Positions 1 to 64,000 of a stretch of 64,000 nt of DNA are shown in pieces. The notes beneath the pieces were generated by a model. That model was not told the DNA's origin and ran no database searches. It saw only the letters and a list, made by a program, of their open reading frames with translations. This DNA is from an uncultured Clostridia bacterium (GTDB lineage: Bacteria > Bacillota > Clostridia > TANB77 > CAG-508): positions 7,470 through 71,469 of the forward strand of contig CAQPBJ010000008.1 in NCBI GenBank assembly GCA_948852945.1, given 5' to 3'. Each line of letters opens with the position of its first letter. Positions within the stretch are counted from its first letter, which is position 1. The position numbers were made by a program, and so were the translations under genes.

Positions 1-277
1 AAATTACTATACCAATAACAAAAACCATAAAAACTTTTAAATATTCCATTCTATTTTGAAAAAAATAATTTTTAACAAACTGTTTCATTTGCAACTCCTT
101 TTTCACACTCTATTCTATAAAAAAGAAATTATGCAAATCATTTTAATATTTATAAATCCCATATTTCTACCTATATTTCGGCTTTATATCTAGTTTTTTA
201 TGTAAAATCGTGTTATACTTTCAATGTATTTGATTTTATCAATACAACTAAATATCTTTATTAAGGAGGTTAGCTCA

Positions 278-712
278 ATGTTAAGCAAAGAAGACAAGCA
301 AAAAATCCGGGGCTTACAGTCTTACCATTGCTCCATCAAAGAAGTAAAAGGCAGGCCTGTAACAGATGACGGAAAGACCTTTATAATCCCAAGCTATCCC
401 GAGCTTTTGACCAAGGCCATAGCCGACATCAAGGAACTGGGCTTCACAAACGTCACCCGCACATCTCCAAACAAAGCCAACTGCATCGTACGTGTATTTT
501 CTACCAAGCATCACAAGTACGATAGCGAACTCACCTACAACCTCTTCGGAACAATTTTTTACACGAAAAGCAATTGTACGTGGAAAGCTGAGTTTGGATA
601 CAACACCGTAGACATCACCTACGAGCGTTTCAAGTCCAGCAGATGGCTTTGTCAGGACGAGCAGGTCATCTTCACTCACGACTTTGCAGACTTCTACCTG
701 AATATTGGCTAA
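278..712 (+). CDS. hypothetical protein (144 aa) in a visibly GC-richer single-gene island
   Basis: ORF track 224..712. The ATG at 278 is preceded by AAGGAGG at 263-269. A GC-rich hairpin terminator follows. No family recognised. Confidence 0.6.
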   Translation: MLSKEDKQKIRGLQSYHCSIKEVKGRPVTDDGKTFIIPSYPELLTKAIADIKELGFTNVTRTSPNKANCIVRVFSTKHHKYDSELTYNLFGTIFYTKSNCTWKAEFGYNTVDITYERFKSSRWLCQDEQVIFTHDFADFYLNIG

Positions 713-715
713 TTA

Positions 716-765
716 CAGAGCAGCGACCAGGGATTTCCCAGGCCGCTGCTCTGTCTTTATCTTTA
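716..765 (+). terminator. Rho-independent terminator
   Basis: Stem cagagcagcg (716-725) pairs with cgctgctctg (744-753), followed by a T-rich tract. Confidence 0.7.
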
Positions 766-857
766 TTATATTAATCTTTTAAAATTTATTTTATTAAAAT
801 TATTGACAATAATCCAAATTTTGTGTTAATATAATTCATGTCAGTAATATCTGATAT

Positions 858-940
858 GCGGATGTGGCGGAACTGGCAGACGCGCTAGACTTAGGATCTA
901 GTGGGAGACCGTGGGGGTTCAAGTCCTCTCATCCGCACCA
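858..940 (+). tRNA. tRNA-Leu (anticodon TAG), long variable arm, encoded CCA
   Basis: Acceptor gcggatg pairs with catccgc. The anticodon stem ctaga/tctag carries loop cttagga. T-loop is ttcaagt and the 3' end is acca. Confidence 0.85.
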
Positions 941-942
941 AA

Positions 943-977
943 AAACGATGAATTTTAACCCAATTCATCGTTTTTTA
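943..977 (+). terminator. Rho-independent terminator after tRNA-Leu
   Basis: aacgatgaatt (944-954) pairs with aattcatcgtt (962-972), followed by a T-run. Confidence 0.7.
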
Positions 978-1049
978 CTTTATAGATATTTATAAAAATT
1001 TATGTTAGAATAATTTTCAATTAAATTTTAAATAAAGGATTTTTTAACT

Positions 1050-1700
1050 ATGCAAATAAATAATAAATTACAAAAATATATTGAAAAAAACATATTTCCA
1101 GAATATTCTAAAAATGAGCCTGCACATAACATTGATCATATAAAATACGTTATCAATAGAAGTTTTAAATTTGCCGATACTGTACCAAACATAAATTATT
1201 CTATGGTATATACTATTGCTGCTTATCATGACATTGGACATCATATAGATTCTAAAAGACATGAAATTATCTCAGGAGAAATAATGTCAAAAGATGAAAA
1301 TTTAAAAAAATTCTTTTCAGAAGAAGAATTAAAAATTATTAAAGAAGCTATTGAAGACCATAGAGCATCTTCTGACCATGAACCTAGGAGTATTTATGGC
1401 AAAATAGTTTCAACTGCTGATAGAAATAATACAGTAGAAGCTTGCTTAAAAAGAAGTTATACTTATGGTAAAAAACTTGAACCTAATCTTACTGATGATG
1501 AACTATTTGAAAGAGCATATAAAGCTCTTAATATGAAATTTGGAGAAAATGGATATGCTAAATTTTTCTTTAAAGATGAAGAATATGAAAATTTTCTAAA
1601 AGAAATTAGAACATTATTAGCAGATAAAAAGAAATTTATAGATACTCAAAAAACTTATATCAATAAACTAAAAAATAGTTCAAACAATATTATTAAATAA
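1050..1700 (+). CDS. HD domain-containing phosphohydrolase
   Basis: Motifs AAYHDIGHHID and EDHRAS are typical of the HD superfamily. AT-rich like the host genome. Confidence 0.75.
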   Translation: MQINNKLQKYIEKNIFPEYSKNEPAHNIDHIKYVINRSFKFADTVPNINYSMVYTIAAYHDIGHHIDSKRHEIISGEIMSKDENLKKFFSEEELKIIKEAIEDHRASSDHEPRSIYGKIVSTADRNNTVEACLKRSYTYGKKLEPNLTDDELFERAYKALNMKFGENGYAKFFFKDEEYENFLKEIRTLLADKKKFIDTQKTYINKLKNSSNNIIK

Positions 1701-1706
1701 AAAACC

Positions 1707-1746
1707 AAGAGCTGTTCTATCTTTAATAAACAATAGAACAGCTCTT
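1707..1746. terminator. hairpin between convergent genes, T-run on the minus-strand side
   Basis: aagagctgttctat (1707-1720) pairs with atagaacagctctt (1733-1746). Confidence 0.6.
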
Positions 1747-1777
1747 AGCTTCAAATCAATTCGTTTTTTCTGGAGTA

Positions 1778-2452
1778 CTATTCAGTGCAAAAAATCGTCT
1801 CCCAGGTGTTACCTCCGTCCACGCTGACCTTCACCTCATTGGAATAAATCGCCATCGCTGCATCAGGATATCCAAAATACGGATTTACCCCTAACTTACT
1901 GCCTGCTCTCTCCAAAATTTCGTCTGCGACCCACTTCGAAGATAAATGCGCCCCCTCTTCCTCTATAGCAAAGTTTTTCGCAATCTCCCTCGCTAAAGTA
2001 GACTTAAAGAGCTCATCTTCTTTTTCGGAATACCGCCTCCTAAAAAATTTCTGGAAATCGACAGGCATACTGGCAATGTCCGTGCGGAAAAGTACTTTCT
2101 GCGCCCACCACTCAACAGCAACTTTGATGTTCTCAGGATATTCTTCTGTCTCAACGATGAATGGTGGATTAATGCCCACCACTACCTGACATATCTTCCT
2201 AAAAACAGTCGCATAGTCGTCGCCATCTGCATATTCCTGCACCATCTTGTCTATCAGCTGCGGAAAAAGTTCGAAATTAGGAAGTACTTTTTCCTCCAAG
2301 ACAGCTGTAAACACCAGTGCAAGCTTCTGTGGCGAAATACAGTATGGCACATCTTTAGTGCGTTCGTAAATACGCTCCGCTATCTTATGGATTTCCTCTG
2401 GAAGGTTGGGACAGATTTCTCTAGTCCGCAAAAATTCTCTGGGTTCTAACAT
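1778..2452 (-). CDS. hypothetical protein (224 aa) in a visibly GC-richer single-gene island
   Basis: Long ORF whose composition clearly differs from its neighbours. No motif recognised. Confidence 0.6.
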   Translation of the reverse strand: MLEPREFLRTREICPNLPEEIHKIAERIYERTKDVPYCISPQKLALVFTAVLEEKVLPNFELFPQLIDKMVQEYADGDDYATVFRKICQVVVGINPPFIVETEEYPENIKVAVEWWAQKVLFRTDIASMPVDFQKFFRRRYSEKEDELFKSTLAREIAKNFAIEEEGAHLSSKWVADEILERAGSKLGVNPYFGYPDAAMAIYSNEVKVSVDGGNTWETIFCTE

Positions 2453-2532
2453 CTAGCGTTCCTCCTTCTATGCAAGTTTGCTTTTTAATTGTATCAAATT
2501 TAATGATATAAGTCAATTTTATGTAAACATAT

Positions 2533-2564
2533 AAAAAAAGAAGCCAATCTCGCTTCTTTTTTTT
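2533..2564. terminator. bidirectional hairpin terminator
   Basis: aaagaagc pairs with gcttcttt, flanked by an A-run and a T-run, just downstream of the deacetylase gene. Confidence 0.6.
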
Positions 2565-2572
2565 ACAATTTA

Positions 2573-3574
2573 TTATTCTGTCATAACATCATAATATGAA
2601 CAAAATTCATATCCCTCATCTTTATATTTTTCTATAAGTTGTGGCAAAAACTCAACTGTTACATTCTTATCGCCAGCATCATGCATCAAAATAACTAAAT
2701 TATCATCACCAGCAGCTGATTCATTCAAAGAAGCCCACATCTGATCTATAGTAGTACTTCCAGCTGAATCTCCTGTTAAACAATTCCAATTTGTATATGT
2801 TACTTGATTATCATTTAATACTTGAATAGCTTGTTGTTTTACATCATTATATTTTCCTCCTGAAGACCCACCTGGAAATCTAAACAAATGAGGATTATAA
2901 TTTTGTACTCCTATAGCATTTCTAATAACATTTAAACTTTGATTATATTCATTTAATACATTTTCTGGACTATAATAAATTTCACTATACACATGAGAGT
3001 ATCCGTGACTTGCAATAAAATGACCTGAATCATATATTCTTTTTGTTGTTTCAGGATTTTTTTCAACATTAGCACCTAAAACAAAAAAAGTTGCTTTAAT
3101 ATCATACTTATCTAATATTTCTAAAATTTCTTGTGTTCTTCCAGAAGGTCCATCATCAAATGTTAAATAAACTTTTTTAGTTTCTTCAAAATACACATCA
3201 ACAACTTTTTTAGCAATTTCATCACTATATTGTGGTAATTGTGACTCCATTGCAGCATTTATATCATGAGCTGGAAATTTATTTTCCACTTTTGGAGCTA
3301 CTGGTTCTTCTGAAGGCTTTGGAGTTTCAGAACTTTTTGGACTTTCTTTTTTTATATTAGGATCTGCTTGTCCATTTATTCCTACAGTTTTTTCACCTTC
3401 CATAGCTAATGCCTCTTTACTATCTGATTTTCCTTTTATCATTTTAAAAGTAATGACACCAGTAAAGACAATAATTCCGATAGTCACTAATGCAATAATA
3501 ACACAGAAAATTATAATTTTATTATTTTTTATATTTACTCTTCCTTCTTCAAAAAATGACGGCTGTTTGTACAT
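2573..3574 (-). CDS. membrane-anchored polysaccharide deacetylase (NodB/CE4 domain)
   Basis: N-terminal TM helix, a Pro/Glu-rich linker, and motifs TFDDGPS and SHGYSH. Confidence 0.8.
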   Translation of the reverse strand: MYKQPSFFEEGRVNIKNNKIIIFCVIIALVTIGIIVFTGVITFKMIKGKSDSKEALAMEGEKTVGINGQADPNIKKESPKSSETPKPSEEPVAPKVENKFPAHDINAAMESQLPQYSDEIAKKVVDVYFEETKKVYLTFDDGPSGRTQEILEILDKYDIKATFFVLGANVEKNPETTKRIYDSGHFIASHGYSHVYSEIYYSPENVLNEYNQSLNVIRNAIGVQNYNPHLFRFPGGSSGGKYNDVKQQAIQVLNDNQVTYTNWNCLTGDSAGSTTIDQMWASLNESAAGDDNLVILMHDAGDKNVTVEFLPQLIEKYKDEGYEFCSYYDVMTE

Positions 3575-3784
3575 CTCTTTCTCCCAAAATTTATCTATAC
3601 ATAAATTATAATATCACATTAAATTTACTTTTACAATTCTAATTTTTTACCATTTTATATTTATTTTTTACCTGTTTTAGAATATAATATTACCATAAAA
3701 ATTATAATTATGATTTTTATTTTAACAAAATTCATTCACTAGAAATTATGAATAATAATTTCAAAAGAAAGGAATGATAATTTC

Positions 3785-4672
3785 ATGAAAAAAATATTAT
3801 TTAAAGGCTGTGGAACAGCTATCGTAACACCATTTGATGAAAATGGTGTAAACTTTAAAGAATTCGAAAAACTAATCGAATTTCAAATTTCAGAAGGAAT
3901 TGATGCTTTAATAGTTTGCGGAACTACTGGTGAAAGTTCTTGTATGACATTAGAAGAAAGAAAACAAACAATAGAATTTGCTGTAAAAATTGCAAACAAA
4001 AGAGTTCCTATAATTGCTGGAACAGGAGCTAATTGTACTAAATCTGCAATAGACTTTACAAAATGGGCAGAATCTGTTGGAGTTGATGGTGCTTTAATAG
4101 TAACTCCATATTACAACAAAACAACTCAAGAAGGCTTAATTGCACATTATACAGCAATTGCCAATTCAACTTCCCTACCTATTATTCTTTATAGCGTACC
4201 TAGTAGAACTGGTGTTAATATTACACCTCAAACTTGTTTAGAACTTTCAAAAATTTCAAACATAGTTGCCATCAAAGAAGCTAGTGGCAACTTATCTCAA
4301 ATTGCTGAAATCAAAGCACTATGCCGTGAAAATTTACACATATATTCTGGAAACGATGATCAAATCGTACCTATTTTATCTTTAGGAGGTCTTGGAGTAA
4401 TCTCTGTATTATCAAATATTGCTCCTAAATTTACTCATGAAATGGTAACAAATTTTTTAAACGGAAAAATAATTGAAAGTACTGATATGCAATTAGATTC
4501 TATTTATTTAACTAAAGCTCTATTTTCAGAAGTAAACCCTATCCCAGTAAAAGCTGCTTTAAATATATTAGGATACAATGTTGGCATTCCTAGATTGCCT
4601 CTTATAGAAATGACAGAAAAAGGTCAAGAAAAATTAAAGCAAGAAATGAAACAATTTGGACTACTAAAATAA
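3785..4672 (+). CDS. dapA: 4-hydroxy-tetrahydrodipicolinate synthase
   Basis: Motifs GTTGES, TPYYNK and AIKEASG. Length 295 aa. Confidence 0.92.
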   Translation: MKKILFKGCGTAIVTPFDENGVNFKEFEKLIEFQISEGIDALIVCGTTGESSCMTLEERKQTIEFAVKIANKRVPIIAGTGANCTKSAIDFTKWAESVGVDGALIVTPYYNKTTQEGLIAHYTAIANSTSLPIILYSVPSRTGVNITPQTCLELSKISNIVAIKEASGNLSQIAEIKALCRENLHIYSGNDDQIVPILSLGGLGVISVLSNIAPKFTHEMVTNFLNGKIIESTDMQLDSIYLTKALFSEVNPIPVKAALNILGYNVGIPRLPLIEMTEKGQEKLKQEMKQFGLLK

Positions 4673-4694
4673 ATAAAAATATTTGGAGGAAAAA

Positions 4695-5447
4695 ATGATA
4701 AAAGTATTAATAAACGGATGCAATGGAAAAATGGGACAAGAAGTTGTAAATGCTGTTTTAAGAAATGACAAATTTGAAACAGTTTGTGGAGTTGACAGAT
4801 TAGATACTGGTGATAATAACTTTCCTGTATATACTGACACTAACCTAATAAAAGAAACTCCTGATGTAATAATTGATTTCTCTATTCCTGTAGCAACATT
4901 TAAAATATTAGATTATGCTATTTCTAAAAAAATTCCAGTGGTAATTGCTACAACTGGTTTTACTGATGAAGAATTAGTAAAAATAAAAGAGTATTCAAAA
5001 CAAATACCTATTTTTAGATCTGCAAATATGTCTTTTGAAATTAGCTTAATGAGTCATATTGTTTCAGAAATTGCTAAATACTTACCTAAATCAGATATTG
5101 AAATTATTGAAACTCATCATAATAGAAAAGTTGATGCTCCTTCTGGAACTGCATTAGTTTTAGCAGATAAAATTAATGAAACTCTTAACAATGAAAAATA
5201 TTATGAATTTAATAGACATGATAAAAGAGAAAAAAGAAATCCTAAAGAAATTGGTATTCATTCAATTCGTGGAGGAAATGTTGTTGGTGAACATACTGTA
5301 AGTTTCTTTACTGAAACAGAATGTTTTCAAGTTACTCATACAGCTCAATCAAGAGGTGTTTTTGCTGATGGAAGTTTAAGAGCTGCTGAATATTTAGTAG
5401 TTCAAGATCCAGGATTTTATAATATGAATAACATCTTTTCTAAATAA
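4695..5447 (+). CDS. dapB: 4-hydroxy-tetrahydrodipicolinate reductase
   Basis: Motifs GCNGKMG and ETHHNRKVDAPSGTA. The ATG at 4695 follows GGAGG at 4685-4689. The track start at 4683 is a TTG lying on the RBS. Confidence 0.9.
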   Translation: MIKVLINGCNGKMGQEVVNAVLRNDKFETVCGVDRLDTGDNNFPVYTDTNLIKETPDVIIDFSIPVATFKILDYAISKKIPVVIATTGFTDEELVKIKEYSKQIPIFRSANMSFEISLMSHIVSEIAKYLPKSDIEIIETHHNRKVDAPSGTALVLADKINETLNNEKYYEFNRHDKREKRNPKEIGIHSIRGGNVVGEHTVSFFTETECFQVTHTAQSRGVFADGSLRAAEYLVVQDPGFYNMNNIFSK

Positions 5448-5452
5448 TATTG

Positions 5453-5709
5453 TTGTCAATGGGAACGTTCTTTTTTGACAATTAAAATAATTATATATAA
5501 ATAAAATAAGATATAGTTTTTAAAATTTTTCTCTTCGCAATCTCCGAATAAAAAACTCCGTTTTTATATTGTAGATTGCTCAAATTCGCACTTCACGAAA
5601 TTTCATTTCGTTTCGTTTAGTCGTTAGCGCAATTTTAAAACACTATATCTTATTTTATTTATCTTTGCTAATGTTTCATAGTTGTCAAAAAGAACGTCCC
5701 CATAGACAA
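5453..5709 (+). repeat. nested-palindrome intergenic element, copy A (conserved core about 5527-5636)
   Basis: Outer arms 5453-5481 / 5682-5709. Middle arms aaataaaataagatatag... / ...ctatatcttattttattt. The core is shared with copies at 35.5 kb and 63.3 kb. Confidence 0.85.
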
Positions 5710-5713
5710 CATT

Positions 5714-7579
5714 TTATCTATCAAACATGTTGTAATAAATAACTTTCCAATATTCTTGAAGCTTATCATAATAAGGTGACTCTGTATCATTTGTACTATA
5801 CAAATTTCCATCTTTATCTTTATAATACGAATTAGTAATAACAGGTATCTCTTCTCTTAATTCTTTAACATATTTAGTATATGAATCAAGAGGCATATTT
5901 GCTGTTTCTAATAACAAACCTTGAAGATAATTAGGACTCACCTCTATTCCACTTTTTTCTTCAATATCATAATTAGCATATATGAAAAATGGAACTGTAT
6001 GAGAAGCCTCTTCATCTTTGTATATATCAGCTTTTTCGTAATTTTTAAGTTGATCAATATTAGGTTGATGATCCCCAAAGAAAAGCATAATAATTTTTTC
6101 TTCATAATTATCTACAAAATCAAGCAATAATCCAAGTGCTTTATCTGAACCATACTCTAATTGCAAATAACTATTAAGTCCAGCATCTGTTTCTGTGAAA
6201 GTAATTCCATCTGGATCAACTCTATAATAAGGCATATGATTTTCCATTGTTACCAAGAAACTAAAATTCTTTTCATTCTGCTCTTTGTTTCTCATTATTT
6301 CATAATATTCTTCATAAAAAGACCAATCTGTAGGATATTCTCTATATCCATAATCTAATTTAGTCATACTATCATAAAATTTAGAATGATCAAATTTTAA
6401 AAATTTATTATATATTTTCTCTCTACTATACCCACTCTTATCCCATGAATGCATTCCATATGTAGTATAGTCTAAATCATTCATATATGAAACAATGCTA
6501 GGTCTAACTTCAGATGTAATATATTGTTGATATGGCATAGAACCTGATGGTAAAAAAGCTGTAACACTTTGAGTTAAAGCTTCCCATTCAATATTTGCTG
6601 TTCCTCCTCCAAATTGTGAAGAATGCATCGTACCGCTAATAACATTTTCTCTATTTAAAATACTATGATATGTTTCTATTGGATCTGTAGATAATTCTAT
6701 TTTAAAAGATTTTTGTAAATCTGAAAAAGACTCATTCATTACTATTAAAACATTAGGCGAATCAGATGACTCATAATTAGTAGTATCATCTGAATACTGT
6801 TCTAAAATATGTATTACAATTTCTTTATCATAATTTTTAGGTTTACTAACTTTAATATCTTTCGCCATTCTTACTATTGTTAGACCCATTCCAGAATTTG
6901 CATAAGCGTTGTTTATATTCCAAAGCTCAACTGTATCTGTAATATAATTTGGTCCAAAGAAAGCTAAAATACCTACTACCCCTAAAACTATACCTACTAT
7001 TTTAGCACGAGTAGTTCTTATTTCTCTCTTCTCTTTTATCTTTATTTTCCACAAAACTAACATTAATAAAACAAACAAAATTGTAGCTACAATAAAGTTT
7101 CCATCTATTGTTGGTTTTATTCCACTTGCTACATTCATCGCTGTTCTAATTGAATAAATATCAGAAATTGTAACAGAAATTCCTCTTGTTTGTGTAACTA
7201 CATAGTTAATAACGCCAAATATAAATGTAAATGCCGTAATAAAGCCTAAAGCAAATTTAGTTCTATTCGTTAGACCATATATTATCCAGTATATGAAAAC
7301 AAATAAAAGATAATTAGCCCACCATTTAGGTAACTTGAAAAAATCGCTCCAAGTATTTTTTAATCCCTCTGCTCTTTCTGACACAGTAGAAGAAAATCCG
7401 AATATCTTTTGAAATACTACATTATTTCCATTTAAAAATTCAGACATAAAATATAGAAATAAGAAAAATAACATAAGAAATATTAATCTTTTCTTATCTA
7501 ATTTTTTCCATATTCTTTTAATTTTCTCTTTTAGATTTCTAAATCTACTATCTTTAGTTTCTACGTCTTTTTCTTCCAT
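5714..7579 (-). CDS. LTA synthase family protein (polytopic N-terminus plus extracellular sulfatase-like domain)
   Basis: Five or more N-terminal TM helices followed by the MNESFSD, GGGTANIEWE and FFGDHQP motif region. Confidence 0.75.
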   Translation of the reverse strand: MEEKDVETKDSRFRNLKEKIKRIWKKLDKKRLIFLMLFFLFLYFMSEFLNGNNVVFQKIFGFSSTVSERAEGLKNTWSDFFKLPKWWANYLLFVFIYWIIYGLTNRTKFALGFITAFTFIFGVINYVVTQTRGISVTISDIYSIRTAMNVASGIKPTIDGNFIVATILFVLLMLVLWKIKIKEKREIRTTRAKIVGIVLGVVGILAFFGPNYITDTVELWNINNAYANSGMGLTIVRMAKDIKVSKPKNYDKEIVIHILEQYSDDTTNYESSDSPNVLIVMNESFSDLQKSFKIELSTDPIETYHSILNRENVISGTMHSSQFGGGTANIEWEALTQSVTAFLPSGSMPYQQYITSEVRPSIVSYMNDLDYTTYGMHSWDKSGYSREKIYNKFLKFDHSKFYDSMTKLDYGYREYPTDWSFYEEYYEIMRNKEQNEKNFSFLVTMENHMPYYRVDPDGITFTETDAGLNSYLQLEYGSDKALGLLLDFVDNYEEKIIMLFFGDHQPNIDQLKNYEKADIYKDEEASHTVPFFIYANYDIEEKSGIEVSPNYLQGLLLETANMPLDSYTKYVKELREEIPVITNSYYKDKDGNLYSTNDTESPYYDKLQEYWKVIYYNMFDR

Positions 7580-7590
7580 TAATATTACCT

Positions 7591-8841
7591 TTATTCTTTA
7601 TTATTTCTCCAATAATTATTATAAAGTTCTTTAGCAGTTTCTGGACTATCTACTCCTTCTTTATTTTTTACAGGAGCAAAATCAATTTCTCTAGTTCCTC
7701 TTAAAATAGCTATATCATCTACATAATTAAAAGAATCAAATATAAATGTTTCGAACTTATAGCTATTTGGTTCTTCTGGAACAACTAATTCTCCATTTTC
7801 ATTTAAATAACTATTCTTTTTATGAGCTTTATGATAAGGAAGTGTAATTTCTGCTAACTTCTTTAAAATATTTATACTAAATAAATTACACATAATATGA
7901 GATTCGCCATATACTAAATCCCCATCTTCATCAACAGCTTCTGCTAATTTCTTAGAAAGCTCTGAATATTCAATAACACCTACTTGACCGTCTTTCTTGC
8001 AAATTACTCCAACTCTCTCATATGGATTATTTTTAAGAATAGATTTAGTAGCAATATCTACTCCTCTTTCTTCAGCCAAACCAATTAACGTAGTATCTAC
8101 CATTTTTAATAGTACATTATCAATACTTCCAATAAATACCCATTTAACTCCACGTTTTTCCATATCAGCTAAACAACCACTAATAGACATTGATTTAAAT
8201 ATACCACCATTGCCATCAGAAGCTTCTTTAATCACTTTATTTTCGCTTATTAATAATTTACCTTGTTCATTAATTAAAGGCATTTGTCCTTGTTTAAAAA
8301 ACATAACATCTTTTTTAGGATAATCAAAGTAATTATGTTCTTCAAAAAATTCTATAATTTCATCATTATTTTCTTCACTCGTCATAATATACCAAGGAAT
8401 AGTAACATCAAATAATTTATTTGCTCTTTTTAATGTATCACAAACAATTTCAAATAAATATTTAGGTTCAGGCTCAACATCAATTTTAAATGTTCCTTTA
8501 GGTTTACTATATCCAAGTCTTGTCCCTTGACCACCAGACATAGTTGCAACAGCGAATTGATTTGATGCAATAATATTTTTACCCAAAGCGTCAATTTCTT
8601 CTAACTGCTCTTCTGTAAGCTTATTTTTCTTTAAAGCTGAAATAGGCTCAATAACCTTTTCACTATTAACTTCTTCTTTAGTAAGTTCATTATATAAATT
8701 TTTTAAATTTTCAAAATCTAATTTTTCAATTTGATTTGCTAATGTTTCTTTTTCTTCTTCTGTTAATTTTTCCATAATCTTAATAATATGAGTTTGATCA
8801 TATTTCTTAAGTTTTTCTATTGTTTCTTCAAAATTTTTCAT
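7591..8841 (-). CDS. UDPGP type 1 family nucleotidyltransferase (UDP-N-acetylhexosamine pyrophosphorylase-like)
   Basis: MSGGQGTRLG...PKG signature. Length 416 aa. Confidence 0.75.
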   Translation of the reverse strand: MKNFEETIEKLKKYDQTHIIKIMEKLTEEEKETLANQIEKLDFENLKNLYNELTKEEVNSEKVIEPISALKKNKLTEEQLEEIDALGKNIIASNQFAVATMSGGQGTRLGYSKPKGTFKIDVEPEPKYLFEIVCDTLKRANKLFDVTIPWYIMTSEENNDEIIEFFEEHNYFDYPKKDVMFFKQGQMPLINEQGKLLISENKVIKEASDGNGGIFKSMSISGCLADMEKRGVKWVFIGSIDNVLLKMVDTTLIGLAEERGVDIATKSILKNNPYERVGVICKKDGQVGVIEYSELSKKLAEAVDEDGDLVYGESHIMCNLFSINILKKLAEITLPYHKAHKKNSYLNENGELVVPEEPNSYKFETFIFDSFNYVDDIAILRGTREIDFAPVKNKEGVDSPETAKELYNNYWRNNKE

Positions 8842-8932
8842 AAATTCACTCCTATTTTTTCGCTTTAACAGCTCAAAACACTTTTCTATTGGTAAAAACC
8901 TAGCTTATTATATAATATTCAAGCCAAAAAGT

Positions 8933-8976
8933 AAATAGCACAAAAAAGCCTGAAAAATCAAGTTTTTGTGCTATTT
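8933..8976 (-). terminator. Rho-independent terminator after the GT14-like gene
   Basis: aaatagcacaaaaa (8933-8946) pairs with tttttgtgctattt (8963-8976). Confidence 0.65.
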
Positions 8977-8986
8977 ATTTTCATCT

Positions 8987-9871
8987 TTAATCATTACTAG
9001 CTTTAATTCTTTTAATCAAAATATTGATAATCTCATAATCTACATTAGTATCAAATTTTCTAGCCCACAAGTGATGAGTACTTAATAACATATCTTTATC
9101 TTCCTTTTTCCAAATATATGGTTTTCCTTTTACGCCTCTGCTCCAATTAATCATTCTAAGATTTCCATCATCAATTCCACCCGCATACACATTATTTTTG
9201 AACTCCGAATTCTCGACAATAGTCTGAATAATAAATTCATCAGCACATTTAGAATATTTGAAATATTTATCTACCAATTGTTTTTTAGATAAAACATATT
9301 CAGCTAAATCACCTGTTATACTAAACCAATTTGAGCCTTTTTGTAAATTAAAGTTTATATCTTTTACTCTATTAACTCTAAAAAGCTTTTGAATTTTCAC
9401 TAAAATATAATCTAATATATTAAAATTCTTTCCAGAAGCTTCTTGAAATAACCAATAATACTTAATTCTATCTGTGTATTTAGCATCTTCATAAACAGGA
9501 TTATCAAAAGATACATATTCTGTTCCTTTATTTTGTTCAAAAAAATTATAAATATATTCAGAACTTTTAAGAGGAAAATCTTTTCCAGAAATATAATGTA
9601 CATATGAATATTTTTTCGTTTTGCACGCCATATCTAATAAATCATATGTTAATTGAATTTGAGAAAAACCTCCCCAACTAACACTTCTTCTAGCTATAAA
9701 AAAGACATTAGACTTCTTTACTGCATTTCTTATTTTTTCTTCATCATATTCTTTCGATTTTATGTCTATATGTATAAATATATCATTATATTCATAATCA
9801 ATAGCTTTTAATAACTTCAATAATAAATCAAATTGATCATGTGCTGCAATTAAATATGCTTGATAATTCAT
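8987..9871 (-). CDS. Core-2/I-branching (GT14-like) beta-1,6-N-acetylglucosaminyltransferase family protein
   Basis: The N-terminus YLIAAHDQFDLLLKLLKAID and overall length resemble bacterial GT14 members. Recognised by eye only. Confidence 0.6.
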   Translation of the reverse strand: MNYQAYLIAAHDQFDLLLKLLKAIDYEYNDIFIHIDIKSKEYDEEKIRNAVKKSNVFFIARRSVSWGGFSQIQLTYDLLDMACKTKKYSYVHYISGKDFPLKSSEYIYNFFEQNKGTEYVSFDNPVYEDAKYTDRIKYYWLFQEASGKNFNILDYILVKIQKLFRVNRVKDINFNLQKGSNWFSITGDLAEYVLSKKQLVDKYFKYSKCADEFIIQTIVENSEFKNNVYAGGIDDGNLRMINWSRGVKGKPYIWKKEDKDMLLSTHHLWARKFDTNVDYEIINILIKRIKASND

Positions 9872-9898
9872 TTGTAATTCTCCTCTTCTTACTATAAT

Positions 9899-10402
9899 TT
9901 ATACTTTTCGTTCTTTATCCATTTTAATTACTTCTCGTATTAAAAAATATATACTACAAACTAACATGTATATCCCAATTCCAACTAAAGATCCTACAGT
10001 ATCTATTAAACAATCCATTATACTAGCTGTCCTTGAATCTACAAAATACTGATGAAACTCATCTAACATAGAACATAATATACATATAAATAAGACTATC
10101 ACAAATTTTTTTAATACTTTAACATTATATTTATCTATAAAAATCATTAAAAGAATTGCTAAAAGCATATATTCTATAGAATGAGCAATTTTCCTAAATA
10201 GCTGATTATATTGTTTTACAAATTCAGCAGTATCTCTTTTCTTATCAAAATTCGTTATTTCTACAATTTTTTCTAATACCTTTTCACTACTTAAATTAGA
10301 AGTTTTCCCAGACATATTCGAAAAAGCAAAAATACTAATTAAACATATGACTATTAAAATAGCATTTATTATTTTCTTCCAATCTATGTTTTTCTTTTCC
10401 AT
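9899..10402 (-). CDS. VanZ family protein
   Basis: Four TM helices and the DEFHQYFVDSRTASIMDCLIDTVG motif. Confidence 0.75.
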   Translation of the reverse strand: MEKKNIDWKKIINAILIVICLISIFAFSNMSGKTSNLSSEKVLEKIVEITNFDKKRDTAEFVKQYNQLFRKIAHSIEYMLLAILLMIFIDKYNVKVLKKFVIVLFICILCSMLDEFHQYFVDSRTASIMDCLIDTVGSLVGIGIYMLVCSIYFLIREVIKMDKERKV

Positions 10403-10426
10403 ATTATTTCCAATCTTTTTTCAAAA

Positions 10427-11860
10427 TTAACATACTACCTTTTTTGATAATACTTTTTGTTTTACAACATGTAAAATAACTTTAAAAGTTTTCTTATTAA
10501 ATATTATTAAAAATATTATTGAAAGTATAGCTCCAAGTAAATATAAATATATGTTTTTCAAATAATATATTATTAAAATTATACTACTAACAAGTACTGT
10601 CAAAATCACGAAGCTTCTTTCAAGCTTTATTTTTATGTATTTTTGTACATCTATATATCTATAGATTGTCATTATCAAATATGCAACAGCTGTTGAAATT
10701 GAAGCAGCATATAAACCTATATGTTTTATAAGTACTAAATTTACAACAATATTTATAATTGCAGCATAAATAGAAGTTTTTGCAATTTCTTTTGACTTCT
10801 TTAAAGCCACATAAATAGAACCAAATAAAGCTACTGACATATTAAAAATTGTTGAAATTATTAATATCGGAATTTGATAAAATGCACTTGAATATCCTGC
10901 ACCTGTAACTAAAAATTTAAATACAAATGGCATAAATGCAATTATACTTAAACATACAGAAACAAATAATTTTAAAACCGAATTTATTATATTTGAAAAA
11001 TATTTAGAATTATCCTTATCTTTAAAATGTACTGCAGCCGACTCTGTCCATGTTAAATTAAAAATATTAAATATTGTTATAATTATACTTGAAAATTTAT
11101 TTGCTACCGAATAAACACCATTTAGTGCTACTCCGCAAAAGAATAATATTATAGTTCTATCAGAAGCATTTACAATCCACCATGATAATTGATTTGGTAC
11201 TAATGGAATAGCATATTTCCATAACTCTTTCAATTCCATTTTACTAAACATTTTAATTCTAAGACTAGTATATATTTTTTTCTTTATAAAAACATATACT
11301 ATACATATAATATTCGAAATTAAAGTAGCCATTAACATCCCATATGCAGCAAATTTAAATATCACAATAAATATCACATTTAAAATTATTGTACCAGCAC
11401 CAGATAAAAGACTTCCTATGGAGTATGTAATATTGTCTCCAACACCTCTTGATATTTGTAAAAACATACTCGCATACATTGTAGCAACAACATTAGTTGC
11501 TAAAAAATATTTATATTGATTATTAATAAATTGTCCAATAAAAATATAAAACATTATAAAAATAATAGCCTGAATAGTCACTATAATTAATGCTGTAGAC
11601 ATTATTCTCGACTTAGCTTTATCATCATTTCTTACATCTATTAAATTTCTAAAAACTGCTTGATCCATCTGTAAAAATACCAGTGGTATTAATAAAGCAA
11701 TATATGTATTTAATACATCAACAATTCCATATTCTTCTGTTGAAAGTACTGCTGTATATAATGGTAGAAGAAAAAAACTAATAAATTTCGTGCATATTTG
11801 ACCTATCGCAACAATAGCCGTATTTTTTACTAATTGCTTCTCCCTTTTTCCATTTTCCAT
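10427..11860 (-). CDS. polysaccharide flippase (Wzx / MOP superfamily)
   Basis: 477 aa with about 12-14 TM helices, in a cps context. Confidence 0.75.
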   Translation of the reverse strand: MENGKREKQLVKNTAIVAIGQICTKFISFFLLPLYTAVLSTEEYGIVDVLNTYIALLIPLVFLQMDQAVFRNLIDVRNDDKAKSRIMSTALIIVTIQAIIFIMFYIFIGQFINNQYKYFLATNVVATMYASMFLQISRGVGDNITYSIGSLLSGAGTIILNVIFIVIFKFAAYGMLMATLISNIICIVYVFIKKKIYTSLRIKMFSKMELKELWKYAIPLVPNQLSWWIVNASDRTIILFFCGVALNGVYSVANKFSSIIITIFNIFNLTWTESAAVHFKDKDNSKYFSNIINSVLKLFVSVCLSIIAFMPFVFKFLVTGAGYSSAFYQIPILIISTIFNMSVALFGSIYVALKKSKEIAKTSIYAAIINIVVNLVLIKHIGLYAASISTAVAYLIMTIYRYIDVQKYIKIKLERSFVILTVLVSSIILIIYYLKNIYLYLLGAILSIIFLIIFNKKTFKVILHVVKQKVLSKKVVC

Positions 11861-11861
11861 T

Positions 11862-12938
11862 CTATTTTCTCCTATTTAAAACTAAATCTAATTTTTCAAA
11901 TTGCTTCTCTGAATCGATGTTACATTTTTCTCTATCTACTTTATATAAGTTTATATTATTCATAACTTCTCGTATATCTAGCTCACTTATCTTATCCGCT
12001 TTAAATATCTTCCCCTTAAAACCAATTCCATTTAAAACATTGACTGTTTTCTTACTGTACGCTATCGGAATTATGTATTTATCTAAAGCTATACCAACTA
12101 TATTTGAATGTAGTCTTGAACCTACTATTATTTCTGAACTATTGATTATATCTATTGCCTCTTCAATATTTCCGTTATAAAAATATTTTTCTAACTTATC
12201 AGCAAAATTAATTTTATTGCAAATTCTCTCTATAGCTTTTTCGTCTCCTTCTCGCTTACAAAAAGACATTAATTTTACTTTATAATTATTCTCTTGAAAA
12301 TAATTTATCATTTCTACCATTTTATTTTCATAAGCTTCTGTGTCTAAACCTTTATATTTTAAATCTATTATTGAAAATAAAACTACCTTTTCTGAATTAT
12401 TATTTAAATTTAAATAATCTCCTAATGAAAAAACAATATCTGAAGCATATCTTATATTTGGTAAATGACTATATAAATCATAGGAATTTTTATCTCTAAA
12501 ACAAACATCCTCAGCATTTTTAAAAATATTATTTTCTAATAATTTAGGAAATTCTTTGTTTTTCCATGGTCCAACATTACTACCTAATATATAATAAGGT
12601 ATATAGTTTTTCTCATAATTTAAAGATCTCTTCTTCCAAAAATCATAGTTTCCATTTTCTATAAACAGCGAACCGCCTATATCTACAAGCAAATCATACT
12701 TTTTCTTGTTTTTTAATTCAGTATAATCATATTTTTTTAAAAATTTAGAAAAACATCTATCTATTAAATTTTCTATACCATTTTTTTCATATGACAAATT
12801 TTCAAATTTTGATAAAGTATAATTTCTTTCATACTCATATGTATAAAAATTGTCTTTATATCTTTTAAGCAGCATATATACAAATAAATCATCACCTAAA
12901 TTATTATGCATATATGCTTTTAATAATACTTTTTTCAT
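11862..12938 (-). CDS. polysaccharide pyruvyl transferase family protein
   Basis: N-terminal HNNLGDDLF and C-terminal GSRLHSNIVG motifs. Confidence 0.7.
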   Translation of the reverse strand: MKKVLLKAYMHNNLGDDLFVYMLLKRYKDNFYTYEYERNYTLSKFENLSYEKNGIENLIDRCFSKFLKKYDYTELKNKKKYDLLVDIGGSLFIENGNYDFWKKRSLNYEKNYIPYYILGSNVGPWKNKEFPKLLENNIFKNAEDVCFRDKNSYDLYSHLPNIRYASDIVFSLGDYLNLNNNSEKVVLFSIIDLKYKGLDTEAYENKMVEMINYFQENNYKVKLMSFCKREGDEKAIERICNKINFADKLEKYFYNGNIEEAIDIINSSEIIVGSRLHSNIVGIALDKYIIPIAYSKKTVNVLNGIGFKGKIFKADKISELDIREVMNNINLYKVDREKCNIDSEKQFEKLDLVLNRRK

Positions 12939-12953
12939 CTTTTCTCTTCTCCA

Positions 12954-14069
12954 CTATAACTTACTTATAATTGATTTATAAGGTACTGTTTCATCCCAGC
13001 CAAAATAATCATAACAAATATATGAATATCCAAACATTAAAGCTATTATTATCATAAACATTATTATTTTTTCTTTTAAGCTTTTTACAATATATACTAA
13101 TTCAGTTATTAAAAAAATAACACTATATTCAAAATAATATGCTAATCTTTGAGCATATCCGAAATATGCACCTAAAAACATTAAGAATATACTTATAATA
13201 AAGAACATATTATAAAATGGTGCATTCTTATCATTCTTAGTTATATTTTTTGAAAACATTAACAACATGAAACACATAAACATTTTAACTGACACATCAA
13301 ATATAGATAAATTTCCCTTTGCCTCATTTATATAAAATAAATATTTACTCTTTAAAATTCCTGCACTTATTAAAAATTCTACAATAGGTTTAAATAATAT
13401 TATTATTCCAAAAAACACTAAAAAGAAAATACTTTTCTGTGCCATTGCTTTTCTACTATTACTATGAAAAACATTATAAAAGAAATAAAAAGGTACAATA
13501 ATTATAGCTATTCTATGAAAGCCCATTGCAATCAAATCTGTAATTAAAAATTTCGCAAACTTTCGCTCTATTAAATAATGTAGTGACAAAAATATGAAAG
13601 CTATAGCTACAGTTTGTCTACATATATTTAATGATCTATTAAAATACAAAATCAAAAATATAAAATATGCCACACTAACCTTACTTTTGCTCTTTAACTT
13701 AGTACATGATAAATATACTGTTCCTAATAAAATTAGTTCTATAACAAAATATGAAACATTTATTTTTGTTGTAAATCTTGTAACTATAAAATCCACTAAT
13801 ATAAAGATTGGCTCTACATCAGCATGGACCATATAAGTCCCCAAAGAACCTATATCTTTTAGATGTATACACTTATAAAAAATATAATTCATATATCCTT
13901 TTGTGTCTGTACCAATTCCATATACTCTTAAACCCGCTAAAATAGATGGAATTAAAACAGCTAGCATTACTAATAAAAAGTATAACAAACGAGGGATTTT
14001 ATTTTTACTTGTTTCTGCTACATATGATAACAAAAAAGCTATTATAAAAATCACAAAATAAATTAACAC
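12954..14069 (-). CDS. EpsG/Wzy-like polysaccharide polymerase
   Basis: Polytopic 371-aa membrane protein located between the glycosyltransferases and the flippase. Confidence 0.6.
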   Translation of the reverse strand: MLIYFVIFIIAFLLSYVAETSKNKIPRLLYFLLVMLAVLIPSILAGLRVYGIGTDTKGYMNYIFYKCIHLKDIGSLGTYMVHADVEPIFILVDFIVTRFTTKINVSYFVIELILLGTVYLSCTKLKSKSKVSVAYFIFLILYFNRSLNICRQTVAIAFIFLSLHYLIERKFAKFLITDLIAMGFHRIAIIIVPFYFFYNVFHSNSRKAMAQKSIFFLVFFGIIILFKPIVEFLISAGILKSKYLFYINEAKGNLSIFDVSVKMFMCFMLLMFSKNITKNDKNAPFYNMFFIISIFLMFLGAYFGYAQRLAYYFEYSVIFLITELVYIVKSLKEKIIMFMIIIALMFGYSYICYDYFGWDETVPYKSIISKL

Positions 14070-14084
14070 TTATATACCTCTCTC

Positions 14085-15074
14085 TTATCTAAATAAATAT
14101 AATATATATAATAATAAAAAACATCTCTTTTTTAATAATGAAAAAATAATTTTTTCTTTTTTATTCAAATTATCTTTTTCAATCTTGTTTACGAAAGCAT
14201 CTATATTTTTCTCATATGTCACCTTTTTCATTTCTTTCAAGCCTCTACTTAAATTAGAAATTTTATATTTTTCTACTATATATTTAATAAATTCTCTATA
14301 TAAATCAAAACAAAAATATGGAATACTTTGCAAATTTTCTAATTTATTCGCTTCAATATAGTTCATCATTTCTTTTGATAAACGTTCTAAATTATTTATA
14401 GTATTAGGATTAAATTTATGAGTAGCTGAATTCTCAACTTCTCTATAAAAATAATATTGATAATTCCAAAAAGCAATTTTATTAGTATTTAAAATACAAT
14501 TTAAATAAAACATACCATCTTCAAAAGATATTAATTTCTCATTAAATTTAATATCATTTTCTTTTATTAAAGAGGTTTTTATTATCTTTCCTCCAGTAAT
14601 TCTATTGTTTACAAACTTTTTATTAGAAGAATTATTATAATAATTCATTGAAATAATTGAATTAAACAATTCCTCTTTATTTTCTATTGCTTCAAAATTA
14701 TTGTCATTATTGCTAACTTTATTATCTATGATTATATTAGTAAAAATAATATCATAATCCTCTACTAAATACTTATCTATTTGATTTAAAAAATTATTAT
14801 CAATCCAATCATCAGCATCAAGAAAAACAATCCATTCTCCATTTGCCTTATCTAATCCAACATTTCTGCTTTTAGATACTCCTTGATTTTCTTGATTAAT
14901 CAATACTATTTTTTCACCATAATTTTCTAATATTTCTAAAGTTTTATCTGTCGAACCATCATTAATAACAATAGCTTCAACATTTTCACAATTCTGATTT
15001 AATATACTATCTACTGCATTTTTTATATAATTTTCTGCATTATAAGCTGGTATTATAAAACTAATTTTCTTCAT
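14085..15074 (-). CDS. glycosyltransferase family 2
   Basis: Motifs SFIIPAYNAE...INDGSTD...LDADD. Confidence 0.8.
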   Translation of the reverse strand: MKKISFIIPAYNAENYIKNAVDSILNQNCENVEAIVINDGSTDKTLEILENYGEKIVLINQENQGVSKSRNVGLDKANGEWIVFLDADDWIDNNFLNQIDKYLVEDYDIIFTNIIIDNKVSNNDNNFEAIENKEELFNSIISMNYYNNSSNKKFVNNRITGGKIIKTSLIKENDIKFNEKLISFEDGMFYLNCILNTNKIAFWNYQYYFYREVENSATHKFNPNTINNLERLSKEMMNYIEANKLENLQSIPYFCFDLYREFIKYIVEKYKISNLSRGLKEMKKVTYEKNIDAFVNKIEKDNLNKKEKIIFSLLKKRCFLLLYILYLFR

Positions 15075-16257
15075 TCTTTTCTGTAAACTCCATATAAAAT
15101 CTATCTCTTTTTATGTTTAATTGTTTTTGGTCATAACTACTTGCTTTTCTTATATTAATATTTGATTGTTCAATAATATCTTCTTTTTTTATTTTTGATA
15201 GTATATCTACTAATTGATTTACATTACCTTTTTTATAAATATATTTTCTATCAATTAATTCATAATTTCCGCCTACATCTGTACAAATAACTGCACATCC
15301 TCTACTCATTGCCTCAACAATTGCTCTACATAAGCCTTCTTGGTAACTTGGCTGAATATAAATATCTATATTATCTAACCAATTAAAAACTTCTGAATGT
15401 GGCAATGCACCTACAATTTTAATCTGTTCCTCTAAACCATATTTTTTTATTTCATTTAATAAATTGCTACTATCTCCTGAACCAATTAGTTCGTACTCAA
15501 AATTTGAAATTCCATTTTCCTTTAATTCGTATAATGCTTTAAAAACATCTCTTTGGCCTTTCCATTTTACATTTAAAAAAGCCGCAGTTCCTAATTTTAT
15601 TTTAGGTCCACTTTGTTTTTGCATACGCTTAGTAATTATTTCTTCAATATCTTGCTCACTTAAATTTACTTCTACATCTGAACATCCAAGCATTTTTCCT
15701 TTACTTGGGTATTTTTTTTGCAAAGCTTCATTTGTAACATATAAAACATAACTTGCATCTCTTACTGCTTTTTTAAATTTTATATCTATTGGTAAAGCTA
15801 TAAATTTTCCAACAAAGCTATGATACCAAAAACTATCAAATGGAAAACCTACTGCTTCAATTAAATATGGCTTGTTATATTTTTTGCAATACTTTAAAGC
15901 TATATCTGTATAAAAATCTCCTGCCGACCTTAAAATAACTTTATCTACATTCCTTACTTCTTCTTCAATAGTTTTATCAATTTGTTTTCTAATTTTAAAA
16001 TTCAAATAATTTTTTTTAGGTTTATATATATCTGGAATTGTTTTTAATTTTAAAATACTTCTATCAATTTTATTTAATCTATTAGAAAGATACTCTTCAT
16101 CAAATCTTTCATTTACTTCTCTCAAAACTACATGCAATTCATCACAATATGAAGCATATCTTTTCCAAATTTCATTATTAAAACATGCATCTACATATAC
16201 CTCATTTTCTTTACTATAGTATATTCTTGATCCGTGTTGAATAAATAATAATTTCAT
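15061..16257 (-). CDS. glycosyltransferase (GT4-like, GT-B fold)
   Basis: C-terminal QPSYQEGLCRAIVEAMSRG motif (EX7E type). Confidence 0.7.
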   Translation of the reverse strand: MKLLFIQHGSRIYYSKENEVYVDACFNNEIWKRYASYCDELHVVLREVNERFDEEYLSNRLNKIDRSILKLKTIPDIYKPKKNYLNFKIRKQIDKTIEEEVRNVDKVILRSAGDFYTDIALKYCKKYNKPYLIEAVGFPFDSFWYHSFVGKFIALPIDIKFKKAVRDASYVLYVTNEALQKKYPSKGKMLGCSDVEVNLSEQDIEEIITKRMQKQSGPKIKLGTAAFLNVKWKGQRDVFKALYELKENGISNFEYELIGSGDSSNLLNEIKKYGLEEQIKIVGALPHSEVFNWLDNIDIYIQPSYQEGLCRAIVEAMSRGCAVICTDVGGNYELIDRKYIYKKGNVNQLVDILSKIKKEDIIEQSNINIRKASSYDQKQLNIKRDRFYMEFTEKNEEN

Positions 16258-16296
16258 ACCTTCTTTTTACCTCTTTTTTCTATAAACAATTAATTC

Positions 16297-17409
16297 TTAT
16301 ACTTTTTTATTTAACTCTAAATATACTTTTTCTAATTTTTCAGCTTCAATTTTTATATCATATCCAGCATCTTCTAGCAATTTTGTATTATTAGTTCTAT
16401 CTGTATTTATACTTATAATTTCATCAACCCAATCATAAATACTAGACATCTCTTTAAATGTAATTTCTTTTGAAATATTTACTTCTTTTGGAACAAAAAC
16501 AGAAGTAATTGCTCTTAATCCATTTGCCTGAACTTCTAGCAATACCATACCTAATCCTTCATACAAACTAGGTAATGCAAAAATATCCATAGATTGATAT
16601 AGCTCATTAACATCACTTCTTTGCCCTAAAAAAATAACATTCTTACTTAAATCTAATTTCTCAACCTTTCTTTCGATTTCTCCTCTCAAAGGTCCTTGTC
16701 CAACTAGTAATAATAAAGAATTTTTATTTTTTTTATGTACTTCATTAAATACATCAATCAAAAAACTATGATTTTTTACTGATACAAACCTTCCAATATT
16801 TCCAATTACTAAGGTATCGTCATTTATGTTTAATTCTTTTCTCTTATTTTTTCTAATTTCTTCATCATATTTAAACTTTTCTATTTCAATAGCATTTTTT
16901 AATAAAAATACTTTTTTTTCATCATACGTTTTATTTCCAAATTGCCATCTTCCTGCATATTCCGAACAACAAAAATAATTAGTCGCATACACTTTTGAAA
17001 ATGGTCTTAAAGTTTGTTTTAATAAATTTTTTTTCCATTCTTTTTTATTCGTTGTAGAATGGCTATGCGCAATTCTCACAGGAATTCCAATCTTCTTAGC
17101 AATTCTTAATGGAAATACAGATAATGTATTAATATGTGAATGAATTATTTTATAATTTCCTTCTTCTAATACTTTTTTTAAAGCTCTTTGATATTTAAAT
17201 ATTTTCTGATATGGAGGAACTATAATAACCTTCCCACCTAATTTTTCTATTTCTTCATAAGGAATATCTGTAGAATCTTCATCACAAATAAAATCAAATT
17301 GAACCTTTGAATGATCAATATGACGATAATAATTCATAACAACAGCTTCTACTCCTCCGCCAACCCATTTTCCTATAACTTGAGCTACTCTAATACATCT
17401 TTGTTCCAT
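16297..17409 (-). CDS. glycosyltransferase family 4
   Basis: GGGVEAV N-terminus and LPSLYEGLGMVLLEVQANG motif. Confidence 0.75.
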   Translation of the reverse strand: MEQRCIRVAQVIGKWVGGGVEAVVMNYYRHIDHSKVQFDFICDEDSTDIPYEEIEKLGGKVIIVPPYQKIFKYQRALKKVLEEGNYKIIHSHINTLSVFPLRIAKKIGIPVRIAHSHSTTNKKEWKKNLLKQTLRPFSKVYATNYFCCSEYAGRWQFGNKTYDEKKVFLLKNAIEIEKFKYDEEIRKNKRKELNINDDTLVIGNIGRFVSVKNHSFLIDVFNEVHKKNKNSLLLLVGQGPLRGEIERKVEKLDLSKNVIFLGQRSDVNELYQSMDIFALPSLYEGLGMVLLEVQANGLRAITSVFVPKEVNISKEITFKEMSSIYDWVDEIISINTDRTNNTKLLEDAGYDIKIEAEKLEKVYLELNKKV

Positions 17410-17544
17410 CTATAATATCTCCATAATAACTACTTATACATTATAATTCTACCATAGATAACAAATATTTCAAGACAATAATAAAAAACTCTAATCAATA
17501 TTTTTATTCTACATTATCTACAATACAATCAAGAATTTCTTATA

Positions 17545-17589
17545 AAATAAAAATATCTCTTTATATTTCAAAAGAGATATTTTTATTTT
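17545..17589 (-). terminator. hairpin terminator after the sugar transferase gene
   Basis: aaaataaaaatatctcttt pairs with aaagagatatttttatttt. Confidence 0.6.
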
Positions 17590-17603
17590 ATTCAAATTTC
17601 ATT

Positions 17604-18941
17604 TTATGCTGCATCTTCATTTTTAAAAACTTTTACTACCGTTTTGCACATAATTTTAACATCACTTACTAAGTTAGCATCTTTATGGTATTCCATATCT
17701 AATTCTAATCTATCTTTAAAAGTAACATTACTTCTACCTGTAATTTGCCATAAGCCTGTAAGACCTGGTTTATGACTAACTATTGTATCATAATAGTCTC
17801 TCATTTCAACTTGCTCTCTATTTAAATATGGTCTAGGTCCAACTAAACTCATCTGTCCTCTAAGAACATTTATAAATTGTGGAAATTCATCAAGTGAAGT
17901 TTTTCTTAAGAATTTTCCTACTTTAGTAATTCTAGGATCTTCTTTTAATTTTTTATATTTTCTATATTCTTTGTTAGCTGCTTTATCAGTTGTTAATATT
18001 TCTTCTAGCATCGCATCAGCACCAACAACCATTGTTCTAAATTTGTACATTCTAAATATTTTTCCGTTTTTTCCAATTCTCTCTTGTACATAGAAAAGTG
18101 GACCATAATCACCATTTATCAAATTGCCTAATTTTACAAATATTATAAGTGGTATTAACAGTGCAATTCCAACAATTGAACCTATAATATCAATAGTTCT
18201 TTTTATTGCCATATTAAATACTCTTATCAACAAGTCTTTTAAATCTCTAAGAGTCATATTTAAATAGCTTAAAATCTGACCTTTATTACGTCTAGGAATT
18301 GTAATAAGTAATGTTATTAAAATTATCTTTAAATCTAAAAACCAGCTTTTTCTATAATAATATCTGCTATCATTTTCAATTCTTATATTATAAGAATAAT
18401 CATCCATACAAGAAATTTGAGCAAGACCTGTTATTCCTGGTTTCATTCTAACAATTCTAGAATAATATGTACCCATTTCTTCTTTTTCTGTAATTTTATA
18501 AGGCTTTGGTCCAACAATAGACATATTACCTATTAAAAGATTAATTGCCTTTGGCACATTATCCCAACCTGTTATTCTTAATCTATTATGAGTTCCATCT
18601 TTATTTATTGATCTATATTTAATTACATTAATTGTTTTTCCTTTTTTACCCAAACATTTATCAATTGTAAATATTGATTTAAAATCTTTCTTGCTTATGT
18701 AAATTAACTTCAAAACTATGGAGCTTGGTATAAGTAGTACTAGTAATACTAATCCAAATACAATATCAATTGCTCTAGTTATAGTTGCTTTACATAAAAA
18801 AGATAACTTGTAAATCAGCTTCTTTAGTACATTTTCGCGTATATATTTTAGGTCAAAAGGTATTGAAATTTGATTATCTTCCATATTCTTTTTCTCCCAC
18901 ATATTTTTCAATATTATAACATGTTTTTGTCGATTTTTCAA
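17604..18941 (-). CDS. initiating sugar phosphotransferase with two tandem bacterial sugar-transferase (monotopic PGT) domains
   Basis: The second domain has KRTIDI, YKFRTM, SLDEFPQ, VGPRP and KPGLTGLWQ. The first domain has the degenerate versions TRAIDI, IKYRSI, GWDNVPK, VGPKP and KPGITGLAQ. The track start is a TTG. The ATG at 18884, which follows GGGAG, is an alternative start. Confidence 0.8.
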   Translation of the reverse strand: MKNRQKHVIILKNMWEKKNMEDNQISIPFDLKYIRENVLKKLIYKLSFLCKATITRAIDIVFGLVLLVLLIPSSIVLKLIYISKKDFKSIFTIDKCLGKKGKTINVIKYRSINKDGTHNRLRITGWDNVPKAINLLIGNMSIVGPKPYKITEKEEMGTYYSRIVRMKPGITGLAQISCMDDYSYNIRIENDSRYYYRKSWFLDLKIILITLLITIPRRNKGQILSYLNMTLRDLKDLLIRVFNMAIKRTIDIIGSIVGIALLIPLIIFVKLGNLINGDYGPLFYVQERIGKNGKIFRMYKFRTMVVGADAMLEEILTTDKAANKEYRKYKKLKEDPRITKVGKFLRKTSLDEFPQFINVLRGQMSLVGPRPYLNREQVEMRDYYDTIVSHKPGLTGLWQITGRSNVTFKDRLELDMEYHKDANLVSDVKIMCKTVVKVFKNEDAA

Positions 18942-19128
18942 TACTTTTGTCTCATTTTATTTACATAAGCGATTTTTTATGTTTCTTTTTTATGTCACTT
19001 TGTTAACGTCAATATAAAATTTCAACTTTTTTCTACATTTTAGCATTATCATTATACTGATTAAAAAAGTAAATAGCAACTCAAAAACGCTGATATTACT
19101 ATATTGTAACCACTTTGTAATCAAAAAC

Positions 19129-19159
19129 AAATAAACCACCCTCGAAGGGCGGTTTATTT
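19129..19159 (-). terminator. Rho-independent terminator
   Basis: aaataaaccaccct pairs with agggcggtttattt, with a T-run on the minus strand. Confidence 0.65.
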
Positions 19160-19177
19160 AATATATTTGTTACATTA

Positions 19178-19603
19178 CTAATAACACTTTTCTGAAACTA
19201 CACAAGATATCCAAGATAATATTTTTAAAATCATTATTGTAAAGAAAAATACTGTTAATCCTACAAATATTATTGCTGCTATTAATGTTGTAAGTAGTCC
19301 AGATGTTATTGCAGCAATTGAAGCAACAAAAGTTCCAATTGTTCCAATTAAAAGTCCTTGACCATTACAACAAATGCATCTATCACTATCTCCACATCTT
19401 TTACCTATTATTCCAATTACGCTAGACATTGCAACTAAATCAAATAATACTATTGCAGATACTACTAATGCAATTATAGTAAAAATAAACATTCCTGGTA
19501 TAGCTCCTTGTGCAAAAAACACAGCTACTGTAGTAGCTATTGCTAATGCTATAACTATTCCAGCTATATCATAAATACTAGGTCCACACTTTTTGCATCC
19601 CAT
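19178..19603 (-). CDS. hypothetical Cys-rich polytopic membrane protein
   Basis: Four hydrophobic helices separated by the Cys clusters MGCKKCG, KRCGDSDRCICCNG and SCVVSEKCY. Confidence 0.55.
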   Translation of the reverse strand: MGCKKCGPSIYDIAGIVIALAIATTVAVFFAQGAIPGMFIFTIIALVVSAIVLFDLVAMSSVIGIIGKRCGDSDRCICCNGQGLLIGTIGTFVASIAAITSGLLTTLIAAIIFVGLTVFFFTIMILKILSWISCVVSEKCY

Positions 19604-19691
19604 TTTATATTCACCACTTTCATATTATATTGGCATTTAATAATATACCTATTATATAATATTAAAAGTAATCTTTTTTGGTTAATTTATT

Positions 19692-20708
19692 TTATAATTG
19701 TTGCATGATTTTATTAAGTGCACTTTCTACTTGACTACTACTAACACTTCCAGAATTTCTAAATTCTACAATAGCTGAATGAGCTCCAAAAGTATTTTTA
19801 GTATATTCTATTACATAACCTTGACCATTTCCCCATCTTCCACCTTTATTATATGCAAGTCCACATTCAGTTAAAAAAGTATTAACAATAGTCTGATCAC
19901 CTATAACACTATTTTCCCATCCGTGAAAATCTAAATGAATATTCATAGGATACTGATTCATCAGTGCTTTTAAACTTTGTGTTTCTTGTGCCTGAAAATA
20001 TCCTGCTCTAAAGTCTCTATTCATATCATACCCAGCTGCTGTACATCTTCCAAAACAATAACCATTTCCAACTCTAGTATTATTAACTCCTTCAATAACA
20101 CCATCAGGATTTGCAGAAGGTACTACAATCATCTGATAATCGCCTAAATTTTGAGAATTCATCGCATAATATTCAACTATATCATTACCTAAATTAACTA
20201 AAACTTTTCCATCTTTAGCATATTCATCTTCAAATCCATGAACTTCAAATTCCATAAAAATTGTTTTAGAATTTGCCCCATTTCCTTTTATTAAATATGC
20301 TTCTAGTGTTCTTCCTTGATATGAAGTTCCATATTCTATTCTCGTTGTATTTTCATAAGCACTTGCAATATTGTTTGCTTTATTATTCAAAGTCATTATT
20401 TTGTTTTTCTCAGCTTCTTCTGCTCGTCTTTTCTCTTCTGCAATTCGTTCCTCTTCAGCAATTCTTGCAGCTTCAGCTTCTTCTTGTTTCTTTACTAATA
20501 ATTTTTCATGAGTTACCTGCAAATCTTCTTTTAATTCCGGCTCTACAGAAGCAATTATATTTAAAACTTTTATTTCTTTTCTAGCTTTTGCAACTTCTTT
20601 TGGACTATTTTGAGCTGTTGAATTAGAATCTTTTGATATAACAACAATTAATCCTATTAAAATCACAACTAAAATAATGGGCAATAGTATTTTAAAAAAC
20701 TTTTTCAT
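19692..20708 (-). CDS. M14-like zinc carboxypeptidase with signal anchor and charged coiled linker
   Basis: Motifs HGFE, SANPDG, MNRDF and LDFHGWE. N-terminal TM helix. EAEAARIAEEERIAEEKRRAEEAEK linker. Confidence 0.7.
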   Translation of the reverse strand: MKKFFKILLPIILVVILIGLIVVISKDSNSTAQNSPKEVAKARKEIKVLNIIASVEPELKEDLQVTHEKLLVKKQEEAEAARIAEEERIAEEKRRAEEAEKNKIMTLNNKANNIASAYENTTRIEYGTSYQGRTLEAYLIKGNGANSKTIFMEFEVHGFEDEYAKDGKVLVNLGNDIVEYYAMNSQNLGDYQMIVVPSANPDGVIEGVNNTRVGNGYCFGRCTAAGYDMNRDFRAGYFQAQETQSLKALMNQYPMNIHLDFHGWENSVIGDQTIVNTFLTECGLAYNKGGRWGNGQGYVIEYTKNTFGAHSAIVEFRNSGSVSSSQVESALNKIMQQL

Positions 20709-20717
20709 ATAGTTCTC

Positions 20718-21164
20718 CTATTTTCTCTTGAAAATCTTCTTAAAAAAATTAGATATCTTTTTTAAAAAACCTTCTTTTTTAACATTAGCTAATTCTTTAG
20801 GCTGTTCTACAACTTCTTCATTATTTGTTTTAAAAAGATTATCGACATTATACTTTTCACTTAATTTTTTCTGATATATTTGTTCATTCTCTTCATATTG
20901 TTTTCTTAGCTTAGCTCTTTCTTCTTCGTTTGAACATATATATTTCAAATTAAGCATTGTAACAATTGCTATAGTCTCTCTTTTTAAGTTTTGTTCCTTG
21001 ATAGGAATATCTAAATTTATACTTTTTTTATATTCTTTTTCTCTTTCTCTTTCAAAATACTTTCGTAATTTTAAAGGAATCTTTTGCCTATCATCTTTAT
21101 CCAGCAAATTAATAATTTCATTAACTTCCGAATACGCTTGTCTAGTTGTTGTTGACAAATTCAC
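20718..21164 (-). CDS. hypothetical small protein, paralog of 49016..49477
   Basis: The two proteins share AY-EV--I-N-L---D--KIP and EKYN-DNLF. Both have a basic amphipathic C-terminus (FFKKIFKRK here). Confidence 0.6.
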   Translation of the reverse strand: MNLSTTTRQAYSEVNEIINLLDKDDRQKIPLKLRKYFEREREKEYKKSINLDIPIKEQNLKRETIAIVTMLNLKYICSNEEERAKLRKQYEENEQIYQKKLSEKYNVDNLFKTNNEEVVEQPKELANVKKEGFLKKISNFFKKIFKRK

Positions 21165-21195
21165 AAATAACCACCTCTTCTTTTGTAATCCTTTA

Positions 21196-23706
21196 TTACA
21201 ATTGTTCTTCGTCTATTGTTTTTTCTGATGCCAAATCTTTTTGTGTTCTTACTATTTTACCTGTTGCTTCTAAAATTTCTCCATCACGCACATCATCTGA
21301 TAAGTCAAGCATTTGATTTAATACTTTTTTCCCTCTAGATATTCTATTTAATTCTTTTCCTATACCTAATGGTTCAAAACTATCTAAATAATGTAAATCT
21401 ATTTTTGCATCTTTCATCATTTTTTTAGCTATATTTTCACTATCTCTGCTTAAAAATCTATCTGGAGAATGTGCATCTACTCCTATTAATACGTCACATC
21501 CTTTTTCAGCTGCTACTTTCCAAAAATCTATTACTGGATAAATATAACTATTGTCTTTAGTAATCCAATTTCCAGGTATTTCTTCATGATATGCTGTAAT
21601 AGCCCCTAGATTTATTTCTAACGGAATTCGATATTTTGATGCAACATCACAAATCATTTCTATTGCTGTGCTAACATTTTCATTATATTCTTGTTTTTTA
21701 TCTTCAGGTATACCATCCCTATATCTCAAAAATATATCAGGATGTGCTACATATGCAAACTTACCTGTTTTTATTGCTTCTACAACAGTAGCTGCATAAT
21801 CTAAAGGATATTTCTCTGAAAGCGGATCTGATTTTTTAGGTGGATTCATCATTTTTCCATCATTATCTCTTGCTATAACAAAATGTTGTCCTAATATCAT
21901 ATAATCTAATTCTTTTTCAATTTCATTTCTAGATGCTACTATTGTTTCATTTTTTTCGCCCTCATCACCATAATATTCAACTTCTAATCCAATACTTATA
22001 TCTATTCTATCAGAATATTCTTCCTTTAGTCCTTTTAACACAGGTAAATATTCTTCAAAAAATTGCTCTTTAGACATATACACTTTTGGATCACGTCTTC
22101 CAAATGCTGGTGGATTATGGTCTGAAAAACCTAACACAGTATAACCTGCTTCTATTGCATTTTCAATGTATTCTCTCATTTCACCATAAGCATGTCCACA
22201 TAATTTTGTATGTGTATGATAATTAAATTGTTGGTATTCTGATATTTTCTCTGGTTCAAATTCCTTTTCATTAAAACTTGAATCTACTACAGAACCATAT
22301 ACTTTATGTCCGCATCTTTCATCTACAAAACACATATCATCACTTTGAGCCCACATTGTTATTGCACTGATTCTTGAATTTCCATTAACAGTTTGGCTCG
22401 CAAGTTTATATATTCTAGCTAATATTTTTTGTTGTTTTAATATTTCTTCTGTAGAAAGTGGATCTTTTCCTGTTCTTGAAATGTCTAACTCTGTAATTTC
22501 TACTGGTAAACCAATTTCTCTTTCTATATCATCTAAAGTCTTATCTAACTGACTTATATCTATACTCGTATCCAAATGAGCTTCTAAACCTATTGTATCA
22601 ATAATACCATTTTCTTCTGGCAATAAATCTCCACTTAATCTATATTTTTCTTCCTTCTTCTGCAAAGCTTGTACAAACGCTATTATCTCTCTTCTTTTAT
22701 CTGGATTTACCCAATTCATATCATTATATAATAATCTTGCATTTGGTAATCTTTTTCTCGTCTCTAACGCTAAAGTAGCTAAATCATCAATAGATAAATA
22801 TTTCATCCATTGTCCTGTACGTTGATGATATGATCTTTCTTCTGAATCTTTAAAATTTTTCTCAATCATATCTGGATCATATATACTTTCATTTAATACA
22901 TCTACAGCTGAAATACTATTTCCATATCTTTCACACACTTTTTTTACATAGTCAAATAAAGTTTTCTTAATATATTCACCAACTGTTCTTCTTTTCTCTT
23001 CTTCACTCATTTCAACCGTTGTATACGTTTGCATGCAATAATTTTCATATAAACTTGGAAAATCTGCATAAAACATAAATGTATTAATCTTAACTTGCAT
23101 TCCATGTCTTTTAGCAAATTCAAACATTTTGTCCAACCTATTAGGTGTAAAGGTTTTTCCATCAAAAGAAATACATCCTGTATATTTGCCTGCATTATCT
23201 ATATTTATTAAATCAAATTTATTTCCATTTTCGAACATAAATCTATGAAAAGCTCTTACTTTTTCTGGAGTCATTTCCAAAATTCCTTCTTTTGCTTCAT
23301 AGTCACCATTTTTTATTTCTGCTAATACATATTCTGCAACACCTTCATCAATTTCAGCACTCCTCAATTTTTCTTTCATTTTTAAAGTGTCAACCATGGA
23401 TAAATCAAAAACACTATCTAAATAAATGTTTTTAATCATTTCTCTTTGTTCATTAGAAAATTCTCCTGCCATTTCACCAATAATCGTATCTATTAAAAAC
23501 TTAATTTTTCCTAACTCACCTTCAAATCTAGTACTATATTCACTTCTTTTTTTACATCTTTCTTGTAATTTAGAAATATATTCAATTATCTTCATATCTT
23601 GCTGTTCTACTGTAAGTCGTTCATCATCAACAATTGACAATAAGTCTACTATCTGCGAATTTAGTGTTATTCCTTTTACATTATCAATACTTTCAAATAA
23701 TTTCAT
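21196..23706 (-). CDS. fusion protein: GH10-like glycoside hydrolase domain plus PHP (HisJ-type) phosphoesterase domain
   Basis: VLNES and ITELDIS (GH10 acid/base and nucleophile contexts) in the middle. YHTHTKLCGHA...SDHNP...HPD...GVDAHSP in the C-terminal third. No signal peptide. Confidence 0.7.
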   Translation of the reverse strand: MKLFESIDNVKGITLNSQIVDLLSIVDDERLTVEQQDMKIIEYISKLQERCKKRSEYSTRFEGELGKIKFLIDTIIGEMAGEFSNEQREMIKNIYLDSVFDLSMVDTLKMKEKLRSAEIDEGVAEYVLAEIKNGDYEAKEGILEMTPEKVRAFHRFMFENGNKFDLINIDNAGKYTGCISFDGKTFTPNRLDKMFEFAKRHGMQVKINTFMFYADFPSLYENYCMQTYTTVEMSEEEKRRTVGEYIKKTLFDYVKKVCERYGNSISAVDVLNESIYDPDMIEKNFKDSEERSYHQRTGQWMKYLSIDDLATLALETRKRLPNARLLYNDMNWVNPDKRREIIAFVQALQKKEEKYRLSGDLLPEENGIIDTIGLEAHLDTSIDISQLDKTLDDIEREIGLPVEITELDISRTGKDPLSTEEILKQQKILARIYKLASQTVNGNSRISAITMWAQSDDMCFVDERCGHKVYGSVVDSSFNEKEFEPEKISEYQQFNYHTHTKLCGHAYGEMREYIENAIEAGYTVLGFSDHNPPAFGRRDPKVYMSKEQFFEEYLPVLKGLKEEYSDRIDISIGLEVEYYGDEGEKNETIVASRNEIEKELDYMILGQHFVIARDNDGKMMNPPKKSDPLSEKYPLDYAATVVEAIKTGKFAYVAHPDIFLRYRDGIPEDKKQEYNENVSTAIEMICDVASKYRIPLEINLGAITAYHEEIPGNWITKDNSYIYPVIDFWKVAAEKGCDVLIGVDAHSPDRFLSRDSENIAKKMMKDAKIDLHYLDSFEPLGIGKELNRISRGKKVLNQMLDLSDDVRDGEILEATGKIVRTQKDLASEKTIDEEQL

Positions 23707-23727
23707 ATATTCCTCTTCTATTTCTTC

Positions 23728-24261
23728 TTAAAATTTTAAATTTTTAATCTTATTAATATCTATACCATATTCATGATATACACTTTGAACATCTAAAGCC
23801 GTAATTTTGTTTTTATCTAATTCTAATTTCTCAATAATATCTTCTACTGCTTTTTTACTTTTTCCTTCTAACTCAACATAAGTTGGAATTAATGGCCATG
23901 AATCAATATCTATCTCTACATCATCTAAAATATACTGTATTCTTCTATTTTCTTGATAATTTCTATGCTCATAGCCCATTTTTTCTAACAATTCTCTAGT
24001 AACTTCAAAATCAGAAACTTCAATTTCTAATTCTTTAGTTCCATCAATGGTTTTTACTTCAACATTTTTGTATGCTAAAGTAGCTTTTTTCCCATTCGTT
24101 CTAAGTCTAATCCATTCACAATCACTTTTGTATGGAACTAAATCATATACATATCTTTTTTGTTCAAAATCACCAATCTTCTTTGCTCCTAAATCTTCTA
24201 TTTTTTTTATAAATTCTTCTTTGTTAATTTCTAAGGCTCTTACTTCATATTCTATTTTCAT
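23728..24261 (-). CDS. CYTH domain protein (class IV adenylate cyclase / triphosphate tunnel metalloenzyme-like)
   Basis: N-terminal IEYEVRA (an ExExK-like strand) and a size of 177 aa. Confidence 0.6.
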   Translation of the reverse strand: MKIEYEVRALEINKEEFIKKIEDLGAKKIGDFEQKRYVYDLVPYKSDCEWIRLRTNGKKATLAYKNVEVKTIDGTKELEIEVSDFEVTRELLEKMGYEHRNYQENRRIQYILDDVEIDIDSWPLIPTYVELEGKSKKAVEDIIEKLELDKNKITALDVQSVYHEYGIDINKIKNLKF

Positions 24262-24320
24262 ATTTTTTCTCCATTTTCTGATTTACTTCATTATAATTAA
24301 ATTTAATAACATATACAATA

Positions 24321-24355
24321 GAAACCAGTAAACAAATTATACTTTTACTGGTTTC
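24321..24355 (-). terminator. hairpin terminator after the cpsB-like gene
   Basis: gaaaccagtaaa (24321-24332) pairs with tttactggtttc (24344-24355). Confidence 0.65.
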
Positions 24356-24366
24356 AAGCTTATATA

Positions 24367-25119
24367 TTATTTAAATTTTCCTAAAAAAGTTTTTTCAATT
24401 GGTATATAATCCGCCAATTCAATTTCTTTATTTTCTAATACTAGTTGTATATTACTATTTGACATTTCATCAAATTTTTCCTCACCAACTAACTCTATTA
24501 TCTTTTTACTTGCTTTTGGAACATCACAATAATATGCACCTGTACAATGAACATCAGTGCCTAAAAAAGTTATCATATTGTGTTTATATAAAAGCTCTAC
24601 TAATTTTTTTGACTCTTTTCCATAAAACCCCTCTATACTCATATAATTTGCTTGTAGATATACACCTGAATTAATTATATCTTCTAACTCTTTCGGATTT
24701 TTTTGAAATACAGAATATCTTTCTGGATGTGCTAAAACTAATTTATATCCTCTAGAAATTAAATCAAACATTATATTTTTAAATTCTGGATATTCTTTAT
24801 GTAATGGTATTTCTACCAAAATATATTTTGTATTATTTATTGTAGATGCTTCTTTATTTTCTATCAATTCAGCTATGTTAGTTCTTGAATATATTTCGCT
24901 TCCTAAAATAAGTTCTACACCTATTTCTTCTCTTTCTAATTCCTTTATTTTTGTAATTCTCTCTTCTTCTGTTGATGTAAAATAACCTGAATTGTGCGTT
25001 GTACATATTATTTTTTCAAAACCAGCTTCTTTAGCTTCTTTTATAACTTCTACTGATTCTTCAAAGCTTTGTATTCCGTCATCTAAACCAGGTAAAATAT
25101 GTGAATGAAAATCAATCAT
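24367..25119 (-). CDS. capsular tyrosine-protein phosphatase (CpsB/YwqE, PHP family)
   Basis: MIDFHSHILPGLDDG N-terminus. Confidence 0.85.
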   Translation of the reverse strand: MIDFHSHILPGLDDGIQSFEESVEVIKEAKEAGFEKIICTTHNSGYFTSTEEERITKIKELEREEIGVELILGSEIYSRTNIAELIENKEASTINNTKYILVEIPLHKEYPEFKNIMFDLISRGYKLVLAHPERYSVFQKNPKELEDIINSGVYLQANYMSIEGFYGKESKKLVELLYKHNMITFLGTDVHCTGAYYCDVPKASKKIIELVGEEKFDEMSNSNIQLVLENKEIELADYIPIEKTFLGKFK

Positions 25120-25135
25120 TTAATTACCCCTTCTA

Positions 25136-25834
25136 CTATCTCTTTTTACCGTAATAATATGTATCTCCATATTTTTTGCTCGTTGTTGGAACTTTATTTA
25201 ATACTATTCCTGTTACTTTTCCACCTGCATTTTCAATTTTTTTCTTTGTTTCTTTTAAATCTTCCATCTTTGTTTCATTATAAGCTGAAATAATTATTGT
25301 TTGATCAACTAATCTAGAAACAATTGCAGCATCTGTTACTAAGTTACATGGTGTACCATCAAAAACTATTACATCAACATGTTCTTTTAATTCATTTATT
25401 AATTGAGTCATCTTCGAAGATATAAGTAATTCTGAAGGATTAGGCGGAATATTTCCTGCTGGAATAAGATATAACATTGGCATTTCTGTTTCTTGTATAA
25501 ATCCTGTTATATCTTTTACATCTTTATCAACATTAACACCTGTTAAATAATTAGAAACCCCTGGTGTTGGGCTTGCATTAAGCATTGTATACAAACGTCC
25601 TTTTCTCATATCAACATCTACTAAACATGTTTTTTTACCAGCTTGAGCAAAAGTAATTGCTACATTGGCAGAAACCCAAGATTTTCCTTCTGAAGGAGAT
25701 GTAGAAGTAACTAATATTGTTTGTTTATCTTCTGTTGTAGAATTCATAAATTGAAGGTTTGTTCTTAAAGCCCTAAATGTTTCACTTATTGGTGATCTAG
25801 GTTCTTTTGCAACAACTAATTCTTTCTTTATCAT
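25136..25834 (-). CDS. CpsD/CapB family tyrosine-protein kinase
   Basis: Walker A SPSEGKS and a C-terminal Tyr cluster, GDTYYYG. Confidence 0.85.
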   Translation of the reverse strand: MIKKELVVAKEPRSPISETFRALRTNLQFMNSTTEDKQTILVTSTSPSEGKSWVSANVAITFAQAGKKTCLVDVDMRKGRLYTMLNASPTPGVSNYLTGVNVDKDVKDITGFIQETEMPMLYLIPAGNIPPNPSELLISSKMTQLINELKEHVDVIVFDGTPCNLVTDAAIVSRLVDQTIIISAYNETKMEDLKETKKKIENAGGKVTGIVLNKVPTTSKKYGDTYYYGKKR

Positions 25835-26544
25835 TACATTTTACCTCCTTTTTTAACAATATTTTCATCATAATATGCTATCTGTGCTATAACTGGTATT
25901 TTTAAATTTTTTTCAATTGATTCGGCAGATCTAACTGTTGTATCAAACAAGTTTTTAATTACAATACCTAAACATGAAATAAATGTACCACCCGCAAAAG
26001 CTAAAATAATATATTTTACAGGATTAATATTATATGGTGTAAAGTCAGCTTCTGCTTGATCTAATGTATAAACATTATTAATTTTATACATATCTACAAT
26101 CTTCTCTGAGAAAACTTTTCCTATTTCATTTGCAATTCTAGCAGAATATTCTGGTTTTTCATCTGAAACTGTTATTCTTATAACTTCTGTATCTTCTATT
26201 GATTCTACTGTAACATTTTTTCTAAGTTCTTCTTCTGTTAAATTAGCTATGTCTAAATTTTCAATAACTTGTCCTAATACATTTTTGGATTTTATTATTT
26301 GACTATAAGTAGATACCAACTTTTGATTTAATGTAACATCAGTTTGTGTAACAGAAGAAGACGCTTTATCTTCTGAGCTTTCTACTTTTGCTAAAACTAA
26401 TGTAGTAGAAGCTTGATATTTAGGCGTTTGTAATATACAAGAATATACTGCTGCAATAATGACTAATATAACTGTAACCACAATAATTATTCTTCGACCA
26501 TCCCACAACATTTTAAAAATTTCTTTTAAATCTAATTCTTCCAT
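25834..26544 (-). CDS. Wzz/CpsC chain-length determinant (kinase modulator)
   Basis: Two terminal TM helices. The start-stop overlap with the kinase gene suggests translational coupling. Confidence 0.8.
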   Translation of the reverse strand: MEELDLKEIFKMLWDGRRIIIVVTVILVIIAAVYSCILQTPKYQASTTLVLAKVESSEDKASSSVTQTDVTLNQKLVSTYSQIIKSKNVLGQVIENLDIANLTEEELRKNVTVESIEDTEVIRITVSDEKPEYSARIANEIGKVFSEKIVDMYKINNVYTLDQAEADFTPYNINPVKYIILAFAGGTFISCLGIVIKNLFDTTVRSAESIEKNLKIPVIAQIAYYDENIVKKGGKM

Positions 26545-26559
26545 TTCTCCTCCTAAATT

Positions 26560-27006
26560 TTAATCTATTAATTTATTTCTTGCCAATATTGCTATAATCA
26601 CTCCACAAGAATCTATAATAACATCCCTTATTTGAGCAGCTCTACCATCAATAAAAAATTGATGCATTTCATCTGTAATAGCATATATTATGCCCCAAAC
26701 AATACTTAAAATTATAATATATTTTCGTTTAAGCCTAAATGTATTTAAAAAATTATATATTAATACACCACCTAAAAAATATATTGAAAAGTGAGCTAAT
26801 TTTCTTACAATAAAACTTATATCTGTAGTGTGATTTTTTAAACTAATTCCAAAATAATCATCGCATACTTGGACTATATTATTTGTAATTCTATCACTAG
26901 ATGACTGTGAAACCTTTCCATTTTGATTTGAAAATCCAAACACAATTATCATCCATATAATCAAAAATATTCCATATACAATTTTTTTTAAATTCTTAAA
27001 ATTCAT
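26560..27006 (-). CDS. VanZ family protein (second paralog)
   Basis: DEMHQFFIDGRAAQIRDVIIDS motif. I chose the internal start at 27006 because the track start at 27060 overlaps galE. Confidence 0.7.
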   Translation of the reverse strand: MNFKNLKKIVYGIFLIIWMIIVFGFSNQNGKVSQSSSDRITNNIVQVCDDYFGISLKNHTTDISFIVRKLAHFSIYFLGGVLIYNFLNTFRLKRKYIIILSIVWGIIYAITDEMHQFFIDGRAAQIRDVIIDSCGVIIAILARNKLID

Positions 27007-27022
27007 TCTTTTACTGTCTTTC

Positions 27023-28027
27023 TTATTTGTTAATATTATTTTTCGTATACCTCCATGCATCTTTGCACATCTGCTCTAAATCACGAGTTGCTTCCCATCC
27101 TAATTCAACTTTAGCCTTAGTAGAATCAGCATAACATACTGCAATATCGCCTGGTCTTCTAGCTGTAATTTCATATTCTATTTTTATATCATTAGCCTTT
27201 TCAAAAGCGTTTACTATATCCAAAACAGAGTATCCTGTACCTGTTCCTAAGTTGTAAGCCTCTACACCTGTAATTTTTCTTGCTTTATCTAAAGCTTTTA
27301 AATGACCTATTGCTAAATCAACCACATGGATATAATCTCTTACCCCTGTTCCATCATGAGTATTATAATCATGTCCAAATACATTTAAATGTTCTAATTT
27401 TCCTGCTGCTACATAGTTTATGTATGGCATTAAATTATTTGGAATTCCATTTGGATTTTCCCCAATTTCTCCACTTTCATGTGCTCCTATTGGATTAAAA
27501 TATCTAAGTAATATAACTGTCCAAGCTTTGTCTGATTTATACACATCTGTCAATATTTGCTCTATCATTAATTTAGTAGAACCATATGGATTAGTTGCTG
27601 ATAATGGAAAATCTTCTTTTATTGGTACAGTAGCAGGATCTCCATATACTGTTGCTGATGAACTAAATACTATCTTTTTGCAATTATGATTTCTCATTAC
27701 ATCTACCAAATTCAATGTTCCTGTTATATTATTATGATAATATTCTATTGGTTTTTCACATGATTCTCCAACCGCTTTTAGTCCTGCAAAATGGATTACT
27801 TCATCAATTTTATTTTCTTCAAAAACTTTTTCTACATTTTCTTTATCTAATAAATCTACTTTATAAAACTTAAAATCTTTTCCTGATAATTTTTTTATAC
27901 TGTCACACATCTCTATTTTACTATTAGAAAGATTATCAAGAACTACTATTTCTTCTCCTCTTTTTAATAGTTCTATCGCTGTATGACTTCCTATATATCC
28001 TGTTCCACCTGTTACTAAAATTGCCAT
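27023..28027 (-). CDS. galE: UDP-glucose 4-epimerase
   Basis: Motifs [11 protein letters not shown] and YGSTK. Length 334 aa. Confidence 0.92.
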
Positions 28028-28106
28028 AAATTTTCCTCCTTTATAACACTTAATTTATATCAAATAACAAAAAAAATAGCAATATAAAATTTTACTCTTT
28101 TTATAT

Positions 28107-28288
28107 AACTTTAAGGGATAATAATAAAAGTATTTTCACTCTTAGGTAAGTAAGTTTAGAAAATTATAAAAAAAATTCATAGAGATACAGGCGAATGGCC
28201 TGAGAGACTCTATGAATTTTTTTATTCAATTTTCTTAATGAAACGCACCGTAGCCGTGAAAATGCTTTTATTATTATCCCTTAAAGTT
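28107..28288. repeat. nested palindrome (33-bp outer arms with an inner 16-bp hairpin)
   Basis: aactttaagggataataataaaagtattttcac (28107-28139) pairs with gtgaaaatgcttttattattatcccttaaagtt (28256-28288), with one mismatch. Inner hairpin aaaaaaattcatagag / ctctatgaattttttt lies at 28168-28223. Confidence 0.8.
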
Positions 28289-28316
28289 AATTTAATATTA
28301 TATAGTTTTTATATTG

Positions 28317-30179
28317 CTATTTTATTCTTAAAGTTTTCATTGAATTAAGTATTGCTATTATTGAAACTCCTACATCTGCAAAAACCGCAAGCCACATATT
28401 AGCATATCCCATCGCTCCCAAAATCAAAACCGCTATTTTAATTACAAGAGCAAAAATAATATTTTGTTTTACAATTTTCATAGTTGCTTTAGAAATTCTA
28501 ATTGCTTGAGCAATTTTAGTAAGTTCATCAGTCATAATAACAACATCAGCAGCTTCAATAGCAGCATCAGCCCCTATTCCTCCCATTGCAATACCTACAT
28601 CAGCTCTAGCTAAACACGGACTATCATTAATACCATCACCAACAAAAATAACGCTCTGCTTTTTCTTTTTTAATTTCAAAATTTCTTCTAATTTTTCTAA
28701 CTTTTGTTCAGGTAATAAATTTCCAAAACAATTTTCTATACCAACTTCGTTTGCAATTTGTTTAGCAATTTTTTCTTCATCACCTGTTAAAATATAAGAT
28801 CCTTTTACTTTTGCTTTAGTTAAATCAAATATTGCTTCTTTAGCTTCTTTTTTTACTGTATCAGATATTAATATACAGCCTTTATACGTTCCTTCTATAG
28901 CAACATATATAACAGTTCCTGGATTAGCAATTTCTTTAAATTTAATATTATTTTCTTTTAATAGTTTAGCATTTCCAACTAATGTTTCTTTAAAGAATAT
29001 TTTAGCTTTTATTCCTTTGCCTGAAATTTCTTCTAAATTTTCAATCTTTTTATCATCATATTTCCCTGTATATTTATTTTTAATAGAAAGAGCTATTGGG
29101 TGATTAGAAAATTTTTCTGCATGTGCTGCAATCCTTATAAGTTCTTGCTCTGAAATATCAACAGACACTACAGTTTGAATTTCAAAAACACCTTTAGTAA
29201 TAGTTCCAGTTTTATCAAATGCTATATATTTAGCTTTTGATAAAGCTTCTAAATAATTACTTCCTTTAATTAAAATACCATTTTTAGATGCTCCTCCGAT
29301 TCCTCCAAAAAATCCTAATGGCACTGAAATTACTAGAGCACATGGACATGAAATAACTAAAAATGTTAGTGATCTATAAAGCCATTCTGAAAATTCTTGA
29401 TTAAAAATAAAAGGAGGTACAATAGCTAATGCTAAAGCCAAAAAGCAAACTATTGGTGTGTAATATTTAGCAAACTTAGTAATAAATTTTTCTGTTTTAG
29501 CTTTTTTAGATGTTGCATCTTCAACTAATTCTAATATCTTTGAAACAGTTGAATCTTCAAACTTTTTCATAACTTTAGCTTCAACGACTTTATTTAAATT
29601 TATTGTTCCACTATAAATAATTTCTTGTGGTCCTATTGTTTTTGGAACAGGCTCTCCTGTAATAGTTTTAGTATCAAAACTTGATTTTCCTGTTATAATT
29701 CTAGCATCAACAGGAACTTTTTCTCCTGGCTTTATAACTATAGTTTCACCAATTTTTATTTCTTCTGGCTTTACTGAAATTAATTCATTGTTTCGATATA
29801 CATTAGCAGTTTCTGGTTTTATTTGCATTAATTCCTTTATTGCATCTCTAGATTTTCCAACAGCAATAGATTGAAATTCCTCACCTATCTGATATAAAAG
29901 CATTACTGCTATTGCCTCAGGAAATTCTCCTATTACTAGAGCTCCTACTGTTGCAATCATCATAAGGAAATTCTCATCAAATATATTTCCTCTAAATATA
30001 TTTCTTATTGCTTTATTTAAAATATCAATTCCTATTATAAAATAAGATATAAGAAATGATATTACAGATATTAATTTCATTTCATATATACAATTTTCAA
30101 TTTTCATAAATTGAAAAATCACACCTAAAATTGCAAATATAACAGAAAACATAAATCTTATTTTAAAACTTTTTTTCAT
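28317..30179 (-). CDS. cadA: heavy-metal (Cd/Zn-type) translocating P-type ATPase
   Basis: Motifs SCPCALV, DKTGTIT and GDGINDSP. No fused N-terminal HMA domain. Confidence 0.9.
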   Translation of the reverse strand: MKKSFKIRFMFSVIFAILGVIFQFMKIENCIYEMKLISVISFLISYFIIGIDILNKAIRNIFRGNIFDENFLMMIATVGALVIGEFPEAIAVMLLYQIGEEFQSIAVGKSRDAIKELMQIKPETANVYRNNELISVKPEEIKIGETIVIKPGEKVPVDARIITGKSSFDTKTITGEPVPKTIGPQEIIYSGTINLNKVVEAKVMKKFEDSTVSKILELVEDATSKKAKTEKFITKFAKYYTPIVCFLALALAIVPPFIFNQEFSEWLYRSLTFLVISCPCALVISVPLGFFGGIGGASKNGILIKGSNYLEALSKAKYIAFDKTGTITKGVFEIQTVVSVDISEQELIRIAAHAEKFSNHPIALSIKNKYTGKYDDKKIENLEEISGKGIKAKIFFKETLVGNAKLLKENNIKFKEIANPGTVIYVAIEGTYKGCILISDTVKKEAKEAIFDLTKAKVKGSYILTGDEEKIAKQIANEVGIENCFGNLLPEQKLEKLEEILKLKKKKQSVIFVGDGINDSPCLARADVGIAMGGIGADAAIEAADVVIMTDELTKIAQAIRISKATMKIVKQNIIFALVIKIAVLILGAMGYANMWLAVFADVGVSIIAILNSMKTLRIK

Positions 30180-30188
30180 TTTCTCCTC

Positions 30189-30413
30189 CTAGCTTAGTTT
30201 AGCATCTGGCTCCATTTTGGCTACGATTTTCTTAACTTCATTCATTACTTCTTCTACTTCTTTTTCATCTGAAGATTTAAATTCAATTGATAGTTTTGAT
30301 GTCATAAAGTTAAGTGTTGCTTCTTCAATTTCCTTAATCTTATTTATTTTGTCTTCTATTTTTGCTGCACAATTAGCACAATCTATCCCCTCAATCTTAT
30401 ATACTTTTTTCAT
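30189..30413 (-). CDS. heavy-metal-associated (HMA) domain protein
   Basis: GIDCANCAAKIE metal-binding motif. Length 74 aa. Confidence 0.8.
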   Translation of the reverse strand: MKKVYKIEGIDCANCAAKIEDKINKIKEIEEATLNFMTSKLSIEFKSSDEKEVEEVMNEVKKIVAKMEPDAKLS

Positions 30414-30779
30414 CTACTTTACCTCTCTTTCTTTTATTTCAAGAACATGATCTAAAGCTTTTTCAAAAATATCTTTAACATGATCATCGTCTATAGAATA
30501 AATAACCATTTTTCCATCTTTTCTGTTCTTCACTAAATTAGCATCTCTTAATGTCTTTAATTGGTGAGAAATAGCTGATTTTGTCATTCCTAATAATACA
30601 GCTAAATCGCAAACACACATATCACTCTTATCTAACGCCCACATGATTTTAGCTCTAGTACTATCACCCAATATTTTAAAAAAATCTGAAACATCAAATA
30701 AAATATCTTCTTTTAACATCTGCGATTTTACATTTTCAATAATATCTTCATGTAAAACTTCACAATCAAATTCTTCCAT
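30414..30779 (-). CDS. ArsR/SmtB family metalloregulator (CadC-like)
   Basis: LGDSTRAKIMWAL...CVCDLA...SHQLKTLR. The ATG at 30779 follows GGAGG. The longer track ORF would run through the promoter and operator. Confidence 0.8.
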   Translation of the reverse strand: MEEFDCEVLHEDIIENVKSQMLKEDILFDVSDFFKILGDSTRAKIMWALDKSDMCVCDLAVLLGMTKSAISHQLKTLRDANLVKNRKDGKMVIYSIDDDHVKDIFEKALDHVLEIKEREVK

Positions 30780-30793
30780 ATAACCTCCTATAT

Positions 30794-30851
30794 AGTTGAA
30801 CAACCATTCAACTATATTTATATTATAATTGAATGGTTGCTCAACTGTCAA
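30794..30851 (-). promoter_or_regulatory. sigma-A type promoter with overlapping 18-bp inverted-repeat operator of the cad operon
   Basis: On the minus strand, TTGACA (30851-30846) is followed by an 18-nt spacer and TATAAT (30827-30822). Half-sites agttgaacaaccattcaa (30794-30811) and ttgaatggttgctcaact (30829-30846) are inverted with one mismatch. Confidence 0.6.
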
Positions 30852-30869
30852 TATATATTATGAAAAATT

Positions 30870-31482
30870 TTAATTATTTGTTAATATTTTTATTGTATAG
30901 TAAAAATATTTGGTTGTTCCGTCTACTTCATATGAAATAGCATATTTATAATAAACATCTCTAGTCAACTTAGATAAATCAATCATTGCTGCAAAATAGC
31001 ATTCTGAAGTTTCTCCACTAGCTAATGTTGTATTTGATATCTTAGGCCCAGGGTATAAAATTGCATTATTAAAGTTAGATACTTCTACCTCTTCTGCCCT
31101 TCCACTTTCAAAAGTCTTTCCGTTGACTAGAATTATTCTTTAATGTATAAGCTACATTTATATTACAATACTGTGTACTACTTGCGTTATTTCCTTTTCT
31201 AAGAGTAGTAGTCAAAGTATTGTCGACATACTCATCTGAAACAAATTCTAATTCCTTGTTATAAATTCCAGTTATATTTGTATATACCTTTTCACCCTTA
31301 GGAAGAGCAATAACTTCAAGCTTATCTGATTTAGCTTTTAAATTAACTTTTCCATAAATATTTAGTTTAGACCCCAAAAGAGAATATCCTATATTCATGG
31401 CAAACATAGTTGCAACAGCAACTATTATAATTACTGCAACACTTATAGAATATTTCTTCTTTAATTTGTATTTTTTCTTCAT
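30870..31482 (-). pseudogene. TasA/camelysin-like secreted protein, interrupted by a frameshift
   Basis: The 124-aa ORF ends at TGA 31108-31110. A second frame is open from 31139 to the stop at 30870-30872 (89 codons, no start codon) and overlaps the first by about 30 nt. The signal region ...GYSLLGSKLNIYGKVN resembles that of the 33754..34287 protein. Confidence 0.55.
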
Positions 31483-31487
31483 ATTTC

Positions 31488-32546
31488 CTATCTCTTTAAT
31501 ATATATCTATAAAGTATTTTGTCACCTATAACACAAAACCAACTTTCTTCTAAGTTTTCATTGTTCCAATATAAAATTGGTTTAGATAATTCTTCTGATA
31601 ATTTTATTACTTCATTAAAATCAATAACATCTATTAAATTCTGTCTATCAGTATCTATCTTATCATTAACTTCTACAATTTTTTCTTCACATTCTTTTAA
31701 AATTCTATTAAGTTCAATTTTATATTCATTTTTTATAACATTATTATCTACTGTTTTTATTTTTAATACTAATATTAAAATAATAGCTATTATTAATACT
31801 ATTGTTGCAACTGTTCTTTTAACTTCTGACAATTGATCTACCGTCTGACTCTTCTTAGTAATAATCTGTGGTTTTGATGATTCTTCAGTAGTAGTTTTTA
31901 ATTTTGTAGTTTTAGGTCCAATTTCAAAAACTAAATTTGGTGAATATACATTTAATACTTCTTGTCCCATAATATTAGTTTTTGACATTACTTCTAATAC
32001 AACTGTATATGTCGTATCTACTTGCATTCCAACTTCTTGTTGAAAATTTTTAATCATTTGTATTTTATCTTTAATATTTAGTTCAAAACTTTCTGAAATT
32101 TCTATATCTTTTGAATTAACCGTAAAATCTTTATTTTCTACTAATACTTCTGTATTCTTAAAAACCCTTTGTTCTTCTCCATCTTTAACATAAACAGATT
32201 CTAAATTTCCTACAATTTTATAGCTATAAGAAATATCTGATACCTGGTTTGCATTATATAAATATGTCATATTTATATTAGCTACATCCATTAAATTCGT
32301 AATATATACATTTTTATCGCCAATATTTTTTTCAGTAACATACCCATTTTCTAGCATGGATACATCATATGAATACAAATATTTATTAGTATATTCATAT
32401 ATATTTTCATTTACAAATTTCTTTTTATTTTCTGAATTAAACGAATCATATAAAGTAACCATTGCAACAACTATGCTCACTAAAAGTAATACAAAGATAG
32501 TTTTACGTACAGATTTTCTTATTCTTATCTTTTGCATTTTTTTCAT
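31488..32546 (-). CDS. hypothetical bitopic membrane protein
   Basis: An N-terminal TM helix and a second TM near residue 245, sitting between the peptidase gene and the TasA-like gene. Confidence 0.6.
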   Translation of the reverse strand: MKKMQKIRIRKSVRKTIFVLLLVSIVVAMVTLYDSFNSENKKKFVNENIYEYTNKYLYSYDVSMLENGYVTEKNIGDKNVYITNLMDVANINMTYLYNANQVSDISYSYKIVGNLESVYVKDGEEQRVFKNTEVLVENKDFTVNSKDIEISESFELNIKDKIQMIKNFQQEVGMQVDTTYTVVLEVMSKTNIMGQEVLNVYSPNLVFEIGPKTTKLKTTTEESSKPQIITKKSQTVDQLSEVKRTVATIVLIIAIILILVLKIKTVDNNVIKNEYKIELNRILKECEEKIVEVNDKIDTDRQNLIDVIDFNEVIKLSEELSKPILYWNNENLEESWFCVIGDKILYRYILKR

Positions 32547-32550
32547 TTGT

Positions 32551-33726
32551 TTATTTTCCCTTCTCTATGCTTCCAGTATCCGGTTTTTCTTTTAGATTTA
32601 TTCTACTAAAAAATACTGCTGGATATCCAATATACTTTATACTAAAAATTTCTTTTGCTAACACTTGTGTTTCACTAACAGGCTCTTTATCGGGCATTCT
32701 ATTATTGTCCCCTTTAGTTATAAATAATTTTTTTCCCTGTTCCTCATATTTTGAAATTACTCGATGTACTACTGTGAAATTATCTTTCTGATATTGAATA
32801 ATATCTCCAACCTCAATATCAACAGGTTTACATTTTTTTAAGATTACAATATCTCCAACCGAAATTGTTTTTTCCATACTCCCTGAAGCTATTGCAACTG
32901 GTTTTATTGGAAAAATCCCCATACCAAACCATAAAAATAGTATAACTAATGCTACTGCAGGAATAAGCGTTCTAGGATTTGCTGTTTCTTCCTCTTTATT
33001 GTTCTTGCTTATTTCCTTCTTCTTTTTTATATATCTAATGTTAACAACAAGCATAATTGGTATAACTGTATCTACTACTGTAACAATTATCCATGGTACT
33101 TTAGGCAATATTGGCATTATAAGCCAATAAGCAATTGTAATTGTTCTATAGTATACTGCTGGCTTCCACGTTTTATTAATAGCCATATATGTACACACAA
33201 TATTCACCGCTATTATTGGTAATATATCTGCGAAAAATATTTTTATTAAATTAATCGTATTAGATGTATCAAGTATACCAATATCTATCAAAATAAAAAT
33301 AATACATGATAAAATTGCAATAAATTTTTTATCTTTCTCATAAACATTATTTATTAATCTATATCTTACATACTCTTTAACAACTATTGGAAATATATAT
33401 ACTATACAATTTATTAAAATGCCTTTAATTCCTAGAGAATATGGATTCTTTCCCACGTCCAAAAAGAAGTCTGACAATATATAAATTCCTACATAAACTA
33501 AACTGGCAATCAAAGAATATTCTGTAATTTCTTTTTTCAATCTAGTATTTGTAGGGGATTTTGCAAATAATATATTTAATAAAACTATGCACATAAACCA
33601 AAATAGCGGATTAACAATAGAGTAATAGATTAAACCATAACTTACTAAACTGTAATTCGCTATAATGGAATATATAACCAATATTGCAAGTATCAAGACT
33701 GTAGTTTTTCTTGACTTTTGTAACAT
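32551..33726 (-). CDS. SipW/ER-type signal peptidase I fused to an N-terminal polytopic membrane domain
   Basis: C-terminal SGSMEKT...VHRV...TKGDNN motifs. They are preceded by about 250 aa containing roughly eight hydrophobic helices. Confidence 0.75.
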   Translation of the reverse strand: MLQKSRKTTVLILAILVIYSIIANYSLVSYGLIYYSIVNPLFWFMCIVLLNILFAKSPTNTRLKKEITEYSLIASLVYVGIYILSDFFLDVGKNPYSLGIKGILINCIVYIFPIVVKEYVRYRLINNVYEKDKKFIAILSCIIFILIDIGILDTSNTINLIKIFFADILPIIAVNIVCTYMAINKTWKPAVYYRTITIAYWLIMPILPKVPWIIVTVVDTVIPIMLVVNIRYIKKKKEISKNNKEEETANPRTLIPAVALVILFLWFGMGIFPIKPVAIASGSMEKTISVGDIVILKKCKPVDIEVGDIIQYQKDNFTVVHRVISKYEEQGKKLFITKGDNNRMPDKEPVSETQVLAKEIFSIKYIGYPAVFFSRINLKEKPDTGSIEKGK

Positions 33727-33753
33727 TTTTTTCTCACTTTATTTTAATTAGTT

Positions 33754-34287
33754 CTATGAAGCTTTTCCTGTAAACTCTTCTGTAGCTTGTTCATAATCTA
33801 ATTCAATATCAAACTCTGCACTTGCTGATTCTTTCACAGAGTCTTTTCTCCATTTTACTGTGAAAGTAATTGATGTAGATTCACTAGGTTGTAATACTTC
33901 TACTCCAGAAATATCAAGATTTGGAATCAACACTTCGATATCATCATTAGAAAAAGCAGTAGTAGTTCCTCTATTGTAAAGATTAAATCCTGTTAATTTA
34001 GCTGGAATACTTCCATTATTTTTTACTGTAGCTGTAACATAGCATCCATCACCAGGATATGATAAATCTATGTCAACTGTCATCTTTGTTGTATCTGCTG
34101 CATTTACTACAGCTCTTCCGTGTTCTGAAGTAGAAACTACACCATTAGTAAATACGACCTCAAAATTTCCAGAAGCATTAGCCCTTCCAGATATATTTAA
34201 TACTCCACTAAAAGAAGCATATGCAACAGCTAGTCCAAGTACGGCAACTATTAGTACTATTACAAGTAATTTTGATTTGTTCTTCAT
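33754..34287 (-). CDS. TasA/camelysin-like secreted protein with SipW-type signal region
   Basis: The ATG at 34287 follows GGGGG. Signal peptide ...AVAYASFSGVLNISGRANA. Motifs PGD and NNGS and a beta-rich body. Confidence 0.65.
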   Translation of the reverse strand: MKNKSKLLVIVLIVAVLGLAVAYASFSGVLNISGRANASGNFEVVFTNGVVSTSEHGRAVVNAADTTKMTVDIDLSYPGDGCYVTATVKNNGSIPAKLTGFNLYNRGTTTAFSNDDIEVLIPNLDISGVEVLQPSESTSITFTVKWRKDSVKESASAEFDIELDYEQATEEFTGKAS

Positions 34288-34480
34288 ATTTTCCCCCTTA
34301 TAAATACATATTTGATGTGAACAGTATATCATATAAAATATTTTTTTGAATACTTTTTCATTTACATTTTTGTTACTTTTTATTTTCTTTTGTATTACTT
34401 TTAACTTTACTGCATATTTTTAAGGATTTATATGCTATAATGCTATTAATTATTTTTATATGTAAATGGAGATAATACAA

Positions 34481-35464
34481 ATGAATTTAGAAAATACTAA
34501 AGACTTAAAACTCTTCTTTTCAGAGGAAAATCTAGAATTTTTAAAAAATATTAATACTGAATTATCGAAAATCGAAAATTTAATTGAAAAAGGTCAAATC
34601 AAAGAAGAAAAATACTCACTTTTTATTAACGCTCTTACTGCTAAAGACTTCTCTAATACTAATAAAGAATACTTTTTAGATATTCAACATACTTATTCAT
34701 TGATTAAGCAAAATCAAGAGGATTTAAAAAATCTTAAAAATTTTCTTTCTCGTATTAGCACTAAATTACTATCTTTAGTTTTAAATAATTGTCAACCTGA
34801 AGAAACTACTCATTTAATAAATGAAATTAACTCTAATCTAAATCAATATATAGAGTTATTGGAAGAAATCAAAAAATCTTTTGTGGCAAATAACATATCT
34901 ATAAATACAATTGATTCTTATCATTCTACTAAGCTTTTACTTACAACTTTTGAAATGGATTTAGGAGAAAAATTAGATGAAACAATATCTCTTGTTTCAC
35001 CTAATACTACTAATAAAATAGATACTTCTTATTCTGATATTGTTGGAACTACTGAAAATAAAACTCTAATAATATCTGAAAAAGAACAAAAAGTGTATCT
35101 ACCTTATAAAAAATCTGAATTAAAAGCATATATGTCACAATATCCTACATCATATTATTCATATAAAAACGTTATAGAAAAGGAATTTATATTACCACTA
35201 GACTTTTTTATAAGTAATCCTTCTATAGCTAGATTTAGAGAAACTTACAGCTTATATCGTGATCGTGAAGCTTCATCAACATTTGATGCTTTCAAACAGG
35301 CTATAAACCTAGCTTTTAAATCAGAGTTAAATCCTGCAATAATAGCTGCTTGTAAAACAAAAAAACAATTGAATAATTATTTACTTTGTTTATCTGAAAA
35401 TAAACTAGATGATTTTACAGATTTCGAAATACTTTATGATATAAATCCACAAACGGCTAATTAA
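34481..35464 (+). CDS. hypothetical protein
   Basis: The ORF track begins at 34466. The ATG at 34481 has a GGAG 9 nt upstream. Coiled, Asn/Lys-rich sequence with no motif recognised. Confidence 0.55.
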   Translation: MNLENTKDLKLFFSEENLEFLKNINTELSKIENLIEKGQIKEEKYSLFINALTAKDFSNTNKEYFLDIQHTYSLIKQNQEDLKNLKNFLSRISTKLLSLVLNNCQPEETTHLINEINSNLNQYIELLEEIKKSFVANNISINTIDSYHSTKLLLTTFEMDLGEKLDETISLVSPNTTNKIDTSYSDIVGTTENKTLIISEKEQKVYLPYKKSELKAYMSQYPTSYYSYKNVIEKEFILPLDFFISNPSIARFRETYSLYRDREASSTFDAFKQAINLAFKSELNPAIIAACKTKKQLNNYLLCLSENKLDDFTDFEILYDINPQTAN

Positions 35465-35470
35465 TATATT

Positions 35471-35792
35471 AAATACTGCCAGTTCAATGCTCTTTTAGAG
35501 AGTAAGTAAAAAATATTAATTTAAAAAAACATAAAATAATTATAAATAAAATAATGTATAGTTTTCAAAATTTTGCTCTTCGCAATCTCCGAATAAAAAA
35601 CTCCGTTTTTATATTGTAGATTGCTCAAATTCGCACTTCGATAAACTTTGTTTATCTACGTTTGGTCGCTAGCGCAATTTTAAAAACTATACATTATTTT
35701 ATTTATTATTTTCTTTACTTATATTTTTATATTAAAAGGCTATTCTTAATTAAATACTTACTCTCTAAAAGAGCATTGAACTGGCAATATTT
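35471..35792 (+). repeat. nested-palindrome intergenic element, copy B (core about 35574-35681)
   Basis: 38-bp outer arms 35471-35508 / 35755-35792 with one mismatch. Same core as copies A and C. Confidence 0.85.
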
Positions 35793-35798
35793 GTTCTA

Positions 35799-37251
35799 TT
35801 ACAATTTTACATATACTGATGCAGTACCTCCTGAAACTTGAAAAACACCAAAACCTTCTTCATCAATTTCAATTTCTTCTTCTCTATGTCCTAGTGCATC
35901 AACAAATTTTTCACCAGCAAAATTTGTTCCAACATACATTCTCTTACAGCCATCATATTTATCAGAAATTATTACAGCTAAACCAGACTTATTATGTTCC
36001 TCATTTCCAAGTCTAGTAAAGCCAACTATATTATAATCATCAAAATAATCAACTTGTTCTCCATAAGCCTTATCTTTTCTAAGAAGTAATAATGTTTTTA
36101 AACTTTCCATTGGTTCTATCCCATCATGTTCTATTCCATAATAATCACCATAAAAAACACAAGGATATCCTTCTTTTCTCAAAAGAATTATTGAATACGC
36201 AATCTCTTTAAACCACATAGGAATCCATGATTCAAGAGCTTGTCCGTGGTTGAGTATCATGATTATCTACAAAAGTAACTGCTCTGCCCCAATTTTCTTT
36301 TAGCAATGTATTATCTAATATTTTAGACATGTCATATTCTCCATTTGAATTAGCCGCATGATAAAAATTATAATGTAATGGTACATCAAATAAAGACATT
36401 CCTCCTTCGGTCATATCAATGTATTTTTTTAATTCATTTATATTAGCATTCCAATATTCACCAACACAAAATAGCTCCCTAGTAGATTTTTCTCTCATTT
36501 GTTTTACAAACTTTTTCATAAATTCTGCATCTATATGTTTAACAGCATCAAATCTTAATCCATCTACATCTGTCATTTCTAAATACCATTTTCCCCATTT
36601 AATGCATTCATCTACTACTTCTTGATTATCAAAATCTATATCTGCTCCCATTAAATAATCAAAATTTCCATGTTCTCCATCAACATTCATTTGCCATGTT
36701 TTATTTTTTAATTTATATAAAGCAACTTCTTTAGTTCTCGAATTATAGTCTATTCCTGTAAAATGTGTCCAATTCCATTCAAAATCTGAATATTTATGAT
36801 CTCTTCCTGGAAAAGTAAACTTAGTCCATACTTCAACAGTTTCTTCTTCTCCGTTTTCTTGAACTCTATTTTCCCAATCACACTTAACAGCTTTAATAGT
36901 TTGTAATTTATCAGCACCCATTTTATGATTTAACACAACATCAGCATACACATCAATTCCTTGTTGCTGAAGTGCTTTAATAGCTAATAAATATTCATCT
37001 TTAGTTCCATATTTAGTAGCTATTGATCCTTTTTGCTCAAACTCTCCTAAATCATATAAATCGTATACCCCATATCCAACTTCTTTTTCTCCTCCACATC
37101 CTTTATATGCTGGTGGTAGCCAAATGGCAGTAATACCATATTTAGCGATATCTTCAACTCTTTTACCAACTGTATTCCACAAATTTTTATTGCAATTTAA
37201 ATACCATTCAAAATATTGCATCATTACTCCATTGATTTCTTTGTTCATCAT
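35799..37251 (-). pseudogene. cytoplasmic GH13 alpha-amylase, split by a 1-nt insertion
   Basis: Motifs GITAIWLPPAYKG, DVVLNHK, GLRFDAVKHI and FVDNHDTQP, then R-T-S-S-stop. The other frame continues GQALESW...GYPCVFYGDYYG. An extra base near 36246 causes the shift. Confidence 0.8.
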
Positions 37252-37261
37252 TTCCCCCTTA

Positions 37262-37792
37262 TTACTCAGCATTTTTTATTTCTTGTATTTTTTCATTTTT
37301 TTGAAGTTCTGGCTCTAAAAATTTAAAACATTTTTTATTTTTATCCATAACCTTTATTCCAACATCTAAATCATTTCTCATTCTTTTACTAGCATATTTT
37401 ACAATAATTGGCTTATCCTCAATTGCTTTCATAACAACATCTTTATCATCTCTCATTTCAGGAGATGCAAAATATAAAATCTGACCAGATTTTTCTAATC
37501 CTGCAAGCAATAATTCTTTATCATTCTTTAAACTTTCATCAACATAACAGTATGTCCATCCTAACTTGCTAACAGATTCATATACAATTTCTCTATCTTT
37601 TTTTAAATCAAAGCTTGCAAATTCTAAGGCTTCTGGATTATTTTTAACCGCAGCTAATACAACTTCTCTATCATTATGGAAATTATCATCTGCAAATTCT
37701 AGCAATTTTCCATTTTCATTTACTGTTTTTAAAACATATTCTCTATTACTAGCATTTTCTTTCATTGCTGTTATTTCTGGTGCCTCTGGCAT
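37262..37792 (-). CDS. DUF4116-like repeat protein
   Basis: Repeated units of the form ...ALEFASFDLKKDREIV..., ...LYFASPEMRDDKDVV... and ...VKYASKRMRNDLDV... Confidence 0.6.
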   Translation of the reverse strand: MPEAPEITAMKENASNREYVLKTVNENGKLLEFADDNFHNDREVVLAAVKNNPEALEFASFDLKKDREIVYESVSKLGWTYCYVDESLKNDKELLLAGLEKSGQILYFASPEMRDDKDVVMKAIEDKPIIVKYASKRMRNDLDVGIKVMDKNKKCFKFLEPELQKNEKIQEIKNAE

Positions 37793-37825
37793 TTTTCTTC
37801 ACATCCTTTATTTATTATAAAATAT

Positions 37826-37854
37826 AAGTCGCATATATTTCTACATGCGACTTA
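37826..37854 (-). terminator. hairpin terminator
   Basis: taagtcgcat (37826-37835) pairs with atgcgactta (37845-37854). Confidence 0.6.
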
Positions 37855-37881
37855 CGATTCAAATTATTGCATTCATAAGAT

Positions 37882-38514
37882 TTATTTTTCTGTTTGACCT
37901 ATAGCTGGCCTTCCATTATTAGAAAAGACATAATTTTCATAATAAGTATATCCCCATCCCCAAAAATCCTCTTCTTCTGTTTCTTTAGCATAAATTATAT
38001 GATTATTAAAATCTAATTTTTGATTTTGACATAATGGATATTTGGTTGTATCTATTGTATATGACCAGCTCATACGTATTATATCATCTACCGTTATATC
38101 TGACATTAATTTATATTTAAAGTTATAATTTTCTGTATCCTTTAATGAAATTTCTCTATCTTTAGTTTCATTCCTACTTTGAGAGGCATCTGATATATAC
38201 CAAATGTCTACTTGATACACATAAAATCTTCCAGATGGATTATTAAAAAATTTAAAAGCATCACCATTAAAAATATAAATCTCATGATCTACTGGTCCTG
38301 TCAGATCTGGAACATCAGGATTTGTTCCACCGCCTTCTACAGGATATTGTTTATCACCTGATTCATATATAGCTTTAACCTTAGCTAAAGCATTATATTG
38401 CACTTTTAAGTTTCTATTTGCTATTACAAATCTTCCAGCAATAATAGCAAGTAAGAAAAAAACTGCAACTAGAACATAAACTGTTATAGATCCTTTTTCA
38501 TTTCTAAAGTTCAT
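37882..38514 (-). CDS. hypothetical protein with pseudopilin/PilX-N-like hydrophobic N-terminus
   Basis: N-terminus NEKGSITVYVLVAVFFLLAII. No other pilus genes lie nearby. Confidence 0.5.
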   Translation of the reverse strand: MNFRNEKGSITVYVLVAVFFLLAIIAGRFVIANRNLKVQYNALAKVKAIYESGDKQYPVEGGGTNPDVPDLTGPVDHEIYIFNGDAFKFFNNPSGRFYVYQVDIWYISDASQSRNETKDREISLKDTENYNFKYKLMSDITVDDIIRMSWSYTIDTTKYPLCQNQKLDFNNHIIYAKETEEEDFWGWGYTYYENYVFSNNGRPAIGQTEK

Positions 38515-38674
38515 ATATTTTACCTCAAAATTATTTTTATCGACACAATCTCACTTATATAAAACATTTTATATATAACTATACAAAAAATCAATAACTA
38601 TAATATAACGTTTTAGTTACAAATGCCCCAATAACACGCTTATTAAACATTTAAATATCCTGAAAACTTTCCTA

Positions 38675-38711
38675 TAATATAAAAAAACTCCTAGGTTTAC
38701 CTAAGAGTTTT
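38675..38711 (-). terminator. Rho-independent terminator of rnpB
   Basis: aaaactcctagg (38684-38695) pairs with cctaagagtttt (38700-38711), with a T-run on the minus strand. Confidence 0.65.
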
Positions 38712-38717
38712 CATATT

Positions 38718-39080
38718 ACAAAGTAAGTCTATAAGCCGGGTTCTGTCTTGAATAGCCATTTATCTAGAATATATATTGCTATATATTTCAAGCCACCTAC
38801 TATATATAAAAGAAACGAGCAGTTTTTAATCTTTTACTTAAACTAGTGGTGTTGCTCCAGGTGGGGTTTACACGAACAAGGAATGTCACCATTCCTCCGG
38901 TGAGCTCTTACCTCCCCTTTTCAACCTTACCAATAATATTGGCGGTAATTTTCTGTTGCACTTTCCTTAAGGTTTCCCTCACTAGACGTTATCTAGCACC
39001 ATTGCTCTATGGAGCCCGGACTTTCCTCTCATGGAACCTTACGGTTATCATCAGCGACTATTCGGCTTACTCTTTATCTA
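38718..39080 (-). ncRNA. rnpB: RNase P RNA (bacterial type B)
   Basis: The minus strand reads GAGGAAAGTCCGGGCTCC (39028-39011) near the 5' end and ACAGAACCCGGCTTAT (38746-38731) near the 3' end. The P1 arms are complementary. Ends are approximate. Confidence 0.9.
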
Positions 39081-39111
39081 TTTTAATTTGATTTATTAAT
39101 TTTGTCAAATT

Positions 39112-39348
39112 TTAAAAAACTTTATATTCAAAATTACTCATAAAATCAAACATATCTCTAACACCTTTTAAAGTCATTATCTCATTTTTTTGCAGTGGTG
39201 ATTTTTGAAGTTCAGTTATTAATTCTTTTTTATAGCAATTCTTTTGCATTTTATAAATCAAATACCTAACTTCCATATAATCAAAATATATTTGATAACC
39301 ATCATTCATATCTTTCCAAAATTGCTGAAAACTATATTCTTTATCCAT
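39112..39348 (-). CDS. hypothetical small protein (78 aa)
   Basis: ORF only. No motif recognised. Confidence 0.45.
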   Translation of the reverse strand: MDKEYSFQQFWKDMNDGYQIYFDYMEVRYLIYKMQKNCYKKELITELQKSPLQKNEIMTLKGVRDMFDFMSNFEYKVF

Positions 39349-39392
39349 TTTATCTCCTATTTATATTTTTCCTGTCATCAGGCTATAAAAAC

Positions 39393-39496
39393 AAACAAGT
39401 ATTGCTAGGCACAAAGATAATTAATATTACGAGGCGTACTCTTGTACGTCGCAGTAATTTAATTATCTTTGTAACAACGCAAGACGCCGTTTATTT

Positions 39497-39498
<2 letters not shown>
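39393..39498 (-). repeat. 106-nt hairpin repeat, copy 1 (3' of ligA)
   Basis: 98 of 106 positions match 41661-41766. The long stem is caaagataattaa.attac / gtaatttaattatctttg. Confidence 0.8.
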
Positions 39499-41524
<2,026 letters not shown>

Positions 41525-41660
41525 TCATAATAATTTTTAAAATTTATTTTAATCTAATTAATCTTAGCACTTTATAAAAGTAAAAAGAAAAAACTAACAC
41601 AAAATTAAAAGAAGTAAATTAACTTTTCTTAACTTACTTTCTCTATCAAAAAAGGAAAAG

Positions 41661-41766
41661 AAACAAGTATTGCTAGGCGCAAAGATAATTAATATTACGA
41701 GGTGTACAATTGTACTCCGCAGTAATTTAATTATCTTTGCAACAACGCAAGACGCAGTTTATTTTT
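41661..41766 (-). repeat. 106-nt hairpin repeat, copy 2 (3' of pgsA)
   Basis: See copy 1. The pgsA stop codon (41759-41761) lies inside the repeat. Confidence 0.8.
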
Positions 41767-42367
41767 CTTTTGTGCCGTCAGAAAGTACACTGCGTCCTTT
41801 CCAAATATAATCAACCCCTGAAAAAATAGTAGCCACCGTAGAAACAAGCATCATAACAGAAGTAACAATATTTATAACCAAATGAACTCCACTCAATCCA
41901 CCATTTACAAAGCTAAAGAAAGCACCAATATCAATAAAAGCAAATATAAGAGCAATCATTTGAGTAACAGTTTTTAATTTTCCCCATATTGACGCTGCTA
42001 TTACCACTCCACCTTTTTCTACTGCAATTAATCTAAAACCAGAAACAATAAATTCTCTAGCAAGCACTATAATTGGAATCCAAGCTGGCAATTTTCCAAT
42101 TTCGACTAATATAACCATAGCTGCTAATACTAAAATTTTATCTGCTAATGGGTCTAAAAATTTTCCAAATGTAGTAACTTGATTTCTTGATCTTGCTATA
42201 TATCCATCTAATTTATCTGTAATAGAAGCAATTATAAAAATTGCTTCCATTATAATCATTGACATTGCTACCCCATATACATCTCCCTTTAACGGAATAT
42301 ATGCAAAAGCAACCATAACTGGTACTAATATAATTCTAAATATTGTTAGTTTATTGGCTAAATTCAT
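41759..42367 (-). CDS. pgsA: CDP-diacylglycerol--glycerol-3-phosphate 3-phosphatidyltransferase
   Basis: DGYIAR...GKFLDPLADK motif. Confidence 0.9.
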   Translation of the reverse strand: MNLANKLTIFRIILVPVMVAFAYIPLKGDVYGVAMSMIIMEAIFIIASITDKLDGYIARSRNQVTTFGKFLDPLADKILVLAAMVILVEIGKLPAWIPIIVLAREFIVSGFRLIAVEKGGVVIAASIWGKLKTVTQMIALIFAFIDIGAFFSFVNGGLSGVHLVINIVTSVMMLVSTVATIFSGVDYIWKGRSVLSDGTKEK

Positions 42368-42370
42368 CTT

Positions 42371-45142
42371 TTATTCCCCACTTCCAAATAAATTTTCTAA
42401 AATACTATTATCTTTATTTTGTTTCTTATTCTCTTTATCTACTTTTTCCAATTGATCTATTAACTCTTGTAAATTTTCTAAGTCAGCACCAATTAATTCC
42501 CAATTCTTTGCATCTACTGAATCTTTTAAATTTTGATTTGCTTTTATTATTGCTTTTATAAGTTGCTCTTTATCTTCACGATTTACAAATTCAATCTTTC
42601 CTGCAGAATCTGTAACAAGAGTAGTCAAAGCTTCTGCTAAGTCATCACCTATTGCTACTTTAGTTCCTGATGCTACAATTACTTTCTTTAATGTTGGTAC
42701 TCTTGTTTTTTCATTTAATATTACTTGATATACTGGTTCAATATATAAAATACTATTTTCTATTGGAACTATATATGTCTTTCTTACTATTTCTGTACCT
42801 GATGTAGATAATTTCTCTAATTCAGAAGAAATTACTTTATCTTGTTCTATCTGAACATTTAATTGACCTATATCTGGTAATGTAGTATCTGATATTAGTT
42901 TATAGATCGTAAGTTTATTTATACCATTTGAATATGTTCCTACTAAATATGAATTTAGACTTTGTTTATTAGATTTTGTATATGGTAATACTAATCCTAA
43001 TTCTTCTTTATTAGAATCTGGTGTTTTTAAAATAGTATAATATGGTTCAACTGGTATTCTATTTTTTTCTTCTCCACCAATTTGTGTATCAGTTTCCCAA
43101 ACATCGTCACCTCTATAAAGAATTTCTGTGCTTACATTATGATATCTTTCTAACATTTTAGCTTGAACACTATATAAGAATTCTGGATATACTATATTTT
43201 TTTGAATATCTGCTGGTATTTGCTCTTCTTTTCCGGCAAAAATTTCTGGATACATTTTATAATAAAGTTTTGCTATTGGATCTGAATAGTCTGTTATATA
43301 GAATTTTGTTGTTCCATCATAAGCATCTACAATTACCTTTATAGAATTTCTTATATAATTTATCTCTTTATTTTTTCCTTCAACTGATATTGTTGTTTTT
43401 TGTGAAAATGGATAACTATTTGAAGTAGTATATGCATCTAAAACCCATTTTAATTCGCCACTATCTGTAATTACCATATATGGAGATTCATCATATATTA
43501 AATATGGTAATAATACTTTCGCTCTTTCGCGTATATTTCTATTTAATAAAATTTTACTAGATGATGTTACATTAGGATTATATACAAGCTTATAATTTTG
43601 ATTTGCTAAAGCTAAAACTATTCTATCAAACAAGTTTGCATTAATTCCTCCATCTCCTTGATACTCATTTGTTTCATATAAAGTTGTAGATATTGGATAA
43701 TCGAACTCATTTTTTCCATTAACATTAGTTACTGCAATATCATTTGTTGCCATACCGTAATAGATACGTGGTTCTTCAACTTTTATTTTATTTTCTTCAT
43801 CTTTATATTTAGATTGAACATATGCTATTCCATCAGTAGTTTTATCAGTTATTGTAGATTCACTAATTACTACCCCATATCCATGAGTATACTGATATGT
43901 CTTGTTGTTATATGTTCTATTGGCCCCTGAAATTATCTCTCTTGGAGTAATATATAAAGACCTTGTTTTTCCATTTACAGTATATCTTCCAAGTTGTGTT
44001 GATTGGTATGTATAATAGCCTTCATTATCTTTATATTCTGCTAAATTTGCTAGTGTTGTTTCTTCGTCAATTATAGTTAATTGTCTTAATAAATCTGCAT
44101 TATTTTTTATTGTTTCATCTGATAAATTAGAAGTATTGTCCACTTCTTTTTCATCAATCCTTATTCCATATGCCTGTCTTGTACTTCTTATATTCTCTTC
44201 AATATATGCCTTTTGCTTATCTAACTCATTTCTCTCTGCATAAACATATTGAAAAACTGTCATAACTACAAATAATGCAACTAAATATATTGGCGTTATA
44301 AACATTGAAGTAATAATTTTTTTCACTTTTAAATTTTTAAGATGTTTTATTACTCTAAATAATGAGAATAATATAACCACTCCAAGTAATCTATAACCAA
44401 TTACTTTTATCTTTATCTCTGTAATTCCTGCTCCAACTAGTTCAGTTTTATTTTCATCTTTTAATGTTAATAAATTTCCCGTAACAATCTCTTGTGAACT
44501 TAACACCATTAATCCAGCTACTAAAGTTGCTATTATAAATAAATTCATAAAAACTTGTTTTAGAAATTTATTTTTTCTTAAGGTTTCAGCATCTACACCA
44601 TTTAAGCAAACATTAATTGTAATTATATAATATGCACATATATAAATTGTAAGTATTACAAAAAATACTAATAAAAATACTAGTAATGTTTTTATAAATG
44701 GTATTTGAAATACATAAAATGAAACATCTAGCCCAAAAACAGGATCAGTTATTCCAAATTGAGCAACATTCGTAAAAAATAAAAATTTCTCTGTAAATAT
44801 ACCTTTACATAAAAAAGCTATTATAAAACTAACAATAAAAGAAATTGATTTGTTAGGTAATTTAGGCATCGGTTTCTCATCTTTTTCAAATAATTCTTTT
44901 AATGATTTTCTTAATAAAACATTAGACACATATATAATTACATAAGATATCAGAAAACTAACTCCTAACACTAAAAATTGTGTTTTAAGATTTTTATAAA
45001 ATATTGAAACATATTGTTCTCCAATTTCTTTATAATTTAAGTATGCACTTCTAGTAGCAACTATCATTATTAATGCGTATATTATTAAGAAAAAAATTAC
45101 TACTAATCTTCTAGTTACTATCTTTTTTACTTTTTCTTTCAT
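42371..45142 (-). CDS. UPF0182 family large membrane protein
   Basis: 923 aa with about seven N-terminal TM helices followed by a large soluble region. The NIRSTRQAYGI-type motif is recalled from this family. Confidence 0.7.
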   Translation of the reverse strand: MKEKVKKIVTRRLVVIFFLIIYALIMIVATRSAYLNYKEIGEQYVSIFYKNLKTQFLVLGVSFLISYVIIYVSNVLLRKSLKELFEKDEKPMPKLPNKSISFIVSFIIAFLCKGIFTEKFLFFTNVAQFGITDPVFGLDVSFYVFQIPFIKTLLVFLLVFFVILTIYICAYYIITINVCLNGVDAETLRKNKFLKQVFMNLFIIATLVAGLMVLSSQEIVTGNLLTLKDENKTELVGAGITEIKIKVIGYRLLGVVILFSLFRVIKHLKNLKVKKIITSMFITPIYLVALFVVMTVFQYVYAERNELDKQKAYIEENIRSTRQAYGIRIDEKEVDNTSNLSDETIKNNADLLRQLTIIDEETTLANLAEYKDNEGYYTYQSTQLGRYTVNGKTRSLYITPREIISGANRTYNNKTYQYTHGYGVVISESTITDKTTDGIAYVQSKYKDEENKIKVEEPRIYYGMATNDIAVTNVNGKNEFDYPISTTLYETNEYQGDGGINANLFDRIVLALANQNYKLVYNPNVTSSSKILLNRNIRERAKVLLPYLIYDESPYMVITDSGELKWVLDAYTTSNSYPFSQKTTISVEGKNKEINYIRNSIKVIVDAYDGTTKFYITDYSDPIAKLYYKMYPEIFAGKEEQIPADIQKNIVYPEFLYSVQAKMLERYHNVSTEILYRGDDVWETDTQIGGEEKNRIPVEPYYTILKTPDSNKEELGLVLPYTKSNKQSLNSYLVGTYSNGINKLTIYKLISDTTLPDIGQLNVQIEQDKVISSELEKLSTSGTEIVRKTYIVPIENSILYIEPVYQVILNEKTRVPTLKKVIVASGTKVAIGDDLAEALTTLVTDSAGKIEFVNREDKEQLIKAIIKANQNLKDSVDAKNWELIGADLENLQELIDQLEKVDKENKKQNKDNSILENLFGSGE

Positions 45143-45166
45143 TTTATCTTTCCTTCCAAAATAAAA

Positions 45167-46072
45167 CTAAATTATAGCATCTATAAAGTCATTACTATTA
45201 AATACTTCCATATCATCAATTTGTTCACCTATACCAATGTATTTAACTGGTATATTATTTTCTGCAACAATGCCAACAACTACTCCACCTTTAGCAGTAC
45301 CATCTAATTTAGTAAGCACTATTCCAGTGATATCTGTAGTTTCTTTAAAAGCTTTTACTTGCATAATAGCATTTTGTCCTGTAGTTCCATCTAAAACAAG
45401 TAATACTTCTTTTGAAGCCTCTGGTAATTCTTTATTTATAACTTTATTTATTTTTCCTAATTCATCCATTAAATTCTTTTTATTATGAAGTCTTCCTGCT
45501 GTATCACAAATTAATACATCTGCATTTTGTTCTTTTGCAACTTGTATTGCATCAAATACAACTGAAGCAGGATCTGAGCCTTCTGGCTTTTTAACTAACT
45601 CGCAATTAGCTCTGTTGGCCCATATTTCAATTTGCTCTACAGCTGCTGCTCTAAAAGTATCTGCAGCTGCTATAATTACTTTTTTTCCTGATTTTCTTAA
45701 ATTATTTGCAATTTTTCCTATAGAAGTTGTTTTTCCAACACCATTAACACCAACTACTAATATAACTGATGGTGTAGTTTCTAGTTGTAATTTAGGTTCT
45801 GCAATATCTAATAATTTTACCATTTCTTCTTTTAATGCTTTTTTAACATTTTCTTCATCTTGTATATTTTCTTTTTTTATTCTTACTCTTAATTCATTTA
45901 TAATTTTAGTAGAAGTTTCAATTCCTATATCAGACATAATTAAAGCTTCTTCTAATTCTTCTAAAAGTTCTTCATCTACTTTTCTAAAATTTGCAAATAC
46001 ATCATTTATTTTTTCATTTATAGTTTGCTTTGTTTTTCCAAGCCCATTTTTCAATTTATCAAAAAAGCCCAT
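45167..46072 (-). CDS. ftsY: signal recognition particle receptor
   Basis: Motifs GVNGVGKTT, DTAGR and TKLDGTAKGG. The ATG at 46072 follows GGAGG. Confidence 0.92.
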   Translation of the reverse strand: MGFFDKLKNGLGKTKQTINEKINDVFANFRKVDEELLEELEEALIMSDIGIETSTKIINELRVRIKKENIQDEENVKKALKEEMVKLLDIAEPKLQLETTPSVILVVGVNGVGKTTSIGKIANNLRKSGKKVIIAAADTFRAAAVEQIEIWANRANCELVKKPEGSDPASVVFDAIQVAKEQNADVLICDTAGRLHNKKNLMDELGKINKVINKELPEASKEVLLVLDGTTGQNAIMQVKAFKETTDITGIVLTKLDGTAKGGVVVGIVAENNIPVKYIGIGEQIDDMEVFNSNDFIDAII

Positions 46073-46286
46073 AACTTCCTCCAAATTTATATTTTACGAA
46101 CTATAATATTCTTAAGTTTTTACGAACAATAGTATATCATATTTTTCACATAATGTATATTTTTTTATGCAATTTCAATGTAAAAAAATAGTGCTAAAAC
46201 AAACTTAGTTTTAGCACTACAAATTTATTGCAAATTTTATTAATTGTGATATAATTTTTTAAGTCATAATGAATTCATACCATTCA

Positions 46287-46362
46287 TTGCGACTGTAAAG
46301 TACTCTAATATATATAATCATTAATCTAAAAGAATTTACGCCATTATAGCTCAGTTGGTAGA
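46287..46362 (+). repeat. duplicated copy of the tRNA-Thr upstream region plus the first 23 nt of the tRNA
   Basis: 46287-46362 is nearly identical to 46424-46499, offset by 137 bp. It ends inside the D-arm (gccattatagctcagttggtaga). Confidence 0.8.
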
Positions 46363-46476
46363 TGCTGGAGTTGTTCGAACGAAGTGAGTTACAAATCCAG
46401 TATGCGAAACGCAGTGTAGCTGCTTGCGACTGTAAAGTACTCTAATGTATATAATCATTAATCTAAAAGAAACCAC

Positions 46477-46552
46477 GCCATTATAGCTCAGTTGGTAGAG
46501 CAACAGATTCGTAACCTGTAGGCCGGCAGTTCAATTCTGCCTAATGGCTCCA
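46477..46552 (+). tRNA. tRNA-Thr (anticodon CGT), encoded CCA
   Basis: Acceptor gccatta pairs with taatggc. D-arm is gctc agttggta gagc. The anticodon loop is ttcgtaa and the T-arm is ggcag ttcaatt ctgcc. Confidence 0.88.
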
Positions 46553-46589
46553 AAAAAAAATCATCACTAATACTTAGTGATGATTTTTT
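46553..46589. terminator. bidirectional terminator between tRNA-Thr and the CAP-domain gene
   Basis: aaaatcatcactaa pairs with ttagtgatgatttt, flanked by an A-run and a T-run. Confidence 0.7.
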
Positions 46590-46592
46590 CTA

Positions 46593-48689
46593 TTAATGTC
46601 TACCATGCATTTTATTAATTTTTTTCAAAGTACGTGCTTTTCTCATTTTAGAAATTTGTCCAGCTACTGAACCTGCAGCCTTCGCTTTTGTAATCTCTAT
46701 AGCACCTAATGATACAACAGTTGTTACTCCAACCCCAGCTGTTACTACTGCTGCTGTGTTACCTTTACTTTCTTCAGTTGCAACACCTTGATTTTTTTTC
46801 ACATTATTAATTTCTTCAATACCTGATTTTACATTTCTATCATTTGCAACATCTTCAACAACAGGAGTTTCAGGTTCTTTTTCTTCTAATAATGGTAAAA
46901 TAGCAGTTCCTTGTTTAACTACTTTTTCACAATCTTTACAATATAAGTCTCCTGTATATCCACCTATTTCTCCATTTACTTCTGTTGCATTTCTTAATTC
47001 TACATTAAGATGATATTCTTTATCAATTTCTCCATATTCTTCATTACAAACTTCGCATTTTGCTTTGCTTGAACATGTTGCTTTACCACCTTTATGACCC
47101 AAAGCAGGAATTACTCTTCCTAATTCCACTATTCCTTTACATTCTTTACAATATTTAATTCCTGTAAATCCTTTAACTGTACATGTTGGTGCTATATAGT
47201 CTTTTACATCTGTATCACCAGTATGAACAGAGCTTACTTCTCCATAACTTACATTACAAACTTCGCATTTTGCTTTGCTTGAACATGTTGCTGGAGTACC
47301 TCTATGTTCTTCTTTTACAGTATAACCGCAAACTGTACATCTTTTTATATGGTATAATTCATCTGTTTCATATTCTTCAGTATATTGATGTACATCTTCG
47401 ATACAATTTCCACAATCTAAACATTTTTTAGAATGATGTTCACCATCTGTTTCAAATTCTTCTGCATATCTATGTGGAAGTAATGCTATTTCATTTCCAT
47501 TTTCAACTAAAGCTTCGCAATGTGTACAATATATATCACCAGTATATCCACTTTCTGTACATGTTGCATTCTTTGAATTTCTTACTTCTGTATTAGTATG
47601 AGGGCAATAAATTTCAAAGTTTATTGTATTTTTTCCTATATATTCCCCTTTACCAGTTATAGTAATTGTGGCTGTACCAACTTCAACATTATTTTCATAA
47701 CTAACATCATATTGATCTGGTGAAACAGTTTTTCCTCTTGCTGATACTACTGTTACATCAGGCTTCTTTTCTGTTCCATCATAAGCACATCTACTTTCAC
47801 TTAATGTAATAACAGATCCTTCTACTGTTTTCTCTAATACCTTTATAGGTATTAAAATAACCTCATTACCTACAATTGCTTTTAAATTTGTTGTTCCTAC
47901 CATTAAAGGTACAATTTTATTTCCTACAATTTTAGCAACTCTTCTATTTTCTATGCTCCAACTATATGGAATTATGACATTTTTATTTCCACCAAATCCA
48001 TTTTGAACTAATATTGTAGTTTCTAATGTTGGTAGCTCTGCTTCTTCTCCAATTTCTAGGTCAAATTCAGATTTTGATACAGTATTTTTCATACTAGTTA
48101 TTTTACTAGAATCAACAAATACATTTCTGTTATCATATCTGTCTAATGGATTTGTTACACATCTATCAGTTGATACTCCAAACTCTTGTACCCAGTAATC
48201 TACACCATTATAAGTAACATGTGCTATACCTACTGAAATATATCTTCCATTAAGCATATTTTTTCTAGTTACATTATTTAAATATTCTTCAGCTGTTCCT
48301 TTCCACTCATTAAAAGCTCCTTCTGAATTCTTACCATAACCTACAAGTATATTCTCACAGTAACTTCTTACTCCATGATAAGTAACAGAATTATACCATT
48401 GACCATTTGGTCTTGTATGAGAATATGAAATAGCTATTTCAGCAGCTCTTTGCATAGCTATTTGTTCCAAATCATAACTATAAACAAGTGATCTTATATT
48501 TTCTTCTGTTCTTAAATTATTTATCATCTTTAGCATGTTTCTCGCATCTGATTGCCCATATTTTACACTTACAGTAACTTGATATTCTCTGTTATTTATT
48601 GCATATGTAGAACTAATAAATAGATTTAATAACATCATACTTAATATTACTATAAGTATCATAAGGCTAACTATTTTTTGTCTGTTCAC
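46593..48689 (-). CDS. surface protein with a CAP/SCP domain, a Big_2-like domain, Cys/His-rich repeat modules and a C-terminal hydrophobic segment
   Basis: Signal peptide. A CAP-like region (YSHTRPNG...ENILVGYG). A Big_2-like region SWSIENRRVAKIVGNKIVPLMVGTTNL. Repeated TC-..GYTGD.YC..C.......IP.LGH and ATCSSKAKCEVCN modules. Confidence 0.7.
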   Translation of the reverse strand: MNRQKIVSLMILIVILSMMLLNLFISSTYAINNREYQVTVSVKYGQSDARNMLKMINNLRTEENIRSLVYSYDLEQIAMQRAAEIAISYSHTRPNGQWYNSVTYHGVRSYCENILVGYGKNSEGAFNEWKGTAEEYLNNVTRKNMLNGRYISVGIAHVTYNGVDYWVQEFGVSTDRCVTNPLDRYDNRNVFVDSSKITSMKNTVSKSEFDLEIGEEAELPTLETTILVQNGFGGNKNVIIPYSWSIENRRVAKIVGNKIVPLMVGTTNLKAIVGNEVILIPIKVLEKTVEGSVITLSESRCAYDGTEKKPDVTVVSARGKTVSPDQYDVSYENNVEVGTATITITGKGEYIGKNTINFEIYCPHTNTEVRNSKNATCTESGYTGDIYCTHCEALVENGNEIALLPHRYAEEFETDGEHHSKKCLDCGNCIEDVHQYTEEYETDELYHIKRCTVCGYTVKEEHRGTPATCSSKAKCEVCNVSYGEVSSVHTGDTDVKDYIAPTCTVKGFTGIKYCKECKGIVELGRVIPALGHKGGKATCSSKAKCEVCNEEYGEIDKEYHLNVELRNATEVNGEIGGYTGDLYCKDCEKVVKQGTAILPLLEEKEPETPVVEDVANDRNVKSGIEEINNVKKNQGVATEESKGNTAAVVTAGVGVTTVVSLGAIEITKAKAAGSVAGQISKMRKARTLKKINKMHGRH

Positions 48690-49015
48690 TCTTTCTCCTC
48701 CTTTAACTTTTTATGTTACCTATGCAGTTTACTTTTTTACTTGACGTTTGTTGTACTTTTTGTGTGAAAACATTATATATGCGTAACTTTCAATTGTCAA
48801 TAAAAATATTATTTTTTATTTAATTATGTTACTACATTATTTTAGTGCACATTATTTTCATAACATAAACACTATACCTTATTTTGAAGTAATTCATCAA
48901 ACGCTTATAAATGCAGGTTTTCATCTTTCACAAAAATATTATAAAAAAAATTAGTTATCAAAATGAATATAATCTAATTTAATTCACTTCAATAACTAAT
49001 TTTTTTATTTTATAA

Positions 49016-49477
49016 TTATTTATTCTTAAATATAGACAAAATCTTATTAAATATCTTTTTAAAAATATTTTCTTTGTATTCAACTAAAGCTAAATTTTCT
49101 TGTGTCTGAACCTGTTCCTGTTTATTTTCTTCATTCTCCATTTTAGGAAAAAGATTATCTGGATTATACTTTTCTCTTTTGGCTTCCTCAATTTCATTTA
49201 GTTTTGTTTGCTCAAAATTCAAAATTTTCTCTTTTTGTTTTTGTGTAGCTAAGTAATCTCTAAAAATAATAGCCAAAATAGTTTGTGCCTTTACTGATAT
49301 TTTCCAATCTGCTAATGGTCTACTTAAATCTACATTGTACATGTACTCAGTATCCATATTTTTTTCTAAAGTAAGTATAAGTTCTTCTGGAATTTTTCGA
49401 TAGTCTTTATCAGATAAACTATTTAAAATATTTACAACTTCAGTATATGCTTTTTTAGTTTCAATATTAATACTCAT
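49016..49477 (-). CDS. hypothetical small protein, paralog of 20718..21164
   Basis: Shared N-terminal domain, an EKYNPDNLF motif and an amphipathic basic tail IFKKIFNKILSIFKNK. Overlaps the upstream gene by 11 nt. Confidence 0.6.
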   Translation of the reverse strand: MSINIETKKAYTEVVNILNSLSDKDYRKIPEELILTLEKNMDTEYMYNVDLSRPLADWKISVKAQTILAIIFRDYLATQKQKEKILNFEQTKLNEIEEAKREKYNPDNLFPKMENEENKQEQVQTQENLALVEYKENIFKKIFNKILSIFKNK

Positions 49478-50807
49478 TATCTACTCCTATATCTTTTTCA
49501 TTCTTTTGTAATCCGCTGAGCTCTGCTTCTGCTTGTTTTTTTCCTAAAATATCTTCTTGCATAGGTAATGTAAATTTTCCAATTCTTACAGCTAAATTCT
49601 GTCTCTCATATTCCTTCATATTCTCAAAAACTTTTGTAGCTTCTGGATCCAATTTAGCATTTCTTCTTCCTTGTAAATTAGCTAATTCTATAAAATTTTC
49701 TTTTCCAACAATATCATATAAACCTTCCATTCCTTCACATCTTGCATCTAATATTGCTGATTCGTATCTATCAAAAAATTTATAGTTTGTATCAAAATTA
49801 CTAATATCATAGTCACTAGTATTATATATATCATATCCTAAATTTCTCAAAGCTGGATATATTCGACTATTTAAAATAACTTGATGCATACATTCTGACT
49901 CGAAATTTACATTTTCATTTTCTATACTATATTCATTAAATCCGGTTCTAAATTCTTTTTTACCTGTATTTTCATTAGTTTTCTCAGTTCTTTCTAATGT
50001 ATGCAATATTTCATGTGCTAATTTTCCTAATGTTTGAGCCTTATCTGATTTTAATGAAAGAAATATATGATCTCTATATTTATCATTACTTTCTCTGTCT
50101 TTTAATGATGTTACAAATGCACCTGGTATTGACATTTCTAAAGGTAAATCTAATTCATCTACTTCTTGAGCATCTACATCTGTTAACTCTTCCATCATAT
50201 TTTCATATGATGAACCAATGACTCCAACATTTCTTCTAGTTTCTAAATCAATTTTATTACCTTCGCTATGATATCTTTTAGCTATATCAGGTAATTCATT
50301 TTCATATTTTTTGGCAGAATACATATCTTCTAACTTATATCTATCTGCTATGCTTTCTAAAACATCATTTTTTTGACCTTCGAATGTCCTCTGCCAAGCA
50401 AAATCTAATAAATTAAAACTACCATTAAATTCATAATCCTGCATTTCTTTTTCCAGTTCTAAAGCCTCTTCTGGTGAAAGTTCTGATTTTATTTCTTCTA
50501 ATACTTGACGCTGAAGTTGTATCCTTTTTTCTTTTCCTTCTTGCTCAACTTCTTTTTTTCTAGTTTCATACTCTTGAAAAGCTTCTTCAAACAAAGGATC
50601 ATTTAATTCATCTGCCAATCCTTGTTCTTCTAAAAATTTTTTCAACTCTTCTAATGTAAATTTAGAATGAATATCAATTTTACTCATATTTGCTTCAAAC
50701 TGTGCTCTACGTTTTTCTCCATAAACTTGAACACATACATCTAGTAAATCTTGTTTGAACTTTTCATCTATAACATTTTTATATTTATCATATAATTCTT
50801 TTTTCAT
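49467..50807 (-). CDS. hypothetical protein with an HExxH motif (possible metallopeptidase)
   Basis: KLAHEILHTLE is the only recognisable motif. The protein is acidic and coiled at the N-terminus. Confidence 0.5.
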   Translation of the reverse strand: MKKELYDKYKNVIDEKFKQDLLDVCVQVYGEKRRAQFEANMSKIDIHSKFTLEELKKFLEEQGLADELNDPLFEEAFQEYETRKKEVEQEGKEKRIQLQRQVLEEIKSELSPEEALELEKEMQDYEFNGSFNLLDFAWQRTFEGQKNDVLESIADRYKLEDMYSAKKYENELPDIAKRYHSEGNKIDLETRRNVGVIGSSYENMMEELTDVDAQEVDELDLPLEMSIPGAFVTSLKDRESNDKYRDHIFLSLKSDKAQTLGKLAHEILHTLERTEKTNENTGKKEFRTGFNEYSIENENVNFESECMHQVILNSRIYPALRNLGYDIYNTSDYDISNFDTNYKFFDRYESAILDARCEGMEGLYDIVGKENFIELANLQGRRNAKLDPEATKVFENMKEYERQNLAVRIGKFTLPMQEDILGKKQAEAELSGLQKNEKDIGVDNEY

Positions 50808-50843
50808 AAATTTCTCCTCTTTTTATTTATGTAAAAAGTTCAT

Positions 50844-52037
50844 TTATTCTTTAGTTATCTTCCCATATACTCCGCCACCACCAGCTGTAATATTCATTTT
50901 TCCTTCTCTTGCTGCAACTATACTACTTGCAACTTTAGATCCTACTACTCCTTCAATATCATCATAAGATAATTTGTGTAATATGTTCATCTCAGTTTCA
51001 AAAGTATCTAACAATTTTTCTATCGTCTTTCCACCTACTCCTGGAATAAAAGTAAGTGGTATTTGATATACATATTCTGGTCTAAATTTAGGACTTTTAG
51101 TATCTTTTTTATCTTTAATTACTTCAATTCTATCATACACACCCATAGTAATATTTCTGCTATCACAAGTATCGCAATGAATTACTGGAGCATTGCCTGG
51201 AATATTTTTATTACAAACTTCACAATAAGTTCTATGATACTTTCCAAGTTTAGGATCTAAACCATAATTAGCAATAATTTTTCTTCCAGCTTCATTTTTT
51301 AAAGCCATTACAAATTCCTTAAAACTAATATCTTCAATTTGAATTTTATTATATTCTCTAGCAATTTTAGGAAGTGAATGTGCATCAGAATTAGTTAAAA
51401 ATGTTTTAGTTTCTAACTCACTAATTTTATCTGCTAAAAATGTATCAGAACTCAAACCTAATTCTATTGCTGGAATATCTTTATATTTTTCTTTAAATAT
51501 ACGTTCTAACCTTTGAGTACAATTCCCATAAAAACTTTTATGTGGTGTAAAAGCATGTGCTGGAACTAGTATTCCATTATATTTTTTAACAATATCAATT
51601 AATTCATATGCTGATATATTAGCTCTTTGTGAACTTAAAGTAATATTTTTTATATGTGTAGACATTTCTTTTGAAAAGTTCTTTATATCTACTAATGTTG
51701 GAAAATAGCATAAATTATGAGCACTACCTGTTTTACCATTTTCATTTATTTCAGATGTTTCGATTTCACTACCTAAAATAATACATAATTTATCTTTATA
51801 AATTATTCCACCATCTTTAATTTCGTATGCCTCACCTGTTGCTAAAAATTTTTCTATATCTTCAATTACGTATGGCGATGCGCAATCTATAATTCCTGCT
51901 ATATTTATTCCTTTTCTATTTACACATTCTTTAGCTATATTAGCAAAATTTAAACTTCTTGCTGCTGTTATTTTTATTGGTTTATTATTTTCACTTCTTC
52001 CTATGTGAATGTGCATATCTGCAAATACTTCGTACAT
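50844..52037 (-). CDS. endonuclease Q-like PHP domain protein (TIGR00375-like)
   Basis: N-terminal ADMHIHIGRS, a central CEVCN...CDTCDS zinc ribbon and a C-terminal GVGGKTIEKLL helix-hairpin-helix. Confidence 0.65.
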   Translation of the reverse strand: MYEVFADMHIHIGRSENNKPIKITAARSLNFANIAKECVNRKGINIAGIIDCASPYVIEDIEKFLATGEAYEIKDGGIIYKDKLCIILGSEIETSEINENGKTGSAHNLCYFPTLVDIKNFSKEMSTHIKNITLSSQRANISAYELIDIVKKYNGILVPAHAFTPHKSFYGNCTQRLERIFKEKYKDIPAIELGLSSDTFLADKISELETKTFLTNSDAHSLPKIAREYNKIQIEDISFKEFVMALKNEAGRKIIANYGLDPKLGKYHRTYCEVCNKNIPGNAPVIHCDTCDSRNITMGVYDRIEVIKDKKDTKSPKFRPEYVYQIPLTFIPGVGGKTIEKLLDTFETEMNILHKLSYDDIEGVVGSKVASSIVAAREGKMNITAGGGGVYGKITKE

Positions 52038-52100
52038 CTATTTTTCCTCCATAAAATCATATCAAAAAAGCTACATTAATAATAAATGTAGCCATTTACG

Positions 52101-52889
52101 TTATTTTAAATCTTCAACATCAAATCCTGGTAAAAGCGGAGCTTCTTGGAAAAGTTTTAACTTTGCTCTGGCTTTCTTTAATTCATCTAATAAGTTTCCA
52201 CCCATTCTAAGTTCAGCTTCCCTTTTTCTAAAAGCTTCTTGATTTCTTTCAGATGCTGCATATATTTCTCTTACAGCTCCTGGAACATCATTTCTAGTAA
52301 CACAATTCATATCTTTTTGTAATCTTGATAATAAGCCTAAGTGCATAACTTGCATGCTTTCCATTATATCAACAAATTCTTCAAATTGTGATAAATACAT
52401 ATTTTTTATTCCAACCATATTTTTATTTGATAATATTTCTAATGCTTCTGGTACACTATAAGGTAATCTATCTGATCTATGAACTAACAAAGCTCCAAAT
52501 TGTTCTGATAATTCTAGTACATCACTTTCTTTTTCTCTAGGAACATTAGGATTTTGTCCAACTCTAGAATGTTCTGCACAAATCTTACAGAATTTATCAT
52601 TAAAACCTAATGCTTTTAAAAACTGTTTATACTCTTCTTGAGATTTTTTTAATCTTGTTAATTCTTGTGGAGAATCTATTTTTAAACAATCATATAAAAG
52701 AGCTGCAGATAAAACTAAATTTTTGTCAACATCAATTTTCATTACATCTATAAATTCTCTGGCTAATTCAGCTTTCATTATAACTGATGTATTAAAAAAA
52801 GTATTTTTCTTTTTCTTTAAATAGCTTGCAATCTCAATTTTTCTAATAAAATCTGGTTCATTTAACATATATTGAGCAAATGTTGCCAT
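52101..52889 (-). CDS. hypothetical protein
   Basis: The ATG at 52889 follows GGAGG. No motif recognised. Confidence 0.55.
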   Translation of the reverse strand: MATFAQYMLNEPDFIRKIEIASYLKKKKNTFFNTSVIMKAELAREFIDVMKIDVDKNLVLSAALLYDCLKIDSPQELTRLKKSQEEYKQFLKALGFNDKFCKICAEHSRVGQNPNVPREKESDVLELSEQFGALLVHRSDRLPYSVPEALEILSNKNMVGIKNMYLSQFEEFVDIMESMQVMHLGLLSRLQKDMNCVTRNDVPGAVREIYAASERNQEAFRKREAELRMGGNLLDELKKARAKLKLFQEAPLLPGFDVEDLK

Positions 52890-53039
52890 AATTTTTCCTC
52901 CACATATAATATGCACACATTATATGTCATGTATTATTATTTTTCAACAAATGTAATATAAATGTAACAATATATTTATTGCTAATTTATACACGCAAAA
53001 AAGGATTACTTTCGTAATCCTTAAAATTTATTAATTTAA

Positions 53040-53366
53040 TTAAATATTATACTTTCTAATCTTTGTATATGTATATATTGCAGATATAGAAGTTAATGCT
53101 ATTAATACTATTATTCCTGTTGAAGATTCACTTCCTGTAGCTGGTAATGGTGTATTGTTCACTGGTGCTGGAATATTATTTACAACTGGTGTATTATTTA
53201 CTGCATTATTTGTAGGTACATTATTTACAGGTGTATTATTACTTGTATTTCCTGTAGAATTTCCTATATTTGTAATCTGTGCAGCAAAATTTATTTTTGC
53301 AGAACAAACAATTAGCATAATCATTAAAATAACTGTTACTACCTTTAACTTACTTATTTTCTTCAT
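53040..53366 (-). CDS. small Asn/Thr-rich LPXTG-anchored surface protein
   Basis: A signal peptide and a low-complexity NNTPVNN region. An LPATG motif is followed by a hydrophobic segment and a basic tail. Confidence 0.65.
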   Translation of the reverse strand: MKKISKLKVVTVILMIMLIVCSAKINFAAQITNIGNSTGNTSNNTPVNNVPTNNAVNNTPVVNNIPAPVNNTPLPATGSESSTGIIVLIALTSISAIYTYTKIRKYNI

Positions 53367-53510
53367 ATCTGTACTCCTTTGTTTTTTTATACATAACTAT
53401 TATAACATAAAAAATTTTTACAATGCAATAGCTTTTTGTATTTTTTCCTCTTTTTTTGTAAATAATAGAAAAAAAGTTAAAATATTTTATCAATAAGGAG
53501 AAAAGTTTAT

Positions 53511-53786
53511 ATGACAAAACCATCAATAAACTTATCTTGCAAAGATAACACTAAATTAATATCTTTTCTAGAAAAATTTTATAATAAAAAGTTCGATAAA
53601 TCAATAGAAAATTTTTCCTTTGAAAATCCTATTGAAATGATTGATTTATTAAGTGCTGTTGTAGATAATAATGACAAATACAATATACATGCTTGGATAA
53701 ATCTAGATGAAGATATATTTTTAAGAGTAACTAACTCTAATCTAGATGCAATTGTTAAATATCTTTATGAAAGATACCCTTATTAA
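53511..53786 (+). CDS. hypothetical small protein (91 aa)
   Basis: The ORF has AAGGAG upstream. No motif recognised. Confidence 0.5.
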   Translation: MTKPSINLSCKDNTKLISFLEKFYNKKFDKSIENFSFENPIEMIDLLSAVVDNNDKYNIHAWINLDEDIFLRVTNSNLDAIVKYLYERYPY

Positions 53787-54224
53787 TTATTTTTCTAAAA
53801 TAATTGTCACTGGTCCATCATTTAATAACTCAACTTTCATATGTGCTCCAAATATTCCAGTTCCTACATTTTTCACTTCTTTTCGACATTGTTCTACAAA
53901 ATATTCATAAAGCTTCTCTGCCATTTCTGGTTTTGCACTATTTACAAAACTAGGTCTATTTCCTTTTTGAGAGTCTGCATATAATGTAAATTGAGAAACT
54001 ATTAACAATTCTCCATCAATATCTTTAATAGATAAATTCATTTTATCATTTTCATCTGTGAATACTCTTAAATTACACAATTTTTTTACTAAATAATCTG
54101 CTACTTCTTTTGTGTCTGTATGAGTTACTCCTAGTAATACTAGATATCCTTTTCCTATTTTGCCTGTAATTTTTCCCTCTACTGTTACTTGACTATTTGT
54201 TACTCTCTGAACAACTAATTTCAT
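53787..54224 (-). CDS. dtd: D-aminoacyl-tRNA deacylase
   Basis: MKLVVQRV...SQFTLYAD...GNRPSF. Confidence 0.9.
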
Positions 54225-54238
54225 TTTATTTCCTCATT

Positions 54239-54895
54239 TTAGTTTTCGTTTTTAGTTCCACAGTTGGCACAAAATACATCTCCATCTTCAAGTATTTCAC
54301 CACACTTAGAACATTTTCTCTTTTCTTCTTTTTTCTCAGTAGTCTTCTTTTCTTTAGTTTTCTTCTCTTCTTTTACTTCTACTATTTCTTCTACTACTGC
54401 TTCTTCAGTATTTTCTTCTATTACGACTTCTTTTTTAGTTCCGCATTTTGGACAGAATTCATTTTTATCATCTATAATTTCAGAACATCCAGAACATTTT
54501 CTTTTTCCTTTTGGAATAAACTGTTCTACTTCTATTTTTTCTTGTTCTTTTCCACATTGTGGACAAAATGTAGTATTAATTTCCACTTCAACTCCACAGT
54601 TTGGACAGATTTTCTTGTTATTTAAAATTAAGATTTCTCTTTTTAGTTCTTCATTTTGTTTAAGCATCACATCAATTTCTTCAATTTTTTTATCTACAAA
54701 TTCCATTACACCTTCATTCATTGTTTTTTCTTCATAGATTTTTTTACCAATTTCAGAATATGTTTGTTCTATCTTTGAATTATTTTCATTTATTGTTTTT
54801 TTACATTTGCTTTCTCTTTGTGATTTATTCATACTTTCTTGAAAACTGCTTGAAATCTCTGCTCCCTTTTTTGTTAATCCATCTAAAAATCCCAT
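54239..54895 (-). CDS. zinc-ribbon domain protein (three CxxC-x-CxxCG ribbons)
   Basis: Ribbons CPNCG...CPQCG, CSGCS...CPKCG and CSKCG...CANCG, with a Lys/Glu-rich linker. Confidence 0.7.
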   Translation of the reverse strand: MGFLDGLTKKGAEISSSFQESMNKSQRESKCKKTINENNSKIEQTYSEIGKKIYEEKTMNEGVMEFVDKKIEEIDVMLKQNEELKREILILNNKKICPNCGVEVEINTTFCPQCGKEQEKIEVEQFIPKGKRKCSGCSEIIDDKNEFCPKCGTKKEVVIEENTEEAVVEEIVEVKEEKKTKEKKTTEKKEEKRKCSKCGEILEDGDVFCANCGTKNEN

Positions 54896-54914
54896 TTTAA
54901 AATTCCTCCTAATT

Positions 54915-55898
54915 TTATTCTTCCTTTAAATCTCTAGTCATAAGTATATTAACAGCTTCTCTTGGATCTAATTTATTAAATAATACTTCATATACTGTAT
55001 TTATAATTGGCACTTCGATATTATGCTTTTTAGCTAGTTTATATGCAACTTCAATATTATCAATACTTTCTATTGTCATACCTACTTCTTTTCTTGTTTC
55101 TTCAATTGTCTTTCCTTGACCTATAAGCATACCTGCTCTTCTATTTCTGCTATGCATACTACTACAAGTAACAATTAAATCTCCTAAACCTGTAAGTCCA
55201 TAAAAAGTTTCTTTTTTTCCACCTAATGCAACTCCTAATCTTGACAATTCTACTAAACCTCTTGTAAGTAAAGCTGCAAAAGTATTATCTCCAAGATTTA
55301 AACCTGCTGATACTCCTGCACAAAAAGCTATAATATTTTTTAAAGCTCCTCCAAGTTCTACTCCTTTAACATCTTGTGATGTATACATTCTCATTTTATC
55401 ACTTTTAAATATATCAACAACTAAATCAGATAATTCTTTATGTTCAGATGCTACAACTAAAGCTGTTGGAATAAGAATTGAAACCTCTTCTGCATGACTA
55501 GGTCCAGAAAGAACTCCTATTTTATTATTAGGTAATTCTTCTTTTGCTACATCATCTAACGTTTTTAAAGAATCAGCTTCAAAACCTTTTGAACAAATAA
55601 CTACTGCTTGATCTGTAACGTAATCTTTATATTTTTTTATTGTATCTCTTGTAAACTTTGAAGGTGTAACATGTAATATAAGTTCTGTCCCTTCTAATAC
55701 TTCTTTCATATCTGTAGAACAATACACATTTTCTGGTATTACAGCATTAGGTAAGAATTTACATTTTCTTTCTTTATTTAATAAATCTCTTTCTTCTTCC
55801 GAAAAAGACCAAATATTAACAAGGTGTCCTTGGCCTGCTAAATAAATTGCAAGAGCAACTCCCCAGCTTCCACTTCCTATAATCGCAACTTTCTTCAT
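54915..55898 (-). CDS. gpsA: NAD(P)H-dependent glycerol-3-phosphate dehydrogenase
   Basis: VAIIGSGSWG N-terminus and the GALKN and GLGDL motifs. Confidence 0.92.
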   Translation of the reverse strand: MKKVAIIGSGSWGVALAIYLAGQGHLVNIWSFSEEERDLLNKERKCKFLPNAVIPENVYCSTDMKEVLEGTELILHVTPSKFTRDTIKKYKDYVTDQAVVICSKGFEADSLKTLDDVAKEELPNNKIGVLSGPSHAEEVSILIPTALVVASEHKELSDLVVDIFKSDKMRMYTSQDVKGVELGGALKNIIAFCAGVSAGLNLGDNTFAALLTRGLVELSRLGVALGGKKETFYGLTGLGDLIVTCSSMHSRNRRAGMLIGQGKTIEETRKEVGMTIESIDNIEVAYKLAKKHNIEVPIINTVYEVLFNKLDPREAVNILMTRDLKEE

Positions 55899-55914
55899 AT
55901 ACTCTCCTTTATTA

Positions 55915-56529
55915 TTAAAATATTTTATTTTCTTGCCCTTTTAGTAATCTTTTTATATTAGTTCTATGATTAAAACATACAAATACACCAAGTAAAATTC
56001 CAAAAATTCTATAATCACCCTCAACTAAATAGTTTTCATGAATGAATAATGTTAAAACTGGAAATAAAATTGCAGCTGCAACAGATCCAAGAGAAACCAT
56101 TCTTGTTAAAATTATTAAAATTAATGCAAATACTAAACATATTAAACCTATTTGCCAATTTGTAAGTAAAATTATACCTAAACTAGTAGCAACACCTTTT
56201 CCACCTTTAAATCCAAAAAACACTGGAAATGTATGACCTAAAACTACAGCCAATCCTGCTACTTGAATTAAGTATTCTACATGTTCATAATTATCAATAT
56301 GTCCAATTAACTTTGCAAATAAAATAGCTACTACACCTTTCAAAATATCACATACTAATGTAAGTATAGCTATCTTCTTTCCTGCTGTTCTAAGCACATT
56401 TGTACTTCCTGCATTTTTACTACCTTTTTCTCTAACATCAAAACCTGCTAATTTTTTAGTAAAAATTACAGAAAAACTAATACTACCAATAAGATATGCA
56501 ACTAATGCAACTAATATATATATCGCCAT
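55915..56529 (-). CDS. plsY: glycerol-3-phosphate acyltransferase
   Basis: GSKNAGSTNVLR and GGKGVAT motifs. Polytopic, 204 aa. Confidence 0.9.
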   Translation of the reverse strand: MAIYILVALVAYLIGSISFSVIFTKKLAGFDVREKGSKNAGSTNVLRTAGKKIAILTLVCDILKGVVAILFAKLIGHIDNYEHVEYLIQVAGLAVVLGHTFPVFFGFKGGKGVATSLGIILLTNWQIGLICLVFALILIILTRMVSLGSVAAAILFPVLTLFIHENYLVEGDYRIFGILLGVFVCFNHRTNIKRLLKGQENKIF

Positions 56530-56556
56530 ACCTTTTTCCTCCTTATCTTTCGCAAT

Positions 56557-57888
56557 TTATTCTTCTACTTTTTCATTTTTTTCTCTAACAATAATTCTAA
56601 CTGGTGTTCCCTCTAATCCAAAATTATTTCTAATACAATTTATTAAATATCTTTCATATGAAAAGTGAAATAATTCTTTTCTATTTACAAAAATAACAAA
56701 TGTTGGTGGTTTAGTTGAAGCTTGTGTTCCATAAAAGATTTTTAATCTTTTCCCTTTATCTGATGGTGGTTGTACAACAGCTATTGCTTCATTAATTACT
56801 TGATTTAAAACCGCTGTAGAAACTCTTAAAGCATTTTGATTTGCCACATTATTTATCATCTCGAATAATTTATTCACTCTTTGTCCAGTTTTAGCTGAAA
56901 TAAATATTATAGGTGCATATGTAACAAATGGTAATTCATTATATACATCTTTTTTAAATTTTTCTATAGTGTGTGTATCTTTTGAAACCTCATCCCATTT
57001 ATTTACAGCAATTATAATACCTTTTCCAGCTTCATGAGCTTCACCAATTACCTTTGAATCTTGCTCACTTACTCCTTCTGTTGAATCTATCATCATAATA
57101 CAAACATCAGCTCTATCTATCGCTAAGTTTGATCTCATAACACTATATTTTTCTATATTTTCTTTTACTTTACTTTTTCTTCTAATTCCTGCTGTATCTA
57201 TAAAAATATATTTTCCAAATTCATTTTCATATTCAGAATCAATTGCATCTCTAGTAGTTCCTGCAACATCACTAACTATAACTCTATTTTCGCCTAATAT
57301 TCTATTAATTAAAGAAGATTTACCAACATTAGGTTTTCCAATAACTGCTACTTTTATAACTTCTGAATCATTATCTTCTTCTTTTTCATCTGGAAATTTT
57401 TCATAAATAGCATCTAAGACATCACCAACACCAATAGCATTCGCTGCTGAAAGTGCAATAGGTGTTCCAATTCCTAAATTATAAAATTCATACAGTTCAA
57501 CTGGATCTCCTCCAAAATTATCTGCTTTATTACATACTAAAATAATTGGCTTTTTAGATTTCTTAAGCATTATAGATATTTCTTGATCAACAGCTGTAAC
57601 ACCTTGTTTTATATCTGTCAAAAATATAATAACATCAGCTACAGAAATTGCAATATCAACTTGCTCTCTCATTTGATCTACTATCGTATCTCCAGTCATC
57701 TCTTCTATTCCTGCTGTATCTATAACTGTAAAATCTCTACCTCTCCAATTTGATTCTGCATATACTCTATCTCTAGTAACTCCTGGAGTATCTTCTACAA
57801 TAGAAATTCTTTGTCCAACTATATAATTAAAAAATGTAGATTTTCCTACATTAGGTCTTCCTACAATAGCAACTACTGGTTTTGACAT
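56557..57888 (-). CDS. der: ribosome-associated GTPase EngA/Der
   Basis: Two GTPase domains (GRPNVGKS, GKPNVGKS) plus a KH-like C-terminus. Confidence 0.93.
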   Translation of the reverse strand: MSKPVVAIVGRPNVGKSTFFNYIVGQRISIVEDTPGVTRDRVYAESNWRGRDFTVIDTAGIEEMTGDTIVDQMREQVDIAISVADVIIFLTDIKQGVTAVDQEISIMLKKSKKPIILVCNKADNFGGDPVELYEFYNLGIGTPIALSAANAIGVGDVLDAIYEKFPDEKEEDNDSEVIKVAVIGKPNVGKSSLINRILGENRVIVSDVAGTTRDAIDSEYENEFGKYIFIDTAGIRRKSKVKENIEKYSVMRSNLAIDRADVCIMMIDSTEGVSEQDSKVIGEAHEAGKGIIIAVNKWDEVSKDTHTIEKFKKDVYNELPFVTYAPIIFISAKTGQRVNKLFEMINNVANQNALRVSTAVLNQVINEAIAVVQPPSDKGKRLKIFYGTQASTKPPTFVIFVNRKELFHFSYERYLINCIRNNFGLEGTPVRIIVREKNEKVEE

Positions 57889-58150
57889 TTTCTCGCAGTT
57901 TCCTTTCTCTTTTTTAGCACATTTATTTTATAATAAATATTAGTAAATTTCAACTAAAATACATCTTTTATTTAAATTTAGCCAACAATCAATGTTTATT
58001 TAAAGAACAATAGTGGGCTGATAAAAATTTGCTAAACTTTAATAAGCAACGTTCTGCCCACGTTTAATTGTTTGTCCGCGAAAATTCTGAAAGAATTTTC
58101 TGTGGAATGTATTTATATTATAGGAAGTTCGGAGAACTTTCCTATAATAC

Positions 58151-58190
58151 AAAAAAAAGAAACAGACTTATTAAATAAGCCTGTCTCTTT
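58151..58190 (-). terminator. Rho-independent terminator of rpmF
   Basis: aagaaacagactta pairs with taagcctgtctctt, with a long T-run on the minus strand. Confidence 0.7.
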
Positions 58191-58196
58191 TAATTA

Positions 58197-58385
58197 TTAT
58201 TTCTTATCTTCTTTAACTGCTACTACTTCTTTTCCATTATAATATCCACAATTTGAGCAAACTCTATGTTGCATAACTGGTTCATGACAATGTGGGCATG
58301 TAGCTAAGTTTTTTTCTTCTATCTTCCATGTAGATCTTTTTAAACCTGTTCTAGCTTTAGACCATCTTCTTTTTGGTTGTGCCAT
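58197..58385 (-). CDS. rpmF: 50S ribosomal protein L32
   Basis: MAQPKRRWSKAR...CPHC...HRVCSNCGYY. Confidence 0.9.
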   Translation of the reverse strand: MAQPKRRWSKARTGLKRSTWKIEEKNLATCPHCHEPVMQHRVCSNCGYYNGKEVVAVKEDKK

Positions 58386-58488
58386 CTCTATTCCCTCCTT
58401 GCTTTCTTATATGTTTATGTGAAAATTTATTTTTTCTCTTTTTAAGTTACTAAAAGATTATACATCAAGATTTTAACGATGTCAATAA

Positions 58489-59097
58489 TTAAGCTTTATT
58501 TTTGTCTCTTAATTCAATAACTTTTGACATTACTTGGCTAGTTAGTCCATCAATAACTTCTTTATTTTTGGCATTTTCTTTATATTCATTAAAATTCATT
58601 GGTTCTCCAAATCTATATACAACTTTTGTAAATGGTTTAAAAGAACCTGATACTCCAAATGGAATTATAGGTACATTCATTCTAATTGCCAAGTTTACTG
58701 CGCCATTTTTAGGTTTTATTCCTCTTTCCATTCCATTTCTAGTTCCTTCTGGATACATACCTAATATTTCATTTGATTTTAATATTTTTATTGACGTCTT
58801 TATTGCTTCTGTACCTTTTTGCCCTCTTGCAACTGGAAAAACTTCAAAAATCCATGCCATAAATTTAAAACCAGTACTTTTCCATAACTCTTGTTTTGCC
58901 ATAAATCTTATTTTTCTTGAAGTAGAAGCAATTAAAGCTGGAGCATCTAATGCATGAACATGGTTTCCACAAATTATACAAGCTGATTCTTTAGGAAGAT
59001 TTTCTAAACCTTCAATTTTTACTCTATATACTATTTTAGCTGCAATAAAACATAATGGTTTTATAATTATCTGACAAATCTTTTTTAATATATTCAA
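58489..59097 (-). CDS. plsC: 1-acyl-sn-glycerol-3-phosphate acyltransferase
   Basis: NHVHALD (HX4D) and YPEGTR motifs. Confidence 0.85.
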   Translation of the reverse strand: MNILKKICQIIIKPLCFIAAKIVYRVKIEGLENLPKESACIICGNHVHALDAPALIASTSRKIRFMAKQELWKSTGFKFMAWIFEVFPVARGQKGTEAIKTSIKILKSNEILGMYPEGTRNGMERGIKPKNGAVNLAIRMNVPIIPFGVSGSFKPFTKVVYRFGEPMNFNEYKENAKNKEVIDGLTSQVMSKVIELRDKNKA

Positions 59098-59108
59098 AGC
59101 CTACACTC

Positions 59109-59768
59109 CTATTTTCTTTCTTTTATTATTTCTTCTACTCTATTAGTCATTTCTTCTATTGTTAGTTTACTAGAATCTACAATAATAGCATCATCTGCAA
59201 CTTTTAGTGCCCCAACTTCTTTATTTTTATCATTCTCATCTCTTAGTTTAATATTTTCTAATATTTCTTCAAAAGAGCCCTCTATTCCTTTTTCTTGATT
59301 TTCCTTAAATCTTCTCTTTGCTCTTTCTTCAACATTAGCGTCTAAATATATTTTTACATCAGCATTCGGAAAAACATAAGTACCAATATCTCTTCCTTCC
59401 ATAATAACATCTTTTCCTTTTGCCATTCTTCTTTGCAATTCTACCATTTTTAATCTAACTGGTACAATAGAAGATACTTGTGACACAATTTTAGTTACTT
59501 CCATATTTCTAATTTCAGATGTAACCTCTTCTCCATTTAAAAATACTTTGATATCATCATTTTCATATTCAAATTCAATATCTAAATCATCAACTAGGTC
59601 AATTATCTTTTGTTTATCTTCTACTGTTAAACCTCTTCTTAGTGTTTCTAAAGCTACACATCTATAAGTAGCCCCTGTATCTAAATTAATCAATCCCATT
59701 CTTTTTGCAATAAGTTTTGTTACTGTTCCTTTACCACTACCAGCTGGTCCATCAATCGCTACAATCAT
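59109..59768 (-). CDS. cmk: cytidylate kinase
   Basis: VAIDGPAGSGKGTV P-loop. Length 219 aa. Confidence 0.92.
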   Translation of the reverse strand: MIVAIDGPAGSGKGTVTKLIAKRMGLINLDTGATYRCVALETLRRGLTVEDKQKIIDLVDDLDIEFEYENDDIKVFLNGEEVTSEIRNMEVTKIVSQVSSIVPVRLKMVELQRRMAKGKDVIMEGRDIGTYVFPNADVKIYLDANVEERAKRRFKENQEKGIEGSFEEILENIKLRDENDKNKEVGALKVADDAIIVDSSKLTIEEMTNRVEEIIKERK

Positions 59769-59782
59769 TTTTCTACTCCTTT

Positions 59783-60631
59783 TTAATTTTCTTCTGGAAA
59801 ATGAATTTGTTTTGCAACAATTTCTACATTTGAAATATACATTGCTGTTAAATTTTCTATTTCTCTTCTTGTTTCTTTTTTTAGTATTCTTAAAACTTCT
59901 ATCATATTTGATTCATATTCGATAGATACTTCTATATATAGTCTTACACCTGCTGTATCATTATGAGTTTTATCAACTCTTATTTTTAAAATTTTATAAA
60001 CTCCCTCAACTTTCTTAGCCACTGTTACTATTATATCTTTAAAAACACTATCAGAAATTGTAAAGTTTCCTAAATAACTAAAAGTTGGTCTTATTATTGA
60101 TTTTTCTGCAATATATGGTTCAACATCTTTCCCTTTGGATTTAAAAATTTGAAGTGGATCTAATAAATATCCAGAAAAATCTTTTTTTATTTCAAAAGTC
60201 GGAACTGGTATAACATGTTTTCCTTGCGTCACGCGTATTCTTCTTGCTGTATCCATTTCGTCTTGTGTAGCAACTTCATTGATATATATTCTTTCTGAAA
60301 TTGGTGGCAAGCCAAGATTTGCTGCAATTTTATCTACCATTCCATCTGAAGTTCCTAAAATAAGTATAGAATCAGGTCTATATTTTCTTATTGCTTTTTG
60401 TATTTCTTCTTTTTGCTCTTCTAATAAAAACAATGCATTTTTAACAGTTTCAATTTTAGTAGGAGCTTTTTTAGCCGAAACTCCTGCTATAACCTGACTA
60501 TCTTTTATTAATAAACCATCATCAATTATATATTTAATATTTCTTTCTCCTGCTACATATTGAGCCCTATAACTTTTGCCTGTCCCTGAAGGACCAATAA
60601 ATGCATAACTTTTTATTTTAAATAAAAACAT
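59783..60631 (-). CDS. P-loop NTPase domain fused to an Asp23/Gls24-like domain
   Basis: N-terminal GPSGTGKS. The C-terminal 100 aa (ISDSVFKDIIVTVAKKVEGV...VRLYIEVSIEY...NVEIVAKQI) match the Asp23 pattern. Confidence 0.6.
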   Translation of the reverse strand: MFLFKIKSYAFIGPSGTGKSYRAQYVAGERNIKYIIDDGLLIKDSQVIAGVSAKKAPTKIETVKNALFLLEEQKEEIQKAIRKYRPDSILILGTSDGMVDKIAANLGLPPISERIYINEVATQDEMDTARRIRVTQGKHVIPVPTFEIKKDFSGYLLDPLQIFKSKGKDVEPYIAEKSIIRPTFSYLGNFTISDSVFKDIIVTVAKKVEGVYKILKIRVDKTHNDTAGVRLYIEVSIEYESNMIEVLRILKKETRREIENLTAMYISNVEIVAKQIHFPEEN

Positions 60632-60643
60632 TTTATCTCCCCT

Positions 60644-62140
60644 TTAGAAAGTTACTTGTGTTGTAATATTCGCTGCTGGTAAATTTTCTATTTCATTTCC
60701 AACATTTTCTTCTGGAATTTCAGTACCTGTATTTTCTGTAACTGTATTAGTATCTGTAGTATTATCTACTGTATTTTGATTTACATTCTCTGTTTCATCA
60801 GTTGCAGGTTGTTCATCATCTTCTTCTGGTTCTTCTCTTTCTACAACTTCTTCTCCTGTTTCTATATCATATTTTTTAATTCCTACATTCTCTTCAAGCA
60901 TTTGTTCATCTAAAACATATATCTTGCTCTTGGTAAATGAAATATTATCTTTATTTCTTTCTGCTGATAAAATTTTATTATATATATCTTCTAAAAATTT
61001 TCCTTCTTCAGATATAGCAAAACATTCATTTTCTTCAAAAACTAATATATCTTTTTCATCTTCTACAGCTTTACTAACTTTTATATAATTACTATAATAA
61101 ACATTTTTTTCGCTCTTTACAACAGATAATCTTTTTACTAAATCTTTTTTATATTTATCAACAACTTTTTTTTCTGTTGTAGATAGTTCTTCATCAGAAT
61201 ATATGATAACATCTAAAATACAAGTACTGTTAATTTTTTCATATAAATCATATAATACATCTTTTGGTCTAACCATAAAAATCGGAATATCTTTTGCTAA
61301 ATTATCAAATTTCTTTTCATACAAACTTGAACTAGATATAAATATACTATATATAGATATATATTGATAATTATCAACCATATTAATTTCAACTGTTTTT
61401 CCTTCTCTATATAACTCTATTGTATATGGATTAAAAGAAAACTCTGTTATTTTTCCTGCATCATAATCTATTAAAAAAGATAATACTTCTCCTTCTATAT
61501 TAGTATAAAAATCATTTGACATACCTTCATCTGTATAATATTTCATAGCAAAGCTTCTGTATGCAGATTCAGTTATAATATTCTTTTTAGGAGCATTAAA
61601 AATAAATAAATCATTTATTTTTAATCTTTCCCCATTATCTAATCTATAATTAAGTCCATATGATTTCGTAAAGCTTTCTGAAAACTTAACAACGATTTTT
61701 ATGGATAATACATCTGAAAAATTTGCTTCAATTGATGTATTAACATTGGCTGTACTATCAGAATTATTTTTAAAATTATTACTATCTAAAATTTTCTTAA
61801 TTCTTTCTTTTATATCTGTATTTATATTATTTTGTATTTCTGAATTACTTAAACCTGAAATTTGTACTAATTTTACGTTAACATCATTCTCTTTATATTC
61901 TTCATAGTCATATGTAATAGAATTCATAGAATAAGTATCTTCAAGACTTGCTCCTTTTGTTGCTACATTTTTATTTACATCTGAATTTGAAAATTCAGGA
62001 ACTTTTTGTCCACTTTCAATTATAATTCTTGATTCATCACTAATATTTTTGTTTGAGTTCTTATATATTATTGCTAATACTGTAACTCCAATAAGAAAAA
62101 CTGTAAAGACTGCTAAAAATATTTTTGTATTTCTACTCAT
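60644..62140 (-). CDS. hypothetical membrane-anchored protein with an acidic C-terminal tail
   Basis: N-terminal TM helix. A region QISGLSNSEIQNNINTDI resembles DUF4163/RsiV-like domains, which is a weak call. Confidence 0.5.
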   Translation of the reverse strand: MSRNTKIFLAVFTVFLIGVTVLAIIYKNSNKNISDESRIIIESGQKVPEFSNSDVNKNVATKGASLEDTYSMNSITYDYEEYKENDVNVKLVQISGLSNSEIQNNINTDIKERIKKILDSNNFKNNSDSTANVNTSIEANFSDVLSIKIVVKFSESFTKSYGLNYRLDNGERLKINDLFIFNAPKKNIITESAYRSFAMKYYTDEGMSNDFYTNIEGEVLSFLIDYDAGKITEFSFNPYTIELYREGKTVEINMVDNYQYISIYSIFISSSSLYEKKFDNLAKDIPIFMVRPKDVLYDLYEKINSTCILDVIIYSDEELSTTEKKVVDKYKKDLVKRLSVVKSEKNVYYSNYIKVSKAVEDEKDILVFEENECFAISEEGKFLEDIYNKILSAERNKDNISFTKSKIYVLDEQMLEENVGIKKYDIETGEEVVEREEPEEDDEQPATDETENVNQNTVDNTTDTNTVTENTGTEIPEENVGNEIENLPAANITTQVTF

Positions 62141-63104
62141 TTATATATCCAGCCTCCTTTATCGCATTTTTTCCTCGTTCTGATAGAAGACTATCCATGA
62201 AAATCTGCAAATGCTCAGATTCACTATTCTTATTTTTTATTAAATAAAATTTTGTAATTAATGGATATGTCCCATTTTCTATATTTTCTAAACTGGCTTC
62301 TATATCATTTATCTTTAAGAGTTTAACTGATTCTTCTACATTGTTATTACAATCATATAGTAAACTGGCTTCTGTATAATATGAATATCCTATCCCATTT
62401 TCTTGATTATTATAATTTGCTATTAAATCAGTAATTTCACCATAAACACTATCATGAAATACATCTTTTGGTGCAGAAATCATTTGAAGTCCTTTCATAA
62501 CAGTTCGATTCATTTCCATTTGATTTATTGAACTATTTGGTCTTTGAAAAGCAATAATTTCAGCATTTTCTCCACCTATTTGACTCCAATTTTTTATTTC
62601 ACCAATATATATTTTTTGAATATCAGACACTTTAATAGAATCAATTGGATTTGATTTATTCACATAAAAAACAAATGCTTCTTTTGCTATAGGAATAATC
62701 TCTAGTTCAAGATTTCTAGCATCTGCTAAAGATAAAATTTCATCAGATGGATATGGCGCAATTACAGCATCAATTTCATCATTTAATAGCTTTTGCATCG
62801 CTATATTCGTATCTGTATAATTTAATATACTATTTTGTATATCATCACTACAAGTAAAATTTTTAATAATTGATGTCATAAGTGGCTGTGCCACAACTGA
62901 TGCATCTAGTCTTGGCAATTCGTTTTTAGCCAATACTATATCATCTGAATTAGAATTAGTTGTATTTTGAACCATATTAAGATTTGCAGATTTCAATGAT
63001 ATTAATTTTATTTGATTAGTTGCAATTAAATAAGTAACAATACATGCTATTGCTACTATAACCATTATTATAATTGGCATTATTACTGCAAATCTCCTTC
63101 TCAT
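62133..63104 (-). CDS. PstS-like periplasmic-binding (PBP) domain protein, membrane anchored
   Basis: VSDIQKIYIGEIKNWSQIGGENAEIIAFQRPNSS resembles the PstS-family motif. Overlaps the downstream gene by 8 nt. Confidence 0.55.
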   Translation of the reverse strand: MRRRFAVIMPIIIMVIVAIACIVTYLIATNQIKLISLKSANLNMVQNTTNSNSDDIVLAKNELPRLDASVVAQPLMTSIIKNFTCSDDIQNSILNYTDTNIAMQKLLNDEIDAVIAPYPSDEILSLADARNLELEIIPIAKEAFVFYVNKSNPIDSIKVSDIQKIYIGEIKNWSQIGGENAEIIAFQRPNSSINQMEMNRTVMKGLQMISAPKDVFHDSVYGEITDLIANYNNQENGIGYSYYTEASLLYDCNNNVEESVKLLKINDIEASLENIENGTYPLITKFYLIKNKNSESEHLQIFMDSLLSERGKNAIKEAGYINE

Positions 63105-63188
63105 AAATAATGTAATCCTTTCTCTTTTTTTCCTATATTATTATATATTTTCTGCTTTTCTTTGTAAAGAAATTTCATAAATAAAAAT

Positions 63189-63454
63189 AATTGTCAGTGG
63201 AGACGTCCTTTTTTGACAATTTATAAAAATAATTCTATATATAAATAAAATAAGATATAATTTTTAAAATTGCGCTAGCGACCAAACGAAAGCAAACTTT
63301 GTTTGCTGAAGTGCGAATTTGAGCAATCTACAATATAAAAACGGAGTTTTTTATTCGGAGATTGCGAAGAGCAAAATTTTGAAAATTATATCTTATTTTA
63401 TTTATTCTATTTTTGTTTGGTAATTGTCAAAAAAGGACGTCTCCACTGACAATT
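63189..63454 (-). repeat. nested-palindrome intergenic element, copy C (core about 63267-63376, inverted relative to A and B)
   Basis: 33-bp outer arms 63189-63221 / 63422-63454 are perfectly complementary. The core is the reverse complement of the cores in copies A and B. Confidence 0.85.
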
Positions 63455-64000
63455 ATTTTACCAATTTATAATATACTTTTTTGCCTTTTCTAATTATTGC
63501 ATATCCATTTGAAAAATCTTCTTCTTTTAAGGTATATCCAATATCAGAAATTTTCTCATCATTTAATGTAATAGCTCCTTGCATAATTAATGTTTTAGCT
63601 TGTCCTTTTGATGGAGCCATTCCTATATCTACAATTACCTGTACAATAGGTATATTTACTTCTGTAGTTTTAGCTTCCATTGCATCAACATTTCCATTAC
63701 CTGCAAACATAGCATTTGTAGCTTCTTCTGCTTTTTTAGCTTCATCTTCTCCATGCACTAATTTAGTAATTTCAAATGCAGCTACCTTTTTAGCTTCATT
63801 AATACGTTCATCTTTATATTTAGTCATTTCTTCAATTTCTTCTGGATCAATAAATGTTAATAATTTCATAACATTTTCTATATCTTCATCAGCCACATTT
63901 CTCCAGTATTGGTAAAATTCATATGGTGATGTTTTTTCTGAATTTAACCATAATGCACCTTTTTCTGTTTTACCCATTTTCTTACCTTCTTTTGTTGTAA
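63453..64000 (-). CDS. tyrS: tyrosine--tRNA ligase, C-terminal part (continues past the window edge)
   Basis: GKTEKGALWLNSEKTSPYEFYQYWRNV and a C-terminal S4-like domain. Confidence 0.85.
   Translation of the reverse strand, partial: TTKEGKKMGKTEKGALWLNSEKTSPYEFYQYWRNVADEDIENVMKLLTFIDPEEIEEMTKYKDERINEAKKVAAFEITKLVHGEDEAKKAEEATNAMFAGNGNVDAMEAKTTEVNIPIVQVIVDIGMAPSKGQAKTLIMQGAITLNDEKISDIGYTLKEEDFSNGYAIIRKGKKVYYKLVK

Follow-up and report, generated by a model that had tools for sequence, protein, structure and literature searches.

The window, by which we mean the whole 64-kb stretch of DNA analysed here, has a GC content of 27% and comes from a lineage represented by an uncultured Clostridia MAG that carries a Spo0A_C-domain gene. 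It contains three copies of a nested palindrome, at the positions where an earlier, sequence-only reading had placed them and with the nested arms that it had described, a common core of ~105 nt and a covarying 7-bp hairpin. Copy A lies on the + strand, in the gap between dapB and a sulfatase gene. Its left outer arm (5453–5481, TTGTCAATGGGAACGTTCTTTTTTGACAA) forms an inverted repeat with the right outer arm (5682–5709), the two being ~92% complementary. Inside these arms are a left inner arm of 30 nt with an A-rich distal half (5497–5526), the conserved core (5527–5632) and a right inner arm with a T-rich distal half (5633–5662). The core is made up of a closing stem, hairpin 1 (5537–5579), a linker (TCAAATTCGCAC), the variable hairpin 2 (5595–5611) and a 3ʹ segment (CGTTTAGTCGTTAGCGCAA). 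That reading had also reported no ATG-started open reading frame (ORF). The sole ORF that crosses the core of copy A, 30 aa long, is indeed TTG-started, but other short ORFs, of 21–47 aa, overlap the copy.

Copy B, also on the + strand, has a left outer arm at 35474–35508 that is unique to its locus, a left inner arm at 35542–35571, a core at 35572–35677, and right inner and outer arms at 35678–35707 and 35755–35789. Copy C is on the – strand. Its core (63270–63375) is flanked on the 5ʹ side by an inner arm (63376–63405) and an outer arm (63411–63459), the last 7 nt of which overlap the end of the tyrS reading frame, and on the 3ʹ, low-coordinate side by an inner arm (63241–63269) and an outer arm (63184–63232). 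A 43-nt probe from the core matched exactly at 5537–5579 (+), 35582–35624 (+) and 63323–63365 (–), and in none of 100 shuffles. Hairpin 2 has the sequence previously noted in each copy: ACGAAAT-TTC-ATTTCGT in A, GATAAAC-TTT-GTTTATC in B and AGCAAAC-AAA-GTTTGCT in C. The inner arms of copy A are shared with copies B and C, and the differences among them are matched on the partner arm, which bears out the compensatory arm changes seen at the outset.

Several other features of the window are of interest in their own right. A second nested palindrome of ~257 nt (28070–28326), with an unrelated centre (…CTCTATGAATTTTTTTAT around ATACAGGCGAATGGCCTGAGAGA), fills a 289-nt gap upstream of a P-type ATPase gene; at the corresponding place in a syntenic contig (L049) the gap is only 130 nt. 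It may represent a further hairpin insertion, from a different family. Two copies of a near-perfect 62-nt palindrome (ACAAAGATAATTAATATTACGAGG.GTAC…), at 39411–39472 and 41679–41740, directly follow the stop codons of a DNA ligase gene and of the next gene upstream. They constitute a second repeated family of terminator-like palindromes, and L049 has ordinary, unrelated terminators at both places. Just beyond copy B, an alpha-amylase gene is split into two overlapping ORFs (35799–36260 and 36232–37272). The split is also present in a sister lineage (L047 and L048), and the gene is intact, encoding 482 aa, in L049; possible explanations are a frameshift common to both, a pseudogene or recoding. 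The class A RNase P RNA (38716–39073, –) and two tRNA genes (858–937 and 46477–46549, both +) are landmarks unrelated to the element.

A census of public data added about 25 copies to the three found in the 64-kb window (at least 25 in metagenome and MAG contigs of related uncultured Clostridia). Searching metagenomes with a 25-mer of hairpin 1 gave 22 copies at 21 loci. BLAST and nhmmer added one divergent copy (L015:7324–7429) and one deletion derivative (L022:3966–4026, –), and a gapped pattern on the 3ʹ half of the core found two more divergent copies, L044 and L045, both in MAGs labelled “uncultured Clostridium sp.”. A 38-mer of hairpin 1 had no match in the genome collection. The deletion derivative lacks hairpin 1 and the linker and has perfect arms of ~30 bp; the endpoints of its deletion fall in TTCGCA direct repeats that border hairpin 1. 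Upstream of the divergent copy in L045, the left arm and first core bases (…GATTATTTAATTAAAAATTTGCTG) occur twice in tandem, 111 nt apart (positions 1–166). Contigs of other assemblies break inside the element, and the element thereby breaks short-read assemblies of these gut Clostridia.

The element is 168–330 bp long. Each copy comprises the core, an inner stem of ~30 bp, unpaired spacers of 13–48 nt on each side and an outer stem of 12–35 bp; the inner arms are close to 30 bp in nearly all copies. These lengths come from an anchored alignment, minimum free energy folding of whole flanks being useless in such AT-rich DNA. Core and arms differ sharply in how they are conserved. Mean pairwise identity is ~0.96 over the 5ʹ 68 nt of the core, whereas the distal 18 nt of the inner arms are only 0.65 identical between copies, as against 0.61 for shuffled sequence, even though the two inner arms within one copy are 0.94–0.96 complementary. 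The arms nevertheless fall into loose subfamilies, for example AAATAAAATAAG... and ATCTTAAT...TTTAATAAAT. Flanking positions 2–4, next to the core, are nearly fixed, being A:T in 25–26 of 26 copies (AAA...TTT, usually AAAT...ATTT). At position 1, 18 of the 26 have T:A and six have A:T. These same bases form the base of the stem. In ~14 of 26 copies the inner stem has a C-A/A-C mismatch 6–7 nt outside the core on each side, whatever the arm sequence, and this recurrent mismatch dominates the 15 A-C mismatches counted in the arms, as compared with eight G-T wobbles. Several right arms also share a recurrent AAAGCTTATA.

Copies A, B, C, L015b and L023 have the same inner arm at five unrelated loci, and hence the arms travel with the core. 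The outer-arm type of copy A is likewise found in copy C, in L015b (L015:7248–7508) and in L023, all at unrelated loci, whereas copy B shares only the inner part. The mobile unit thus seems to vary in extent among copies. Searches for solo outer arms found none.

Comparison with related lineages points to insertion. All recovered strains of the species carry the element at both A and C. In sister lineages, the three sites that are empty (A, B and a further one described below) hold only a gap of 22–69 nt with an ordinary bidirectional terminator. At site A, the dapB-sulfatase gap is 65 nt in a relative with 87% DapB identity and 69 nt in one with 76% (L040 and L043; terminator at 10754–10822). 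At site B, the gap is 65 nt in L047 (90% identity; 4181–4245) and 32 nt in L049 (76%; 10985–11016). The terminators at both empty sites are simple, bidirectional and unlike the arms of the element. The third site, in L026, lies between a patatin-like gene and a Coat_F gene. Here L051 and L052, with 91% identity in the patatin-like protein, have an empty gap of 44 nt with the terminator AAAAACAATCAAC-TATA-GTTGATTGTTTT (L051:3347–3390), and the outgroup (L053 and L054) has an empty gap of 22 nt with a different terminator (L053:3350–3371). Relative to L051, the block inserted in L026 consists of 31 + 106 + 31 nt, and ~13 nt of the 3ʹ arm of the native terminator have been lost. This is the one junction resolved to the base, and no direct repeat indicative of a target-site duplication is present there. 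Since the sister lineages have short, terminator-bearing gaps and nothing more, we conclude that the element is an insertion that replaces native terminators. This backs one half of the initial guess, which was a structured 3ʹ-end RNA, a mobile element in terminator position, or both.

Native terminators at the same site are themselves unrelated between lineages whose proteins differ by 9–13% (site B and L026) or, at site A, by up to 24%. Terminator hairpins in the clade that carries the element turn over very fast.

The shape of the element is consistent with the position that it occupies. The distal part of the 5ʹ arm is A-rich (57% A) and that of the 3ʹ arm T-rich (57% T), a bias seen in 25 of 25 copies, A outnumbering T. 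Bidirectional intrinsic terminators have the same polarity, readable from either strand. Against a role in termination, a scan for the consensus form (a compact GC hairpin with a loop of 3–8 nt) gives no canonical terminator in copy A and only the small hairpin 2 in copy C. Because occupied alleles hold no other terminator, the element probably supplies termination itself, and its shape suggests that it probably takes over bidirectional termination or protection of 3ʹ ends.

Could the core alone be mobile, inserting at the tips of long palindromes that were already present, such as the loops of terminator hairpins, so that the arms are merely the target? IS1397, for instance, targets the loops of REP sequences. 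Such targeting would account for the many copies whose arms are locus-specific, and the near-fixed flanking positions 2–4 could then reflect a target preference. It also fits with outermost arms that are frequently next to stop codons or overlap them and that contain T tracts, as native terminators do (for example the terminator-like outer arms L015:2257–2271 and 2490–2504, at the end of an adjacent 1113-aa ORF), and with the abundance of long palindromes with small loops in the genome from which the window comes. It does not fit with the sharing of one 30-bp inner arm among five unrelated loci, nor with the short terminators, unlike the arms, at the empty alleles of A, B and L026. Moreover, a search for left and right arms joined without a core found no match to any arm pair in ~480 kb, and a uniform arm length of 30 bp is unexpected for random targets. 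We judge movement of the core by itself to be improbable.

All copies share one core layout: TTTGCTCTTCGC, hairpin 1, TCAAATTCGCAC, a variable region and CGTTTGGTCGCTAGCGCA. Copies A–C each fold over their whole length as a single long nested hairpin (–87 to –108 kcal/mol; the z-scores relative to shuffled sequences are –14.5 to –16). In an alignment of 24 family members, 96.5% of paired cells are complementary, compared with 86.1% in shuffles, and 20 pairs are changed on both sides, including all seven of the small hairpin 2. The covariation score is 0.244, as against 0.065 for shuffles (none of 500 reaches 0.244) and at most 0.045 for slid controls. The stem of hairpin 1 covaries as well: L015b has CCTT/AAGG, and L044 has CCATA/TATGG, in place of CCGA/TTG. 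The outer stem of hairpin 1 in L045 is GCAATTT/AAATTGC, and its apex is an unrelated GC hairpin, AAAAAAAAGGC-TTCG-GCCTTTTTT.

The variable region has three forms. The first is the 7-bp hairpin, NNNAAAY-loop-RTTTNNN. The second, which we call class II, is the non-hairpin sequence ACTCACTTTGTTCGTT, and at least five copies of this kind are without hairpin 2. The third is a stem with a 70-nt insert of two hairpins in the hairpin 2 loop (L013:3995–4075, L017:3868–3936 and L029:7267–7335). These three represent two distinct sites, L017 and L029 being the same locus, and the 70-nt module was not found elsewhere in the DNA that was fetched.

Copy A departs from the consensus of the family at 5530 (T), 5619 (A) and 5624 (T), three sites that all vary among strains. 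Across eight strains, 20 sites segregate in 6 kb around site A. Four of them fall in the 106-nt core (5530, 5546, 5619 and 5624), where ~0.35 are expected (Poisson P ~5e-4), and none falls in the arms; site C shows no variation among strains. The concentration of variation in the core at site A hints at gene conversion among paralogous cores, or it may reflect decay of copy A. Arms that are identical among strains rule out a function as guides or spacers.

A conserved core with covarying stems invites a different explanation, in which the core functions as a structured non-coding RNA present in multiple copies. In this scenario the arms would form a stalk for processing, cleaved perhaps by RNase III as the stems on either side of rRNAs are, and would so release the core from read-through transcripts; the dispersal of the DNA would be a secondary matter. 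The nucleotides of junctions and linker do not vary, while the stems covary. The exchanged hairpin 1 apex of L045, the replaced stem pairs of L015b and L044, and the tolerance of hairpin 2 for a 70-nt expansion are all as expected for an RNA. The same is true of three invariant G-U pairs on the sense strand, of the substitutions in the 3ʹ part of copy A (5619 and 5624), which keep the proposed P3, between GCACU and GGU-CGC, paired through wobbles, and of hairpin 2 followed by TTTCGTTTGG, which in copy C scores as a weak terminator. Two observations count against a MITE-like origin: the G-U wobbles favour one strand, and ~88 nt of the core, loops included, are near-perfect even though the arms differ by >30%, as they would be in a functional RNA.

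Other evidence is difficult to reconcile with an RNA. Among copies located between co-directional genes, the core is sense in six and antisense in six, so that its orientation is unbiased relative to host transcription. This also overturns, at the level of the family, the rule drawn from the window that the core is sense to the gene whose stop codon abuts it. Within the window it is obeyed only because convergent genes flank two of the three sites, and it is uninformative for copies A and B since a stop codon abuts each of them on both sides. In copies A and C, the two that were scanned, we detected no convincing or common promoter in the arms or core; there is a loose TATA-like motif 8–13 nt before the core. 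In all five copies tested, the antisense strand folds better than the sense strand, by 2–5 kcal/mol, with an alternative stem that pairs UUGCGCU with AGUGCGA. The core alone has fold z-scores of just –1.9 to –3.5, the class II copies dispense with hairpin 2, the derivative that has lost hairpin 1 retains its arms, and no relative is present in Rfam. A dedicated 3ʹ-end RNA, the other half of the initial guess, thus lacks the support that the mobile half has, given the absence of an orientation preference and of a conserved promoter in A and C, and the slightly better fold of the antisense strand. We consider a non-coding RNA as the primary identity of the core possible but unlikely, while noting that an RNA and a mobile hairpin are not mutually exclusive. 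A leader or riboswitch role was rejected, as the core is often followed by a convergent gene.

The balanced orientations also raise the possibility of an invertible DNA switch, in which the inverted arms are recombination sites that flip the core. Inverted repeats do flank a conserved segment directly, and the 3-nt loop of hairpin 2 is found either way round, as AAA (copy C and L012) or as TTT (L018 and L019). However, a single orientation is found in eight assemblies at site A and in seven at site C, although assemblies show the majority state only, and the core contains no convincing promoter. No single site-specific recombinase could recognise every copy, given that the arms vary in sequence. 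An invertible switch is therefore very improbable.

How do the two sides of the hairpin stay complementary while their sequence drifts? The L026 locus suggests an answer. Its outer arms, of 22 nt, fall within the ends of the coding sequences on both sides. The end of the patatin-like gene has changed from TAGACAAACTAAAAAA (RQTKK) to TAACCAAGCTAAACAA (NQAKQ) through four clustered substitutions that alter the encoded amino acids. We polarised the change with the outgroup: the ancestral RQTKK end is kept in L051, L053 and more distant homologues, and the Coat_F end (…LNQAKQKFQNQ) is itself ancestral, since the outgroup has the identical sequence. The substitutions raise the complementarity of the patatin end to the ancestral Coat_F end from 12 of 16 positions to 16 of 16. 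There is also one synonymous change in Coat_F toward the patatin arm. At this locus, the pattern of substitutions suggests a single templated copying event, which would explain it more simply than four selected point mutations. Where arms can be copied from one another in this way, a “compensatory” change need not mean selection at the RNA level.

Template switching at quasipalindromes, described by Ripley and by the Lovett laboratory, reportedly perfects an imperfect inverted repeat in one stroke through a cluster of substitutions. The end of the patatin-like gene in L026, made perfect by clustered substitutions, resembles this closely. In the known cases the arms are a few bases apart. In L026, by contrast, they are separated by ~240 nt and would be brought together only by the folded element, and the change rewrote a five-residue stretch of protein.

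As far as searched, the element is absent from existing catalogues. Rfam 15 gave no match over the element at the gathering score for the whole window, or at E ≤ 10 for positions 5400–5760, in agreement with the initial impression that it belongs to no named RNA family. No match was obtained in scans of viral contigs or by blastn against plasmids and phages, and literature searches by keyword and by literal sequence string returned nothing relevant. We class the element with the MITE-like palindromic repeats and assign it to no named family. It is short and non-coding, has dispersed copies, and is present in some genomes and absent from related ones, as MITEs are. It is unlike them in lacking sequence-conserved terminal inverted repeats and, at the single resolved junction, a target-site duplication. 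Also counter to a MITE-like origin, the element is conserved in its centre and not at its termini, opposite to what is seen in ordinary MITEs.

Other families of bacterial palindromic repeats share some of these features. Correia elements (NEMIS) of Neisseria and ERIC/IRU sequences of enterobacteria are intergenic imperfect palindromes of 100–300 bp with no ORF, present in tens of copies, in either orientation near gene ends and with variants that carry internal insertions or deletions. They are thought to act as terminators or as RNA-stability hairpins when co-transcribed, and compensatory changes have been reported for ERIC. In these families the sequence of the terminal inverted repeats is conserved, and Correia elements generate a TA duplication. 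Our element is likewise an intergenic palindromic repeat found in both orientations and with internal indel variants, but its termini vary while its centre is fixed, and the resolved junction has no duplication. REPINs (PMC3337134) are long hairpins of two inverted halves, non-autonomous, intergenic and mobilised by RAYT transposases, that form a population within a genome; IS200/IS605-derived palindrome-associated elements (PMC6006769) are a further comparison system. In REPINs the arms (REP units) are conserved and the spacer is variable, whereas the present element has the reverse arrangement, with variable arms and a conserved, structured 105-nt centre.

IS200/IS605-derived elements contain single-strand hairpins, make no target duplication, have a short conserved flank, show a replication-linked strand bias and are without flanking inverted repeats. 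Our element resembles them in its internal hairpins and perhaps also in the lack of a duplication at the one resolved junction (L026) and in its short conserved flank, usually AAAT, the bases of which also form the base of its stem. It is unlike them in always having long arms and in an orientation that is unbiased (six versus six, with co-directional genes as a proxy for replication), and its hairpins 1 and 2 are dissimilar, unlike two ends bound by one TnpA. We found no tnpA or tnpB partner. With bidirectional intrinsic terminators it has in common the A-rich 5ʹ and T-rich 3ʹ flanks on either strand and the sites where relatives have their terminators, but its stem is AT-rich and closes a folded insert of 105 nt instead of a loop of 3–8 nt.

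Taken together, we think it probable, with some reserve, that the element is a MITE-like mobile hairpin of uncultured low-GC Clostridia in the shape of a terminator, with a fixed structured centre and free stem sequence, that replaces terminators and whose palindrome is kept and extended by templated copying. The unit that moves would be a hairpin with the near-fixed core of ~105 nt at the apex of a stem of ~30 bp, a stem that retains nothing but its complementarity and its A-rich 5ʹ and T-rich 3ʹ polarity. It would land in short gaps after gene ends and replace the native intrinsic terminator. A family with a fixed centre and free ends cannot depend on terminal repeats being read by a transposase; most likely, the core is a cis-acting module for a mobilising enzyme that acts in trans. 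No transposase, partner gene or autonomous element with the same ends was found at 21 metagenome loci and two genome loci or in plasmids, phages and viral contigs, in pattern scans for autonomous elements that required the short form or exact core words. After insertion, copying of one side from the other would keep the two sides of the hairpin complementary, and the same copying, akin to template switching at quasipalindromes, would extend the palindrome outward into flanking DNA. From the one locus where such copying is seen, L026, we infer that it operates on all outer arms; it would then account for the nested outer arms as well as for the “compensatory” changes.

More tentatively, this might be a bacterial mobile element of a sort not described before, one that has a fixed, folded 105-nt centre as its identity, moves as a hairpin with a free stem, displaces terminators and enlarges its own palindrome by copying one flank onto the other, even rewriting the C-terminal codons of neighbouring genes. 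We hold this broader claim to be doubtful as it stands. Small palindromic repeats are common in bacteria, and their movement and function are mostly obscure. In the family described here, native terminators are seen to be swapped out within closely related lineages, and L026 offers a natural case for the study of template-switch mutagenesis, terminator turnover and hairpin-based mobility. On the broader reading, the element would be a selfish hairpin that is the driver of terminator turnover as well as of templated mutation in its vicinity.

What the first reader, a model, noticed from the sequence alone, without database searches (positions are those of the whole stretch)
35471..35792. Copy B of the nested element carries unrelated 38-bp outer arms
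The core and middle arms match copies A and C. The outermost inverted repeat (aaatactgccagttcaatgctcttttagagagtaagta at 35471-35508, paired with 35755-35792, one mismatch) shares no similarity with the ttgtca...tgacaa arms of A and C. The element again fills the whole gap between convergent genes (stops at 35462-35464 and 35799-35801). One reading is that a conserved inner unit sits inside different pre-existing terminator hairpins. Another is that the element is modular.
Basis: seen in the sequence. Interest (0 to 1): 0.6.

Follow-up and report, generated by a model that had tools for sequence, protein, structure and literature searches.

The report
Hairpin-tip repeat inside unique outer stem
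Copy B is one of about fifty copies of a small non-coding repeat that sits at the tip of DNA hairpins just behind genes in one mouse-gut Clostridium. Its odd 38-base outer arms are real and found nowhere else, which fits a family whose conserved centre lodges inside whatever hairpin is present rather than carrying fixed arms.

Summary
The segments 35471-35508 and 35755-35792 form a 38-nt inverted repeat with one mismatch. It encloses the same head and inner arms as copies A and C, fills the gap between two convergent stop codons, and is not significantly similar to the TGTCA...TGACA arms.

Copy B belongs to a family of about 50 copies in this genome (47 full). Each copy has a conserved head of about 105 nt with two hairpins, set on a near-perfect stem of about 31 bp whose distal sequence differs between loci. 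Every copy is intergenic and lies next to a stop codon.

All five sites I could compare with 75-96% relatives lack the element there and mostly carry a plain terminator. At one site the distal arms are demonstrably the two halves of the ancestral terminator stem, so the head went in at the hairpin tip. At another site an outer arm is an inverted copy of ancestral flank.

The A/C-type arms are an independent, REPIN-like doublet family with 61 copies in a congener that has no head.

B's 38-mer occurs nowhere else, and four relatives have other, simple terminators at B's site. So it is neither an ancestral terminator nor a recurring module. It is most likely a lineage-specific hairpin that the inner unit entered. 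The mobilising enzyme is unknown.

The parts
35462..35464 (+). Stop codon (TAA) of the upstream 332-aa gene
   Evidence: ORF 34466..35464. Orthologs in relatives were fetched.
35471..35508 (.). Left outer arm, a 38 nt sequence unique to this locus
   Evidence: No other copy in the genome, in 120 family genomes, in JGI metagenome contigs or in IMG/VR.
35509..35532 (.). Left unpaired linker (24 nt, A-rich)
   Evidence: The corresponding linkers differ in every sister copy.
35533..35571 (.). Left inner (middle) arm, shared with 7 sister copies. The distal part ...ATAAATAAAATAATGTA is followed by TA and then the proximal semi-conserved stem GTTTTCAAAAT.
   Evidence: the repeat finder I2 35533-35577/35671-35715, alignment of sisters, stem analysis, column conservation.
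35572..35676 (+). Conserved head (TTTGCTCTTCGC ... GCTAGCGCA). It contains H1 at 35582-35624, the linker CTCAAATTCGCACTTC, and H2 at 35640-35656, which varies in sequence between copies but always pairs.
   Evidence: nhmmer census of 56 hits, 47 full. Covariation. No Rfam family.
35677..35715 (.). Right inner (middle) arm, the complement of 35533-35571
35716..35754 (.). Right unpaired linker (39 nt, T-rich). Homology with copy A fades at about 35735.
35755..35792 (.). Right outer arm, 38 nt, the complement of 35471-35508 with one mismatch
35799..35801 (-). Stop codon of the downstream convergent gene (C-terminal part of an alpha-amylase)
   Evidence: ORF 35799..36260, Pfam Alpha-amy_C_pro. Relatives have one 482-aa gene.
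5450..5710 (+). Copy A. It has the same head and inner arms, enclosed by a TGTCA...TGACA doublet (units at about 5454-5480 and 5683-5710).
   Evidence: The site lacks the element in 87% and 96% relatives.
63190..63455 (-). Copy C. It has the same head and inner arms, enclosed by a TGTCA doublet (units at 63192-63218 and 63425-63451).

Best explanation
Copy B is a nested structure made of two unrelated layers.

The inner layer runs from about 35533 to 35715. It is a member of a species-specific, non-coding, non-autonomous repeat family. It has a conserved head of about 105 nt and arms of about 34 bp that it shares with seven sister copies.

Members of this family lodge at the tip (centre) of DNA hairpins that lie just behind genes. 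These hairpins are ordinary bidirectional terminators or the spacers of inverted-repeat doublets. The stem around the head is therefore largely supplied by the site, not by the element.

The 38-nt outer arms are the stem of such a host hairpin. It is a singleton, lineage-specific inverted repeat with a spacer of about 63 nt. It arose at this site after the split from the nearest sampled relative and was then entered by the inner unit, just as the sisters entered TGTCA doublets.

The native terminator is gone. The whole 322-nt hairpin, with an A-rich 5' arm and a U-rich 3' arm on both strands, now most likely ends and stabilises the transcripts of both convergent genes.

Shown: the family architecture, element-free sites in relatives, tip insertion at one locus, the independence of the TGTCA doublets, and the uniqueness of the 38-mer.

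Inferred: the order of events at B, the terminator role, and a mobilisation mechanism that recognises hairpin structure, possibly on single-stranded DNA.
For: Family and architecture:
- 47 full and 9 partial heads, all intergenic, next to the upstream gene's stop codon, in either orientation.
- 45 of 47 copies have a near-perfect stem with a length mode of about 31 bp. The distal roughly 21 bp carry no sequence information, and only the proximal roughly 10-15 bp are semi-conserved.
- Pairing holds in 91.5% of cells against 76% or less in shuffles, and 32 of 55 pairs show changes on both sides.

Sites without the element in relatives:
- B's site in the 90% relative (65-nt gap) and in 75-76% relatives (32-nt gaps).
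- A's site.
- Three sites on contig C7.
- No head in about 60 kb of near-relative contigs.

Tip insertion shown at C7:48952: the joined flanks align to the relative's terminator with score 22-23, against a null maximum of 15-17.

TGTCA doublets are independent of the head:
- 61 units in G001, which has no head. Most are convergent doublets with variable spacers.
- One head-less doublet exists in this genome.

The sisters share inner arms but have unalignable linkers, which points to separate entries into different doublets.

The 38-mer occurs only here.

Other singleton long hairpins have been gained in this lineage. One lies at window 28106-28289 and is absent from the relative.

No canonical terminator is left in the gap. 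Metatranscriptome contigs of the upstream gene end inside the left arms.
Against: - No genome or sample shows the 38-bp hairpin without the inner unit, so its prior existence is inferred by analogy only.
- The species is near-clonal in public metagenomes. Copy B is identical in four independent studies, so there is no presence/absence variation between strains to exploit.
- Terminators turn over fast in this group. The 95% and 90% relatives already differ at one site, so the lack of homology with relatives is weak evidence either way.
- At C7:54582 an outer arm is an inverted copy of host flank. Outer arms can therefore arise without any pre-existing hairpin.
- Thirteen copies share related 31-bp arms (ATCTTAAT...) at different loci, so whole arms sometimes travel with the head.
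- No transposase was found: Y1 and IS630-type are absent, and the IS110-type hit is only sub-threshold. The MAG is 74% complete.
- The RNA evidence is thin: contigs only, at depth of about 5.
Confidence: 0.5

Rival explanations
1. The 38-nt arms were made in place, with no pre-existing hairpin. During or after insertion of the inner unit the palindrome grew outwards, because one flank was copied in inverted orientation to the other side. Template switching or fold-back synthesis at the hairpin could do this.
For: At C7:54582 the right flank ATATTGTTAGAATACC is ancestral, as it is present in the 90% relative. Inverted copies of it (GGTATTTTAACAATAT and GGTATTCTA) lie at mirror positions inside the extra DNA on the left. 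Two copies have continuous inverted repeats of about 70 nt. The members of each TGTCA pair are identical to each other but differ between pairs. The extended inverted repeat at B reaches both stop codons.
Against: Neither 38-mer arm resembles the sequence next to either stop codon in the 90% relative. The arms are separated from the inner stem by unequal, unpaired linkers of 24 and 39 nt, which simple outward copying would not leave. This architecture mirrors the sisters that sit in independent doublets.
Confidence: 0.25
2. The whole 322-nt structure is one composite or modular mobile element, consisting of outer arms, linkers, inner arms and head. It arrived as a unit from a donor copy that is not in the sampled data.
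For: Whole arms do travel in some subfamilies: 13 copies have related ATCTTAAT... arms, and 8 copies share B's inner arms. The MAG is only 74% complete. The entire ancestral intergenic region, terminator included, is missing at B, as a replacement would leave it.
Against: The 38-mer occurs once in the genome and nowhere in 120 family genomes, JGI metagenome contigs or IMG/VR. No family member has these arms. Linkers differ among all sisters, which argues against copying of composites.
Confidence: 0.15
3. The copies are not mobile DNA but genes for a structured RNA, or 3'-UTR RNA modules. The stems are free to vary and the junctions are conserved for a protein partner. On this view B's outer arms are simply an extra RNA helix.
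For: Every helix covaries and the junction sequences are conserved. Stem mismatches are mostly A.C/C.A, 33 against 11 G.T. The head is present in metatranscriptome contigs.
Against: The head's RNA depth relative to flanking genes (25-56x) is below its DNA ratio of about 100x, so it is not an abundant RNA. Copies lie in both orientations relative to the upstream gene, 22 against 10. The A.C hot spot is one inherited imperfect position in the proximal stem. Near relatives have none at the same sites. There is no Rfam match.
Confidence: 0.07

Closest known systems
REP/BIME and REPIN elements (mobilised by RAYT tyrosine transposases), together with IS1397/ISKpn1-type insertion into the loops of such palindromes
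   Same: These are dispersed extragenic hairpin-forming repeats. They form inverted doublets whose two halves change together; compensatory changes are reported as common in REPINs (PMC3116915). They lie behind genes. From my own knowledge, a second element can land in the loop of a palindromic unit, as IS1397 does; the REPIN paper cites IS1397 but I did not read the IS1397 work. The TGTCA doublets here look REPIN-like.
   Different: In REP/REPIN elements the arms are the conserved, recognised part and the spacer is free. Here the centre is conserved and the arms are free. No RAYT/Y1 transposase was detected. The lodged unit is a 105-nt non-coding head, not an insertion sequence.
[quoted passage not shown]
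   Same: SPRITE is a small AT-rich repeat strongly enriched close to the 3' ends of genes. It has a long duplex and a U-rich tract, was proposed to act as a terminator, and is species-restricted. Its authors could find no empty site or target duplication.
   Different: SPRITE has a conserved 18-bp stem and no conserved structured head. It has no locus-specific arms or nesting. There is no sequence similarity.
Correia (NEMIS) and ERIC elements, and MITEs in general
   Same: These are non-autonomous elements of 100-300 bp with terminal inverted repeats. They are intergenic, co-transcribed and fold into long hairpins. From my own knowledge, Correia elements and IS630-derived MITEs duplicate a TA target. 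A TA flanks the inserted unit at C7:48952 and, in many copies, lies at positions -17/-16.
   Different: In MITEs the terminal repeats are conserved across copies. Here only about 10-15 bp next to the head are semi-conserved, and most of the stem is site-derived. The target is a hairpin tip rather than a simple sequence. No parental insertion sequence was found.

Membership tests
MITE (miniature inverted-repeat transposable element) | Short, non-coding, multi-copy, and absent from orthologous sites in relatives (evidence of insertion) | tested here: met
   About 50 copies with no ORF. Five orthologous sites lack it in relatives at 75-96% identity.
MITE (miniature inverted-repeat transposable element) | Terminal inverted repeats conserved among copies | tested here: not met
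   Only about 10-15 bp next to the head are semi-conserved. The rest of the 31-bp stem, and B's 38-mer, are locus-specific.
MITE (miniature inverted-repeat transposable element) | Direct target-site duplication | tested here: inconclusive
   There is one clean case: GATA-TA-[unit]-TA-TATC against GATAGTATATC in the relative. T at -17 in 31/47 copies and A at -16 in 26/47. The TA lies in a palindromic, AT-rich context.
MITE (miniature inverted-repeat transposable element) | A related autonomous element or transposase in the genome | tested here: not met
   No ORF-bearing copy. PF01797 and PF13358 are absent, and PF01548 scores below its cut-off. The MAG is only 74% complete.
REP / REPIN | A conserved REP sequence in inverted doublets forming a hairpin with a free spacer | tested here: not met
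   This is not met for the head family, where the centre is conserved and the arms are free. It is met for the separate TGTCA units that form the A/C outer arms.
REP / REPIN | An associated RAYT (Y1 transposase) gene | tested here: not met
   No PF01797 match in G000. The genome is incomplete.
Intrinsic (bidirectional) terminator | A G+C-containing stem-loop followed by a U tract at a gene's 3' end, on both strands | tested here: inconclusive
   The simple scan finds no canonical terminator in 35380-35880. The inner stem is flanked by A-rich sequence on the left and T-rich sequence on the right. Relatives have plain terminators at the same spot. RNA contigs end in the left arms, but depth is low.
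Known structured RNA families (Rfam 15) | A match to a covariance model at gathering score | tested here: not met
   There is no hit at gathering score. The best E-values in the locus are 3 or higher.
Integron attC-like folded recombination site | Lies in a cassette array with conserved R/L boxes at the ends and a variable centre | tested here: not met
   Copies are dispersed singly. The centre is conserved and the ends vary, which is the reverse of attC.

The most novel reading that the evidence does not exclude
The family could be a structure-guided mobile element with no fixed ends. It would recognise the tip of any DNA hairpin, probably on single-stranded DNA, and insert there. It could later be mobilised together with the stem it sits in, so that copies grow like nested dolls. 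At some sites the palindrome would extend further by copying flank in inverted orientation. On this reading, B's unique 38-bp layer is one such captured or grown shell. This would be a transposition mode defined by DNA shape rather than by sequence, carried out by an enzyme not yet identified.
Probability: 0.25. Interest if true: 0.75.

Novelty: new variant of a known kind. Interest (0 to 1): 0.5.

Why it matters
Small hairpin repeats such as REP, REPIN, Correia and SPRITE are common, yet their target choice and spread are poorly understood. This family inverts the usual layout: the centre is conserved and the arms are free.

Comparison with near relatives gives a rare clean before-and-after picture. 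The head sits exactly at the tip of a former terminator hairpin. Elsewhere an arm is an inverted copy of host flank.

Fifty native terminators or gene ends in a 1.6-Mb genome have been rebuilt in a very short evolutionary time. This bears on how transcription ends and how mRNA 3' ends are protected in this organism.

It also matters for annotation. These structures break short-read assemblies at every copy, and they could be mistaken for sRNA genes.

Tried and rejected
- Rfam, at gathering score and at permissive E-values: no family.
- Presence/absence variation between strains: four independent mouse-gut metagenomes carry an identical copy B, with no joint that skips it.
- Abundant small RNA: metatranscriptome depth of the head is below its DNA copy ratio.
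- RNA-strand test by G.U-compatible mismatches: inconclusive over whole flanks (65 against 86). The 33:11 bias in the inner stem comes mostly from one inherited position, so I do not use it.
- Solo arms or empty hairpins in the same genome: none.
- Arms overlapping coding sequence, as a test for inverted duplication: stems abut the stop codons but do not enter genes.
- B's 38-mer as a diverged TGTCA unit: not significant.
- B's arms as descendants of the relative's terminator: not above chance.
- Copy A's middle arm against the 96% relative's terminator: borderline, 22 against a null maximum of 21, in AT-rich sequence. I treat it as suggestive only.
- The 38-mer in JGI metagenome contigs, IMG/VR and 120 family genomes: absent.
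- Transposase families Y1, IS630-type DDE and IS110: none convincing.
- Literature search for elements that target terminator hairpins: nothing matching.

Full report
**Observation.** Window 35465-35798 lies between two convergent stop codons: ORF 34466..35464 on the + strand and ORF 35799..36260 on the - strand. It contains three nested layers.
- An outer inverted repeat, 35471-35508 / 35755-35792, of 38 nt with one mismatch. It can be extended to 47 nt at 91% complementarity.
- A middle inverted repeat, 35533-35577 / 35671-35715.
- A core of about 105 nt that recurs at 5530 and 63342 in the window.

**The family.** The window lies on contig C8 of a 1.64-Mb MAG with 27.7% G+C and 74% completeness. 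The organism is a mouse-gut Clostridia bacterium.
- A profile search finds 56 head matches, of which 47 are full length.
- The head consists of hairpin H1, a conserved linker, hairpin H2 and a conserved 3' junction. H1 exists in two fully compensated stem versions. H2 varies in sequence between copies but always pairs.
- Variants carry extra hairpin modules or lack H1. A diverged subfamily keeps the same plan. No copy holds an ORF.
- Every head sits on a near-perfect stem with a length mode of about 31 bp. Only the 10-15 bp next to the head are semi-conserved. The distal roughly 21 bp carry no sequence information beyond an A-rich 5' arm and a T-rich 3' arm.
- Pairing holds in 91.5% of cells against at most 76% in shuffles.
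- Many copies have a further, copy-specific outer inverted repeat. Unrelated outer arms are therefore the rule in this family, not a peculiarity of B.
- All copies are intergenic, next to the upstream gene's stop codon, in either orientation. Convergent gaps are enriched.
- Rfam has no matching family.

**Distribution.** The head occurs about 50 times in this genome, twice in one congener (G004), and not in 20 other congeners or other families of the order. An exact-motif scan of about 185,000 species genomes finds it in only two other Clostridium-type MAGs. Their copies again have their own 30-bp arms next to stop codons. About 60 kb of contigs from 75-96% relatives hold no head. A diverged head version forms a four-unit tandem array in congener G021.

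**Sites without the element.** The species is near-clonal in public data. Copy B, including both 38-mers, is identical in four independent metagenomes. I therefore fetched contigs of intermediate relatives through the flanking proteins.
- B's site: the 90% relative has a 65-nt gap with the plain terminator AAAAAATCCCTATGATAT/ATATCATAGGGA...TTTTTT. Two 75-76% relatives have a 32-nt gap with AAAAAGATGAAAGAA/TTCTTTCATCTTTTT. Congener G018 has yet another terminator.
- Homology with the window stops within a few bases of each stop codon. No pair of cut points in B's gap gives similarity to the relative's terminator beyond chance.
- A's site lacks the element in the 87% and 96% relatives.
- Three sites on contig C7 lack it in a 17-kb contig of a 90% relative.

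**How arms arise.**
- At C7:48952, joining the G000 flanks after removing the head and its roughly 13-nt proximal stem gives a sequence that aligns to the relative's terminator, with compensated stem changes. The score is 22-23, with 0 of 5000 shuffles and 0 of 58 real convergent gaps as good. The insertion is at the central TA. There the distal arms are the two halves of a former terminator stem.
- At C7:54582 the relative has no hairpin. The right flank is ancestral, and inverted copies of it lie within the extra DNA on the left. Outer arms can therefore also be made by inverted duplication of flank.
- At C7:44373 a truncated head lies just after an intact, conserved terminator.

**The A/C-type arms.** The TGTCA...TGACA unit is an independent small repeat.
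- Congener G001, which has no head, carries 61 units. Most are convergent inverted doublets 20-90 nt apart, with identical variable segments within a doublet and unrelated spacers between doublets. This is REPIN-like behaviour; the REPIN paper reports compensatory changes in REPIN hairpins.
- In the window's genome almost all doublets enclose a head, and one does not.
- B and seven sisters share arms of about 34 bp and the head. The 12-18-nt linkers between those arms and the TGTCA units differ in every sister. This fits separate entries of one inner unit into different doublets better than copying of a composite.

**Copy B.** B has the sisters' inner unit. In place of a TGTCA doublet it has the 38-mers, with linkers of 24 and 39 nt.
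- The 38-mer is 37% G+C, lacks A/T tracts and is unlike local terminators.
- It occurs nowhere else in the genome, in 120 family genomes, in JGI metagenome contigs or in IMG/VR.
- A head-less hairpin with 34-bp arms at window 28106-28289 is likewise absent from a relative. This lineage has therefore gained other singleton long hairpins.

I conclude that the 38-mers are a locus-specific shell and not part of the repeat unit. Most likely they are a lineage-specific hairpin that the inner unit entered (confidence 0.5). Formation in place by inverted duplication (0.25) and arrival as an unsampled composite (0.15) remain open.

**Function and mechanism.**
- No canonical terminator remains in the gap.
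- Relatives have one at this site.
- Metatranscriptome contigs of the upstream gene end inside the left arms.
- The inner stem is flanked by A-rich and U-rich tracts.

Together these make a role as a bidirectional terminator and 3'-end hairpin the best inference. The head is not an abundant RNA of its own. Preference for hairpin tips suggests recognition of DNA structure, perhaps on single strands. No Y1, IS630-type or convincing IS110-type transposase is present in this incomplete MAG.

**Caveats.**
- Gene calls are crude long-ORF calls.
- The relatives are metagenome contigs.
- The DNA is AT-rich, so short similarities need the shuffle controls I applied.
- Only five sites could be compared.

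Earlier notes from this scan on other copies reached similar descriptions. I used them as leads and re-tested their claims here.

Noticed in passing
window 28106-28289: A hairpin with 34-bp arms (TAACTTTAAGGGATAATAATAAAAGTATTTTCAC) encloses an ordinary-looking terminator (AAAAAAAATTCATAGAG...CTCTATGAATTTTTTT) and has no head. The orthologous gap in a relative is 128 nt instead of 289 nt and unrelated in sequence, so this is another lineage-specific palindromic insertion.
   Followed up: partly
G001 (e.g. L031-L040; L004 2485-2540): A TGTCAAATGGGACG-N5-TTTTGACA unit family of 61 copies, mostly arranged as convergent inverted doublets. The variable segment is identical within a doublet and the spacers are variable. 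It looks like an undescribed REPIN-like family. Its mobilising enzyme was not sought.
   Followed up: partly
L024 137-719 (G021:C25): A tandem array of 3.9 units with a 150-nt period. Each unit is a diverged head-like sequence (…GCTGTCGCAGC…TTCAATCGCACTTC…CGTTTGGTCGCTGCGC) with its own paired arms. Weaker paired hits occur in G011 (L023).
   Followed up: partly
window 36232-36260 (- strand): The alpha-amylase gene downstream of copy B is split into two overlapping ORFs (153 and 346 aa), while relatives have one 482-aa gene. The overlap reads ...CAA CCA CGG ACA..., a C-GGA context like the CGG +1 breaks reported by other agents for this genome.
   Followed up: partly
G000 contig C7:30743-31003 (L050): A sub-threshold IS110/RuvC-like domain hit (26.4 bits) at the start of a 1434-aa open frame. 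It may be the RuvC domain of a large nuclease, for example a Cas9-like protein. Not examined.
   Followed up: no
window 39388-39498 and 41656-41766; 46287-46362 and 46424-46499; 47028-47096 and 47238-47306: Other direct repeats in the window: a 111-nt pair at 92% identity, a 76-nt pair running into tRNA genes at 95%, and a 69-nt pair at 87%. They are not related to the hairpin family.
   Followed up: no
G000 C10:39624, C10:15519, C11:46967, C22:7386, C3:15514, C18:1593: Head variants. One lacks H1 through a deletion between the two TTCGCA direct repeats. Several have two extra hairpins (GTTAATTTAAAAC... and CTAAGACTGTAA...) in place of H2 and the 3' junction. All keep unique perfect arms of about 30 bp.
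   Followed up: partly
L043 900-935 vs L041 8763-8804: The terminators at one orthologous site differ completely between a 95% and a 90% relative. One of them uses the last codons of the downstream gene as its right stem. Terminator hairpins therefore turn over very fast in this group.
   Followed up: partly
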